Below are positions 1 to 64,000 of a DNA stretch of 64,000 nucleotides, in pieces; position 1 is the stretch's first letter, and every line of letters begins with the position of its first letter. A program made the position numbers and the translations under genes. Where the stretch lies: assembly GCF_006345805.1 (NCBI RefSeq), contig NC_043015.1, forward strand, positions 13,950,001 to 14,014,000, in the 5' to 3' direction. The DNA comes from Octopus sinensis. Taxonomy: Eukaryota. The notes under the pieces were generated by a model, which was not told the origin of the DNA, did no database searches, and saw only the letters and a program-made list of their open reading frames with translations.

Positions 1-195
1 GAAATCAGAGAGATTAGTCTTCAGTTTAGGTGAGGCAGGGATTTTAGTCTTCTTGATATTCACTATTGGGCCGAAGCGATCATAAACACAAGTGAAGATG
101 TTGTCTGATTTCCGGAGTGTGACAGAGAACAGTATTATCATCTGCAGACTGAAGTTCTGAAACGAGTTGGTAAGATGATGAGTTCAAATTCTGGT

Positions 196-1084
196 TACAA
201 GAAGCATTCCAAAAGTTTTGAGACTTTTTCAGGAGAGACATTTATTAATTTCAAAGAAGTACAAAACTCTAAGCTCTTAAGTCAGAATCCTTTGACTTTA
301 ATGCACTTTTAGTAGTGCAGTAGCCACTATGTGAAGGTCTCACAGAAGTGCTCCACAGGGAAGGTGTTCAGAACCCTTGCTTCAACCTCCTTCATCTTCT
401 CATTCAGCATAGGGAACAACCAAAAGTCAGAGGGAGCAAGGTCTGGACTGTAGGGGGTGTGAGAGATAGTTTTGATACCCATCTCTTTCAAGTATTCGGT
501 TATCAGGATGAAAGTGTGGACTGATGCATTGTCCTGGTGCAGGTATCATCAACTCGAGTGGAAGAACTCTGGTCTTTTACAATCAAATCAGTTCCTGAAC
601 TCCGTCAGAACTTCCACAAAGTATTCTTTGTTCACTGTCTGGCAAAAGGGAACCTAGTGGATATAGATAATGCTTCTACTGTCGAAAAAGGTGATTATCA
701 TGAGCTTTCTGGTGGATTTGCTTTGCCCGATCAGTTGTGCCAGCGAAAAACAGTTGCTCGGCTCATACAAGTTAGTCCATAATCCGCCGGGAGCATTTTA
801 TAAGTTGCCTTAGCGTTTTTGCCCAACTTAACACGAAACTTTATTGCAAAGCGAGCTTCTAAACTGTATTCACGTCCCAACTGCACTCTGCAAACCAGTC
901 AGCTGGGACAAACAGTGTTTACTAGGGTGTGTTCAAAGTGCTGATACAGCTGTTTCTTTCAATCTGGAATAACAAAATTTGGCAGGTCAGCTTATTAGCT
1001 GTCTAACAATGATATACTAAAATTACATTAATTCAGGACAGCTTTTCCTAAAATGGTTTCAAAACTTCTGGAATGCACCTCGTA
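196..1084 (-). mobile_element. Internally deleted mariner (DD34D) DNA transposon
   Basis: Imperfect ~38-bp TIRs: tacaagaagcattccaaaagttttgag at 196 and the reverse complement of tacgaggtgcattccagaagttttgaa ending at 1084. Minus-strand translation gives HQDNASVHT...HTPYSPDLAPSDFWLFP, the mariner catalytic motifs, with stops. 889 bp is shorter than a full mariner. Confidence 0.88.
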
Positions 1085-1784
1085 TGTTAAATAATCTACC
1101 ATGAAAACGGTTTACGATGTCAACACCTGGATCGTCAGAAGAAAAAGTATTGCCCACAAATATAAAAAGCACGTAAGTTCAAGAATATGCGTAAGTTCAA
1201 TACACATATAATTTGGAACTTCTCAGAAATCTTGTTTTCATGAAAACAAAGCGTGATATACCGTAGTATAGAGCTTGAATAGTATAGTAGTTTGGACAGC
1301 CGAAACGTCGAACAACCATCTATATAGCATCACGTGATCTTTTTCAAGATCGTTGAAGACAAGAAAGAAGAGTGTTGCTTTCCGGTTTTTTTTTGTTTTT
1401 TTTTTTTGTTTATGTTTTTTTTTTCTGCCGTTGTCTTGCAGAAAATGTCATGTCTATTGTGCCACGAGAGACACGAGAATAGTACTAGGATTTAGGAAAA
1501 ATCTTCTCCTCGAGGACCTGAAGGTTGTTTAGAAAGTTTCTTACAAATATTTTTCCTCTGATAATTTGCACACAACTTTCGATCTTCTTTTCCTTGAAAA
1601 CGTTAATGTTAACTGCACCTTTAATGCCAGATATGAATAGGGAAGATTCAGGACTGTTATACAAAATATGGACAAAAATAAAATTGTAAAAAAGAAATAG
1701 AGTCGTCGTCAATAACTTATAAGTCCTTATATTATTAACGTAAGATCGGTAAAGCACAAAGTCAACTCTAGCATAACTACATAT

Positions 1785-1816
1785 ATATATAATATATGTA
1801 TATATATATATGTATG

Positions 1817-1847
<31 letters not shown>

Positions 1848-1873
1848 ATATATATATATATATATAATATTAT

Positions 1874-1906
<33 letters not shown>

Positions 1907-1975
1907 TGTATTATGTATGTATGTATATATATTTATATTGTATGTATATATATATAATATATATATATATATAAA
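1785..1975. repeat. (TA)n/(TATG)n microsatellite
   Basis: Directly visible. Confidence 0.95.
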
Positions 1976-2359
1976 GGGGGGAATGGAGAGAACATTTAAT
2001 AGTATAACACCATTAATCATGGCCATTTGTACTGAATCCCATCCCCGGTCTTCAATATACTTATTGTAATTCATGAAAAGCATTCTTGTTCTTTATCTGA
2101 CAACGGGACAAATATAGATCGATTGTCATCATGGCCGTTGAACGTTAAACTTCACAGATACAGGAACAATTTCTATGACTAACTATTGATAACATTTCCT
2201 ATGATTATCTATTCAGCATATCATAATTATCTGTTTTATGTAAGGTTGGTATGATTGCACTTCGGCTCTAGCAAATGTGCTTCGGTGTAGTTCAAGATAC
2301 GAATGCAGCATGCCTGATAGAAACTGAAGAACTGTGTGTGATACGTACTGAATAATTAA

Positions 2360-2387
2360 CTCTCTCTCTCTCCCCTCTCTCTCTCTC

Positions 2388-2445
<58 letters not shown>

Positions 2446-2495
2446 TATATATATGTATATATTATATATGTATATATTATGTATATATGTATATG

Positions 2496-2547
<52 letters not shown>

Positions 2548-2560
2548 ATATATATATTTT
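2360..2560. repeat. Compound (CT)n-(TA)n microsatellite
   Basis: Directly visible. Confidence 0.95.
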
Positions 2561-2849
2561 TAATCCAAAAGGGAAACAAAAAAACAACAACAACAGGAAC
2601 AATTACAGTATTATTATTAATAGGCGCTCAGGAGATGGAAGCAGGGAGGTATGACGTTTCGAGCGGAGCTCTTCGTCGGAAACATAAAGAAGGAAGAGAG
2701 AGGAAAGAAAGATCCCAGAGCGGGCAACAGGGAAAGAGAAAAAAGACGACTGGTGTTTACGAGTTGCACATGGTGAAGGCGGATGTTGACGATAACAAGA
2801 GCAAAGTGGGTTTTTAAAGGCAAAAGAGTGGAGACAAGGTTGGTAACCC

Positions 2850-5274
2850 AACAGATGTGTGTGTATGTGTGAGTGTGTGCATGTGCGTGTGTGTATGTGT
2901 GTGTGTGAGGCGAGATGAAAAAACAAAAAAATATATATATATATGTGTGTGTTAGTGTGTGCGTCTGTGTGTAGGCGTGTGAGGTAGGGCGAGACTAGTG
3001 GTCAGCTAGCAGACAAGAAAAAGAAGGAAGGAGGAAGGGAGGTCAGTAGTAAGAAAAAGAAGGAAGGAGGAAGGGAGGGAGGGGAAGGGGTGGGGGCGTA
3101 TGTAGCGTGCCAGCGTGTGTTGAGTAGTAGTGTGTGTGTGTGTCCAGTGTCGTGGTGGTATTAATGAGTAGATTGAATGTGTGTAAGAGTGATGTAATAT
3201 ATAGGCAAGGTGTGTATATGTGTGCGCGTGTGTTAACGAAAAAAGGGGGGGGGGTTAAGGAAAAAGGACTCCAGCTGAGGGGAAGATGGAAGTGGTACCG
3301 CGGAGACAGGCGTGGGAAAACCCAACGACACGCGACGGTCCCAGGAACGGGCGGGAGGTCTCGTCAGGTCCAAGGGCGAGGTGTATGCGACGCGTATGCA
3401 ACGCGAGCCGGCGTAAGTGCGTATGTGCGCGTGCCTGCGAGTATGCGCGTACGTATGTATGTGTGTGGATGTGTGAGTGTGTCTGTGTGTATGTCTGGTG
3501 GCAGTGTGTGCGATGAATGTATGTGAGTATGTGTGTATGTATGTGTGTGCATAGATGTATGTCCGTGTGTGTGTGTTATGTGTGTGAGTGTGTATGTATG
3601 TACGTGTGGGTGTGGGGAAGTGTGTGTTGTGCATGTGTGTGCGCGTACATACAGGTGTGTGAGTAAGTGTGTGTGTGTGTATGTATGTGTGAGTGTGTAT
3701 GTATGTGTGTGTCGGATGCATGTATGTGTATGGGTGTATGTATGCGTGTGTGTATGTATGTATGTGTACGTGCGTGGTGTTGTGTGTATGCGTGTAGGTG
3801 TGCGCGGTGTGCATGCATGCATGCATGTGCGTATGTGTGTGTGTGTTGCATGTGTGTGGGTATATATGTATGTGCGTATATGTGTGTGTATGTGCGTACA
3901 TGTGTGTGTGTGTGTATGCATGTGTGTGTATGTAGGTGTGTAGGCGTGTTGTATAGGTGTATGTATGTAAGTATGTGTGGGTGTGTCCTGTATGTGTGTG
4001 TATGTATGTGTGTGTATGTAGGTGTGTGGGCGTGTGTATATGTGTGTGTATGTACGTGTGTGGGCGTGTGTATATAGGTGTATGTGTGTATGTCTGGGTG
4101 TGTCCGTGCATGTTTGTGTGTGTGTGTGTATGCATGTGTATGTGGGTGTGTGTGTACGTGTGTAATGTATGTGTGTGTGTGTTGTGTATGCGTGCGTGTG
4201 TGTATGTAGGTGCGTGTGTATGTGTGTGGGAGTGTAGGTGTGTGTTGCGTGGTGCGTGTTTATGTTGGTGTGTACGTATGTGAGTGTGAGTGTATGGGTG
4301 TTTGTCATGCATGTGTGTGCGCGTGCAGTTGAGTGTGTGGTGTAAGTATGTGTGTGTGTATGTTTGTGTGAGTGTGTAAGTCTGTATGTCTTTGTGTATG
4401 TATGTGCGTATAGGAGTATGTGGGTATGTGTGTATGTATGTATATGGGTGTATGTATGTATGTGTGTGTTGTGTGCATGTGTATAAGTATGTGTGTGTTG
4501 CGTATGTGTGTATATGTATATGTGTGTGTGTTTATGTATGTGTGTATGTATGTGTGTAGGCGTGTGTGTGTAGATGTATGTATGTATGGGTGTGGTGTGT
4601 TGTGTGTGTTGTGTGGTGTGTAGGTGATGTGTGTGTCTGAATGAGGGTATGGCTGTGTAGGTGTGTGTGTGTATGAATGTAAGTGTGTGTGTATACAAGT
4701 GTAATGTATGTAGTAGTGTGTTGTGTGTGTGTGTATGTGTACGTGTGCGTGTGTATGTGTGGTGTGTATGCGTGTGATGTGATGTGTATGGGTATGTCTG
4801 TGTGTGTGTATGTCTGAAGTAGGTATGTATGTGTATGTATGTATGTGTGTGTGTGTGCAGGTATGTGTGTGTATGTGTGTGTGTGAGTAGGTGTGCGTGT
4901 ATGTATGTGGGTAGGGATGCATGCGAGTGTGTGGGTATGTATGCATACATACGTACGCGCACATCCGAAGCAAGCCCACACGCACAAAGCGCGCTCACGC
5001 ACACAACGCACAAGCAGTACAACGCAAGCCCAAGGGCCGACCAAGCCCCCAACGCGCGCCAAGGCGCGCGAGCGCAAAGGCCCTCGAACGCCCCGCTACG
5101 CGGGAACCGAGGATCCATCAGCCAAACCGGAAAGCAGAAAAGAGGGGGGGCTGCCTGGATGCAAAAAGGTGTATGTGTGTGTGCATCAGTGTAAGGGTGT
5201 GCATGTGTGGGCATGTATGTATGTATGTGCCTACATGTATGTTTGCATGTGTGTGTGTGAAGTATGTACGTGCG

Positions 5275-5310
<36 letters not shown>

Positions 5311-5620
5311 GCGTATGTATGTGTGTGTGTATGTGTGTATGTATGTCTGTGGTGTGTGTGTGTGTAAGTATGTATGTGTGTGCGTATGTATGTGTGTGTG
5401 TGTATGTGCATGTTGGTTTGTAATTAGTGTGTGCTAGTATGTCTGTAAGTGTGTGTGATTAAATTGTGAATGTATGTACGTAAATGGGTCTGCGTATGTG
5501 TGTGTGTGAACAGGCGTGTGGGAGGTAGGTGTTGGGTGTGTGTGGGAGGTAGGTGGGTGGTGTGTGCGTGTGGGAGGCAGGTGGGTGTGTGTGTGTGGTG
5601 GTGTGCCAAAAAAAAAAAAA
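2850..5620. repeat. ~2.8-kb degenerate GT/GTAT-rich cryptic simple repeat with embedded GC-rich blocks
   Basis: Imperfect (GT)/(ATGT) periodicity throughout; source of the His/Thr/Tyr and Val/Cys ORFs. Confidence 0.85.
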
Positions 5621-6229
5621 AAAAAGCAAATCTCAAGAGAGGGGGCTGTGTTAAGTCCGTGTGGGGTGGTAGTTTGTAGGGTGAAGATGTAGCGTTGCTC
5701 CAAGTGGAGCCTGGAAGTGGGCGACCTTGGTGGGGGGCGAGACCAAACACTGAGATGTCATCTAGGGAATGGCCGCCCGAACGGAAGTGGCGTGCGACGG
5801 GAGAAAGAGAGTGTAGGCGAACGTCCCTTAAGTGCTCAGTGAAACGGTCGACAACCGGCGTCCCGTCTATATATATATATATTATATATATATATATATA
5901 TAATATATATTATATATATATATTTAAGTAGGTGAATGAATTATCCTATGTTTATCGTCAGCATGGAAAATTCCTTTAACCGAAACCTGGGTAGCAAATT
6001 CACGTCAGAAAACACAGTTGAAGCGACCTGTCAAGGTAGAAACTCCGGGTTCATGTGTAGAAATTTGTGTGTTGTATATGAATAAATGAAAGAATGGAGT
6101 CGAACGAAGATGTTAACAAAATTCCTTTACTCTCGACACATGTGTCGAAGACAGCATGTTTTCATTCCAAAGGAATAAAGGGTGCATTATGCAATCTTCT
6201 CATCAGGAAAGAAAGTGTATATATATATA

Positions 6230-6273
<44 letters not shown>

Positions 6274-7212
6274 TATTGCCCAGCTCCTAAACTGACAATA
6301 GACTTAAAATTAAAAGCCAACAGACAACAAAAATAGAAAGGGAAAAAAATGGCAAAAAAAAATATTCTCTCTCCTCTCTCTTTGTGATGTATGAAGAAAG
6401 GAATAAAGTGTATGCTGTACGATACATAGCAAAGAAAATAAATAAATGCGCAAATAGAGTCTTAGGAAAATTCTCACAGATTGCATTTTGCAAGAGATTT
6501 TTTTAGAGTTAGAATTATAGTCTCACAGGACGTTAGTTTCACAGGACCAAATAGAGAGTGTACATGTAGCAAAGACCTCTCTTGCACTGGATTTTAATTT
6601 GATTTTATATTGCAGTTTGTGAAAATGCCATGTTACAGGTCGGCATGAATAGTTGGATCTGAGATGAGTGAAATAAAATTGTCCTGAGGTAATGAATAAC
6701 GGAGAATCGTAAATCAGTTGAATGGTAGTGGAAGTTAGTTATTGGTTGCGAACAATCCTGACCATAACTGCAAAACCTACTCATTGCATTCGGATCTTAT
6801 CGGTTTGGCTGCCAGCATTTCAAAAATTAAAGTTTACCGAAAATACACTTGCCCAAACTGAATTGTTGGAGTTACTTCATTTTTTCTAGAAAAATGTTGG
6901 ATCATTTTCATCCAGTCAGGAAACAGGATCTGGAAGCTGTCATTTTGTGTGTGACTGCACATTTTGTCGTCAATATCCCGAAAATAGCACGTATTGTCAA
7001 AATTTGTAAACAACACATGTCATGTCTTCGGTAATTTTCTTTCATGTAAATAAATGTGTATGTTAATTCAAAAGATTTACCCCAAAAATCTTATTTAGCT
7101 CATATTTTTAACACCCGACACAACCACCTCAATGCTCAATGACAAAAAGGAACAAGTAAACAAGCATTTAAGCATTCAATATGCATTTAATGCAAACAAA
7201 CACATGCACACA

Positions 7213-7247
<35 letters not shown>

Positions 7248-8488
7248 CAAAATAAAACAGGAAATTGGCAATTGTTTGGTACTATTTATTCTCCATTCTA
7301 CATGTTTCATTTGCTAATAGGAATTTGACATGTTATATACACATGTAAAGAAGTTTCTACTAGAAATTCTTCAAACAGCTAAATTAAATAATATATAATA
7401 ATACATAAATATATATGATTTAATTTCTTTCTGAAAAATTTTTAATAGGAAATTCCTTACATGACTATCCAACATGTAAAGCTTTGTAATCCCTATTAGT
7501 AAATGAAACACGTGTAATGGTGAATAAATACCAAAAAAATTCCTATTTTGTTATACAATACCTCAGCATATATTTCCATAATTCTCAGTTTTAAGATGTA
7601 TTTTGAACTAACATACAGTAGCAATTGTAGTTACATATTGATTGTAATAATGGAATAAGCAGATGTGCTTCAAGATGGAAACAGCTGGGATACATCCAGG
7701 CTACCTATCTACCTACGCGCGCACTGGTAAAAACGATTGAATTTAACAATGGGCGATTGCTACTTTATTTTATTAAGCATTAGTTTTCCACTTGAAATTT
7801 GTTATCTACTTAATTGTGCAAAACAAATTATCTTTCAAAGGTCTCGATAAATGGGTCAGTGTGTCCTTGTGATATGACTGAATGCTATTATATTACTATA
7901 GATTTTCAATAGATACTTTTAATTACAGTTAAGTATAAATCGGTGTAATAGGCATTTTTGATATGATGTTCAGTAGTAAATTGTCAAACTTGATCATGTT
8001 TTAATGCAGATTTATCTTTCCACTTTTTTTATCGTGTGAGTAGATTCTCTCTACCTTTACAAATTCTTTGCTTGTCCGAGCTCCAACCCGAAACTTCTTT
8101 GTTCTTACTCACATTTGAGTGGAATATACATAATACAATATAAGTCAACTTAAGTCTGCCTAGTATGTCAACAGATATTTATGCATAAAGAAAAGCAGTT
8201 GGCAATTTGTAGTTATTCCTTGCCTTCAAACAATGATGAATTTTTCCTCAAAGCATGTAAATTAACGTCGTGAAAAACTCATTAATTTTTTTCTTTGCGA
8301 GTCGCTTACAATTGGGCTTTTTGTTTCCTTTCGCCTGCTAAGCGAGAAATTTCCGTTACTGTATTTGATGATATAGAAGGCGTACAAGCATATTAGACGT
8401 ACCTAAATTTCAAAAACACATATTCAGGAAAACAAAACAAAACAAAATGGTATTAGTGCATTAAAGCGTGTAATATTTAAAACAACCT

Positions 8489-8703
8489 AAGGCAGCGAGC
8501 TGGCAGAATCGTTAGTACACCGGGCAAAATACTCAGCGGCATTTGGTCCGTCTCTACATTCGGAATTCAAATTCTGCCGAGGTCGACTTACCCTTATATC
8601 CTTTCGGGATCGATAAAATAAGTACCAGTTTAGCCCTGGGATTGATGCTATCGACTTACACCTCTCTCTAGAAATTATTGGCCTTGTGCCAAAATTTGAA
8701 ATC
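8489..8703 (+). mobile_element. tRNA-derived SINE, family 'A' (label local to this report)
   Basis: Head ggcagcgagctggcagaatcgttag, body cctttcgggatcgataaaataagtaccag, tail ggccttgtgccaaaatttgaa. Homologous copies at ~37710 and ~52991; fragments at ~15600, ~25370-25590, ~32280, ~37380-37700. Confidence 0.85.
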
Positions 8704-8983
8704 GATGCATATAGGATCCGAGGTAATTTTTAAGACTCTTTCTTGTGAGAATGCGTCTTATATGCCATTAAATACAGTAATTAGGAGTTATTTTATGAAT
8801 GGTAGGACTTTTCGACTTATTTATTTGAACATTAAGCGTATGTTGTTCATGCACTGATGTTATTTTATAGATTTATGTCCTAATATGTTATAATATGAGT
8901 TGGTGTGTAGATATTATTTTATTGTGTACTCGTGAGAGATTATTTTATTGCATAATCCTGTTCCATGATTTTTTATTATTATT

Positions 8984-9290
8984 GTGGCGACACATGGCCT
9001 GGCGGTTAGGGCAGCGGACTCGTGGTCGAGGGATCGCGAGTTCGAATCCCAGACCGGGTGATGTGTATGTTTATAAGCGAAACACCTAAGCTCTACGCGG
9101 CTCCGGCAGAGGGTAATGGCAAACCTCTGCTGACTCTTTCGCCACAACTTTCTCTCACTCTTTCCTCCTGCATCTTGCAGCCCACCTGCGACGGACCGGC
9201 GTCCCGTCCAGGTGGGGAACCTATACGCCAAGGAAACCGGGAAATCGGCCCTATGAGCCAGGCGTGGCTCGAGAAGGAACAAACAACAAT
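8984..9290 (+). mobile_element. tRNA-derived SINE, family 'B'
   Basis: A-box (tggcctggcggttagg) and B-box (gttcgaatccc), followed by a body shared with 51019-51328 and 54918-55235; (ATT)-rich tail. Confidence 0.85.
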
Positions 9291-11264
9291 TATTATTATT
9301 ATTAATATTATTATTGCTGTTATGTAACTACACCAACTAAAGTAACAATCCCCCTCCCGCCCAACACATCGGCTGTTACTATTGTCTCGCAGTGACCATG
9401 CTTACAATGTCTGATGTGGGAATGAATAAAGACGAGGTCGCGGTTTTGATAACAATGACACCTGTACTTGTAATAATGTATTATTTAATCACGACGATTT
9501 ATTTGTTCTCTGATAAAACGTCTGATTGATGTAACGACTTTATCATTGTTTGAATTCATGTCAAATTCAGTTTACATAGCAACATTAAAAACAGCTTGAT
9601 AATGACTGGTGTACAACCACGACGCAATGAACTAAACATTCGACACACAAGCATTACATGGCATCTAAAATTTATTATACAAAATAACTGTCATAAACAC
9701 CGAGTCATGCGTAACCATTTTACAGACGACAGCATGTTCTAGCATTCATTATTGTTGTTATGGTTTGGCCCTTTAGCTCCTTGTCAGACCTGATGAAGCA
9801 GAACCAGCATCAAAAGCAATCCAGCCGGGACTATTTTGTTTTGTTTTCAGGCATTATCTTGAATATTATTCAACTTATCCTTTAAATAAATTAGAATGCG
9901 CTTGAGATAATTTGGATACTATTTTTAGCGTGTCGAGCAACCATATAGAGGTTCCCTAGTTGGTTTATAGCCATGTTGTTGTTGTTGCTGTTGTTGTTAT
10001 AGTTGCGTAGCCACAGGTCAAACGGCAGCCAGAAAACAAATGCTCAAAAATATTTTAGCTTTGATGAATGCGTCATGATTTCAGACATTGCATCTACGAT
10101 CATATTATGTAAGTGTATTATTTTTTAAAAAAGAAAACGGCGTTATTTGAGGGATGTTTGTCTGTTGTTAGTAGTATTGTGGAGGTAGTTTAACTGCAAG
10201 TGACTTTTGATTATACTGATGTATAATTAAAGACATTCCATTCGTGACTCTCCTGACTTTTCGTCTGTTATAGTGCACCTATGAATACATTGTTGAGTAT
10301 GCTCTTTTCTTTTCTTCAGACGAAACGTGTGATGTGAGGGAGTTTTGGTTGATATTTCCAGCGAATTACCAGAGGAAGCATTGACAACCTTTTTCCTTAA
10401 GCGGGTTGCATGAGACATGGCTCATCATCAGCCAGGCCGCACTACTAAAATATTCAAGGTAACATTTCATTTGGCGTCCTATTCAGAAAGTTCTACTGGT
10501 TGCATGCAACCAGTAAGACTTTCCTCGTTGGCTTGTGTTGATGTTGTTGCTTTAGTCAAGACTTATGATTCTATACGAATAAAATGATCCATAGATAACA
10601 ACCAATAAAGTGATACAGCGTTATATTTTTAAAAAGCGTGAGCGGTCAAATCGATCGGTTATGGGACAATCGATGAGCAGGTTGGCTGTTTTCAACTTGT
10701 CATTGTCACTGAGTTGTGTCCATAGCTGAAAAACTTGATATTCAAACAGCCCAGTCCACAGACTTGAAACAGGTATTGTCAGGCTGTAAGTTACAGCAGC
10801 AGTTAAAAATTGGGAATTCTGGGAATTATAATGGCGGGAAAAGACATTTCCAGTTCTACTTATACTTACGCTAAATCTTTTGCGTTGTACCAATAACTTC
10901 ATAAGTTATGAAAAAACAATCTATTTCAGTGATTCAGAAATCCCTTTAGGATTTAAATAATATATAAAATTTTTATTTGGTTACACCTTTGCATTTCTAT
11001 ATTTTTAATATTTTCGTTATATATATATATACAATTTAAATATAGGATAAAATCTTTATAAGAATTTATCAAGTAGTTAGCGTGAAAAATAATTAATTTA
11101 TTAATTATTCCCTATAAATATATTTATTTATATTAAGGGCATTACTATACATAAATGCCTCCCGCTTTAAGAGTCCCTCCTAGCGTAATGCCCTTAATAT
11201 ATATATATCCTCGTTGTCGGCTTTATTTCGTATCTGAAAATTTATTTTCTTCTTTGCTGAATGC

Positions 11265-11462
11265 TTCCTTTATGGTGATGCCATTGATGACTCTGTAGAC
11301 CAATTCTTGCATAGCAGAGTCGATGGCATTGACTGCATGGTGACGTTGGTGGAGGACGAGTTTGTCGAGCCTTTCTCTCCTGTCGTTTGATTTCTTCCTG
11401 TTCTCTTCTGGTGGCTTCGAAGTTTTTGGTTCCCATGGTGATGGAACTCCGCCACTTAGTAA
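11265..11462 (-). mobile_element. 3' fragment of RTE-clade LINE (C-terminal CCHH region)
   Basis: WRSSITMGTKNFEATRR...CSQCHRLCYARIGLQSHQWHH matches the RTE ORF C-terminal CxxC...RIGLxSH motif. Confidence 0.75.
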
Positions 11463-13953
11463 TACTTTCCTCTGTGTGTGTGTCTGTGTCTGTGTGTGTG
11501 CGCGCGCGTGTCTGTCTGTCTGTATTATATATACATATAATAGACACGGATATCTTTCATCCTTTACATGTTTCAGTCACTGGACTCCAGCCTTGCTGAG
11601 ACACCATTCGAAGCGTGTTTAGTCAGTAATCGACCCTAAAACTTACTTTTAAAGCTTCATGTATTGAAGATTACATCAGAAGTAATCGACAAATGATACA
11701 TTTTGGTATATATTACTTTCTAAAATTGGCAGTAGTATTGAATAATTTACTACTACTTATAATATCGACATAAGAATTAAGTATTGTTTTTTTCTAGCAA
11801 CTAAAGTAATGAGAATTTGATCAAATAACATAGATGCTAAACAACGAGTGATCTTCACGTGATATCTGGATAAACATTATTTTTATTGGGTTGACATAAA
11901 TCGTGATATTATAATAGCGTGTTAATTTAAATTACCAGTGTTCTCAACGTAATCCCACGTTCCATAGTTCACCTTTCTGCTTGGAATTGGAAGGATTTAT
12001 CTGTAATCCTTTAAATACTTAAAAACGAAATATGGGGTGGTTCTTATCAGGTTTAGATTACATTTTCTCACACTGTCAAGTTTCGTATAATAAAGCTTAG
12101 CTACTGGTGAGCCTACTTTGTAGCCTGATTCGATTTCCGGGCGCGACAACTTCACTTCAGTTACAACACTAATGCTATTAAGAAACCAAGAGCATCATAC
12201 AGTCTCATTTTCACATCACTATGAATCTAAAGTAAATAGGAATCTTGGGAAACTAGTTGTGGTTTGCGTCAGTAAAACATTTTTATTGGTAAAGTGTAGA
12301 GTTTTGTAGGCATCAAACTTCGATTAACAAAAGACACAAAAATCTCCCCCTCTCTTTCCTTCTCTCTCTCCCCTCTCTCTCACTCTCTAACGAAGCAATC
12401 AGTCCAGACCGTTGGAAAATTCTTATAACATTTTACAAAGTTATAAATTGACATCGAACAGTACATATGAAATAAAAAAAAATCAGTTTTAATTTGTCTC
12501 GTTCAAGTATGAATGTTAAAATGAATAGCTTAAATTTTCACAAGCAGAGATATTTATCGGCATTAACACCATTGCATGTAAGTTAGGGGATAAGCGAATA
12601 TTTTCACGTGAGTATTCGAGCTCAACGTTGCAAGGTAACTTAATTATTCGGAGAATTTGCCACGAAGTATGGTAAAATGTTAATCACCCTAAAGGCCTGT
12701 CACTGAGAGTTTAAATGCCTTTTGTATGGACGTAAGAATTTGCTGAAGACGATACAAATTAACAACATAAATATTTTAGTGACCGTACAAAACATTAGCA
12801 GGTTACAACGAAATCAGAAGTCCATCAAATACTATTAATAAATAATGGGGTAGCGAGGCCACAGAGGTGGTTGCTCTAGGCACAAAATTCCTAGGCTCAC
12901 AAATTTCAGGAGAAGAAAAAATAGTAATAAAATGTAGTGTACCTTCCCCAGCAATACTTACCTTGCCTTCGGAGCTACGCTAATGAAAAATAGAATTTTA
13001 TTCACTTTGGAGATCTATGTAAGTGTATTCTTCGAATTTACATAATTTAAATGAACGAAGATCCGATAATTCATCGTTGCAGATTGGTGTTAGGTGCATA
13101 TAAAACGATGAACCCGGATCTAATCTAGTAAATTAAGTACTTGATATTTCATGTAAATAAGGTTAATGAAAACAAACTAATGTAAATAACTTCTTCGAAT
13201 GATACCCTTTTATATTTGTTTTTCTTCTAGTTATACTAAAAATGATTAATGAGTTGATAAGAAAATATGCTCTGAAAGAGATGAAACATTTAGATCTGCA
13301 AAGACGAGTAGCGTGAACTGGGTTCGTCTTACTTTATCTATCGCGTGAAATACGCATGGCCCGAAAACCGGGACATTTTTCAAATGGGTTATTGAATATG
13401 CATGACGATAACATGAAAACCAAATTTGAGCACTACAGTCAGCTTATGTAATCTAATTGCTTGTAGAGTAGATTAAATTTGAACAAACAATTCTAAGCCT
13501 ACGTGAGCTGTACGAAAAAGTTTGCACCTTCGTATCTCTATTTACTTAAATCTTTCATTGTGATGATAAGAGACAGAATAAATTTTGATTGATATTACAC
13601 ATAAATTTCAGAATATAACTAGTTAAAACAATTATACATTGTCAAAGCTGATTTTACTGAATAAGTAACCATAATAAGGAGTTAAATAAAACGAAAGAAT
13701 TAATCCATGTCTATTGTTCTTTCTCACAACACAACAAACTTTTATTGTCTGTATGTCGAGTTTCTAATTCACGTTGACATTGTGTTCCTGAAACATATAC
13801 GTATGTACCTGTTCAATTGCTTTTCTGCTGCTTTGATTGTCTAGTTTAATCACTCCTTAGCTTATAAAGAAATCTGAAAACGAAATAGAGAATAAAAAGT
13901 AGATGATGTCTTTAAAACTTTAAAAAGTTTTCCAGAGTAGTTTAAGGTTTCAG

Positions 13954-14048
13954 GAAATATTACAACCGGATGAACGAGTTCGATCTTGACGTTGTTTGCG
14001 GTATTTCCATTAGAAACACTAGTTTTACTAATAAATACTGTTGTCAAG
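13954..14048 (+). CDS. Candidate internal exon of an unidentified host gene
   Basis: Acceptor gtttcag|G at 13953/13954 and strong donor CAAG|gtgagt at 14048/14049. One open frame: KYYNRMNEFDLDVVCGISIRNTSFTNKYCCQ. No family recognised. Confidence 0.2.
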
Positions 14049-14937
14049 GTGAGTGAGCCAAGTATTCCTCACATATCCCCGCTTCTACTCTGTTTATAAT
14101 ACTTTAATCTTATTCGATCGTCGAATCTTTAGTTAACAGAGACAACTGCAATACCTTTTCTTTATACCCTTGGATCGGAATTTTTCATGAAAAGTAAATC
14201 ATTAAAGCATTAGCTGCGACAGTCCTGGTTGTGAGCGTAAATAGAAATTACCTTTTGTTTCTCTATAGATTCACTTCGAGCCCCATTTAAGCATATCTGA
14301 AGCATTAGAAACCAATATAAGCAACACACTAGTAAACATATATAATATGCTTCGATATCACATCGTTTTTTTTTGTTTGTTTTTATCTCGTATTCCAAGA
14401 TGCAACTCGCACGAAATACATCTCACACTTTTAGTAATACTGTATTACCGAAGATTAAGCCTTTGGATTTGTTTATGCAGCCTTCTTGGCAATAATTTCT
14501 GTACCAGTCCAAATTTAAAATTTAATTGAGAATTCAAAGTGTAAAAAGCAGGTTTTGTAATATAAAAGCATGAAGAAGACATCGTAATTTAGGTCCAAAC
14601 AGTCTCAAACGACCAACGAAATACCTGCATTATTTAAATAAATTATTGCTAGATTCGAAGCAAGCTAGCAACGTTTATACTTGGAAATCTGCAGAAGTGG
14701 AGTTGATGAATGCTAGGCTAGCGACTGAAGGATCGGTGTTCAGAGCTAATAAGTAAAAGTATACTGAACCCATAAACAAGATATTTTGTGTTTGCTAGCC
14801 TGTTCTACAATCAAAGTACAGCTTATAATTAAGCACAATATGAAGAGAAGTGTCTAATTTTGAGTTGGTGCCCTTGGCTTTGTTTGGTTGTGTAAATCAT
14901 TGTTCAACAATACTTTCCTTTTCTGAATACGGGTATA

Positions 14938-15125
14938 TCTTTTACTTGTTTTAGACATTGGACTGCAGCCATGCACGGGCACCGCTTTACCGATCCCAGC
15001 ATTTACTTTTAAGTCGGGAACTTATACTAGGGTCTCTTATACTGAACTGCTTACGGGCACGTAAACAAACCGACACTGGTTGTCAGGCGGTGGTTGTGCG
15101 CAAACACAAACATAGACACATACAC
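14938..15125 (+). mobile_element. Short interspersed repeat, family 'E'
   Basis: ttttacttgtt...gactgcagccatg...gcaccgc...gtaaacaaaccgacactggttgtcaggcg; homologues at 16560-16790 (-), 51868-52075 (+), ~11550-11660. Confidence 0.7.
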
Positions 15126-15134
15126 ACTCATACG

Positions 15135-15145
15135 TAGGTAGATAA

Positions 15146-15222
<77 letters not shown>

Positions 15223-15240
15223 CAGACAGACGGATGGTTG

Positions 15241-15316
<76 letters not shown>
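15135..15316. repeat. (GATA)n microsatellite
   Basis: Directly visible. Confidence 0.95.
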
Positions 15317-15317
<1 letters not shown>

Positions 15318-15713
15318 ATTCACGTATCGGGATCATTTCATTTGATACGTAAGCCCTCACGCCCTAGTTATTAGGGATGTACAGTTACCTTTTTACGTGC
15401 TCAAATCGGCAATATTCCTACGATATTGAACAGCATTAAATAGCAAACAAAAATAGTTGCAATAACGTCTGTTACTTAGGCGCTGCGCAAACGGGTCCCA
15501 CTAACTATTTTATTCAAAGTTTAATGATAGCAAATTCACATATGCTTTATGTTAAACTAATAACGGACAGAAAGAACTTCAGAATATTGGTTTCAAATGT
15601 TAGCACAAGGCCAGCAACTTCGGAGGAGAGGTGTAAGTCGGTTTATCAACCCCAGGGTGTCAGCTTGCCGCATTTGAACTAGAAAATACTGATCTATCTA
15701 TCTATCTATCTAC

Positions 15714-15785
<72 letters not shown>

Positions 15786-15828
15786 TTGTCTGTCCTTTTC
15801 TCTCTCTCTATGTATGTATGTATGTATG

Positions 15829-15889
<61 letters not shown>

Positions 15890-15903
15890 GTATATATATA
15901 TAT

Positions 15904-15937
<34 letters not shown>

Positions 15938-16020
15938 ATGTTTGTATGTATGTATGTCTGTATGTATGTATGTATGTATGTATGTATGTATGCATGTACT
16001 ATGTATGTGTGTGTGTATGT

Positions 16021-16200
16021 GTGTAGTAAGAAGTTTGCTTCCCAACCACATAGTTCTGTGTTCAGTCCCACTGCATGGCACCTTGGACAAGTGTCTTCTA
16101 CAGTACACTATATATTTTTTTATTCTTTTACTTGCTTCAGTCATTTGATTGTATTTTGTAGATGGAAACTGAAAGAAGCTACGCGCGTTTCCACAAATCA
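16021..16200 (+). mobile_element. tRNA-derived SINE, family 'F' (interrupted)
   Basis: gtaagaagtttgcttcccaaccac...gttcagtcccactgcatggcaccttggacaagtgtcttcta; homologues at ~26392, ~47085-47185 (-), ~59948-60066. Confidence 0.7.
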
Positions 16201-16559
16201 CATGTTTCTTACGATCATAGTACGTATTCCTGGGATGATTACACCATAGTCCGTAGTATCTATGGGCACCGGATGGATCATATTCATGTGTTCATTTCCT
16301 CAGGCGATATGGCGTTAACGTTGAAAGCAGCAAATGTATATGTATACTATATTTATCCTACATTATATCGGCACCGGTCGGTGCAACTCCATAAAACTGT
16401 TATTGCTTGTTGATATCATTAAGCTGTAGCCGGCATAATGAATTATCAGCTTTTATATGCATGCTCAAAAACGTTTCCCGTAAACAATCTTAAAGGATGT
16501 GTGTGTGTTTGTATATGTGTGAGTGTGTGTGTGAGTGTGTGAGTGTGTGCGTGTGTGTA

Positions 16560-16790
16560 CGTGCGTGTGTGTGTGTGTGTGCGCGCGCGCGGCATCTGTC
16601 TGTATTTATCACCCACCGCTGCTTGACAACCGGTGTGTTTATGTACTTGCAACTTAACAGTTCCGCCTAAGAGACCAATAGAATAAGTGGCAAGCTTATA
16701 AAATAGGTACTGGGGTCGACTAGCATTCTTCCAGGTAGTGCTCCAGCATGGCCTCAATCGAATGACTGAAACAAGTAAGAGAATAAAAGA
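16560..16790 (-). mobile_element. Family 'E' short repeat
   Basis: Reverse complement of the family E consensus seen at 14938 and 51868. Confidence 0.7.
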
Positions 16791-17051
16791 ATAAAATAAT
16801 ATCTAGTGTACTGTTCCGTGATGGTGAGATCAACAAAAAAAGTACTCAATCTGGTGAAATGGAGTATATCATTTAATAAACATGATATATGTTATTGTTT
16901 TTGTGTGTGTGTGTGACTATTAGTTTCATGTGGCGAGAACATGCCAAACAGTGTTTTATAACACGTCTAGTGTCCTAGCACAATCATCAGGGTTTGATGG
17001 TATCTTAGCAATCATCAGCACATAAAAAATATGTATGTTGTATTTATTAAA

Positions 17052-17082
<31 letters not shown>

Positions 17083-17097
17083 GTATATGTATGTATG

Positions 17098-17178
<81 letters not shown>

Positions 17179-17184
<6 letters not shown>

Positions 17185-18245
17185 GGTATCAAAAAGTTCC
17201 AGGACAGGTAATGCTTAATAAAAAATAACTTTTTTGCCTAAGTTTTAACATCATCTCCTTCGAAATAGTCACCTTGCGCAGCAATACACTGGTTCCAGCG
17301 TTCCTGTAACCTTTGGAATCCGGCCTGGAAGTCATTTTCCGTAAGGGATTCGAGAACCTTCAACAATTCGCTCTTGACCTCGACAAGGGTGTTAAAACGG
17401 CGACCTTTGAATTGCATTTTCATCTTGGGGAAGAGATGGAAGTCCGCAGATGCTAAATCTGGCGAATAGGGTGCATGCGGCAGCGATACTATGTTCTTTT
17501 TGGCGAGAAACCCTCGAGTGAGGAGAGCTCGGTGACACAGTGCATTTGAAGAGACTGAGGGATGACATTCGGCAAAAGCGACCCGATCTGTGGTTCCGAT
17601 CGCTTTCGCCGAATGTCTTCCCTTAGTCTCTTCAAAAGGTTGCAGTAGAACCCTCGATTGACGGTCTGGTCCTGGGGGACAAATTCTCGATGAACAATAC
17701 CCCGGATGTCGAAAAAAAAAACGATGAGCATGCTCTTGACTGAGCTGCAGCTCTATCGTGCCTTCTTCGGTCATGGAAATGAAGGGCTCTTCCATTGTGA
17801 CGACTGCTGCTTCGTCTCAGGGTCGTACCCGTAAACCCAACTCTCTTCGCCGGTGATGGTCCTCGAAATGAAGCATGGGTCATCAGCAGCACGCTGACGG
17901 AGATCTTGATAGACTGCGACACGATGTTCTTTCTGCTTAGTGGTCAGCAGGTGGAGCGCAAACTTGGCAGAGACACGCCGCATGTCCTATTCAGACGTTA
18001 GGATTGTCTGCACGGACCCGTACGACAGACCGACAACATCAGCAAAGTCGCTGATTATCTTTCGATGATCCTCATGAACAAGATGATGAATTTTCTCCAC
18101 ATTTCTAAGGGATGACGCTCGTGACAGGTTTTTCTAGATCTCTCATCGTCTTCCGGGGACGTTCTTCCATTTTACATGTACAGGTGCCTCTTGAAACATT
18201 GCGTACGACCCATTGCCTCGTCACCGTAAACCCGCCGGAGCATAC
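17179..18245 (-). mobile_element. Degenerate mariner transposon lacking its 5' TIR
   Basis: TIR aggtggtatcaaaaagttcc at ~17181. Minus-strand frames give HTH, RVSAKFALHLLT, ITGEESWVYGYDPETKQQSSQWK and HAPYSPDLASADFHLFPKMK...CIAAQGDYFEG, with frameshifts and stops. Confidence 0.92.
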
Positions 18246-19316
18246 TCAAGCATACTTCTAGGTGGTGCACCAGCATGGTTACATGCTTGAAAAATATACA
18301 AGAAATATACATAAGAAATGTATCACAAACGATCGATAAAAACACTTAACAGATGTATCAAATGAACAATACAGAGTATTTTTTTTTAATCCGTAATATA
18401 TCTTTTCTATGATACATGTTAAGTATATAGATTACAGATAAATCCATAACATAAAAAATAAAGGGTGTAAAATTGCATAAAGACAAAACATATCGACTAT
18501 ATTTTGAAATACTTTTCTCGGTATACTCAGCAAAAATTTTCTCATTTTCATAACAGTAAATATATTTCTACAAAGTATTTTGAGAGAGCATTAAAATTAA
18601 GGGTCCCGGATCCAATCCCATCCTTTGTTCCTGATGAAGAGTTTCTGTCTTGTTCTTGTAATTGTGGCTAATCGATATTCTCTATAGTTTAACATACATT
18701 GTTCAGTAGGCTGATAAAAGGGCAGAATGTTTTCGGTGACGTATATACATATCGTGGTATTATCCTCATTCTAATAAGAATATCCCAAAATTCCCATCGA
18801 CTGTATCACTAGACTTATCTCTCTTACATGTTTTAGATTTCAAAGGCACCTGGATGTTTTATCTACCAATTGCTGCGATAATGTCAGTTGAATGAAGTTT
18901 TCAGTTTACTATATTATGTATGTAAGACATTCATTTATATTCGTTTAAAGTCTGTACTGAGCGCAAACTCACTAAACTGAAGCTTTTTTCGGTTTCCTTA
19001 GAGATATTGAAAGTACAAATCACCCCATTAAAGAGGAATTACGCTCTAGTTGGTGTTGGTTTGGACTGAATCAATGACAAATGGAACGATACATACATAT
19101 ATATGTCTACATCTATCTATCTATCTATCACTGTATATATATATATAAACATATATAAATAATATTTTTATAAACAAACCCAAAAGGCTTTGCTAGTTAC
19201 GAAGAGAAAGCTGCTATGGAAGGCTCATAGTATAATAACTGTATAATAACTATATATAATTTATATCATAATGATATTTATTCTCCGATTTGAAGCGACA
19301 ATTTTTAAACAAATGA

Positions 19317-19616
19317 CTGAAAAATTTATGAGCTAACCTCAGACAGAATCGAACTCACAAATCGACGCTTTCGTTACTCCTTGCGAATCTGATTGGCCAA
19401 ACGCTCACCCATCAATTTCAGTCAAATTTAGTTAATATATACTCAAACTGTCTTGATAATACATAAACGATATTGTTATCAAGAGTTTGAGTATATTTTA
19501 ACTAAATTTAACTGAAATTGATGGGTGAGTGTTTGGCCAATCAGATTCGCAAGAAGCCACGAAAGCTTTGATTTGTGAGTTCGATTCTGCCTGAGGTTAG
19601 CTCACAAATTTTTCAG
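19317..19616. repeat. 300-bp foldback palindrome (~143-bp arms, ~16-bp spacer); MITE-like
   Basis: ctgaaaaatttatgagctaacctcag...tcttgataa is the reverse complement of ttatcaaga...ctgaggttagctcacaaatttttcag, with scattered mismatches. Confidence 0.9.
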
Positions 19617-20135
19617 CGAATTCAAAGGGCAGCAAAAGCATTTGGTGGCTTGGAGTCACGTGTTTGATGCCAATGACATATAAATAAGAATACAAAACCG
19701 GCTCTTTACAAATCATTTCTGTTACCATCCCTGTTGTATTCCTGTGAAGCTTGGACTTGTTATGAAAGACATTTTAAACTGTTAGAACAATTCCACCAAA
19801 AATGCCTTAAAATTAAATGGAGTCCTTTTACTTCAAACATAGATGTCCTTGCATCTGCAGGCATCACCTCAATATCTCATCTGCGAACGCATGGAAAACA
19901 AATCTCCGCCAACTATTCTGCCTATATATCTGTACACACCTTTGAATGCGTGTATGCCAGAAGGTTTGCAAATCCAACGGAGGCCTCACAAGACATTTTA
20001 AGATCCACAAAAAGCAGAACTTGTTTTGCAGGTCTTCGTGTTCCAAATCAGAGGTGCAATCTATGTGGGTGTCTTTTCAGAACATTGTCTGGTTTAAAAA
20101 GTCACATCAGACGCCATGATGGTGCTAAGGTGTAG
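19617..20135 (+). mobile_element. 5'-truncated, internally deleted RTE-clade LINE
   Basis: RIQRAAKAFGGL...LLYSCEAWTCYERHFKLLEQFHQKCL...NIDVLASAGITSI, then C-terminal CNLCGCLFRTLSGLKSHIRRH. Confidence 0.88.
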
Positions 20136-20247
20136 ATACAGGGAGTGGTCAAACTCTGTATAAGGAGTAGACAACCACCACCATGTATGTATGTATATGT
20201 ATATGGAAAGAAGGGGTATATCTCCACGCAGGAAAAAACATACAAAA

Positions 20248-21150
20248 TGTTTTTGAAAATGCATCTGAATTTGAAAAACTTATAATTGTTTTTAAATGAA
20301 TTTATTTGCATACATACCAAACTAGTTTCGACAATTTTTTCTTTATCAATGGTATAAGCGTATATAAAACAATAGGATTTTTAAAAATTTTAAATTACGA
20401 AGAAAACATGTTTAAATGATTACATGTTCACAAAATTCAAAGAAAGGAGTAGATAAAATGAAAAATGTTAGGCGAAGAATATAAAAAATGTGGATTGTTA
20501 TAAGTTCGGTCATACTGAGTTAAGAGAAAGAAATATAAAAAGAGAGTAAAAAAATGGGGCAGCTCCAGACCTTAGGAAAAAAAACCCCAAACAAACTGGT
20601 CCTTTAAGAGAATCAATTGATGACCATTCACTACAGGGAAGTCAATCAGGCAGGACGCCAAACTTGACCACCGGAAAGAATAAGGCGTCTTCAGAATTAT
20701 AACGAATCAAAAATGAAATCCGTTCGCGAAAAAACTTATGAATACACTGATTCCAAAAACTCAGTTACAAGCGAAAAGCCCTGTGCGTGACGGAGAAAAG
20801 AATCACACGCAAGATGACAGAAACTGTAATAAAAAACCTCTTTTTTTATTCTCTTCTTTTCTTATTTCCCTCTTCAAACTCAGTATGAACGAACTTTTAA
20901 TAATCCACATTTTGTATATTCTTCGGCGATCATTTTTGGTATTATCCACCCTTATTGAATTTTGTGAATATTTAATCATTTAAACATGTTTTCAACTTCG
21001 TAATTTTAAAGTTTTTAAAATCCTATTGTTTTATATACGTTTATACCATTGATAAACAAAACACTGTTGAAACTCGTTTGGTATGTGTATAAATAAATTT
21101 ATTTAAAAACAATTACAAGTTTTTTAAATTCAAGTGCATTTTGAAAAACA

Positions 21151-21151
<1 letters not shown>
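20248..21151. repeat. Element with ~300-bp diverged inverted repeats around a ~285-bp spacer
   Basis: 20248-20553 aligns by eye to the reverse complement of ~20840-21151 (e.g. tatataaaacaataggatttt / aaaatcctattgttttatata; catactgagtt / aactcagtatg). Confidence 0.85.
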
Positions 21152-21219
<68 letters not shown>

Positions 21220-21920
21220 GTATGTACACACACATACGTGTGTGTTTATGTGTCTGCGTTGATTTTTTAAATGAAAGTACTGGGGGCGATTTATTCGACT
21301 AAAACGTACAAAGTGATGCTTTAGCATGGCCATAACTCAATTACAGAAAGAAGTAAAGGATAAAAGATATAGCTGCAATTTTTTTCCCTTTTATTATGCC
21401 CTGGGAATCCAAAATATTATTTTTGAATCACCAATATATATACGCGCGCGCGCGTGTGTGTTTGTGTATGTGTGTGTGCGTGCGTGGTTGTCCTGGTATT
21501 CGTTGCAGCTACTGTTTTGTCAATATTTATTTCTGAAAGAAATCAATATTTATTTGCGCAATTTTCACATAAAATGTACGTTTTCAAAGGTTGTCAAACT
21601 GCCCACCTCCGTTTATAATTAGTTTAAGAGAAAAGGTATACAATCCAATATTGATATTTATATACTGAATGACGACATAAAAATATTGCTTTGAGCAAAC
21701 TTTCAACTTTTGGCGCTGTGACATTTACATTGATCAATGAGAATAATGTTAACCAATCGCAGTAATTAGGAAGATAATAACACTAGCCACAGCGATGATA
21801 GTTATAGCATATACAAATAAAGAATTCAAAACAGGTCTCATATGACACCGTTCAAATTCTTTTAGATTTATTGGCATACTTGATTAGGTTATTTTATGTA
21901 TGCATGTATATGTGTATGTG

Positions 21921-21952
<32 letters not shown>

Positions 21953-22059
21953 TGTATGTATGTATGTATGTATGTATGTATGTATGCATGTATGTATGTA
22001 TGTATATATGTATATATATATATGTATATATATATATATGTGTGTGTATATATATATAC

Positions 22060-22184
<125 letters not shown>

Positions 22185-22329
22185 AGATAGGGGTTGTAAA
22201 TTCAACCCTCCATGGGATAACATATATCCAATATACTGCTAGAGAAGTACCCAACAAAGCTAATACATAAATGTTAAAAATTGCGATGCAATTAATTGAT
22301 CTACTGTATATTATGTGGGCAAATTAATA

Positions 22330-22657
22330 ATACAAAATGAGAAAATGGAGAAATATATCTAAATCAATCATCAACTATCAGATAATACCCAATCAATACT
22401 TTATTAAGCCATTACACAATAGCAATGATATTATACATTAATATAGTACAAATATAACAAGACATAGAAATAGAAATAGAAATACATTTACATTGTAGCT
22501 GACAGCTGTTTCGGCCGTGAAGACAGGTATGTCCCATTTAACCTATTAGCCATATAAAGCAGGTATAAATGAGACATTAACAAGAATGTCTCACGGCCTC
22601 TTCAGAGAATCTGATAGTTGATGATTGATTTAGATATATTTCTCCATTTTCTCATTT

Positions 22658-22662
<5 letters not shown>
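22330..22662. mobile_element. 333-bp element with perfect 53-bp terminal inverted repeats enclosing a hammerhead motif
   Basis: 22330-22382 atacaaaatgagaaaatggagaaatatatctaaatcaatcatcaactatcaga is the exact reverse complement of 22610-22662. Confidence 0.85.
22495..22610 (-). ncRNA. Minimal type I hammerhead ribozyme motif (intact core, weak stem I)
   Basis: Minus strand: CUGAAGA (22605-22599); stem II GGCCGUGA-GAC / GUC-U-UCACGGCC; GAAAC-AGCU-GUC, i.e. palindromic stem III with a GUC cleavage triplet ending at 22501. Stem I has only 2 bp. Confidence 0.7.
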
Positions 22663-22704
<42 letters not shown>

Positions 22705-22949
22705 CAAAAGGATGTGTTATAATACTATTCCACAGCCATACCAACTATCCAGCATACCTCCATCATCAGCTGCTCTACATATATCATTATGGTTTCGACA
22801 CCTGGGTAGTATCATTCAATTTGGCGGTGTCAACAACACTAAAAAAAGTGTTCTTTGGGAACAAACAAAGCAAAGAAGCCACAACTTTCAAACACATTTA
22901 CGATCGAGTACATATTTAACCCTAGCACTCTCAAATTTATATTTGAAAT

Positions 22950-23017
22950 GCTGCACTGAAGAGGTGAAAGAAGTAAGTAAATATAACTTTACTTTCATCC
23001 CAAAACGCGTATGTAGC
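22950..23017 (+). ncRNA. Degenerate minimal hammerhead ribozyme (G12A)
   Basis: Stem I gctgca/tgtagc; CTGAAGA at 22956-22962; stem II ggtgaaag/ctttcatccc (bulged); then AAAAC-GC-GTA where GAAACGCGTA is expected. Confidence 0.55.
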
Positions 23018-23172
23018 TAATCTGAGTCGAGTGGATTCGTTATTTTTTCTTTTTGCCTACGTAAAAAAAAATGTACCAGAAAAGGAATTTTAACTCTTAT
23101 TTCTAAATTCGATGCGTGGGGAAGCAACTAGCTGACCCCTAATTATAATTATGTTTATAATAATAGAATATT

Positions 23173-23239
<67 letters not shown>

Positions 23240-23809
23240 TAGCTGGTGTACCCAGTAATTCCCAGGGGTAAAGATTTCTATTGAAACGCCTTATTACTAA
23301 TATAAGAAAGCAAGAACTGCCACAAAAGGTGTATGTTCCGCCACGAAAAAGCACAAAAAACTGTGAGCTGGAGGAGGGAGAGATTGTTGGAGGTTTTGGG
23401 GAGAAAGATTGTCCGAGGTTGGTGAGAGAGGTTATATAAATATATGAATGAAGTGTTCGCACTCACTGTTGGACGTTCACAGTAGCTGCCTTTAGCTTAT
23501 GGAGTTTCTTGTTTTTATAACTATCAAAAACCAGCCAGAAGGATAGACATATTGTTGAGAACAAATGATTTCATTGGAGATCTGTTATCTCCATTCCAGC
23601 CAGTGAAGGCCTATAAGAGGTTAGAAGGGTCAATTGGCAAAGACATTATTCTGCTTAGCGAATGCATTTGGGGAATATATAACTGCTGCCATTCACAGAA
23701 AACTAATGTTTTACTGTGAGAAAAACGCTGTTGAACAGTTAAGCGAAATTTGATATATGTATATATATATGTATATATATATGTATATATATGTATATAT
23801 ATGTGTATA

Positions 23810-23858
<49 letters not shown>

Positions 23859-24219
23859 AAAGTTGTCTAAAATTTTAGTATTGAAAGAAGAGATAATTCT
23901 AAACAAATGTTTTGATCTTGAAAAACCTATTCTAATCCTTTTATTGTTAATTATTTTATAATATTTATGTTCTTTATTAAAGTGCTAAGATATAGATCTG
24001 TAAAAGAGCTTGACTAGATTCGTTTTTATTTGTTGTGCGTAAGGAATGATAAACCAAATATAATTATCTTTATTATAATTAACATCATTAGGTGTATCTG
24101 GGTTGGCATATGGAGTATACTTATCATTAGACCTAAGTTTATTTATATATATATATATATTTATTCAGGATACACTTGTTGTTATTGATATTATTGCTAT
24201 TGTTAATCATATCATTACT

Positions 24220-24554
24220 AAAGGGTAAAGACCCCCTTCGGTCATGAATGACCATGGGATTGCACCTAGAAAGTTACCCTCCTAGACACAAGTCCGGGCA
24301 AGGTTGTTTATGGAAGACCAGCAGTCGCCCATGCATACCAGCCTCCCCTCTCCACGCCACCAGTGTTATCCAAGGGAAAGACAAAGGTCGATACAGCTTG
24401 GCACCAGTGACGTCGCAACTCATTTCTACAGCTGAGTGAACTGGAGCAACGTGAAATAAAGTGCCTTGCTCAAGAACACAACACGCAGCCCGGTCCGGGA
24501 TTCGAGCTCACAACCTCACGATCGTAAGCTCGACGCTCTAACCACTGAGCCACA
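24220..24554 (-). mobile_element. tRNA-derived SINE, family 'C' head + CORE-like centre + tail type 3
   Basis: Minus strand: tggctcagtggttagagcg (A-box), gagctcgaatccc (B-box), gttgtgttcttgagcaaggcactttatttcacgttgctccagttcactcagctg, tail ending gaccgaagggggtctttaccct. Confidence 0.85.
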
Positions 24555-25090
24555 TTGTTAGTATTAGATTCACCCATTTCGTTGTCAATTATTCTTATAA
24601 TGATGCCCTTGAAAAAGGCGAGAACAATAGGCCGAGGACTTATAGGAAACTGACGATTTAGTTTCGAAAGCTCTGAGATTTGGTAGCTGTTCGCTACAAA
24701 TGGGCATTTATGTAAGGATATCAATATTGCTAAGCTTCGAAGGTTTCATATTTCTTTTTAAACTCACGCCAGGAGATTAATGTTGGTTTATTCCTATCAG
24801 CTGACAGAGATATTTAGAACATCATCGGAAAAGATTTGTTTATCGATTTAAAGGCCAGACAGAATATTTAAAGGCAATTTGACAAATATCAACAGGTTTT
24901 AGAGTAGGTTTGTGAAATATAATTACCGTCTTCTAAATGTTAAAACTAATTTTAATTTCTTGATAATAAACATTTAAATAGATAAAATAATATCTGATAC
25001 ATTCATACACACGTACACGCATATCTATATATACATTGTCACCATCATATACGCACAACCATAAAAGTGTGTGTATATATTTGTAAATAA

Positions 25091-25257
<167 letters not shown>

Positions 25258-26736
25258 TTGCACACATATAGGAGGAATGACCACTAAATGGACATCCAAT
25301 ATGATAGATGTAGACCCCATATGGTCTGACCACTAAGAAAAGATTGTTCTCAAGAAAATTCAGCAAACGCTGGCGTTGAAGATAAATACCAATTGAGTAC
25401 TGGGGTCGATGTAACCGACTTACTACGCCCTCCCCACGAAATTGCTGGCCTTGTACCAAAATCTGAAACCAATCTCCGCAAGCGCTTTAGGTGGCGAGGT
25501 GGCAGGATTATTAGCTCACCGGGCAAAATGCTTCGTGGCATTTCTTCCGATTTTACGATCTGAGTTCGAATTCCGCTGAGGTCTACTTTGTTCCTCTTCT
25601 AAAGAATTGCCTAGACTGCCAGAATGTTTCTGTTGAGAGATTTTGAGAATGTTCAAGTTTAGTAATAAAGAGATTTTATACCAGCATTTATTTGAATAAA
25701 ATTATTGAGTAATAGCAATTATTTTTAGTTCTTTGATATATTTAAAACTACACAGGAGAGCCGTGACACATAAATTATCCAAAGAGATATATTTTATGAC
25801 TTACTTGGAATAACAAACAAATTTAAGGGTTTAATAATTCTTCAAATGTGAGAAGAACTTTGAGAATATAAAAATATCTCTGAAAATATATCAATTTTTC
25901 TTCAAATATAATATAAAACATTCCTTAGGCAAGAAACTTTCAAAACATATTTTCCTCTAAAAGTATAAATGCTTTGTAAAAATAACTGTCGATTAACATT
26001 TATTGGAAAACTAAAAATGTTTCCGACTTTACATGTCTTGCAAACAACTTGCACATGCAGGTGCTACCAGTCAAAAACTCCGCATACCGGAAGCCATCAG
26101 GAGAGAATGCGCGCCGTTTCGGGGCCTACCTCTCGACGGCATCAATGCGCACCGGCCCCCGCTCACTGATATGAAGTCCTACTTGCTAGATCAACTGGTT
26201 ATCAAATAAATTTGTAAAGATTTCGACTTTACATATTTATTTTAAATTCTTTCATCACTTAATTCCGTGTATTTGCTTTAACTTATAATTTTGAATGAAT
26301 GCTTTTAGTATTAACAAAAAATTTCTTGTAAATATTTATCAAGTGATTATTTAAGTTTTTAAAAAATACTGTGCAATTTTAATGCAAAAAAGCATAGCTG
26401 TGTGGTTAAGAAGTTTACTGCTATAAATAATGTGGTTCGACAGCACTATGTGTCATCTTGAGAAAGAGTCTTGACCGATAGATTATGTATGGAATTTAGG
26501 AGACAAGTTTTTGCACGGTTGCAACATGTTGAAATTTGTCCGCATATTTTTGTTAGGAGCGGAGGTTATCTAAGTTTTTACTTTTGAGACGACAAACTAA
26601 GCATTAACAAAGCAACAAAGATCTTTTGTTTTAAGTGAAAGGAACTCTTGAGGTTTGTGAATATTGTTTTGTGAATTCATTTGAGTAGGTGGGTGTATAA
26701 ATTTGCATTCATGAAACGCGTGTGCTTCATTACTGC

Positions 26737-26811
<75 letters not shown>

Positions 26812-27639
26812 AATATGCGTGCATGTGTGTATCTGTTTGTGCATTCCATATGTGTGCATATTTTCAGTCTAGAAACTCCATATGGAGAATCCTTAGAATG
26901 CCTGTACTAGCAATCCTTAGAATGACTGTACTAGCAATCTATTGTATTTGAAGAATGTGAATCAATTTGCTATGTGTTCTTTCTTGGATAACTCCAGAAT
27001 TTTAAGCTTTCTTATGCAAATCTGTTATCACATAGCTCAGTTCACTTATGATAACACTGTGTAACAAAATATTTATTTTATTTATTTATCTATTTATTTT
27101 TTGTCTTTAGTAAGTGTTATTTCCTATTTGCTTTTATCTAGAAACCAAAGGAAATTACAAAAATTCCCTTCAAACTTTGCTTTTATGACCTGGACTTCAA
27201 TGTTTTCAAACTCACCTATTTTCCATTACATTTCAGACAGATTCAGCACTGAGCTGCTGAAGCAGAAATATCGTTATAGCAAATATTCTGCTCAATACCA
27301 CAAATTTGCCTGTCAGTTGCTTGACCTTCACCACTTGAGAATGTCCCTTAGTAACTGACAATATGTGCATCTCTGATCATGAACAGGAGTAATGGAGGAA
27401 TATCATAGCCATGTGTTGAGAGGGAATTTTTTGGGGTTTGAATAAATGTAACAAAAGCAAAATGTGAAGGTAACATTAGCCATTTTTCATACTTTCCAGG
27501 AGTAAGCAAATAGGAAATAACTGTTGCTGCCTAAGGATAAAAATAGTGTTGCACAGTGTAATAGGTACAAAAGAAAACCTAGAGACTAGATATAATAGCT
27601 ACAAGGTTCTCGTTAGTTTCCCCATGGATGTTCTTTACC

Positions 27640-29230
27640 GCGGTATTAGATGAGACAATTCACATCCCTCAAGTACCTGATCTCTACAGCAGTACATGAT
27701 TTTTGCTCTCTGCCCTATAGAACAATATCTGACCTATTGGGTTTTACACTGAGTTCATGTTTTATTGGAACATCCCTAACCTTGAAGAAGTAACCAAATA
27801 AACACAAATAAACTGTTGGAAACAACCTGGCTTTGCAAGCAAAAGTGTAGAATTTTTCAAATGGAATGATTCTGATTCAGAGCTAACAGATATATTTCAT
27901 GAAGTGTATGTTTTGGTCTGGAATAAAGAAGCTCTTCACCCAGTCTTTGAGGAACGTGCTAATCATCCCCCCCTCTCTCTCTCTCTGAAAGGAAGGTCAC
28001 AGTGATTTCTGTGAAAATTACCTAGAAATGGTTTTACACTCCGTTGTTGGGAAGGTATTTTCCAAGGTCCTCCTGAACTGTTTACAAATACGAATTCTGG
28101 CTTTTACTTTGAACATAGCATTGCTGATGTGATATTCAATGTATATATTCCAATAAGACATCCGTCCGTCAGCTCAGAAAAGTGCAACGAACAAAACTTC
28201 AGCCTCTATCGATGTTTTTTCGATCTCTAAAAAAGTGTTTACCGTAGTCAATCTGGAAACATTATAGAAGATTCTACTTAAGATCAATTGTTATCACTAT
28301 TTTGTTTCACTTATTCGATATTTACATGATATGAACGCATGGATGTAGTTCTCTCACAGAGAACAATTTCGGCTAGAAATGGCTGAAAACTGGGCTGCAT
28401 TCTTGCATCAAAGCTTTCCAGAATCTTTTTTTCAGAAGTTTGAAGGATTTCTTTCAAAACAGTCGCAAATGGAATCTTTATTTTTTGTAGGTCTGCTGTT
28501 GAACTTTTCAATCTACGTGGATCTCATGCAAACAATTAGTCGCTAGTAGAGCTTTTACATGACCTACTCTATGCCGATAATTGTAATCTTGTAAGAGATC
28601 ACACTGAGAATGATATGCGGGATCATATGGACTGCTTCTCCAAAGCATGTTCATTCTTTGCCCTTAAAATAAGCGTGAATAAGATAGTCAAAATGTACAA
28701 ACCAGCTCCAAGTATACTGTTCGTTGAACTAAATATTTTTGTTTTAAGGTTGTAGATCAGTTCATCCTTTGGTAATATACTCTCGAAAATGGATTCTTAG
28801 ACATCGAGATCTCTCGGTTGCAGCCACTAAAAGGAGGAGGCGAAGGAAGAGAAGGAGGAGTGTGAAAAACAACCAAGCTTTTCGGGGCTACTGGTGAAAC
28901 GATACGGAGCTAATGTGGTACCAAGGTACTAAGTTCAATATAAATTAAGCTTATTCTATTTCAGACCTTTTTTTATGTCTGTGAAGCTGTCATCTCAGCC
29001 CTTTTATATCTTTGTAGAGTATAACTAGTATATAAACTTTACCTAAAAATCTTGAAGCGGTTCCATCAACGCTGCTTGTGCAGAATTTTTACCATAAAAT
29101 TTTCCGCTTTTCCACCAAATTCAGAAGTCCTTCAGATTAGTCGGATTCTAAGCATATGAAGCATTCTTCTCAAGTGTTGTCTTCAACAGTGCGGACACGT
29201 TATTAGAACGGATAAGTGGAATTTTTACTG
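27640..29230 (+). mobile_element. Highly degenerate RTE-clade LINE (linker, RT and post-RT)
   Basis: Fragmentary frames: PNLEEV, GKVFSKVLLN, RQL.EKCNEQN..LY..F.DL, DLLYADNC...DHMDCFSKACSFFALKISVNK, LKRFHQRCL. Confidence 0.75.
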
Positions 29231-29593
29231 GGAATCGGCTTTTATGCCAACCAAATATCCGTTACAAAAACAGTCTGAAAATTCCTTAAAAGAAACTATT
29301 GTAGCAGTATATGATTGGGAAGAAGTATCGTTGTCAAACCCTCTTGAAAAAATATTTCATCTAAATCTGTCACAATTTGATACGAACAGAAAAGAATACA
29401 ACACCAAAAACTTGCTATACAATGAAATATTTTTATGCATTTTATTGCACGTACATACGCTGTTTGTAAAACCTAACAAAAAACTTTCTCTTTAAGCCCG
29501 TTAGGCCCTGTCGAATGAACGTTTCTTTTAATAATCATTGACTATTTTATGTATGTATTCTTTTAGATACAAGCAATACATAATACATACATA

Positions 29594-31216
29594 CAGTGGG
29601 GGGGGGGATAAATATTCGTACACGTCAAAATTCTTTATTTATTTAATTTCTAATGAACATGAATGGAATATACCAATACTATATTTGCATACACATGCAT
29701 AAAACTAAAAATATGCAAAAGAAACTAATAAATTATAGTAACTAATGAATTTATATACAATTATAAATTTTTAGGGGTGAAAAATGTATTCATACAGAAT
29801 AAATTTATGATTTATGATTTCTATGCCACAAAATACTGTTAAAATAATTTTTTTTACTAGAACTTTCTCGTTTGTTCCAATAATCATATCAGTTGTCATT
29901 TTTAAGTGTCAAAACACTAGCTTCTTCATTCAGCACTGAGACAACAAAGTAGTATCGTAATAATGGGGAAAAGTAAAGAACTCACAAATTCAGTGAAAAA
30001 CTCAATTATTGAACAGTGGAAAGCAGGTAAAAGTTACAGGAAAATATCAGAGATCCTTTGTATTCCATTTTCTACCATATCTTCATTTATTCAAATACAT
30101 AAAAAAGATCGGGAACTGTTAAAAACAGAATAAGATCCGGTGCACCATGCAAGATTTCCCCTGGTCTTTAAGAAAAATGAAGCGAAGAATCGAAAAAAAA
30201 AAAACGCAATGATCACCAGAAACGAGTTGCAAGAAGATTTGTTAGCTTCGGGGACTAATGTTACACTACGAACAATCAGCAATGAACTTCATAGGAATGA
30301 ACTGAAGTCACGCTCCCCTAGAAAAACTTCACTGTTGACTAAAAGGCATAGAGATGCCGGTTTAAATTTTGTTTATGAACATAAAGATAAATCTGATACA
30401 TTCTGGGAAAATGTTCTATGGACAGATGAGTCGAAAATTGAATTGTTTAGACGAAATTCGCGTAGCCATGTTTGGAGGAAAGATGGTACCACCTATTCGC
30501 CGAAAAACACAATTCCTACTGTAAAGTTTGGAGGTGGCAACATCATGGTGTGGGGGTGTTTCTCTGCAAAGAATACTGGCAATTTACATGTGATAGATGG
30601 TAGAATGAATGCAGAGATGTACCAAAATATTTTGAACAATAATTTATGGGACTCTGTAGAAAAGCTCCAGCTTTGTGAAGGGTAGGTTTTACAACTGGAT
30701 AACGGCTCTAAGCACACGGCGAAGTCTATCAAAAATGGATTGTCAATCAGAATATAAAATTATTAGAATGGCCAAGCCAGTCCCTTGACTTGAACCCTAT
30801 TGAAAATTTGTGGCGTTATTTGAAAGTTACAATTCATTTAAGAGTCCCAAAATGCATTGCAGATTTGAAGAAAATTTGTCAAGAAGAATGGGAAAAAATT
30901 CCTAAAGAAACATGCAAGTCATTGATTAAGAACTACAAGAAGAAATTGGTTGAAGTGGAACTGAATAATGGTTAGGTTACGAAGTATTAAATCATAATTA
31001 TCAGTTATTTATGTTCTGTACGAATACTTTTTTCACCCCGAAATATTTATGATTGCATATAAATTCATTAGTTACTGTAATTTATTGGTTTCTTTTGCAT
31101 ATTCTTAGTTTATGCATGTGTATTCAAATATAGTATTGGTATATCCCATTTATGTTCATTAGAAATTAAATAAATAAAGAATTTTGACATGTACGAATAT
31201 TTATTTGCACCCACTG
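29594..31216 (+). mobile_element. Near full-length Tc1 (DD34E) transposon with ~210-bp TIRs and TA TSDs
   Basis: TA|cagtggg...aaatattcgtacacgtcaaaattc at 29594 mirrors gaattttgacatgtacgaatattt...cccactg|TA at 31216; 1623 bp. Confidence 0.95.
29963..30990 (+). pseudogene. Tc1 transposase, frameshifted with premature stop
   Basis: MGKSKELTNSVKNSII (paired-like HTH), [49 protein letters not shown]. Frameshift near 30110, TAG at ~30683. Confidence 0.92.
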
Positions 31217-31260
31217 TACATACATACATACATACATACATACATACATACATACATACA

Positions 31261-31845
31261 TACAAAGTAGTATCAAAAAGTTCCTGGACTAGTTATGTTC
31301 ACTAAGAAATAGCTTATTTAACTAAGCGTGTCGAGTACCTTCTGCAATTCGCTCTTGATCTCGACAACAGTGTTAAAATGGCTACCTTTGATTATCTTCC
31401 AACGATCATCATGCACAAGCTGATGAAGTTTCCCCACATTTCCGGGGGTGACGCTCGTGGCAGGTCTTCCAGATCGCTCATCGTCTCCCAGAGACATTCT
31501 TCCATTTTTTGAAGCGCCAGTGCCACTCGAACCATTGCGTACGACCCATTGCCTCTTGGCCGTAAGCTTTCCGAAGCATGCTCAATGTCTTTGTAGCAGA
31601 TTTCCCAAGTTTAACGCAAAATGTCACGTTGGCTCTTTGTTCCAACTTGACAAAAATCGCAGACTACAGCATATACGTGATCACGAAAACACAAATTTCA
31701 CAACTTGTGAAGTAAACACAGCGATGTTACTCGGCACACTGCCTCATGAAGGTCACTGCTAGCTCTCACTGCGCAGGCAACCGTATGCTGCCATTTGTTG
31801 GCGCGCAACATAAACAGTCCGGGAACGTTTCGATACCACCTTGCA
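31261..31845 (-). mobile_element. 585-bp internally deleted mariner, same family as 17179-18245
   Basis: TIRs tacaaagtagtatcaaaaagttcctggact / agtccgggaacgtttcgataccaccttgca. The interior joins the 3' transposase end to the HTH region; both parts match the 17-18 kb copy. Confidence 0.88.
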
Positions 31846-32456
31846 CATACATATATACATACCAGCGGACACGTGTGGACAGCTGTCACGCATGTATATT
31901 TGCATATATGAATGTATGTACTCATGCATCTATGTACATGTGTATGTATGTATGCATGTTTTTCGATGTATGTGGATAAAGGATGTAAAAGTCAATAGAA
32001 AGACGGAGCTATTGAAACTAAGTCCTTTGCAGGAGCTATAAACACTCCCATGTCACTCTGCCCATTAGTAATCCAAAGCAATTGGCTAATGGGATAACTG
32101 TAACCAACGACGGTATTATCAATAAATATAGAGAGATATAAAACAAAGATAAAACCGTAAATCAACAGGTATAGGTTATTTACGTATGTTGTTAGGCGTT
32201 ACTAGAAACAGAAATAAAGTGATATTTGACAAGTGTGTTGGAGATACATAAAGTAATAATTTCTAACACAAACACACGGCCTCAAATTTTGGGAATGGAG
32301 TAAAGTTAATTTAATCGATCCAAATGTTTGACTGGTACAAATTGAATGGAGACCGGAAGCCTTGTTTCCCCTTTGTGCGCGTGTTGCACGAAATACATTA
32401 ATGCGCCCCTAAAAAGTTAGGTGTCTAAAATGTTGTAATAATGAATACACAAACAG

Positions 32457-32529
32457 AAACGTTTAGCTAAGAGATTATCTTCAATAATGCTAATAGCATT
32501 ATTGAAGATAATCTCTTAGCTAAACGTTT
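32457..32529. repeat. Perfect 73-bp palindrome (36-bp arms, 1-nt spacer)
   Basis: aaacgtttagctaagagattatcttcaataatgcta-a-tagcattattgaagataatctcttagctaaacgttt. Confidence 0.95.
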
Positions 32530-32747
32530 TTGTTAAGTTGATTTTTTAAAAAATACTATATTTGCACATCATTCATAAAACTCCCCTCATCTGTTCCAGT
32601 TTGTGCAGTAGCTTCACGACTACAGCAAAGGTTTGGTGGACAGTATTTACATAAAAGTTTACAAAGTTTTCCAATTCTATAGAAAGCTCATCTTGCTGTG
32701 TTTTTGTTAAATAGCCAGCTATGTAACATGGTTAATATATATACACC

Positions 32748-32908
32748 GTTGACAAGCAAGTTACTGCAATTTTCGTCCGAGATAAAATCTCTTATGGACG
32801 TGCTATGCCTGAAAACACAATATATATTGAAAATTATTTCTAAACATAGTACATGTATAAGAGATTTTTTTTATGTCGGACGAAAACTGCAGTAACTTGC
32901 CTGTCAAC
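32748..32908. mobile_element. MITE with ~60-bp TIRs
   Basis: gttgacaagcaagttactgcaattttcgtccgag / gtcggacgaaaactgcagtaacttgcctgtcaac; related termini at ~54800 and ~55450. Confidence 0.75.
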
Positions 32909-35243
32909 ACTAAATATGATACACAAACAGCTAATTTAACTTAATACTCTTTCCATTGCGTACACTGGATTATTGTGTGTGCTTATTTTTAAATATTGAT
33001 TGAAAATGTCGACTTCAAAGTAAGTGAAGTGTGTGGAATATAAAAGAACTATCAGTTAGTTTAAAGTGCAATACCTCGAATAAACTTATAGAAACTGCTG
33101 CACTGAAGGCTCATAAAGTCATGAACGTTCTGCTACAAAGAAATATTTATGTATTTTTCAGAAACTGGAGTTAACTTTTGTGATGTCGTGATTTGACAAC
33201 TGCAGAAGTTGATGAAAAGAAGATAGAGGCTATTTGAAACTTCAACATTTTGAAGCGTCATTTGTCGAGTAAATTGCATTTGAACGGTATTAAAAAAATC
33301 AGAGAGCAAAACTTATCATCACTCGTTAAAGTAAGGTTATGATGACACTTGTACTTCAAAATGAAGTTTTATGACCTCTCAAAGTTAATCAGCATCGAGG
33401 GAAAATCTTGTGCAGATTGTGGGTGAGGTTTTGGTATAATGTCTCAACTCAAATTTATGTTGAGAAACAGTTTAGGTTAATGTCATTTGGATATTGCTAA
33501 TGAGAATAAATAGCTAAATCGAATGGAAGTTGCATTAATCTATGCAGCGTTTACAAAAAAAATGAGTAAATATCAAAGAAGAGAAAGAGATTAATGAAGT
33601 GAGTGACTTAAATGTGTGTTATTCTGTGTGATGTTTTATAAGCACACGTAAACTGTACTGTGTGTGAAAATGTTTATATTAAGTAACTGGATAATTTGTC
33701 ATCAAGCTTTAAATGGAATGAGTTTCAATTTAACCATTTCCAGCAAATTTAATTATAATAATGACCAATGAATTTGAAGAGTGTTATTGGTTATTGATTT
33801 ATTTTGACATTGCTCCACATAAAATTTTAGAAAGCTTAGCCATGTTTTTGTTAATGAAGCGTCAAACGGATATGCCACGTCGTAGAATAGAAATCATATC
33901 CACCACTGGCAAAACTCTTGCTCTTGTGCAAACGATTTTTTAAAAGGAGGTAGAGAGAAATGTTTTAAGGAATTTTATTAAAAGAAAATTCACTAAACTT
34001 TCAAAAACTTTTAAAATTATATTTTCTTTTAATAAAAATTTATAAAAATTCATGATTCTTCTTTTGGTAAAGTTCTTAGACACCGCTAACCATACAATAG
34101 TTTCGAAAGCTTATTTTATTTGAATTCCCACAAATAATTTTAAATGTACTAAGAAAGAGTTGGAATTTTCTCATATCCTCATTAAAACATGACGATGCAG
34201 TTTGTCATGAAAGATAAGCTGTGCTAAAATTATCTTGAAACGATTTCAGTTTATTTTTGTATAAGCATTGCGTACTCACCTTTTTTACATGAAATAACTT
34301 GCAAAGAAAAAATGTGCAACAGAATCATTTTGCGTACACTAACAGCTAAAAATTAGAGGAAACCTAACCATGGAGGGTAAAAGGCAAAGTCAACCTTAAC
34401 GAAATTAAGTTCTGAACAGAAGAAATACCACAAAACATTCATCATTTGTGCCATAATGCATATGTTCGACTTCATTGATTAATTTTTCAAGCTCATTTAT
34501 AATGGAGGCATGTGACTGAGAAATGCTTCGGTGTTTCTTAGGAACGTGATTGCTGAGAGTTAAGTTAATTTACTTCGATCACCAATCAAAACCCGCCGTA
34601 GATTCAGACTTCTAGAAGCTTAGTTCTTATTACTTGATAATCTATTGCCACCGTATTCCATTCAGATATGCTGGACTTGTATTTTCGGAGTCAGGAAAAC
34701 ATTGACAGTTATGTTATTTGACTTTCTCGAGTTAATTAAACCAGTAAAGTACATGAAATTGACTCAACTGAAATCGAAGTTTCCCAGATTCGGTTTATTT
34801 CTGAAAGTTAGAGTTAAGTATTTTGTTACATATAATGGTTACCAAATATTTGTCTCTGCATCTGTCTCTGTTTGTCTGTATCTCTCCCTCTCTCCTCCCT
34901 CTCCCCCCTCTCTCTCTCTCTCTATGTATATATTATGTATGTATGTATGCGTGTGTGAGTGTGCGCGCTATGTGTTTGTATATATGTGTGTGTGTTTGTG
35001 TATGTGCACATTTTTATTTATTTATTTATTTATTAAATATATATAACTATCAAAAAGTATTAAAAAGTTTAATATAAGATAAAAAGTAACCACTATTAGG
35101 CAAATCAAACAGGAAAAACATAAACCAAAACATAGAAATAAAATTAATTAATATAATATACAAAATATATAAAATATAAAATTCAAAATTTAAATTATTT
35201 AAATTTAAAGTTAAAAATTTAAATTATTAATTTATATTTATAA

Positions 35244-35315
<72 letters not shown>

Positions 35316-36789
35316 CCACCATCTCTATATGCAATACTAATAAAACTACCTTCAACGCCCAAACCACTTCAACCACCGCCATGACCAACCCATGAACTCT
35401 TTAATGATCAAAAACAATAGCAACAATAGTGTGAACAGGATGAACAGTCAACTCTAAAATTTAGAAAATAACATGGGATAATGTGATGCTCTAATACATT
35501 TGAAATATTGAAGGAAGTGCCTTTCATCTTATGTTAATGGTGTTTGACATGAGACGAACCTGCAACAACATTCAGTTAAAAAGAACAATATGACCACTGC
35601 CACCACCCACAATAACATCGCCATCGCCGTCATCCAGACTAACATCACTAACGACCCACAAAGTTTTGAAAAACCAAACAGCATCAGTAATAATAGTATC
35701 AGCATGACTAAAATGTCTGTAGCTACACGTGTTTTACGTCAGTACAACGATGTGTATATGTGTGTGTGTGTGTTTGAATAGTGTGTGGAGGTTTTATGGG
35801 TCAAGACGGAAGTGAAGGTAGCAAAGTACTCATGAACTTGGTAACCTTTCAATTAACTGTATTCATGCAGTATTTACTCCTTCCTCACTCATACACCTTT
35901 TCATTTCATTTCCAGTCTTACATTCATAGGAATAAGACAACAATTTTATGCTCTCACAAAATACTTATTTCTTAGTGCTGTTTTTTACTTCATATTTTTT
36001 GAGGATAATTGATCATCGCCGTTGTTGAATTAACCTAAAAGTCAAGATGTCTGGAAAGAAGCCATCAATAGGAAGCGCGCTTGCTATCTGAAACCGCAAA
36101 AAGATTACACGGCACATTAAACTTGTTATTTTTTTAAATTTCTTGATGCAGACGAAAACACCAACTACATTGACAGAACATTAAGACTTGCAACACCTAC
36201 AATAGGAACTATACGGGACAAGAGAGAGAAAATTAAGTCAAGTACTCAAGAACTGCTCGAACTTTGTTTTCACAGATCTAATGTGATGCTTAAAATGGAA
36301 TGGCTCTTAGGTGTATAAAATGAGGATTATACTCAATGTAATGTACCGATAAGCACGATGAGATTTAAAAAGAAAAAAGCTATAAGTTTGTGTGGCGGTT
36401 TACTGTAAAAGCGCTTTAATTTGTACAACAAATTTGCCAGTACTGTTACAGAGGCTGCTGTTCAATGCCCTGAGTAGCTGAAAAAAAATTATTGTTAAAG
36501 AGGCCTACCAACAACAGCATTATATAATGTAGATGACATTATATTTTTATTTTTCGAAAAGAAAAAGACAACCAAGATTTAAAGCTTCCATAAATCGTTT
36601 GACACTTCATCTTTAAGGTAATGCCGCTTCTAATATGAAATTAAGATCCCCTACTCGTCTATCATTGCGAAAATCCAAGAGACTTGAAGGGTTGCACAAA
36701 GTTTAATTAATCTTTGATTCGGGGTTCAAACAAGAAAGTATAGATACCATGCTATCCGTTTTTTCAACTATTTAATACTTTCCTGATTA

Positions 36790-37385
36790 TTCTGGCAGGC
36801 CAAGGAGGCAAACCTTTTGCAACAGTTCTACTGGGCACTCTATTCCAATTTGTTTTATATTCCCCTTAATGCCTTCTGATACTGGCCCCAAGGACCCAAC
36901 AATAATTGGGACTATCTTTACCTTCTTCATTCTCCATAGCAGGGCTATTTCGTACTTAAAAGGGTTATATTTATCTATTTTTTGCTTTCCTTCTTGACTA
37001 TTCTTAGATAAGTGGGGTTGCAACATCCACCATATAGCACATGTGGTGCATCTTGGTCCGGTTTGTTATGCTTTAGCACCTGATCTGTTTGGATTGGGAA
37101 ATCCCAGAGGATTTTGCTAATCTCCGACTCCGCCACTCTCTGCAATTTGGGCTCATACCACATCTTACTTCTTTCTATCCCCCACTTTTCGCATACTTTC
37201 CAATGTGGCACTTTCGCTACCTGATCGTGTCGCCATAACTTGTAGCGGTTTGGGGCAAGTCTAGGACATTCTTCTGTGATATGGGAAATAGTTTCATCCA
37301 CTCTATTATAGATGCGGCACAGTGGAGACACTTGCTCATTCCAAAGGTTGACTATCCAGTTCGTGACGAAAGCCTGGTCTTTCGG
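36790..37385 (-). mobile_element. R4/Dong-clade LINE 3' region (CCHC knuckle + restriction-like endonuclease)
   Basis: SPLCRIYNRVDETISHITEEC..LA...RHDQVAK..HWKVC...ILWDFPIQTD..KHNKPD, then KIDKY...EIALLW..KVKIVPIIVGSLG...LQKVCLLG. Confidence 0.88.
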
Positions 37386-37709
37386 AGTCGATAAATTAAG
37401 CAGCAGTGAAACACTGGGATTGATGTAGACCCTCCCCCAAAATTTCAGGAATTGTGCCTTTAGAAAGGAAAGAAGGAAAGAAGGAAGGAAGGAAGGAAGG
37501 AAGGAAGGAAGGAAGGAAGGAAGGAAGGGAGGGAAGAAGGAAGGGAGGAAGGAAGGAAGGAAGGAAGGATGGATCTTTGCCTTTTATCATTTCGGGGTCG
37601 ATGAAATAAATACCAGTTAAGCACTGGGACAAATATAATCGATTAGTCTCCTTCTCTCAGATTTTAGGCCTTATGCTTATAATCGAAAGGATGATTATTA
37701 TAGTAAAAA

Positions 37710-37916
37710 CTGCGAGCTGGCAGAATCGTTAGCACACCGGGCAAAATGCTTAGCGGCATTTCGCCCATCTTTACGCTCTGAGTTCAAATATCGCCGCGAC
37801 CGAATTTTCCTTTTATTCTTTTTATTCGATAAATTAGTAGCAATTGAGTACTGGGATCGATGTAACTGACACACCCTTTCTATCGAAATTGCTGGCCTTG
37901 TATAAAAATTTGAAGC

Positions 37917-37968
<52 letters not shown>

Positions 37969-37990
37969 GTTATTATTATTATTATTATTT
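37710..37990 (+). mobile_element. SINE family 'A' with long (ATT)n tail
   Basis: gcgagctggcagaatcgttagcacaccgggc...ggccttgtataaaaatttgaa followed by ~70 bp of (ATT)n. Confidence 0.85.
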
Positions 37991-39214
37991 TGGTATCCAC
38001 GTGTTCATGAAGAAACTACATTGCTCAGAAGCAAGGAATGTCATCTGCCAGTGGTTGCGATATGGAGTAAAAACAGTGTAAATAGAGAGTAAATATAGTG
38101 TAAATAAAGATTAAATGAAGAAATGCATTTCGTAAAACTAGGACCAGTCTAGAATAACTCGCTTTAGTTGTATGCTTATATGACGTACTGCCACTACATA
38201 AGAAAACAAACTACATGGTCTTAAATACACATTGACAAAAAGGTTGATTTACTACAAAAAGAATAAACTTGAGCATTCTAACCCTGTGGTAGATGCGAAA
38301 ATATTATATTAAACTCTCATTGAGTATCTGACTATATTTCTTCTCTTTAAAGTGGGTGGCCTTATACTAAAAAGTACCAATTATATATACTGTTATCGTT
38401 TCAATCTTTTAATATTGTTTGTCATTCCATTACTTAGCCCGTCGGTAACGCTTTCACGTGATTAGAGAAAAAGGAGAGAGAAAAAGTGGGAGAGAGAAGC
38501 ATCCTTGATGTGAAGTAGAGGGAATGTAATTGTAGTTGAAGGGAAAAAGAGGAAAAAGAAAAAGGAGAAAGAAAAAGAGGATAAGGCGAAGAGTGAGACA
38601 GAAAGAGAGGAGAGAAAAAGACGGAGAGAGAAGCGCCCATGACGTGAGGTAGGGGGAACGTAATAATTATTACATGGTCAAAAGAGTTGGTTGAAGGTCG
38701 TGATAATATAGACGAGGAGAGTTAAAAATGTATTTTAGCAGAGAGGTGATGTTCTGATGGTGAAGTTAAAGAAAGACAAGAGAGAGGGGGCAGCGGGAGA
38801 GTGGAGGAGGAGGAGGAGGAGGATGTGGTGGTGGTGGTGGTGGTAGTGGTGGTGGTGGAGGCGGCGGTGTTGACTGGATAGTAGAAAGTGTATTTTTTTA
38901 ATTGAACTAAGTTTTTTTTATATCACCTATCACTTAACGAATGCGCATAAGTGCAATTCCGTGAAATATTCACGCTTATTTACGTGGCAGATGTACGCAA
39001 TTTAACTAAAGGTTGTATCATATGTACGGGATATTCTTTTAGGAGAAAAATGGAAAAATAAAAGTGAATATTTATTTATGAATGATGTGCATTAAGTCTA
39101 TAAAATTGTACATGAAGTTTATAAAGTGTATATATAAGATGTATTCAGTTATCATCGTATTCCAATTTCTTTCAATTATCTATGAGTAGTAGATGAGTGA
39201 CTATCTTTCCATAC

Positions 39215-39938
39215 AGCTAAATAATAATATCTTACTAACGTATATCTGTAGTCTGTGGTAGGTAAGTTACAGCTCATAACAGAACTTAGTACTTTGATGT
39301 CGCTGTTTCACGTCACCAATATCTCTAGTAAAATTATCGTCTTCCTCTGCTAAAATATCGCAAATACACCATAGTCATACGTGATAACAAATATTGAGCA
39401 ATATCTTAGATTTGTGTGAGTGTGTTAGTGTGTGTGAGTGTGTTAGTGTGTATATGTGTGAGTGTATGAGTATGTTAGTGTGTGTACGTGTGTGTGTAAA
39501 TATATATGGGCATTATATAATACCCATATATATTTACACACACTCACGCACACATACTCACACACATACACACTCACACAAATCTAATATATTGATCAGC
39601 ATTTATTATCAAGTATGACTATGGTGTGTGGAGGCGCGTGGCTTAGTGGTTAGGGTGTCAGCATCGTGATCGTAAGATTGTGGTTTCGATTCCTGGATCG
39701 GGCGACGCTTCACGTTTTTCCGGTTCACTCAGCTGCGTCCCGTCCAGCTGGAGAACATATATGCCATTGAAACCGGGAAACCTGGCCCACGAGCCTGGCT
39801 ATTATTATCAAGTATGACTATGGTATACCTGCGATATTGATGACGTGAAACAGCAACATCAAAGTACTAAGTTCTGCTATGAGCTGTAACTTACCTACTA
39901 CAGACTACAGATGTGCATTAGTAGGATATTATTAACTA
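39215..39938. repeat. ~720-bp foldback palindrome centred at 39516/39517
   Basis: Centre gtaaatatatatgggcattatataatacccatatatatttac; outer arms gtagtctgtggtaggtaagttacagctc (39248) versus gagctgtaacttacctactacagactac (~39905). Confidence 0.85.
39626..39801 (+). mobile_element. Internally deleted SINE (C head + core + tail type 1) with 23-bp TSD
   Basis: TSD ttattatcaagtatgactatggt at 39603-39625 and 39802-39824; tRNA-like head gtggaggcgcgtggcttagtggttagg. Confidence 0.92.
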
Positions 39939-40440
39939 GCGGGGCCCGTGAATATTTCACGGAATTAATGGTAAACTTATTGGGTTATTTCAGAAAACTT
40001 TATCCAAAAACCTTGAAAGCGTAGCCTGTGTTATATCTGCATAGAAAGACAGTCGCTCATCTGCTACACATTGAAAAGTGAAAGAAATTGGAATGCAATG
40101 GTAACTTAATACGCTTTATATACATACTTTATATACTTTATGCACAATTTTATTGTCTTAGTACACAGCACTCATAAAATAAATATTTACTCTTCCTTTT
40201 CCATTTTCCCGATAAAAAATGTATATGTGCACGTCTATATTCATGTATGAAAATATCTTTGTTTTAATGTTTTCTTCTTGGAGTTTAAGTCGGTCGCAAA
40301 CAAAGCGACAAGGCTGTTTGAGTTAAAACGACTTATGTTCTGTGTGAAAATGTCTCTTTAACATTTAGGTATCGGTGTGTGTGTGCGCGTTATGTGTGTG
40401 CCTCATTACATTTTACATATGTGTCTTTGTGGGTGCGTAC
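39934..40440 (-). mobile_element. Probable non-autonomous Helitron (3' end visible)
   Basis: Minus strand: hairpin ccgtgaaatattcacgg followed by gccccgCTAG|T; 5' boundary not established. Confidence 0.4.
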
Positions 40441-40459
40441 AACCAAGTGTGTATGCAGA

Positions 40460-41140
40460 TACGAGGTGCATTCAAAAACTATCAGACTTTATTTTCCCCA
40501 TCAAACTAGTACCAGGTTGTCAAAATCCTTTGGTTAAAAAGTGACGTCACCCTTCCTGCGCGCGCTTGAAAGTTTTTGCTTTGGTAGGCTGCGCCAGTTC
40601 CCGGCTGTCACACCTAGAGTACAAGCGTGTAGTGCGTGTTCGTAGGATTTTCGTTTTCACCGAACACATCGAGCAGAGATATTGCATCAAGTTTAGCTAA
40701 AAGCTTTCTGATACTCTAGTTCAAACCATCCAGAAGATTCAGCAGGCCTTTGGCGATGATGCCATGAGCAAAACTCAGATCACGGAGTGGTACAACCGCT
40801 TCAAGCACGGCCGCGCCTCAGTGGAGGGCGAGACACTCTCAGGCATGCCATCCACCAGCCGAAGCAAGGAACCGAAACAAGGATCGAGCAATCATGCAAG
40901 ATCGTCTTATAATAATCCAGGAAACTGCGCACGAAGTGGGAGTAAGCACAGGATCAGTGCATTCCAGTGTAACGGAGGATTTGTGTTCGCGGAGAGTGTT
41001 GGCGAAATTCGCCCCCAAGATGCTGGCGGACCAGGAGAAGCAACTCCGCATGGAAATCACTCAGGCTATGTTGGACTGTGCAAGCCACGACTCATACTTC
41101 ATAAAAACCATCATCACTGGTGATGAAGCATATGTTTATG
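40460..41140 (+). mobile_element. 3'-truncated mariner
   Basis: TA|cgaggtgcattcaaaaac TIR; EQRYCIKF...AFGDDAMSKTQITEWYNRFKHG...RRVLAKFAPKML...IITGDEAYVYG. Confidence 0.9.
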
Positions 41141-41286
41141 GTCTCTGCTTGACGCGTTCGGTCAAATTACGTGTAAACGGAAATCCGACTAGCGCGCACC
41201 ACACGTCTATACTCTAGGTGTAATACTCTAAGTGTATTCTAACCGGGAAATGATGCATCCTACTGGCGCGAAAATTTACGCGTATA

Positions 41287-41805
41287 CCGTAAATCCTCGA
41301 GTATAGTCCGCCCTTGAGTATAATACGCAGGGGATTTTTAGGGGGCTGTACCTCTGAAAAACCTAAACCTTGTGTATAATACGCACCCCTTCTCTAACTT
41401 GAGTCAAGGAGGTCTATATAACGTCCTTGGTTTGTAAAACTATACGGTAACGTCCTTTATTATTATTGTATATATAACATAATGCAAACGTGTAGCTTTT
41501 TTGTGCATTTTGTTTGCAGAAAATAAAGAAATAACAGTAATAACAGTAATAACATTTAATAAATGTTGCTTACTGCATGTTATGAATGATTCTTTTATGA
41601 CTTCATTGCTTACTGGCTTAGCTTAAGGTATTTTCGCACCCGACACCACAAAATGCGTCTAAATAAGCATTGCCGGGCAGCAAATAGAGATTTGGACATT
41701 GCTTAGAAAATAATTTTCATTTTTAGCCTCGTATATAGTACGCACTAGGGATTTTGACCTTTAAATTTTGGGGAGAAAATGCGGATTATACTCGAGGATT
41801 TACGG
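41287..41805. mobile_element. 519-bp MITE of the Tc1/mariner superfamily (Tc2/pogo-like termini)
   Basis: TA|ccgtaaatcctcgagtatagtccgc ... gcggattatactcgaggatttacgg|TA. Confidence 0.9.
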
Positions 41806-41989
41806 TACGAAGGAAAAGTGAATTCCCTTCTCAGCCAAAGGATTTTGCTTATGCGGCATTCATTTTGACAGGAAAAATGAAGTCAGATACTTTTTGAACG
41901 CACCTTATACTCCTTTAAAGTATCTCAGGTGAAGAACCTTTAGAAAGTCATACAAATTTTTACAGATACGCAAATAGACTGACGACAAT

Positions 41990-42395
41990 CTTTCTTCGTT
42001 TGGCTATGACATATTTCTATGGTCTGTGAGAAAGTTGTGACGTGTTCTAATTGCTTTGATGGTGTTCATGTTACCACGATAAAACTTTAGGTCATCAACA
42101 AAAAATGTGTGGGTGATATTAATTTTATTATTTTCTGCATATCTCAGCATATAGCCTTGGCATTTCGTTAACGGGGCTGACAACGAGTTCACTGTCAGTA
42201 CAAACATTACAGATAAACTATCACCCTGGAATATTCCCGCTGATAACCTAATTCCTTTTGTGACTATAGGTGTTGTTTCAGTTGTTAGGGATCAATGTGT
42301 GAACCATGTGATTAGTCTTTCAACGACATTAATGAGTGCTTTGGCAAGGTATAGCGATTCTAGCACCCTTGGATGAAGCACAGTGTCAAATGCCT
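41990..42395 (-). mobile_element. R4/Dong-like LINE reverse transcriptase fragment
   Basis: KQAFDTVLH, AGIFQGDSLS, HTFFVDDLKFY (RT core motifs). Confidence 0.82.
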
Positions 42396-42539
42396 GCTTG
42401 TTTCCTATGTATGTATGTATGTATGTATGTATTGATGCCTGAATGCATGTATGTATATATATGCAGATTTGTATTCCTTGTTTTATGTATGTATTCTCAT
42501 GCATATAGTTGCATGTCTAGACATGCTCATATATATATA

Positions 42540-43130
42540 CTTAAATGCTAAACTTCTGAAAAGTTTTACAGATTTTTACAGTTCCGGTGATGGCTTGGAT
42601 CTGTAGTCTTCGAATCAGCTTTCTCTCTTGTTTTGAGTAGCCTAATTTCTCAAGACTGGTATTTAGGCGGTGTTACATATTCCAGGGCCCTAACAATTAC
42701 AAGTATAAACCCGAACTTGTAATGTGGATGGAGTAATTCTAGATTTCTCAATAGTTCAGCGTAGGCATTCTTTTTCACTGATCTTTAGCTTTATGTTAAC
42801 ATCCGTTGGGTTGCTGATTTCCGCAACTCTACAGTTTCTCTTCTCTGTCCTCAGTCACTATGTCAGGTCTATTATGTTCACATTTTATTGAGATTTCACT
42901 AGGACATTCCACTTGTACCCCCTTTTATTATGAGTGGTTATGGCTTCCACTATACAGTGGGTTCTCATTACTTTCTCCCCGGAGTTATCCTTCCGACAGA
43001 TCTCATTATATGTATGTATGCATACTATATCCTTTGTCACTATTGCCTTTACGTTATTTTCATAATTGTAAACGTTTCTTTTGATGTAACTTTCATTTTC
43101 CGAGTTCACCTGTACCAACATATATCCTTC
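42540..43130 (-). mobile_element. R4/Dong-like LINE endonuclease/3' end (second family)
   Basis: YNEICRKDN...YKWNVLVK...CEHNRPDIV...ISNPTDVNI...AYAELLRNL...LIRRLQIQAITGTVKICKTF. Confidence 0.8.
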
Positions 43131-43564
43131 TTAAAACTACTGAACTATTCTGAGTAAATGAAACTTCATATTTTTATCTTTTTCAGTTATGATTTGTGAC
43201 AGCCTGTTTATCTCATCAAGCTTCCCTTCTTATCATTATTTTCTATGTTGTGAGTACTTATGAGAGTTTTAAATTTAATTATCCCTTTAAATCTAACATT
43301 TTCATGATAAAGTGAAATTAATTGGCCGGCAGTTTTTATATTTCTTTTGTTGAAACTGTCATAAGGAATGAAACGATTTAAACAATTTTCTTTATTCTTT
43401 TTCGATTTTGCCTGTAAATGTGCGTGCACGCACGCATGCAAGCGTGTGTAATCACATACATACATACATAGACACATACATACGGTGTGTATCTGTGTTT
43501 ATGTATGTTTAGACTATTCTATTTTTCTATGGTATGTATCCCTATCTGCGCATGCAGTGGCATC

Positions 43565-43635
<71 letters not shown>

Positions 43636-43915
43636 AAGAGGAAGCTAGAGTCTCTGTGTGTGTGTACTCGTCTGTATCTCTTTAGCATGTGTGTTTTGTG
43701 AGTGTACATGGGTTGCTTCCTGTACTGTTTGTATTCGCGCCCTTTACATATATATATATATATATACTATTTATTTATCTATTTATTTATTTATTCATTT
43801 ACTTAATCATCTTTCTATTTTACCCCATTCCATCTTAAGTATGTGTATGTGTGTCTTTTGTGTGTGTGTGTGTATGGGTTAATGTATTACACTGCTTTTA
43901 TCTGTTTGTATCTTT

Positions 43916-44800
43916 GTCTCATTCTTCTCCTGTTCTGTCTCTAGTCGTCATGTTCTGTAGTGTGGTGGTGATGGTGGTGGTGGTGGTGGATGTTATTGTT
44001 CCATTCGTGTTTCTGTTAAGGCTCAGTCTGTCTATTACTATTTCGTATTTGCTAGTTCGCCGCCAGGGGTAGCATTAACATGACACTGGTATATTTGATT
44101 GTCATACCATGATTTGGACTTACCTCTCTTTTTCTTGGGCCTTTCTATGCTGTTCCAAGATTTACTCCTGTATAGCAGGCAGATCCCATTTGCATCAATC
44201 TTTATGATAGCCTTGTACTTAGACCGACCTATGTACACTCTAATTCTTTCCCTTTGGCTGTAGCTAGAGAACTGCATACATATCTTTTTAGGAAAACATT
44301 AGATAAGGTAAATCTACGGACTGAAGTAGTAGAAAAGCCAGGAACCCCCGTAAAATCCTTGATCTGTAGGACATGTCCAGTCGAAAGCCCCTGTGTACGG
44401 AGAACAAATGTATAGTATGCAGGATGGATCAACCCACAGTTTAACTGCAAGATTAGGAGTGTAGCATACAGTGTACTGAGGGACGCTGCAGAAACAAGGC
44501 AACTTACAATGGTGAGACAGCACGTAATATAGCTGTACACTGGCGGGAGCTCAAAGAGGAGAAAGGCTCGTTAGTGATCTATCAACATTTTCAATTAGAA
44601 CGTAGGGGTTCAGTTAATAACATAGAAGTTAAGGTATTATCAACGCATAGAACAGACATGACACTTAGACAGATTACAAATAGAGATAGTAATATAGAGA
44701 CCGAACCTCAACAGAAAGCACGAATGGAACAATAACACACATCACCACCAAACTAAGTAAAATGACGACTAAAGACAGAATGGGAGGAAAAAATGAGACA
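43916..44800 (+). mobile_element. 5'-truncated Penelope-like element (GIY-YIG region) with inverted copy of its 3' end at the 5' junction
   Basis: Frames give EVVEKPGTPVKSLICRTCP...C...ATYNGETARN...KVLSTH...TLRQIT...NRKHEW. 43916-44052 is a diverged reverse complement of 44677-44799. Confidence 0.8.
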
Positions 44801-44802
44801 TA

Positions 44803-45046
44803 CGGTGTTACATATTCCAGGGCCCTAACAATTACAAGTATAAACCCGAACTTGTAATCTGGATGGAATAATTCTAGATTTCTCAATAGTTCAGCGTAGG
44901 CATTCTTTTTCACTGATCTTTAGCTTTATGTCCGCCAGCATCTTGGGGGAGAATTTCGCCAACACTCTCCGCGAACACAAATCCTCCGTTAAACTGGAAT
45001 AATACGCAGGGGGTTTTTAGGGGGCTGTACCTCTGAAAAACCTAAA
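44803..45046. other. Composite locally templated insertion (three segments)
   Basis: 44803-44931 = 42668-42796 (2 mismatches in 129); 44931-45000 = reverse complement of 40961-41030 (2 in 70); 44999-45046 = 41320-41367 (1 in 48). Confidence 0.9.
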
Positions 45047-45170
45047 GATGAAATGGGGGAAAATAGAGAGATGAATAAGTAAATAAAGGAAAATAAGTAA
45101 ATATACGTAATGTTTGATGCTTTTTGTCTAGCACAACATATGCATATTATTTAAGAACAGTGGAAGAAGA

Positions 45171-45205
<35 letters not shown>

Positions 45206-46244
45206 GAAGAGAGAGAGAAAAAGAGAGAGAGACAGAGACCAGCTCACAGTAACGAGTGACAAAGATTTTCCCAGACGACCTAGTGGCTCTCAGGCCTGAG
45301 CTTGCATTTGCCAGCTTTTATAACTGTAAGCCAATTCTAGAATCTTCTATCAAACTGTTCGACGGAAAAATTGTTACTTTGAAGCGTGAAGTCGACTCAT
45401 ATTCACTTAGGCTTTTTGACGACACTTCTTTTCTTTTATGGAGGCACATTAGCTCATGGTTCTAAACTGGGAAAATCTGAGAGTTGTGGTTCAAAACTTC
45501 GCCGGAGTCGTGCTACATATGTTCGCATTTCAGAGTGTGTGTGTGTGTGTGTGTGTCTGGTCTTCATATTAATAGAGAAAGGAAGGTCAACTCATACCTT
45601 CCAGCGATAGGCATTTGTATATAAACAAGAGTCTGAATCTCATAACATTCATAGTTTTCTCAGTGGTTATATAAAAATTTGAATCGACTGAGAGAAACTG
45701 TAAATGAAGTGAACTAAAACAGTAGAAAAACACATTCAGCTTCTTTACAATTAAAGCAGAATAGAAATAAAGACCTAGAAATATACTTAACTCAGAAGGT
45801 CAACACGTCTTTATTATGTACAGACATCTGCGAATGCATCTAAGTAAACAGTCGACTTTCCTTTTCGTAAATATAGTGTGTCAACTTTGTTAGAATAGAG
45901 AATATAAACTGTATAGCTCAAAGCAAAAGTTTAAATCAGATAAGATAAAATTAGTCTTCTTTTTCGACTCAAGATACTTTGTGTTTCAAGCAGCCTTCTG
46001 GTCTACGCACATCTTCTGTTTAAAAGATTGTTTTGAAGCAAATGTTTTAATAATATAGAAATGAATTTATGTCACAAATATGTAACAGTCCATTACTGGT
46101 AAGTTTTATTCAGCTGAAAACCCACAAATTGTAGGACATAAAAACTACATAAAATAATTTTTTTTAAACTGTTAGTTTATAGGTGCTAAAACAGACTCAC
46201 CATATTGCATCATATGAAGAGATTCAAACGTTTCTTATCTCACA

Positions 46245-46393
46245 GGTCCATTGCAGTGTTACTCATTTTTGTCAGCTGAGTAGACTGAAGCGACGTGTAA
46301 TGAACGTAACGCATCGCCCGGTCCAGGAATAGAAACTGCAATCTTACTTTCATGAGTCCAACGCTCTGACCACAAAGCCACGCACTTCCACAT
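46245..46393 (-). mobile_element. 3'-truncated SINE, family 'C'
   Basis: Minus strand: gtggaagtgcgtggctttgtggtcagagcg...ctcagctgacaaaaatgagtaacactgcaatggac. Confidence 0.8.
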
Positions 46394-46676
46394 ACACACG
46401 CACACGCACATGCACGCACATACATACATACATATATATTTTAAAAATATAAATATATGAAATATATATAAATATATATATAATAGATGAGTCCGATCCA
46501 GGGACCGAAGTGCAGTGCAGGAAGTTAGTAAACTTCGACAAAAGGTGGGCAATACTATAAAACGAGTTTCTTAACATTGTGAGTTACACACTTCGTCACA
46601 TATTGAAATCAAAGACAATTTCCATAATCTGACCGCTATGAAACGATAGAACTCCGCGTTTTACCTGTTCCATTCC

Positions 46677-46716
<40 letters not shown>

Positions 46717-46726
46717 CACACACACA

Positions 46727-46833
<107 letters not shown>

Positions 46834-46854
46834 TAAATGCATTTTTGTTTGTCT

Positions 46855-46917
46855 TAATAACTGATGAGATGCCGGACCAGACTTCTACCCCGGCATCGGA
46901 AACTCTGAGTTTTATTA
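46855..46917 (+). ncRNA. Minimal type I hammerhead ribozyme motif (one extra G before G12)
   Basis: Stem I taataa/ttatta; CTGATGA at 46861-46867; perfect 8-bp stem II gatgccgg/ccggcatc; g-GAAAC-tctga-GTT. Confidence 0.65.
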
Positions 46918-47017
46918 TGGCAACCGACTCTCACATATATTATAGAAAAATTCCTCTATTTACATAATATCGAGGTATCATTCATTCTTTTGTTGTCATA
47001 TTATTATACACACACAG

Positions 47018-47077
<60 letters not shown>

Positions 47078-47199
47078 CTGTTCCCGTCTACCAAATCCAT
47101 TCACAAGGTGTTTGCCAGCCTGGAGCTATAGTAGAAGATACTCGCTCAAGATTGCAAAGCAAACTTCTTAACCACATAGTTCTGCCTATTTATATGTAC

Positions 47200-47269
47200 A
47201 CATACACACATGCATATGTAATACATACATACACACACGCGCGCATACATACATACATACATACATACA

Positions 47270-47305
<36 letters not shown>

Positions 47306-47341
47306 TACGTACGTACGTAAGAACGTACATACATACATACA

Positions 47342-47375
<34 letters not shown>

Positions 47376-47920
47376 CGTACGTACGTAAGTACGTACATAC
47401 ATACATACATACATACATACATACATACATACATACGTACGTACGTACGTACATACAAACATACATACATGCATACGTATGTACGTATGTACATACATAC
47501 AAACATACATATATACATGCATACATACATACATACATACATACATACATACATACATACATACATACATACATACATACATACATACATACATACGTAC
47601 GTACGTAAGTACGTACATACATACATACATACATACATACATACATACATACATACATACATACATACATACATACGTACATACATACATACATACATTC
47701 GTACGTACATACATACATACGTACGTACGTACGTAAATACATACAAACATACGTACATACATGCATACGTACGTACGTACGTACATACATACAAACATAC
47801 AAACATACATACATACATACATACGTAAGTACGTACATACATACATACATACATACATACATACATACATACATACATACATACATACATACATACATAC
47901 ATACATACATACATACATTA
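47200..47920. repeat. ~700-bp (ATAC)n/(GTAC)n compound microsatellite
   Basis: Directly visible; recurring variant block acgtacgtaagtacgtac. Confidence 0.95.
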
Positions 47921-48739
47921 ACTCTGATGATTTTGCATGATAATTAATGTGGGCCGTGTGGCTAATGCTAACCCTTAAGTTTCTTAGCTATTTGTTTGTA
48001 ACATGAAAGCAGTTATAAGTCACTCGGTTTGATGGACAAAAGATGAACTCTGCTGGCATGCGTATTTTGTCCTGTTAAGTACTTTTAGTCTGTGAATGAC
48101 GATCGAAATGTCACTGATCTCTACCACTATTTGAGTTGAAGGACACCACTGATATCTAATAGCAACGAGAAGCCTTGATAAGTGAATGACGTCGGTTTCG
48201 CACTTACTGATTATATTCAATAAATACCGTTGGACGGAATAATATATGTCAAAGGGGATTGTCCTAATATCTCTACAATGATGTGGAATATTTCAGCTTG
48301 ATTTTCGTGACGTTCGTCATTCATCTCTCTGAATATGATCAGATTAGTAGCTTTGCTCTTTGTGTTTACTGAGGTGACGTATCAAGGCAATGTTGAAATA
48401 AAATCCATGATTATAGTAGGGGAACATAATGGCAGAATCCAGGCCACAGTAGGATTCTTGAGTGTCTGGAGTTGGGCATGCGTACTACGATCCCCTCCAC
48501 TGCAGTTGCGATTTACTTTAAAATATATACATGCTTAATATATTAGCTCTCTCGAATACAATAGTATTAGGAATTTTAACATGCCACTTGGTGTTGAGAA
48601 TTTATTGCAGATATGTTAGGTGAAAGTGATTGAATATTTTTGCGTATCATTGGTAAACTGTCGACGCTTCACTACCATAAAATGATGCAGTCACCAGAAC
48701 AGCTTTGTATACAGCAAATTTTGCCTTTATAGTCAAACT

Positions 48740-49860
48740 AGGTTCTTCCCAGAAGAACTCGACATAAAGAAGTGTTCTTTACCATCGATGAACTGCAAGA
48801 TGTCCTCAAATCAATCCAGGAAGATAACACAAAAGGGTTGTAAGGCATCCCTGTAGATGTCTGGAAACCGGAAGAATTTAACAATGTCCTAGAGGCCTAC
48901 AGTGTTGTATACCAGCAAAGGGCATTATATAGCTGGAGAGAGGATTATATAATTCCAGTACCCAAGAAAGGAGATTTGGTTTTTTCTAAAAATTACCGTG
49001 ATATTACTCACAATGCAATTACAGCTAAGATCTACAGCTTGATCAAGTAAAAAGAATTAGGCGGAAGCTTGAGAAAATTTTTTACAAGAATCAGAAAATC
49101 TTTCGTCCAAATAGATGAACAATAAGACAAATACTTACAATCAGCCGAATCCCTGAATGTGTGGAGGAGAAGAATATACCAGCTGTTCTACCTTTCATAG
49201 CTTTCAGAAAAGACTTCGATTCGATTCTTGAAAGAAAAAAGAAGAGATGTTGTTAGCTTATGTCATTCCTGCAGAATCAATGAATGTTATAATGAAGTTG
49301 AGTCAAAACACTAGAGCTAAAATTCATTCTGGTGACGAAGACACAAACTCTTTTCAGATTACTGCCAGATTGTTACACGGCAATACCCTTGTACCGCACC
49401 TTTTTATCATTATACCTCGACTATGTACTAAGGAAAGTACTTCACTCAAAAAACTACGTAGGTTTGACTCTTTTTCAGAAAAGGAGTAACAGATACTCCG
49501 CCTAGAAAATTACAGATGCAGATTTGGCAATAAAGAATGATCCGTATAAAAGGTGCCAATATCCTCCAGCACGCTCTGGGGAAGAAAATGTCCAGGAAAT
49601 CAAACTATATATGTCAACACTGTTAAAACAGAACCAAGATGGAGCTGAAAATCAAATAAACTTCTTCAGAGCCGAAGTTGAATCAATTTTCGTTCATGAT
49701 TCGATAATAGGGACACTTACAGCTCCGTTGAAGAAAGCGCTGAATGGCGCGCGCGCACACACACACACACACACGCACATACACCAGAAGGCTCTACGTC
49801 TAAATATCTCACCAAGATATTCTACATCTTACAGAGACAATATGGAAGCACAAGCTTTCA
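48740..49860 (+). mobile_element. Degenerate RTE/RTE-X LINE reverse transcriptase region
   Basis: IIPVPKKGDL...NYR, RQILTISRI, AFRKDFDSI, AYVIP...NTRAKI...DTNSFQITA...GNTLVPHLFII. Confidence 0.8.
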
Positions 49861-50080
49861 TACTGTCACTGCTCAGCTAGTATAACAAGGAGGAGCTAGA
49901 GGTTAAATTCTTCTGTGACAAACTTATCATGGCGAACAAAGAAGAGGAAGACCAGCAAAAGCTAGCGAGAGATGAGAGACGCACTTCAGGAATGCGAGAA
50001 ATTCTCGATCAACAAACTAATTCACTACATGCATACAAACATACATACATACGGACAGACAGGCAGACAAACAGATAGAC

Positions 50081-50153
<73 letters not shown>

Positions 50154-50154
50154 C

Positions 50155-50192
<38 letters not shown>

Positions 50193-50618
50193 GTATACAC
50201 ATATATATATACATATATACATATATATACACATATATATACACACGTATATATATATACACATATATATACATATATATATTTATATGCAAATATATAT
50301 ATACAAATATACATACACATATATGCATGTGTGTGTTTGTGTTTGTGGTATGTGTACATATATACTTACATATATACATGAATTAATGTCGATATTATGC
50401 AAAATAGTACTCTCAACGCTTAAGTACACAAATTCTTTTCTCAAACTTTGATACATACCACCGCATTCACAGGAAAATCACGTAAATATACTAAACGTTA
50501 AACAAGAATAATGCTTTGTTCAATGGATTAAGAGGCACGATTCGTTTGAAGGTGTTATTTGTGATTTCTATAGCTATTATTTTCAGCTTTGCTTTTCTCG
50601 GTTATTGTACCTTGTTCA

Positions 50619-50930
50619 AGGTGCATGGCTTCGTGGTTAGGGTATTCGGATCATGATCGTAAAGTTATGAGTTCGATACCTGGCAGTGCGTTGTGTCCCT
50701 GAGCAAGATGATTTATTTCACGCTGTTCCCTTTCACTCAGCTGACAAAAATGAGTTGCACCTATATTTCAAAGGACCAGCTTTGTCACAGTCTGTATCAC
50801 GCTGAATTTCCTTGAGAACTATGTTAAGGGTACGCGTGTCTATGGAGAGATCAGATGCCTGCACGTTAATTTCTCGAGCAAGTTGTTCCCTTGATCGGGT
50901 CAACTGGAACCCTCGTTCTGGGAATCCAGG
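50619..50930 (+). mobile_element. SINE family 'C' head + core + tail type 2
   Basis: gtgcatggcttcgtggttaggg...gttcgatacc...gttgtgtccctgagcaag...ttcactcagctgacaaaaatgagttg, then a tail different from the 24220 and 39626 copies. Confidence 0.8.
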
Positions 50931-51018
50931 TATAAAAGTCACAGAAAAAAAAAACGAAAAAAAGCTACAGGGAAAAAAGGTCACATATAATGCTATCATA
51001 TATAAATAACGATAAACG

Positions 51019-51328
51019 TCGCCCTTTTCAAGCCTAGCTAGGCTCATGAGCCCGGTTTCCCGGTTTCTGTGGCGTATGTGTTCCTCCCAGCTGAATGGGA
51101 CGCCAGTCCATCACAGAGTTACTCAAGAAACAGGAAGAGAGAGTGAGAGAAAGTTGTGGCGAAAGAGTACACCAGGGGTCGCCACCACCCCTGCCGGAAC
51201 CTCGTGGAGCTTTTAGGTGTTTTCGCTCAATAAACACACACACACACAACGCCCGATCTGGGAATCGAAACCGCGATCCTCCGACCGCGAGTCCGCTGCC
51301 CTAACCACTGGGCCATTTGCACCTCCAC
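51019..51328 (-). mobile_element. SINE family 'B'
   Basis: Reverse complement of the 8984 family; head gtggaggtgcaaatggcccagtggttagggcagcgg. Confidence 0.88.
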
Positions 51329-51867
51329 TCCTATATAAATAATGTTGTCAATATGTAAAAATCATATATTGCCAGTTAATAACTGATTTTAAATGCTTTC
51401 TGTTTTATTACTATAATTGTTTGTGGTACTTTAATAAATTGTGACTGACTTCAATATTTTTGTTTGATTACCTGACCTTTTTCCAAGACAAAATTGTGAC
51501 TTTTTTTCCCGTGACTTTATTACCGGCCACGCGTCGTTGTCAGCGATGAAGTGCCATATCTATTTGTTATCATACCTTGAATAATTTACATTATTTCATT
51601 ATTCTAACTCCTGAATCCCTATATGACTAACGAACTCTTTCTAGCTCCGCGCACGCGCGCGTGTGTGTGTTCATCTATATCTGTGCGTGTGTGTATGTCT
51701 GTTTCTCCGCGTATGTGTAAGCATATATATTTGTGTGTATGTATATGTATTTCTGCGCGTGTGTACATGTCTGCTTTTCTGCATATGTGTGTGTATTTTT
51801 GCGTGCATGAGTACCTCTGCGTGTATACGTATCTGCACAGGTGTGTGTTTTTATTCATTTTGGTGGG

Positions 51868-52075
51868 CGTCTTTTACTTGTTTCAGTCATAAGACTGCGG
51901 CCATACTGGGGCACCGCCTTGAAGAATTTTAGTCGAACGAATCGACCGCAGAGTTTATTTTTTTGAAGCCTAGTACTTATTCTATCGATCTATTTTGCTG
52001 GACCGCTACGTTATGGGGACGTCAAAACACCAGCATCTGCTATCAAGCGATGGGCGAAGTACGAATACACTCACA
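51868..52075 (+). mobile_element. Family 'E' short repeat
   Basis: ttttacttgtttcagtcataagactgcggccatactggggcaccgcc...atcaagcgatgg. Confidence 0.75.
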
Positions 52076-52990
52076 CACACATATGCATATATATGGATGG
52101 ACCACTGGGATATGATAAAACTTCTAAAACTTCTTAATTTTCAAACCTATAGACAGGTTAGATAAAACAATACAATAAATGTTAATTATTACGCATCGAC
52201 TAATGTACAAGGAATGTTTAATGTTATTCAAAAGAACAGTTTAATTATAAAAGAACAACAAAAATCGTCCAAAGAAATCTCTAGGGTTACTGCAACTTTT
52301 ACTTGTAAATTTGAAATAAAATCCTTTCCCCAAAGAAAAAGAAATTTAAACACGTACGCAGACATATTTATTTATTGAAAACACTCATACACACATCATA
52401 CACAAACACATACACGCATACACACACACACACACACACACACCACACACACAGATACACATGTGTATACTGGACATGTACGATGCACGAATAAATCTTC
52501 CCATTTCCCCTCACTCTTATTTATCTAACTAGACGTATCTGAAGACATTGTATTAGGCATGTATAATATGGGTGTCTGATAGACTTCTTTACAAATATAT
52601 TTGAACAAGGATGTTACGTAAATTAGGGGAAATTTGTGCAAATACCTGTCTGAACAATTTTTGTTACGTGTTGGCCTTGTCCGAGTTTCATATAACATTA
52701 TTTTAATTTCGTTTACTCTTTTTTCCTTTCATTGATTACTTAAGTTCAGGTAAAGCAGGATATTAAAGTCTAGAGAAAAACTGTAACATAATACTTACAC
52801 CTGTGGCCTTTCTTTGTAGCATATTGTTGCTGGATGCTTGCCTTCACTCGAGTTAAGCTGGTCAATGAAAGTATATTTCGTTGACTGCGTGAGTTATAAC
52901 TGAGGCAAACTTGCAAACATTTAACTGAAATATTTATTAAAGATATTTGGTGCTGGCTATTTACAATGAACAATATTAAATAAGTGGCGT

Positions 52991-53202
52991 AAGGCGACGA
53001 ACTGGCAGAATCGTTAGCACGCCCGACAAAATTCTTGGCGGCACTTCGTCCGTCTTTACGTTCTGAGTTCAAATTCCACCGTGGTCAACTTTACCTTTCA
53101 TCTTTTAGGGGTCGATAAATTAAGTACCAGTTGAATATTAGGCTCGATGTAAATGACTTAACCTCTCCAACGAAATTGCTGGCATTGTGCCAAAATTTGA
53201 AA
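52991..53202 (+). mobile_element. SINE family 'A'
   Basis: aaggcgacgaactggcagaatcgttag...ggggtcgataaattaagtaccag...gtgccaaaatttgaa. Confidence 0.85.
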
Positions 53203-53381
53203 TTAATATTACTAAATGCCGAATGAGACAGAGAGAAAAATCTCACATAATAATCACAAACACGGCCTAAATGATTATCATGGTTTATAAAAACGAAAAA
53301 AATAAAACACACGCGCGCGCACACACACACACATTATACTATGGATACATGTAATAGTACGAATACTGTTTTTTCTTTTGC

Positions 53382-54395
53382 TACAAAATTTTTCGTCCTC
53401 AAAATTTTTCATACCCTTGTTAATTTTTGTGATTTTTTTTTACTTTTGTGATGAAATGAATACATTTTGTGAAGTTTGTTTATGAGTTACGTGACCAACA
53501 AGTGAAAGAATATCAACAATACACAATTCAAGAAATTTAGCATCCATATGGCCAAATAAGGTCATCTGAAGCAAGATCTCAGCTTTTGGTCTGATGAGAC
53601 GAAGTTGGAGTTATTTGGCCATATGGACACTGAATAGGTCTGGAAGAAGAAAGAAGGATATAAGGCGAAGAACATTGTTTCCCACCGTCAAGAATGGTGA
53701 TGGAAACATAATGCTATGGGGATGTTTCTCTTCCAGCGGCACAGGGAACCTTGTCAAAGTCCAGTGGATCATGAGAAAGGAAGATTACATCAAGATCCTT
53801 GATGAAAACGTGAAGGAATCCGTTGAGAAGCTCCAATTCGGTCACAACTGGAAGTACCAGCAGGACAATGATCCGAAACATACCATCAAGGTAGTGAAGA
53901 AACGGTTCAAGAAAAATGATGTCCTAGAATTGCCTAATCAGAGTCCTGATCTGAATCCGATCGAGAACTTGTGGTGAGACTTGAAGACCAGAGTGATTGC
54001 TGGGAAACCGACCATCCTGACCGAGCTTGAGGCTTTCAGCAAGGAAGAGTGGGCCAACATTCCACAGGAGACATGCAGGAAGCTTGTGGACACGTACAAG
54101 AATCGTCTAGAAGCAGTCATAAAAAAACAAAGACTATGATATTGGCTATTAAAGGAAGATATTAGACTCAGTGAACCTACGGTATGAATAATTTTGAACA
54201 TGGCACTTTTTGAAAATCCATGAATAAAATGCCCCTGAAATGAAGAATTTCTTGAATTGTGTATTGCTGTTATTCTTTCACTTGTTGGTCACATAACTCA
54301 TAAACAAACTTGACAAAATGCATTCATTTCATCACAAAAAAAATTTTAAATCACAAAAATTAACAAGGGTATGAATAATCTTGAAGACGACTGTA
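53382..54395 (+). mobile_element. Internally deleted Tc1 transposon (~150-bp TIRs, DDE half retained)
   Basis: catacccttgttaatttttgtgat / atcacaaaaattaacaagggtatg; FWSDETKLELFGH, GNIMLWGCFS, QQDNDPKH, QSPDLNPIENLW; N-terminal DNA-binding half absent. Confidence 0.9.
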
Positions 54396-54917
54396 GCAAA
54401 TCAGTACGTTAAGAAAATTTCTGTTAGAGATGAAATCTGTATTTATACTGAGAAGTGTAATGGTAACTTAGAAGTTTCCATCCGGTTGCCTTCTTCAGTT
54501 AGTCTCATACTGTAGTTTTCGTTCAAGTTAAACGTCTCTTATAGTGGGGCTATGCTAAAAACGCATGACATATCGAAGGGAGACGAAAAATTATCCAGGC
54601 AGCGGCTAGCGAGAATATCTGTTGCACTTCGGTTTTCTTTGGGCTTATTAATGACGTGTACTTGTAGCCACATGCCTAAATGAAATTTGTCATTTCTGAT
54701 ACATAAGAAACAATGAATAACATGTGCATTGACACTGTGAATAGCCGTTGGGTGAAATAAATATTTAAATATTTCTTGTATGCAATTGAAGCAGTAGCTG
54801 CTTACCTGTCAACACTGTAGTACATTAAGTGTGATACATAGATTATTATTTCAATTTAATATTGCTACAATTGCGTACAACAGATTTTTATTCGGCCTAA
54901 CGACTATTTGCAATATT

Positions 54918-55235
54918 CTTCTCTGCGCCCTTTTCAAGCCTAGCCAGGCTCATGGGCCTGGTTTCCTTGTTGCTATGGCGTATGTGTTCCTCCCAGCTGG
55001 ACGGGACGCCAGTCCATCGCAGCATTACTCAAGAAACAGGAAGAAAGAGTGAGAGAAAGTTGGGGCGAAAGAGTACAACAGGGGTAACCACCATCCCCTG
55101 CCGGAGACTCGTGGTGCTTTAGGTGTTTTCGCCCAATAAACACACAACGCCCGGTCTGGGAATCGAAACCGCGTTCCTCCGACCGCGACTCTGACTCCGA
55201 CCGCTGCCCTAACCACTGGGCCATTGCGCCTCCAC
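54918..55235 (-). mobile_element. SINE family 'B' with 12-bp TSD
   Basis: TSD atttgcaatatt at 54906-54917 and 55236-55247. Confidence 0.9.
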
Positions 55236-55736
55236 ATTTGCAATATTATTGGATGTAATAATATTCCCTGTTTCCTACGTAGTAGAGGTGACAAATTTCG
55301 TTTTGGTATGTGGCTGCGTGTACACGTCATTAATAGAGCCCAAGAACGAAATGTATCTGGTGTTTTTGCTTGCCGCTGCCAGGACGATTTTTAGTCTCTC
55401 TTCGATAAATATTGTGTTTCTCTTTCTGTGTCATAATATATCTGTAAGAGTTTTTATCTCGGACGAAAAGCAAAATAAAATGTCGACGATATGTGTGCAT
55501 TAGACATGACACCTAGATCGCTACTTCACGTCTGAAATTTGATAAATAGATCAGATAAGTAATGTTTACAAGTGGATGTAGGAGTGATGAAAAAAAAAGT
55601 GAATAAGGAGAGAGAGGGGAGAGAGAGAGAGAGAGGGAGGGAGAGAGAGAAGTGCAGAGATAAGATACTGAGATCTGGAATAGTGATTCAAGAAAGATAA
55701 AAGTGGAGAAAGAAACGAATGATTAGAAAGAGTAAC

Positions 55737-55790
<54 letters not shown>

Positions 55791-56394
55791 GCACGTACAC
55801 ACACACACACAAATGAGGAGAAAAGTTTTATAAATTAGCATTTTAAAACGTATATATATATACATATAAGATTGCGAACATGAAGAGAAATTAATCTAAA
55901 GCCTATTTGTCAAATAGAACTTGTACCTTCATGGAAATAACAAATAAATGGAAGAATTTGTTTGTTTTTCACAGATTTCACCTGAAATAAATTACTCACA
56001 GACAGTTTTAAGGTTTTGTGTTAAAGTAAAAGAAAAAAAAACGAAAGCGCTACATCTTGATGTAAAACATTATATTGAACTAAAACTGAATTAAATTGCT
56101 CTGTGAATATATTTCATTTGAAATAGTCATTCTAAAAGGTAATAAAAAATGATTTAGGGGTGAGAGGGGGGAATGACTACCTAGTTAAAGGGAAGTAACT
56201 TAGGTATGATATTTATTAGAAAGAGCGAATTTATTTTCTTAAAATAATACAAGACAAATATAGATTAAAGAATCAGAAATGTTTTACTCTGACTAGGTCT
56301 TCATACCTGGCTGATAAGGCTGTTTTTAATAGGAGTTCTATACATTAAATAGTAATAGAATAAGTAGTGAATGAGAAGTTCGAAGCAATGGAGA

Positions 56395-56565
<171 letters not shown>

Positions 56566-56741
56566 AACACCGAACGAAATACCGCTACGCATTTTATCCG
56601 ACGTGATAGTAATTCTGCCACCACGCCGCCCTATATTGATATTCAATTTCCTAACTAACGATATATATATATTACGCATTTCATGTTACTTGCACCATTG
56701 GTGACATCCTGTACCTATATATGCATGTGTATATATATTTG

Positions 56742-56829
<88 letters not shown>

Positions 56830-56976
56830 ATATGTATGTATTATATTATTTATTAATTATTTAATTGAACGCAATGCATTCATTTCCAAGTATATATATA
56901 TATTATTTATTTAACTTTACGGAGATGTACTTGCACAGCGAGTGACTTGATCTGAGATCGTGTGCTAGAACGAAAA

Positions 56977-57160
56977 CAATTGCAGCGTGGAAGGTGTTTT
57001 TAAGCCATTTAAGAAACACACAAAAACCGTTAGATTCATTTCAACATTTATATTTATATTTATATTTATTTTTGACAAATTAAATATAAATGTTGAAGTG
57101 AATCTAACGGTTTTTGTGTGTTTCTTAAATGGCTTATAAACACCTTCCACGCTGCAATTG
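56977..57160. repeat. Foldback: 79-bp arms (2 mismatches), 26-bp spacer
   Basis: caattgcagcgtggaaggtgtt...caacatttatattt / aaatataaatgttg...aacaccttccacgctgcaattg. Confidence 0.92.
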
Positions 57161-57473
57161 ATTTATTTAACTAATATTGTTATTAATGTTAACCTGAAGA
57201 GTGACTATAATTTCAAATTGAATTGTTTTTCGATTAAATTTAAATATAATTGTAATTCGAATTTAATTATAGCCATGAAACGTACGTAGTTTTCTTTACT
57301 TATTATATATTGTTTATTCATTTTGTGCTTTTTGTGATCTTTTGTTATGTGTTTTAAAAAATATACTTTATTTTTTATTTATGATTTGGTTTATGTTTAT
57401 CATTGTTTGAATTGCATAATAGTGGTTTTTCTCTAATTATAAATTATACATACATACATACATACATACATAA

Positions 57474-57509
<36 letters not shown>

Positions 57510-57514
<5 letters not shown>

Positions 57515-58056
57515 CTTCTCCCCCTCCCACCCCAAACACACCAAACTCTCCATCCCCTACTCCCAATTCCTCCGTCTGCCCAGGCTCTGTAATGACAACC
57601 ATGACTTTGAAACTCAGTCTCAACACATGGCTCACCACTTCATCCTTCGTGGATATCCCCTCACCACTATCCACACCGCCCTTGCCAGATCACGTTCCGT
57701 GGACCGTGCATCTGCTCTCTCGCCCCGCACCCGCCTCGTCGTTACCCTCTCCCGTTTCCCCTCACCTACCACCCCTCCACCCTACGTCTCCGAGCCTTCC
57801 GGCGACTCCAGTCCGACACCTCCACTTCGCACATCTTCCCCAACCTACCCCTTCCCTCCTTCAAACGAGCCCACAACCTATGTGACCTCCTGGTCCACAG
57901 TTTCTTCCCTAACCCTACCTCCCAATCCAGCTCGTTCTCCTGTTTCCGCCGACGCTGCCGCACTTGCCCCTACCTCTCCAACACCACCATCCTCACAGCC
58001 ACCCATCATTGTCCCTATCATATAACTAACTCCTTCACCTGCACTTCTAGCAACGT
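57510..58056 (+). mobile_element. Penelope-like element fragment (RT C-terminus and Zn-finger linker, Neptune-type)
   Basis: HPKHTKLSIPYSQFLRL..LC...F..RGYP, frameshift, then FPLTYHP...LQSD...IFP..PLPSFKRAHNLCDLLVHS...CFRRRCRTCP...FTCTSSN. Confidence 0.88.
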
Positions 58057-58148
58057 CCGTCGCAGGATTACACATTTTTGTCAGCTGAGAAACCACAGTC
58101 TTACAACCATGAGTCCAACACTCTAACCACTAAGCCACGCGCCTCCAC
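58055..58148 (-). mobile_element. Deleted SINE family 'C' fragment abutting the PLE
   Basis: Minus strand: gtggaggcgcgtggcttagtggttagagtg...ctcagctgacaaaaatgtgtaatcctgcgacggac. Confidence 0.8.
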
Positions 58149-58575
58149 TTTCACTTAAGGTGCTACTTCTTCAAAAACTTCAAAAAGATAATATAGTGAA
58201 TTAATTACGTGAAGTTGGTTTTGATTAAAGATTAGGATGACATCTATTTGTTTTGAAGCTACATTTAAAGTTGTTGCGCGTATTTCCAGTTTGTTTGCTA
58301 AACACTTTCACTTTTATATTCTTCCACTTTATCTTTTATTCATTATTAATCTATTTCTACGCCAGTATGTTTACAATACTAAGTATCTGATACTGTCCTA
58401 AACTAACTTATTCCACTTCATATGAACTCTTTATGCAAAAACAAACCAATACATCAGTTTATTTGCTTTGATAAAATACGAACATATATTTTTCTTTCTT
58501 TCTTTCTTTTTCACAAATAGTCACTTAGACTCATTTTCCTTTCACATTTCCAATTTTTTCCAACAAGGTGCATAC

Positions 58576-60343
58576 TCTATATATATAAAACACAGGATGT
58601 GTCCGTCTGTGTTTGTCATGTCGTTAAAACTCGAGATCCACCTAACCGATTTTAATGAAATTTTACACATGCATTACATAGGCTTAATGCGGGCCCAGGG
58701 GCAGATAAACCACATTATGAAAGCATTTTCGCAGCGTTAAGGCCCGCGATTTGAAGAGTATCCAGTTGCTTTCCTTCAAATTTACAACAAACATTAATCA
58801 AGCTCCTCGAATTTCTGTTGACTAGAAAAATTTCTGGCCCCACAAAAATGCAGATTAATCAGATTTGAGTATACAGCACTGGGTTTTATTTTTGCTTTAG
58901 GCCATTTTCCGATGATAAAATATTGACACTACTTATGCATTATAAGTAGCGAATAATATTTCATGAAAGCCTTTTTGTCCAATTTGGCAGAGGAAATGAG
59001 AGCATTAAAATTTTTGTCGGCGCCCTGTTGATGCTTCATGTTATCATCCCGCGCACCACCGGGCCATGCGCGTGTGTGTGCGACTGGGTAAAGGCACAAC
59101 AAATCCATTCATCCATTCTCCAGAAGTGCTCTGTTGATGTTTCACGTTTCCAATCCTGCGCAACGCAGCATGTCTGCTTTCTGTGTCATCCATGTCTAAA
59201 CTATGCAAAATGTTCATACAAGAAAACAAACTGCAGTTGTGACTCACAACCATTTGAGTTTGACCGCGTGACCACTTCCGGATGCAACAACGCTCACCAC
59301 CTGCAATTAGTTCCCCCCCCCCCCACGTGTTCCCGTCTTCGTTTAGACGGACGAGTAAATACAAGGTGTCCGAGAATTAATGATGATTTGAGTGAAATCG
59401 GATGCATTTTTTTTTAAATTCACTTTTATAATTATGTTTATCATGTTTAATATGCGTTAAAAGTGTATAAATTTTGACCCTTCTTATTTGTCCGTGACAG
59501 CTTTTTTCAATTTGGCAGCAATCATTTCTTTACCTCCACCCCCAAGATGGAGCAATCGTTTAGCTGAGCTTAAAGAACACATTCAGTTGGCAGCGTAGGA
59601 GCTAACTCCTGAAATGCTTTAAAATGTGTTTCACAACGCTAAGGAGAGATTTGAAGTATGCAGGGATACAGACAGGTTGAAAAATTTCAATAAAAGTTTG
59701 ACGTAAGATTTATAAATCTATTTGTTTTCGTAATAAACATACAATTTTGTCATTTTTTAAAAAGATTTGCTCAATTTCATTGTAACAGTTAATTCTGGAA
59801 CACCCTGTATGGTGTAGCGTTGTTAGTTGTTGCGTTGCTCGAGTAAATATTAAAATTAAAGGTCTTCTTGCCCGTAAACATCCCATCTTTTTGTTAAGCA
59901 TATTGTATCAAGGAGTGTATTATCCAAAATGCATCTTTCTTTTATCGGCATGGCCGTGTGGTTGAGATGCTTGCTTTCCAACAATGTTGCCTTGGGTCCA
60001 GTCCCGCTGTGCGGCACGTTGGCAATTCTCTTCCATTACGACTCCGTGCCGACCAAAGCCTTGTGTATTATATAATTGCCATTACTGTATTGATGTATAA
60101 AATAACACATACAACTCACATAAAATAACACATACAACTCACTTATTATAGTCATATAACAAACAAACAGAAATTCGTGTATGAAATTGATCTTTTTTCT
60201 ACTTCACTTACTACATGTTTTTTTCTTCTTATAAAATACACACATACAGGAGGTGTAAATCTATATATATAATAACACTTTGAACGTGGCTTCCGAGAAA
60301 GAGTAAAAATAATTACCCGATCAACGACAGGTATTACTGCTAC
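58576..60343 (+). mobile_element. Non-autonomous Helitron (older copy) with nested insertions
   Basis: 5' tctatatatataaaa...ccgattttaatgaaattttacac; degenerate 3' end acccgatcaacgacaggtattactgctac homologous to 62315-62343. Confidence 0.6.
59360..59809 (+). mobile_element. Non-autonomous Tc1/mariner-superfamily element nested in the Helitron
   Basis: TA|caaggtgtccgagaattaa ... ttaattctggaacaccctg|TA; residual transposase C-terminus LAELKEHI...LTPEML...RFEVC. Confidence 0.8.
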
Positions 60344-60457
60344 TTCTTTATAAATTAAGTGTCCGTTCTTTTGAAGACCACCCTACAAACTTGTTTTCCG
60401 CCTTGCTTATCTTTCACCTTAATGTAAAATTGCTTTTATAACATAAAAACAAACTGC

Positions 60458-60496
<39 letters not shown>

Positions 60497-60754
60497 GTAC
60501 TCTGTGTGTATGTGCATACGTACGTGCGTATGTATGTATGTATGTATGTATGTATGTATGTATGTATGTATGTATGTATGCATGCATAAGAGGTTGCCTG
60601 TGATTTGAAAGTTTACCTCTCCAAGCTTATTCAAGTATTAGGCAAATTACAGACGATAAATTCTTTATAAATACAGAAATATCTACAAATTCTTTGTTTT
60701 AATCGCTATTTGAGTCATTAGTCAGTCGAATTGTGAAACCACTGTAAACCGCTA

Positions 60755-62343
60755 TCTATATCTATAAAACTCAAAATTATGTGTGTGTGTGCATACTTTT
60801 TATGCGTTTCGACATTTTTCATCCAATTTTGATGAAATTTTTTTTATTAAATGGCAAATTTACCCAGGCAGGTCACTGCCACATTACCGATGCTGAGAGA
60901 TACCTGCTTCTAGGAGAAAAATCGATAAAAAAAAGGCAAAGTTGCACGCGAAAAAGGTTTTTATAGGAACGTCGGATTTTTATAATTTTGGTGTCAAAAG
61001 GACCGTCATGTTGCGACATTTCAGGCAAATATTTTGGCACTGCCTTGGGGCCTCTGATTCCCAAGAAATTAGCAAAAATCTTTGAAAAAATCGATTTTTT
61101 TTGCATTTTTGGAAATTTACACATGAGAAAACTTTTTAATGGAAAGTTCGATTTCCTTGGTTTTTACGGCTAAAACATCACCATGTAACGGCGGTTCTAT
61201 GAAGTATCTGTTCTATGTCCAAAAGCAACCCTATGCGACATAAAACCTCGAAAAACTGTGAAAAAAATCGATTTTATACACTTTTTTCCCCTTTTAAATA
61301 TTCAAAAACTTCTCACTGCTTCGGTGGATTGTGTTCAAGCTTTACACACAATTTGCTCATCCTGAGGATAACGTTAGGGGATTCCGATGTGCACAGAATT
61401 CATCTGCGTATGACCAACAATTGCGAAAAACTGGGTAGAAAACCGGTTTTTGGCCTTAAATCCCTCATTTTTGACTGAATTGGAGCTCCGGTCATGCTAC
61501 TAAGGAACCTGGAGCCACCACATCTATGGAACGGAACGCGGTTAGTGGTAAAAAATGTGCTGCCTCATGTTATTGAAGCAACAATTCTTACGGGTTGCGG
61601 CATCTGAGACAAAGTCTTTACACCCAGGGAACCTCTTACTCCATCAGATAAACAATGCCCCTGTCCCTTGTGTCGACTTTGCTTTGCCATGTCTATCAAC
61701 AAGTCCCAAGGCCAAACACTATCAACGACAGGCCTCCATTTAGGTCAACCATGCTTCTCGCACGGCCAATAATACGTCGGGAGCTCAAGAGTCGGATGCA
61801 AAAAAATCTTTTTCGTGTTCGCCCCGAAAGCCAAGACGGAAAATTTCGTCTACCGTGAGGTGCTGTAGGCCGTCCACCACACTGCAGCTTTCCTGCCGAA
61901 CTGGTTTATCGTGAGTGAGTACTATTATTGCCATTCTTTCAAAATTACCTGTTTTTCTTAAGTCTTTTTTTTTTATTTTGTCCGCTACAGCTTCTCAATC
62001 TCCTTGCAGATGGCTTGAGTTTTGGCATCACTGCACCCATTGCTTTTCATGTGAACAAAACAGGACGTTTATGCCTGTGAACGGTTTACAGTCCTTTTCA
62101 GGGCCACTTTACATTCAATTGTTGCACCCCCTGATATGTTCTTGTGGCTTCTCCAGGGCTTTTCATCATGTTGTTACTACTTTATTTATGGTCTATGGGG
62201 AAAATCACTTCTTCTTCAATGTCAATGTTTGCAACTTAATGTAAAATAATATTCAAAGATATGTATAACGAAAAAAATGGTAGAACCTATTAAGACCATT
62301 GTCGAGTATTTAATACCCGAGCAACGCCGGGTACTCCTGTTAG
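60755..62343 (+). mobile_element. Non-autonomous Helitron retaining the helicase C-terminus
   Basis: A|TCtatatctataaaa 5' end; 3' hairpin cccgagcaacgccggg followed by tactcctgTTAG|T. Confidence 0.8.
61550..61868 (+). pseudogene. Helitron PIF1-like helicase C-terminal remnant
   Basis: VIEATILTG...CFAMSINKSQGQTL...GLHLGQPCFSHGQ*YVGSSRVG...NFVYREVL*. Confidence 0.9.
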
Positions 62344-62651
62344 TGTATAATAAATCTGTCCCATTTATACTCACTCTTTTCATCTGTGCATCTTGTTGTC
62401 TCTTAAGCCTGACATTAATATATATGTACGTACGTTTCGTATGTGTGTATATGTATGTGTGAGAGAGAAAATGGGGTTATACTATATGCATGTGGGAATA
62501 CATATGTATATACTTATATATCCATATATTGCTATGTACGCATGCATATTAGATACACACACGCTCATATATATATATATATATATATACATACATACAT
62601 ACATACATACATACATACATACATACATACATACATACATACATACATACA

Positions 62652-62682
<31 letters not shown>

Positions 62683-63099
62683 CATACATACATACATACA
62701 TACATACATACATACATACATACATACATTCATACATACATACATACATACATACATACTACACACACACATACACACACAATCACATGTAGTAAACAAG
62801 CAAACAGGTATCAAATTTCTGAGCCAGGATTCGAAACTGAATCCACATTTTGCCACTTGTCATCGTTCTGTTGTTCTAGCCTGTTGCAATAAGAAATTTA
62901 TAAGAATAAGCTGACCTCTTGATCTTTCACGAGTTATACATTTCAGAAGAACACGTCTACCAGTAGTCGTAGCATGCTCGAAACTGCTCTGCTGTGTATG
63001 AGTGAGTCGGGATTGTGAGTCTAAGAATACCCAGGTCCGGACTTGTCAGTAAGTCATTGACATGTTACTGTGTCCATGTGTTTGTACTAAGCGATTCGT

Positions 63100-63610
63100 T
63101 TGCACAAACTGAACAATGAACAATTTGGAAGAGAAAAATAACTGTGCGAAATTTTATTTCGAATCAGATTAATCTTTTGCTGGAATTTTATGTAATATTG
63201 GAACAGATCTATGAAAAATATTTATTAAGCAGTACGCAATGTCAGGAGTGGTATCAATCTTTCAAAACGTGAAAAGAATCCAACGAAGGCTCGAATCTGG
63301 ATGACCTTTTTATGATGAAGGACTACGGTCGCATTTATGAAATTATGTACCGTGATCCGTGAAAATCGCCGCCTGACTGCACCTAAAGTTCCTGAAAGAC
63401 TAGGCGTTTGCAATAGTTCGTGTCACAAAATTTTGAAAGGAATATTCAAGCTGGATCTACTTACTGTAAAATTTACATCACGTCTGCCGACAGATGGCAG
63501 AGGCCGCTACCAGAATCACAGTCAGTCAAAAACTGTTTGATTGTTCGAATCTTGATGAAAACTTTCTGGAAAGTGTCAAAGCAGGTGATGAAACGTGGGT
63601 ATATGTCTTG
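63100..63610 (+). mobile_element. Highly degenerate mariner N-terminal half
   Basis: Traces of QCQEWYQSF, VIRENRRLT and ..AGDETWVY. Confidence 0.65.
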
Positions 63611-63627
63611 TCTTTCATCTTGTACAT

Positions 63628-64000
63628 CAGGGGTGGGAAAACTTTTTAGTGTTGCGGACAAAAATTTCCCAAGAAAAAGTCTGCGGACGGATCACAGGTT
63701 CTAACTCTTATATCTGTGTAAATCTTGTATATATCTATATATAATTTGATATACATTAATAAAGATAAGTTTAACAGATTAAATTAACATGCAATCATCT
63801 TCATTTAGACCGCCACTGAATTTAGGACGTTTATACTTATGAGGTATTCTATTTTTTTCCCTTAAAGTGTAGTTGGGTCTCAAGGAGGTGGTATAAACTT
63901 AGCACTATGTGTTTTATAGTGAAAACAAAATTTTCATTCAAATGGCAATTACCGGACGATTTCTGACCATTTTAAGTCGTAGTGGAAACGCGACCTATGT
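63628..64000 (+). mobile_element. Probable hAT-type MITE (runs off the window)
   Basis: Terminus caggggtgggaaaactttt resembles hAT/Charlie TIRs; second TIR not in the window. Confidence 0.45.

What the first reader, a model, noticed from the sequence alone, without database searches (positions are those of the whole stretch)
44803..45046. 244-bp patchwork insertion stitched from three neighbouring loci 2-4 kb upstream
Seen in sequence: three consecutive segments are near-identical to local sequence. These are 129 bp of the R4 LINE at 42668-42796 (direct), 70 bp of the mariner at 40961-41030 (inverted) and 48 bp of the MITE at 41320-41367 (direct), with 5 mismatches in total. Junctions carry 1-2 nt microhomologies (t, at, aa). 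The block sits in the right arm of the PLE inverted repeat, where the left arm has ~85 bp including a (TG)n tract. Inference: a break at a microsatellite or foldback was repaired by serial template switching (polymerase theta-mediated end joining or MMBIR-type), fusing three unrelated TE classes into a new chimeric sequence.
Basis: partly seen in the sequence, partly recalled or inferred. Interest (0 to 1): 0.75.

Follow-up and report, generated by a model that had tools for sequence, protein, structure and literature searches.

The report
Patchwork repair scar from local transposons
A 244-base stretch in a junk-DNA region was stitched together from three short pieces copied out of transposon remnants 2-4 kb away; this is a real but ordinary scar of error-prone DNA break or replication repair, with no sign of a function.

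Summary
Window 44803-45046 consists of three abutting copies of local sequence: 42668-42796 (direct, 127/129), 41031-40961 (inverted, 69/71) and 41320-41367 (direct, 47/48). These are the only copies in the 64 kb. They are also its most similar dispersed repeats: other transposon copies are 80-90% alike.

Each donor is an internal piece of a longer element:
- the C-terminal coding region of an R2-superfamily (restriction-like-endonuclease type) LINE;
- the DNA-binding region of an internally deleted mariner;
- a TA-flanked 523-bp MITE.

No junction coincides with a transposon end. Junctions overlap by GT, AT and AA (possibly CTAAA), and by 0-1 nt on the left.

The patch replaces about 75 nt, including a (TG)n tract that survives in the left arm, within the right arm of an old inverted repeat (76-84% identity). 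That repeat looks like the 3' end of a Penelope-like element.

Best reading: a break or collapsed fork was repaired by serial microhomology-primed template switching on nearby DNA. Segment lengths and distances fit FoSTeS/MMBIR better than canonical polymerase-theta joining.

Not testable here: genome-wide copy number, spanning reads, the pre-insertion allele.

Known kind of event; modest interest.

The parts
44803..44931 (+). Patch segment 1: direct copy of 42668-42796 (127/129).
   Evidence: (D8)
44930..45000 (-). Patch segment 2: inverted copy of 40961-41031 (69/71). It shares GT with segment 1 and AT with segment 3.
   Evidence: (I5)
44999..45046 (+). Patch segment 3: direct copy of 41320-41367 (47/48). 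Its last 2-5 nt overlap the right-flank homology.
   Evidence: (D12)
42668..42796 (-). Donor 1: internal piece of the C-terminal coding region of an R2-superfamily (restriction-like-endonuclease type) LINE fragment. The fragment spans 42903->42544 on the minus strand.
   Evidence: tblastn of relative P0003 (aa 527-649) runs colinearly across and beyond the donor. Long relatives carry RVT_1 only, with no AP-endonuclease domain. The best solved structures are R2 proteins, E = 1e-32.
40961..41031 (+). Donor 2: internal piece of an internally deleted mariner (40610-41221, terminal inverted repeats of 51 nt at 80%). It lies in the transposase DNA-binding region.
   Evidence: Pfam HTH_48, E = 8e-8. 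SETMAR E = 3e-7 and Mos1 E = 2e-5, with the Mos1 alignment spanning the donor. 142 relatives. Terminal repeats.
41320..41367 (+). Donor 3: internal piece of a 523-bp MITE (41285-41807) with 27-nt terminal inverted repeats (96%) and TA on both sides.
   Evidence: (I3, I5)
43780..44051 (+). Left arm of the old inverted repeat. Its 43840-43914 stretch, with (TG)n at 43842-43873, occupies the position that the patch occupies in the right arm.
44677..44800 (+). Right arm, inner part: 76% identical to rc 43915-44051. It ends at the left junction of the patch.
45042..45103 (+). Right arm, outer part: 84% identical to rc 43780-43839. It starts at the right junction of the patch.
44370..44735 (+). Degenerate reading frame with motifs like those of a Penelope-like-element endonuclease: C-x4-C-xx-C at 44394-44420, two Cys before YNGET at 44457-44528, stop at 44733-44735. 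The right arm begins inside it.
   Evidence: Motif reading only, set against the description in PMC8557442. No hit in Pfam, NCBIfam, PDB or the protein database.
43604..43640 (+). (GA)n tract on the left of the PLE-like composite. It matches the (AG)n at 45174-45238 in the same orientation, which suggests the composite inserted into a microsatellite.
45174..45238 (+). (AG)n tract on the right of the PLE-like composite.

Best explanation
The patch is a germline repair scar.

Proposed sequence of events:
1. A DNA end arose inside the right arm of an old, foldback-capable inverted repeat, at or next to a (CA/TG)n tract.
2. About 75 nt of the arm were lost.
3. The 3' end was extended by low-processivity synthesis that primed on 0-5 nt of microhomology and copied single-stranded DNA of the same chromosome region or the sister chromatid:
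   - 129 nt at 42.7 kb;
   - after a strand switch, 71 nt at 41.0 kb;
   - after another strand switch, 48 nt at 41.3 kb.
4. The end then re-annealed to the far side of the break through AA or CTAAA. The same steps may have run in the reverse order on the other strand.

The donors were copied, not moved.

I commit to a replicative FoSTeS/MMBIR-type process, meaning iterative template switches after fork collapse, as the most likely enzymology.

Shown:
- the three-part copy;
- the direction of copying;
- the junction overlaps;
- replacement of arm sequence;
- the patch being much younger than the inverted repeat.

Inferred:
- that the local copies were the actual templates;
- that the trigger was the microsatellite or the foldback;
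- which polymerase did the work.
For: - All 244 nt are accounted for by three local templates at 97-98.5% identity, with E = 1e-17 to 1e-60 within the window.
- These are the only copies in 64 kb and the most similar dispersed repeats there. Other inter-locus transposon matches are 80-90% identical. With at most about one copy of each segment per 64 kb, three unrelated families all lying within 4.2 kb of the patch by chance has a probability below about 1e-3.
- Protein homology runs colinearly through and beyond donors 1 and 2. Donor 3 lies inside a MITE bounded by terminal repeats. No patch junction is a transposon terminus, so the patch was copied from the elements and did not arise by transposition.
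- Three of four junctions have at least 2 nt of overlap. The chance of that under blunt joining is 0.013.
- The left arm keeps 75 nt with a (TG)n tract exactly where the right arm has the patch. As single-stranded DNA the two arms pair in the minimum-energy fold.
- The arms are 76-84% identical while patch and donors are 98% identical, so the event long post-dates the inverted repeat.
- The two mariner mismatches can be assigned to different lineages using 94 relatives. At site 1 the patch keeps the common Leu (83/94) and the donor has Val. At site 2 the donor has Ala, one step from the common Val (71/94), and the patch has Ser, one step further. That indicates real divergence after the copy, not a read artefact.
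- Close comparators exist in the literature. Human FoSTeS/MMBIR junctions include a 182-bp insertion templated from four discontinuous segments by six switches, an 861-bp insertion from three switches, and nearby point errors (PMC6902434).
Against: - The donors could not be checked against the rest of the genome. If these families are young and abundant, closer copies may exist elsewhere.
- The left junction has 0-1 nt of microhomology, which is unusual for a first MMBIR invasion.
- No copy-number change or larger rearrangement accompanies the patch, whereas FoSTeS/MMBIR was defined on such events.
- Short patchwork insertions are also made by iterative polymerase-theta synthesis (PMC8654963).
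- Five substitutions in 248 nt could be later mutations or synthesis errors, so the age of the event is uncertain.
Confidence: 0.5

Rival explanations
1. The product is the same, but it was made by polymerase-theta-mediated end joining of a two-ended break. Repeated abortive rounds of priming on 1-2 nt and short synthesis gave a 'patchwork' deletion-insertion.
For: - A deletion and an insertion occur at one site, with 2-nt overlaps at the internal junctions and a blunt or 1-nt left junction.
- Patchwork templated insertions from iterative polymerase-theta rounds are described in helq-1 worms and are common in plants (PMC8654963).
- A substitution-rich copy fits a low-fidelity polymerase.
Against: In the large C. 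elegans data set, inserts have a median of 5 bp, 37-44% map within 20 bp of the break, and only 2-3% come from more than 1 kb away (PMC5068794). Here the tracts are 48-129 nt and all three templates lie 2.0-3.9 kb away.
Confidence: 0.25
2. The templates were not the local copies. Either the three-part chimera is itself a repeat family, or each piece came from another, more similar member of its family elsewhere in the genome.
For: - All three donors belong to multicopy element types.
- Identity to the local copies is 97-98%, not 100%.
- At one mariner site the patch, not the local donor, carries the family-typical residue.
Against: - All three families have their only copy in the window within 4.2 kb of the patch.
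- Other repeats in the window are 80-90% alike, and the LINE and mariner copies are degenerate, so these look like old families in which 98% identity is exceptional.
- Junctions inside element bodies, with microhomology, are not what nested transposition produces.
Confidence: 0.1
3. RNA-templated patch. A retroelement reverse transcriptase of the R2 or Penelope type, enzymes known for template jumping, extended the broken end. It copied nascent local transposon transcripts one after another.
For: - On the top strand, both segments whose orientation can be read are antisense to their element's coding strand. This is as expected for cDNA primed from the left end. The chance expectation is 0.5, so this is only a compatibility.
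- LINE and PLE-like sequences are present at the site.
Against: - Diffusible RNAs would not favour local copies.
- The copied pieces are internal, whereas template jumping normally occurs at RNA 5' ends.
- No poly(A) or 3'-end signature is present.
- Both local retroelement copies are degenerate.
Confidence: 0.07
4. Assembly or library artefact, for example a chimeric read or template switching during amplification that was built into the consensus.
For: - Multi-part local chimeras with mixed orientation and short overlaps are typical of amplification chimeras.
- No reads are available here.
Against: - The five differences are all substitutions, with no indels, and fall on both lineages. An artefact would be identical to its templates apart from sequencing error.
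- The patch sits exactly where an ancestral stretch of the arm is missing.
Confidence: 0.05

Closest known systems
Iterative template switching at breakpoint junctions (FoSTeS/MMBIR), as described for human complex rearrangements
   Same: - Insertions of tens to hundreds of bp are stitched from several discontinuous nearby segments in either orientation.
- Join-points show microhomology.
- Donors are retained.
- Point errors occur nearby.
- Inverted repeats and microsatellites act as triggers (PMC6902434; PMC8421209).
   Different: - There is no accompanying duplication, triplication or larger rearrangement, only a net replacement of about 75 nt by 244 nt.
- One junction has almost no overlap.
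- This is an old, apparently fixed event in an unidentified invertebrate-like genome, not a de novo human variant.
Polymerase-theta-mediated end joining with templated ('delins', 'patchwork') insertions
   Same: A deletion plus a templated insertion, 1-2 nt priming overlaps, and several stretches joined in series (PMC5068794; PMC8654963).
   Different: Tracts are ten times longer or more than the typical median of 5 bp. All templates lie 2-4 kb away, whereas canonical templates lie within about 20 bp of the break.
Filler DNA / templated sequence insertions at repaired double-strand breaks (plants, mammals, yeast; recalled from my own knowledge)
   Same: A break is sealed with copied fragments of genomic DNA, often transposon-derived.
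   Different: Those insertions often come from unlinked loci or from RNA. Here all three sources are clustered in cis on one side of the break.

Membership tests
Templated insertion by iterative template switching (FoSTeS/MMBIR type) | Inserted sequence is wholly accounted for by templates elsewhere in the genome, and the donors are retained. | tested here: met
   244/244 nt are assigned to three local templates, and the donors are intact.
Templated insertion by iterative template switching (FoSTeS/MMBIR type) | Several join-points; templates nearby in cis, in either orientation. | tested here: met
   Four join-points. Templates lie 2.0, 3.8 and 3.5 kb upstream, in the order direct, inverted, direct.
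Templated insertion by iterative template switching (FoSTeS/MMBIR type) | Microhomology or microhomeology at join-points. | tested here: inconclusive
   GT, AT and AA (up to CTAAA) at three junctions, and 0-1 nt at the fourth. P = 0.013 for at least 3 of 4 junctions having at least 2 nt.
Templated insertion by iterative template switching (FoSTeS/MMBIR type) | Replicative origin (fork collapse; dependence on POLD3/PIF1); associated copy-number change. | not testable with these tools
   No copy-number change is seen in the window. The genetics cannot be tested.
Polymerase-theta end joining (templated delins) | Templates in the immediate flanks of the break (tens of bp) and short inserts. | tested here: not met
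   Templates lie 2-4 kb away and tracts are 48-129 nt. The canonical values are a median of 5 bp and templates within 20 bp (PMC5068794).
Polymerase-theta end joining (templated delins) | Deletion at the insertion site and terminal overlap of at least 1 nt. | tested here: met
   About 75 nt of arm sequence is replaced. Overlaps are present at 3-4 junctions.
Transposon insertion (any class) | Element termini at the junctions and a target-site duplication. | tested here: not met
   All segment ends are internal to their elements, and no duplication flanks the patch.
mariner (donor 2) | Mos1-type transposase HTH domains; terminal inverted repeats. | tested here: met
   HTH_48 E = 8e-8. SETMAR and Mos1 structures E = 3e-7 and 2e-5. 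51-nt terminal repeats at 80%. The catalytic domain is absent because of an internal deletion. TA duplication is unclear.
MITE (donor 3) | Short, non-coding, terminal inverted repeats, target-site duplication. | tested here: met
   523 bp, 27-nt terminal repeats at 96%, TA on both sides, no long ORF.
R4-clade LINE (donor 1) | Non-LTR reverse transcriptase with a C-terminal restriction-like endonuclease and no AP endonuclease (R2 superfamily). | tested here: met
   RT relatives reach E = 2e-17. Eight long relatives have RVT_1 only. The best solved structures are R2 proteins, E = 1e-32. The C-terminal HNRPDI-type motif was read.
R4-clade LINE (donor 1) | Phylogenetic placement within R4/Dong rather than R2, NeSL, HERO or others. 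| not tested
   No reference set or names were available.
Penelope-like element (recipient) | GIY-YIG endonuclease with CCHH cysteines between GIY and YIG, with or without a CX2-5CxxC linker, joined to a telomerase-like RT. | tested here: inconclusive
   Motifs are readable at 44394-44591 and fit the description in PMC8557442. There is no statistical hit in Pfam, NCBIfam, PDB or the protein database.
Penelope-like element (recipient) | Hammerhead ribozyme in the terminal repeat. | tested here: not met
   Rfam scan of 38-48 kb at E <= 1 gave only sub-threshold microRNA-like hits driven by microsatellites.
Penelope-like element (recipient) | Inverted or direct pseudo-LTR arrangement; insertion into a microsatellite. 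| tested here: met
   An inverted partial 3'-end copy lies upstream of a 5'-truncated copy. (GA)n lies on both sides.

The most novel reading that the evidence does not exclude
The patch was written by a retroelement reverse transcriptase acting in break repair. The enzyme would have jumped between nascent transcripts of the neighbouring LINE, mariner and MITE that were still tethered near the break. That would make this a natural example of RNA-templated, multi-jump chromosomal repair in an animal germline.
Probability: 0.07. Interest if true: 0.7.

Novelty: new member of a known kind. Interest (0 to 1): 0.3.

Why it matters
This is a clean natural example of one repair event fusing fragments of three unrelated transposon classes. 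All templates are still present next door, so every join-point can be read.

Such cases help to calibrate how far and how long template switching can reach in animal germlines. They also show how inverted repeats and microsatellites seed small complex mutations.

It affects no recognisable gene. The mechanism class is well documented, so its value is as an illustration or as a data point for a genome-wide survey, not as a discovery.

Tried and rejected
**Searches for the junctions or the element families elsewhere (all empty)**
- Exact look-ups of window ORFs in the gene-position index gave nothing: the 79-aa ORF across the left junction, a mariner ORF and a Tc1 ORF.
- A protein search with concatenated junction-spanning peptides gave no hit at E <= 10.
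- Exact DNA scans for the segment 2/3 junction 30-mer and for the MITE terminal repeat found nothing in the metagenome and prokaryote genome collections.
- The closest database mariner is only 63% identical, so the host's own copies are not represented. The 'repeat family' and 'better distant donor' tests therefore could not be run.

**PLE identification**
- Pfam, NCBIfam, PDB and the word-indexed protein search all returned nothing.
- Rfam found no hammerhead.

**Corrected along the way**
- Pfam also missed the degenerate LINE reverse transcriptase. The exhaustive search recovered it.
- My first guess, that donor 1 lay upstream of the RT domain, was wrong. tblastn places it in the C-terminal endonuclease region.

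**Readings considered and rejected**
- Nested transposition: no element termini at the junctions.
- Helitron or Pack-type capture: no element ends around the patch.
- Origin during integration of the PLE itself: the arms are 76-84% identical, against 98% for patch and donors.
- Repair of a transposon excision site: nothing but an unassigned TA supports it.

Cluster names for the LINE relatives were uninformative.

Full report
**Observation**

The sequence at 44803-45046 reads as three abutting copies of sequence found 2-4 kb upstream. blastn of 44600-45300 against the whole window gives:

| Patch | Source | Orientation | Identity | E-value |
|---|---|---|---|---|
| 44803-44931 | 42668-42796 | direct | 127/129 | 9e-61 |
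| 44930-45000 | 41031-40961 | inverted | 69/71 | 3e-29 |
| 44999-45046 | 41320-41367 | direct | 47/48 | 7e-18 |

- Nothing else matches any of the three segments at E < 1. The repeat finder reports the same pairs (D8, I5, D12).
- A window-wide self-comparison shows these are the most similar dispersed repeats in the 64 kb. Every other match between different loci is 80-90% identical.
- The longest exact shared words outside simple repeats also belong to the patch.
- The five differences are all substitutions: 44859, 44868, 44950, 44992, 45013.

**What the donors are**

*Donor 2 (40961-41031)* lies in an internally deleted mariner.
- Pfam HTH_48 hits just upstream.
- A frame-corrected translation matches SETMAR (E = 3e-7) and Mos1 transposase (E = 2e-5). 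The Mos1 alignment runs straight through the donor.
- 142 relatives exist in the protein database.
- 51-nt terminal inverted repeats bound the element at 40610-41221.

*Donor 3 (41320-41367)* lies 33 nt inside a 523-bp MITE with 27-nt terminal repeats (96%) and TA on both sides.

*Donor 1 (42668-42796)* lies in a LINE on the minus strand.
- The neighbouring reverse-transcriptase fragment has 404 relatives (best E = 2e-17).
- Eight long relatives carry RVT_1 and no AP-endonuclease domain.
- One relative's best solved-structure matches are R2 retrotransposon proteins (E = 1e-32).
- tblastn with relative P0003 shows that 42903->42544 encodes the last 120 residues of the ORF, through to the stop. 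The donor falls in the frame KKNAYAELLRNLELLHPHYKFGF..., which aligns to P0003 residues 575-605.
- The element is therefore a restriction-like-endonuclease (R2-superfamily) LINE. Placement in the 'R4' clade is plausible but untested.

In all three cases homology or element structure continues on both sides of the donor, so copying went from the elements to the patch. None of the patch junctions is an element terminus, which rules out transposition.

**The recipient site**

- The patch flanks form an inverted repeat with 43780-44051 (76% and 84% identity).
- Between the two homologous blocks, the left arm has 75 nt (43840-43914) that include a (TG)n tract. The right arm has the patch instead. 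The event was therefore a replacement: about 75 nt out, 244 nt in.
- The right arm begins inside a degenerate plus-strand reading frame (44370-44735). Its motifs (C-x4-C-xx-C, two cysteines ahead of YNGET, then R, H and E positions) match the published description of canonical endonuclease-bearing Penelope-like elements (PMC8557442).
- The layout also fits that description: a 5'-truncated copy preceded by an inverted partial 3' end, with the whole unit lying between two (GA)n tracts.
- However, no homology search supported the assignment, and no hammerhead ribozyme was found. 'PLE' remains a reasonable reading, not a demonstrated one.
- Folded as single-stranded DNA, the two arms pair with each other and the patch bulges out. 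A foldback at this site is physically plausible.

**Junctions**

| Junction | Overlap |
|---|---|
| Left flank / segment 1 | 0 nt, or 1 nt if the arm homology extends through ATAC; TA (44801-02) unassigned |
| Segment 1 / segment 2 | GT |
| Segment 2 / segment 3 | AT |
| Segment 3 / right flank | AA for certain; CTAAA if the ancestral arm read CTAAA (the left arm reads CTTAA) |

Under blunt joining, at least 2 nt of overlap at three or more of four junctions has probability 0.013.

**Age and authenticity**

- Patch and donors differ by 2%, while the arms of the inverted repeat differ by 16-24%. The patch is therefore much younger than the repeat and is unrelated to its formation.
- The two mariner differences can be assigned to a lineage using 94 relatives and one diverged copy elsewhere in the window.
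  - At the first site the patch keeps the common Leu (83/94) and the donor has Val.
  - At the second site the donor has Ala, one step from the common Val (71/94), and the patch has Ser, one step further.
- Changes on both lineages, all substitutions with no indels, argue for a real event followed by divergence and against a read or assembly chimera.

**Mechanism**

The simplest account is a DNA end in the arm that lost some sequence and was then extended by short bouts of synthesis on three nearby single-stranded templates. The end switched strand twice and used a few bases of overlap each time before rejoining the other side.

Two known processes do this:
- *Polymerase-theta end joining.* It gives deletion-insertions and even 'patchwork' inserts (PMC8654963). 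In the large C. elegans data set, though, inserts have a median of 5 bp, 37-44% map within 20 bp of the break, and only 2-3% come from more than 1 kb away (PMC5068794).
- *Replicative template switching (FoSTeS/MMBIR).* It gives insertions of the size and construction seen here. Examples are 182 bp from four discontinuous segments through six switches, and 861 bp through three switches, with point errors nearby (PMC6902434).

I therefore favour the replicative route (0.5) over polymerase theta (0.25). The sequence alone cannot decide between them.

All three templates lie on one side of the break. That is what would be expected if a collapsed fork's free end re-invaded already replicated DNA behind it, but this is inference.

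**Other rivals**

- *RNA-templated version.* A retroelement reverse transcriptase copying local transcripts is not excluded. On the top strand both orientable segments are antisense to their element's coding strand, but the chance of that is one half. This model also does not explain why the templates are local or why they are internal pieces.
- *Repeat family or distant donors.* These could not be tested, because no collection here contains this genome. The clustering of all three sole copies within 4.2 kb, against a background of 80-90% similar repeats, makes local templating much the more likely reading.

**Verdict**

The finding is real and correctly described in outline. Its mechanism class is well known, and it has no visible functional consequence. 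It is a tidy natural specimen of a multi-template repair scar, of modest interest.

Noticed in passing
window 42049-42903 (minus strand): Two non-colinear fragments of one R2-superfamily LINE family lie in tandem. The ORF C-terminus with its stop (42903->42544) is followed by a (TATG)n tract (42406-42460), and then by a reverse-transcriptase fragment (42414->42049). This looks like a microsatellite-tailed copy stacked on an older 5'-truncated copy.
   Followed up: partly
window 43604-45238: The PLE-like composite (an inverted partial 3' end plus a truncated copy) sits between two (GA)n tracts in the same orientation, as if it inserted into a microsatellite.
   Followed up: partly
window 40521-41847: An outer 40-nt inverted repeat (78%) encloses both the mariner deletion derivative and the MITE. 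This suggests nested DNA transposons that also cut off the LINE reverse-transcriptase fragment at 41848.
   Followed up: no
window 22330-22662: A 333-bp element with perfect 54-nt terminal inverted repeats, next to an (AT)n tract. It is the youngest-looking repeat in the window.
   Followed up: no
window 19317-19616; 32452-32534; 56973-57164: Three near-perfect palindromes of 300, 83 and 192 nt (89-96% self-complementary), possibly foldback elements.
   Followed up: no
window 29608-31204: A Tc1-like element of 1.6 kb with terminal inverted repeats of about 215 nt (90%) and a 181-aa transposase ORF remnant (30140-30685).
   Followed up: no
window 36799-37466 (minus strand): A second, distantly related R2-superfamily LINE C-terminal fragment, about 30% amino-acid identity to the same relatives.
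   Followed up: no
window 3233-5400 and 47146-47918: Very long compound microsatellites: a CA/TG-rich block and a (CATA)n array. Perfect simple repeats make up 7.5% of the window and produce many sub-threshold microRNA-like Rfam hits.
   Followed up: partly
window 40656-41142: The closest database relatives of the mariner (63% amino-acid identity) are 'GVQW3-like' proteins of decapod crustaceans (Macrobrachium, Palaemon) and of a termite. Together with the microsatellite load, this hints at an arthropod, perhaps decapod, host. This is a guess only.
   Followed up: no
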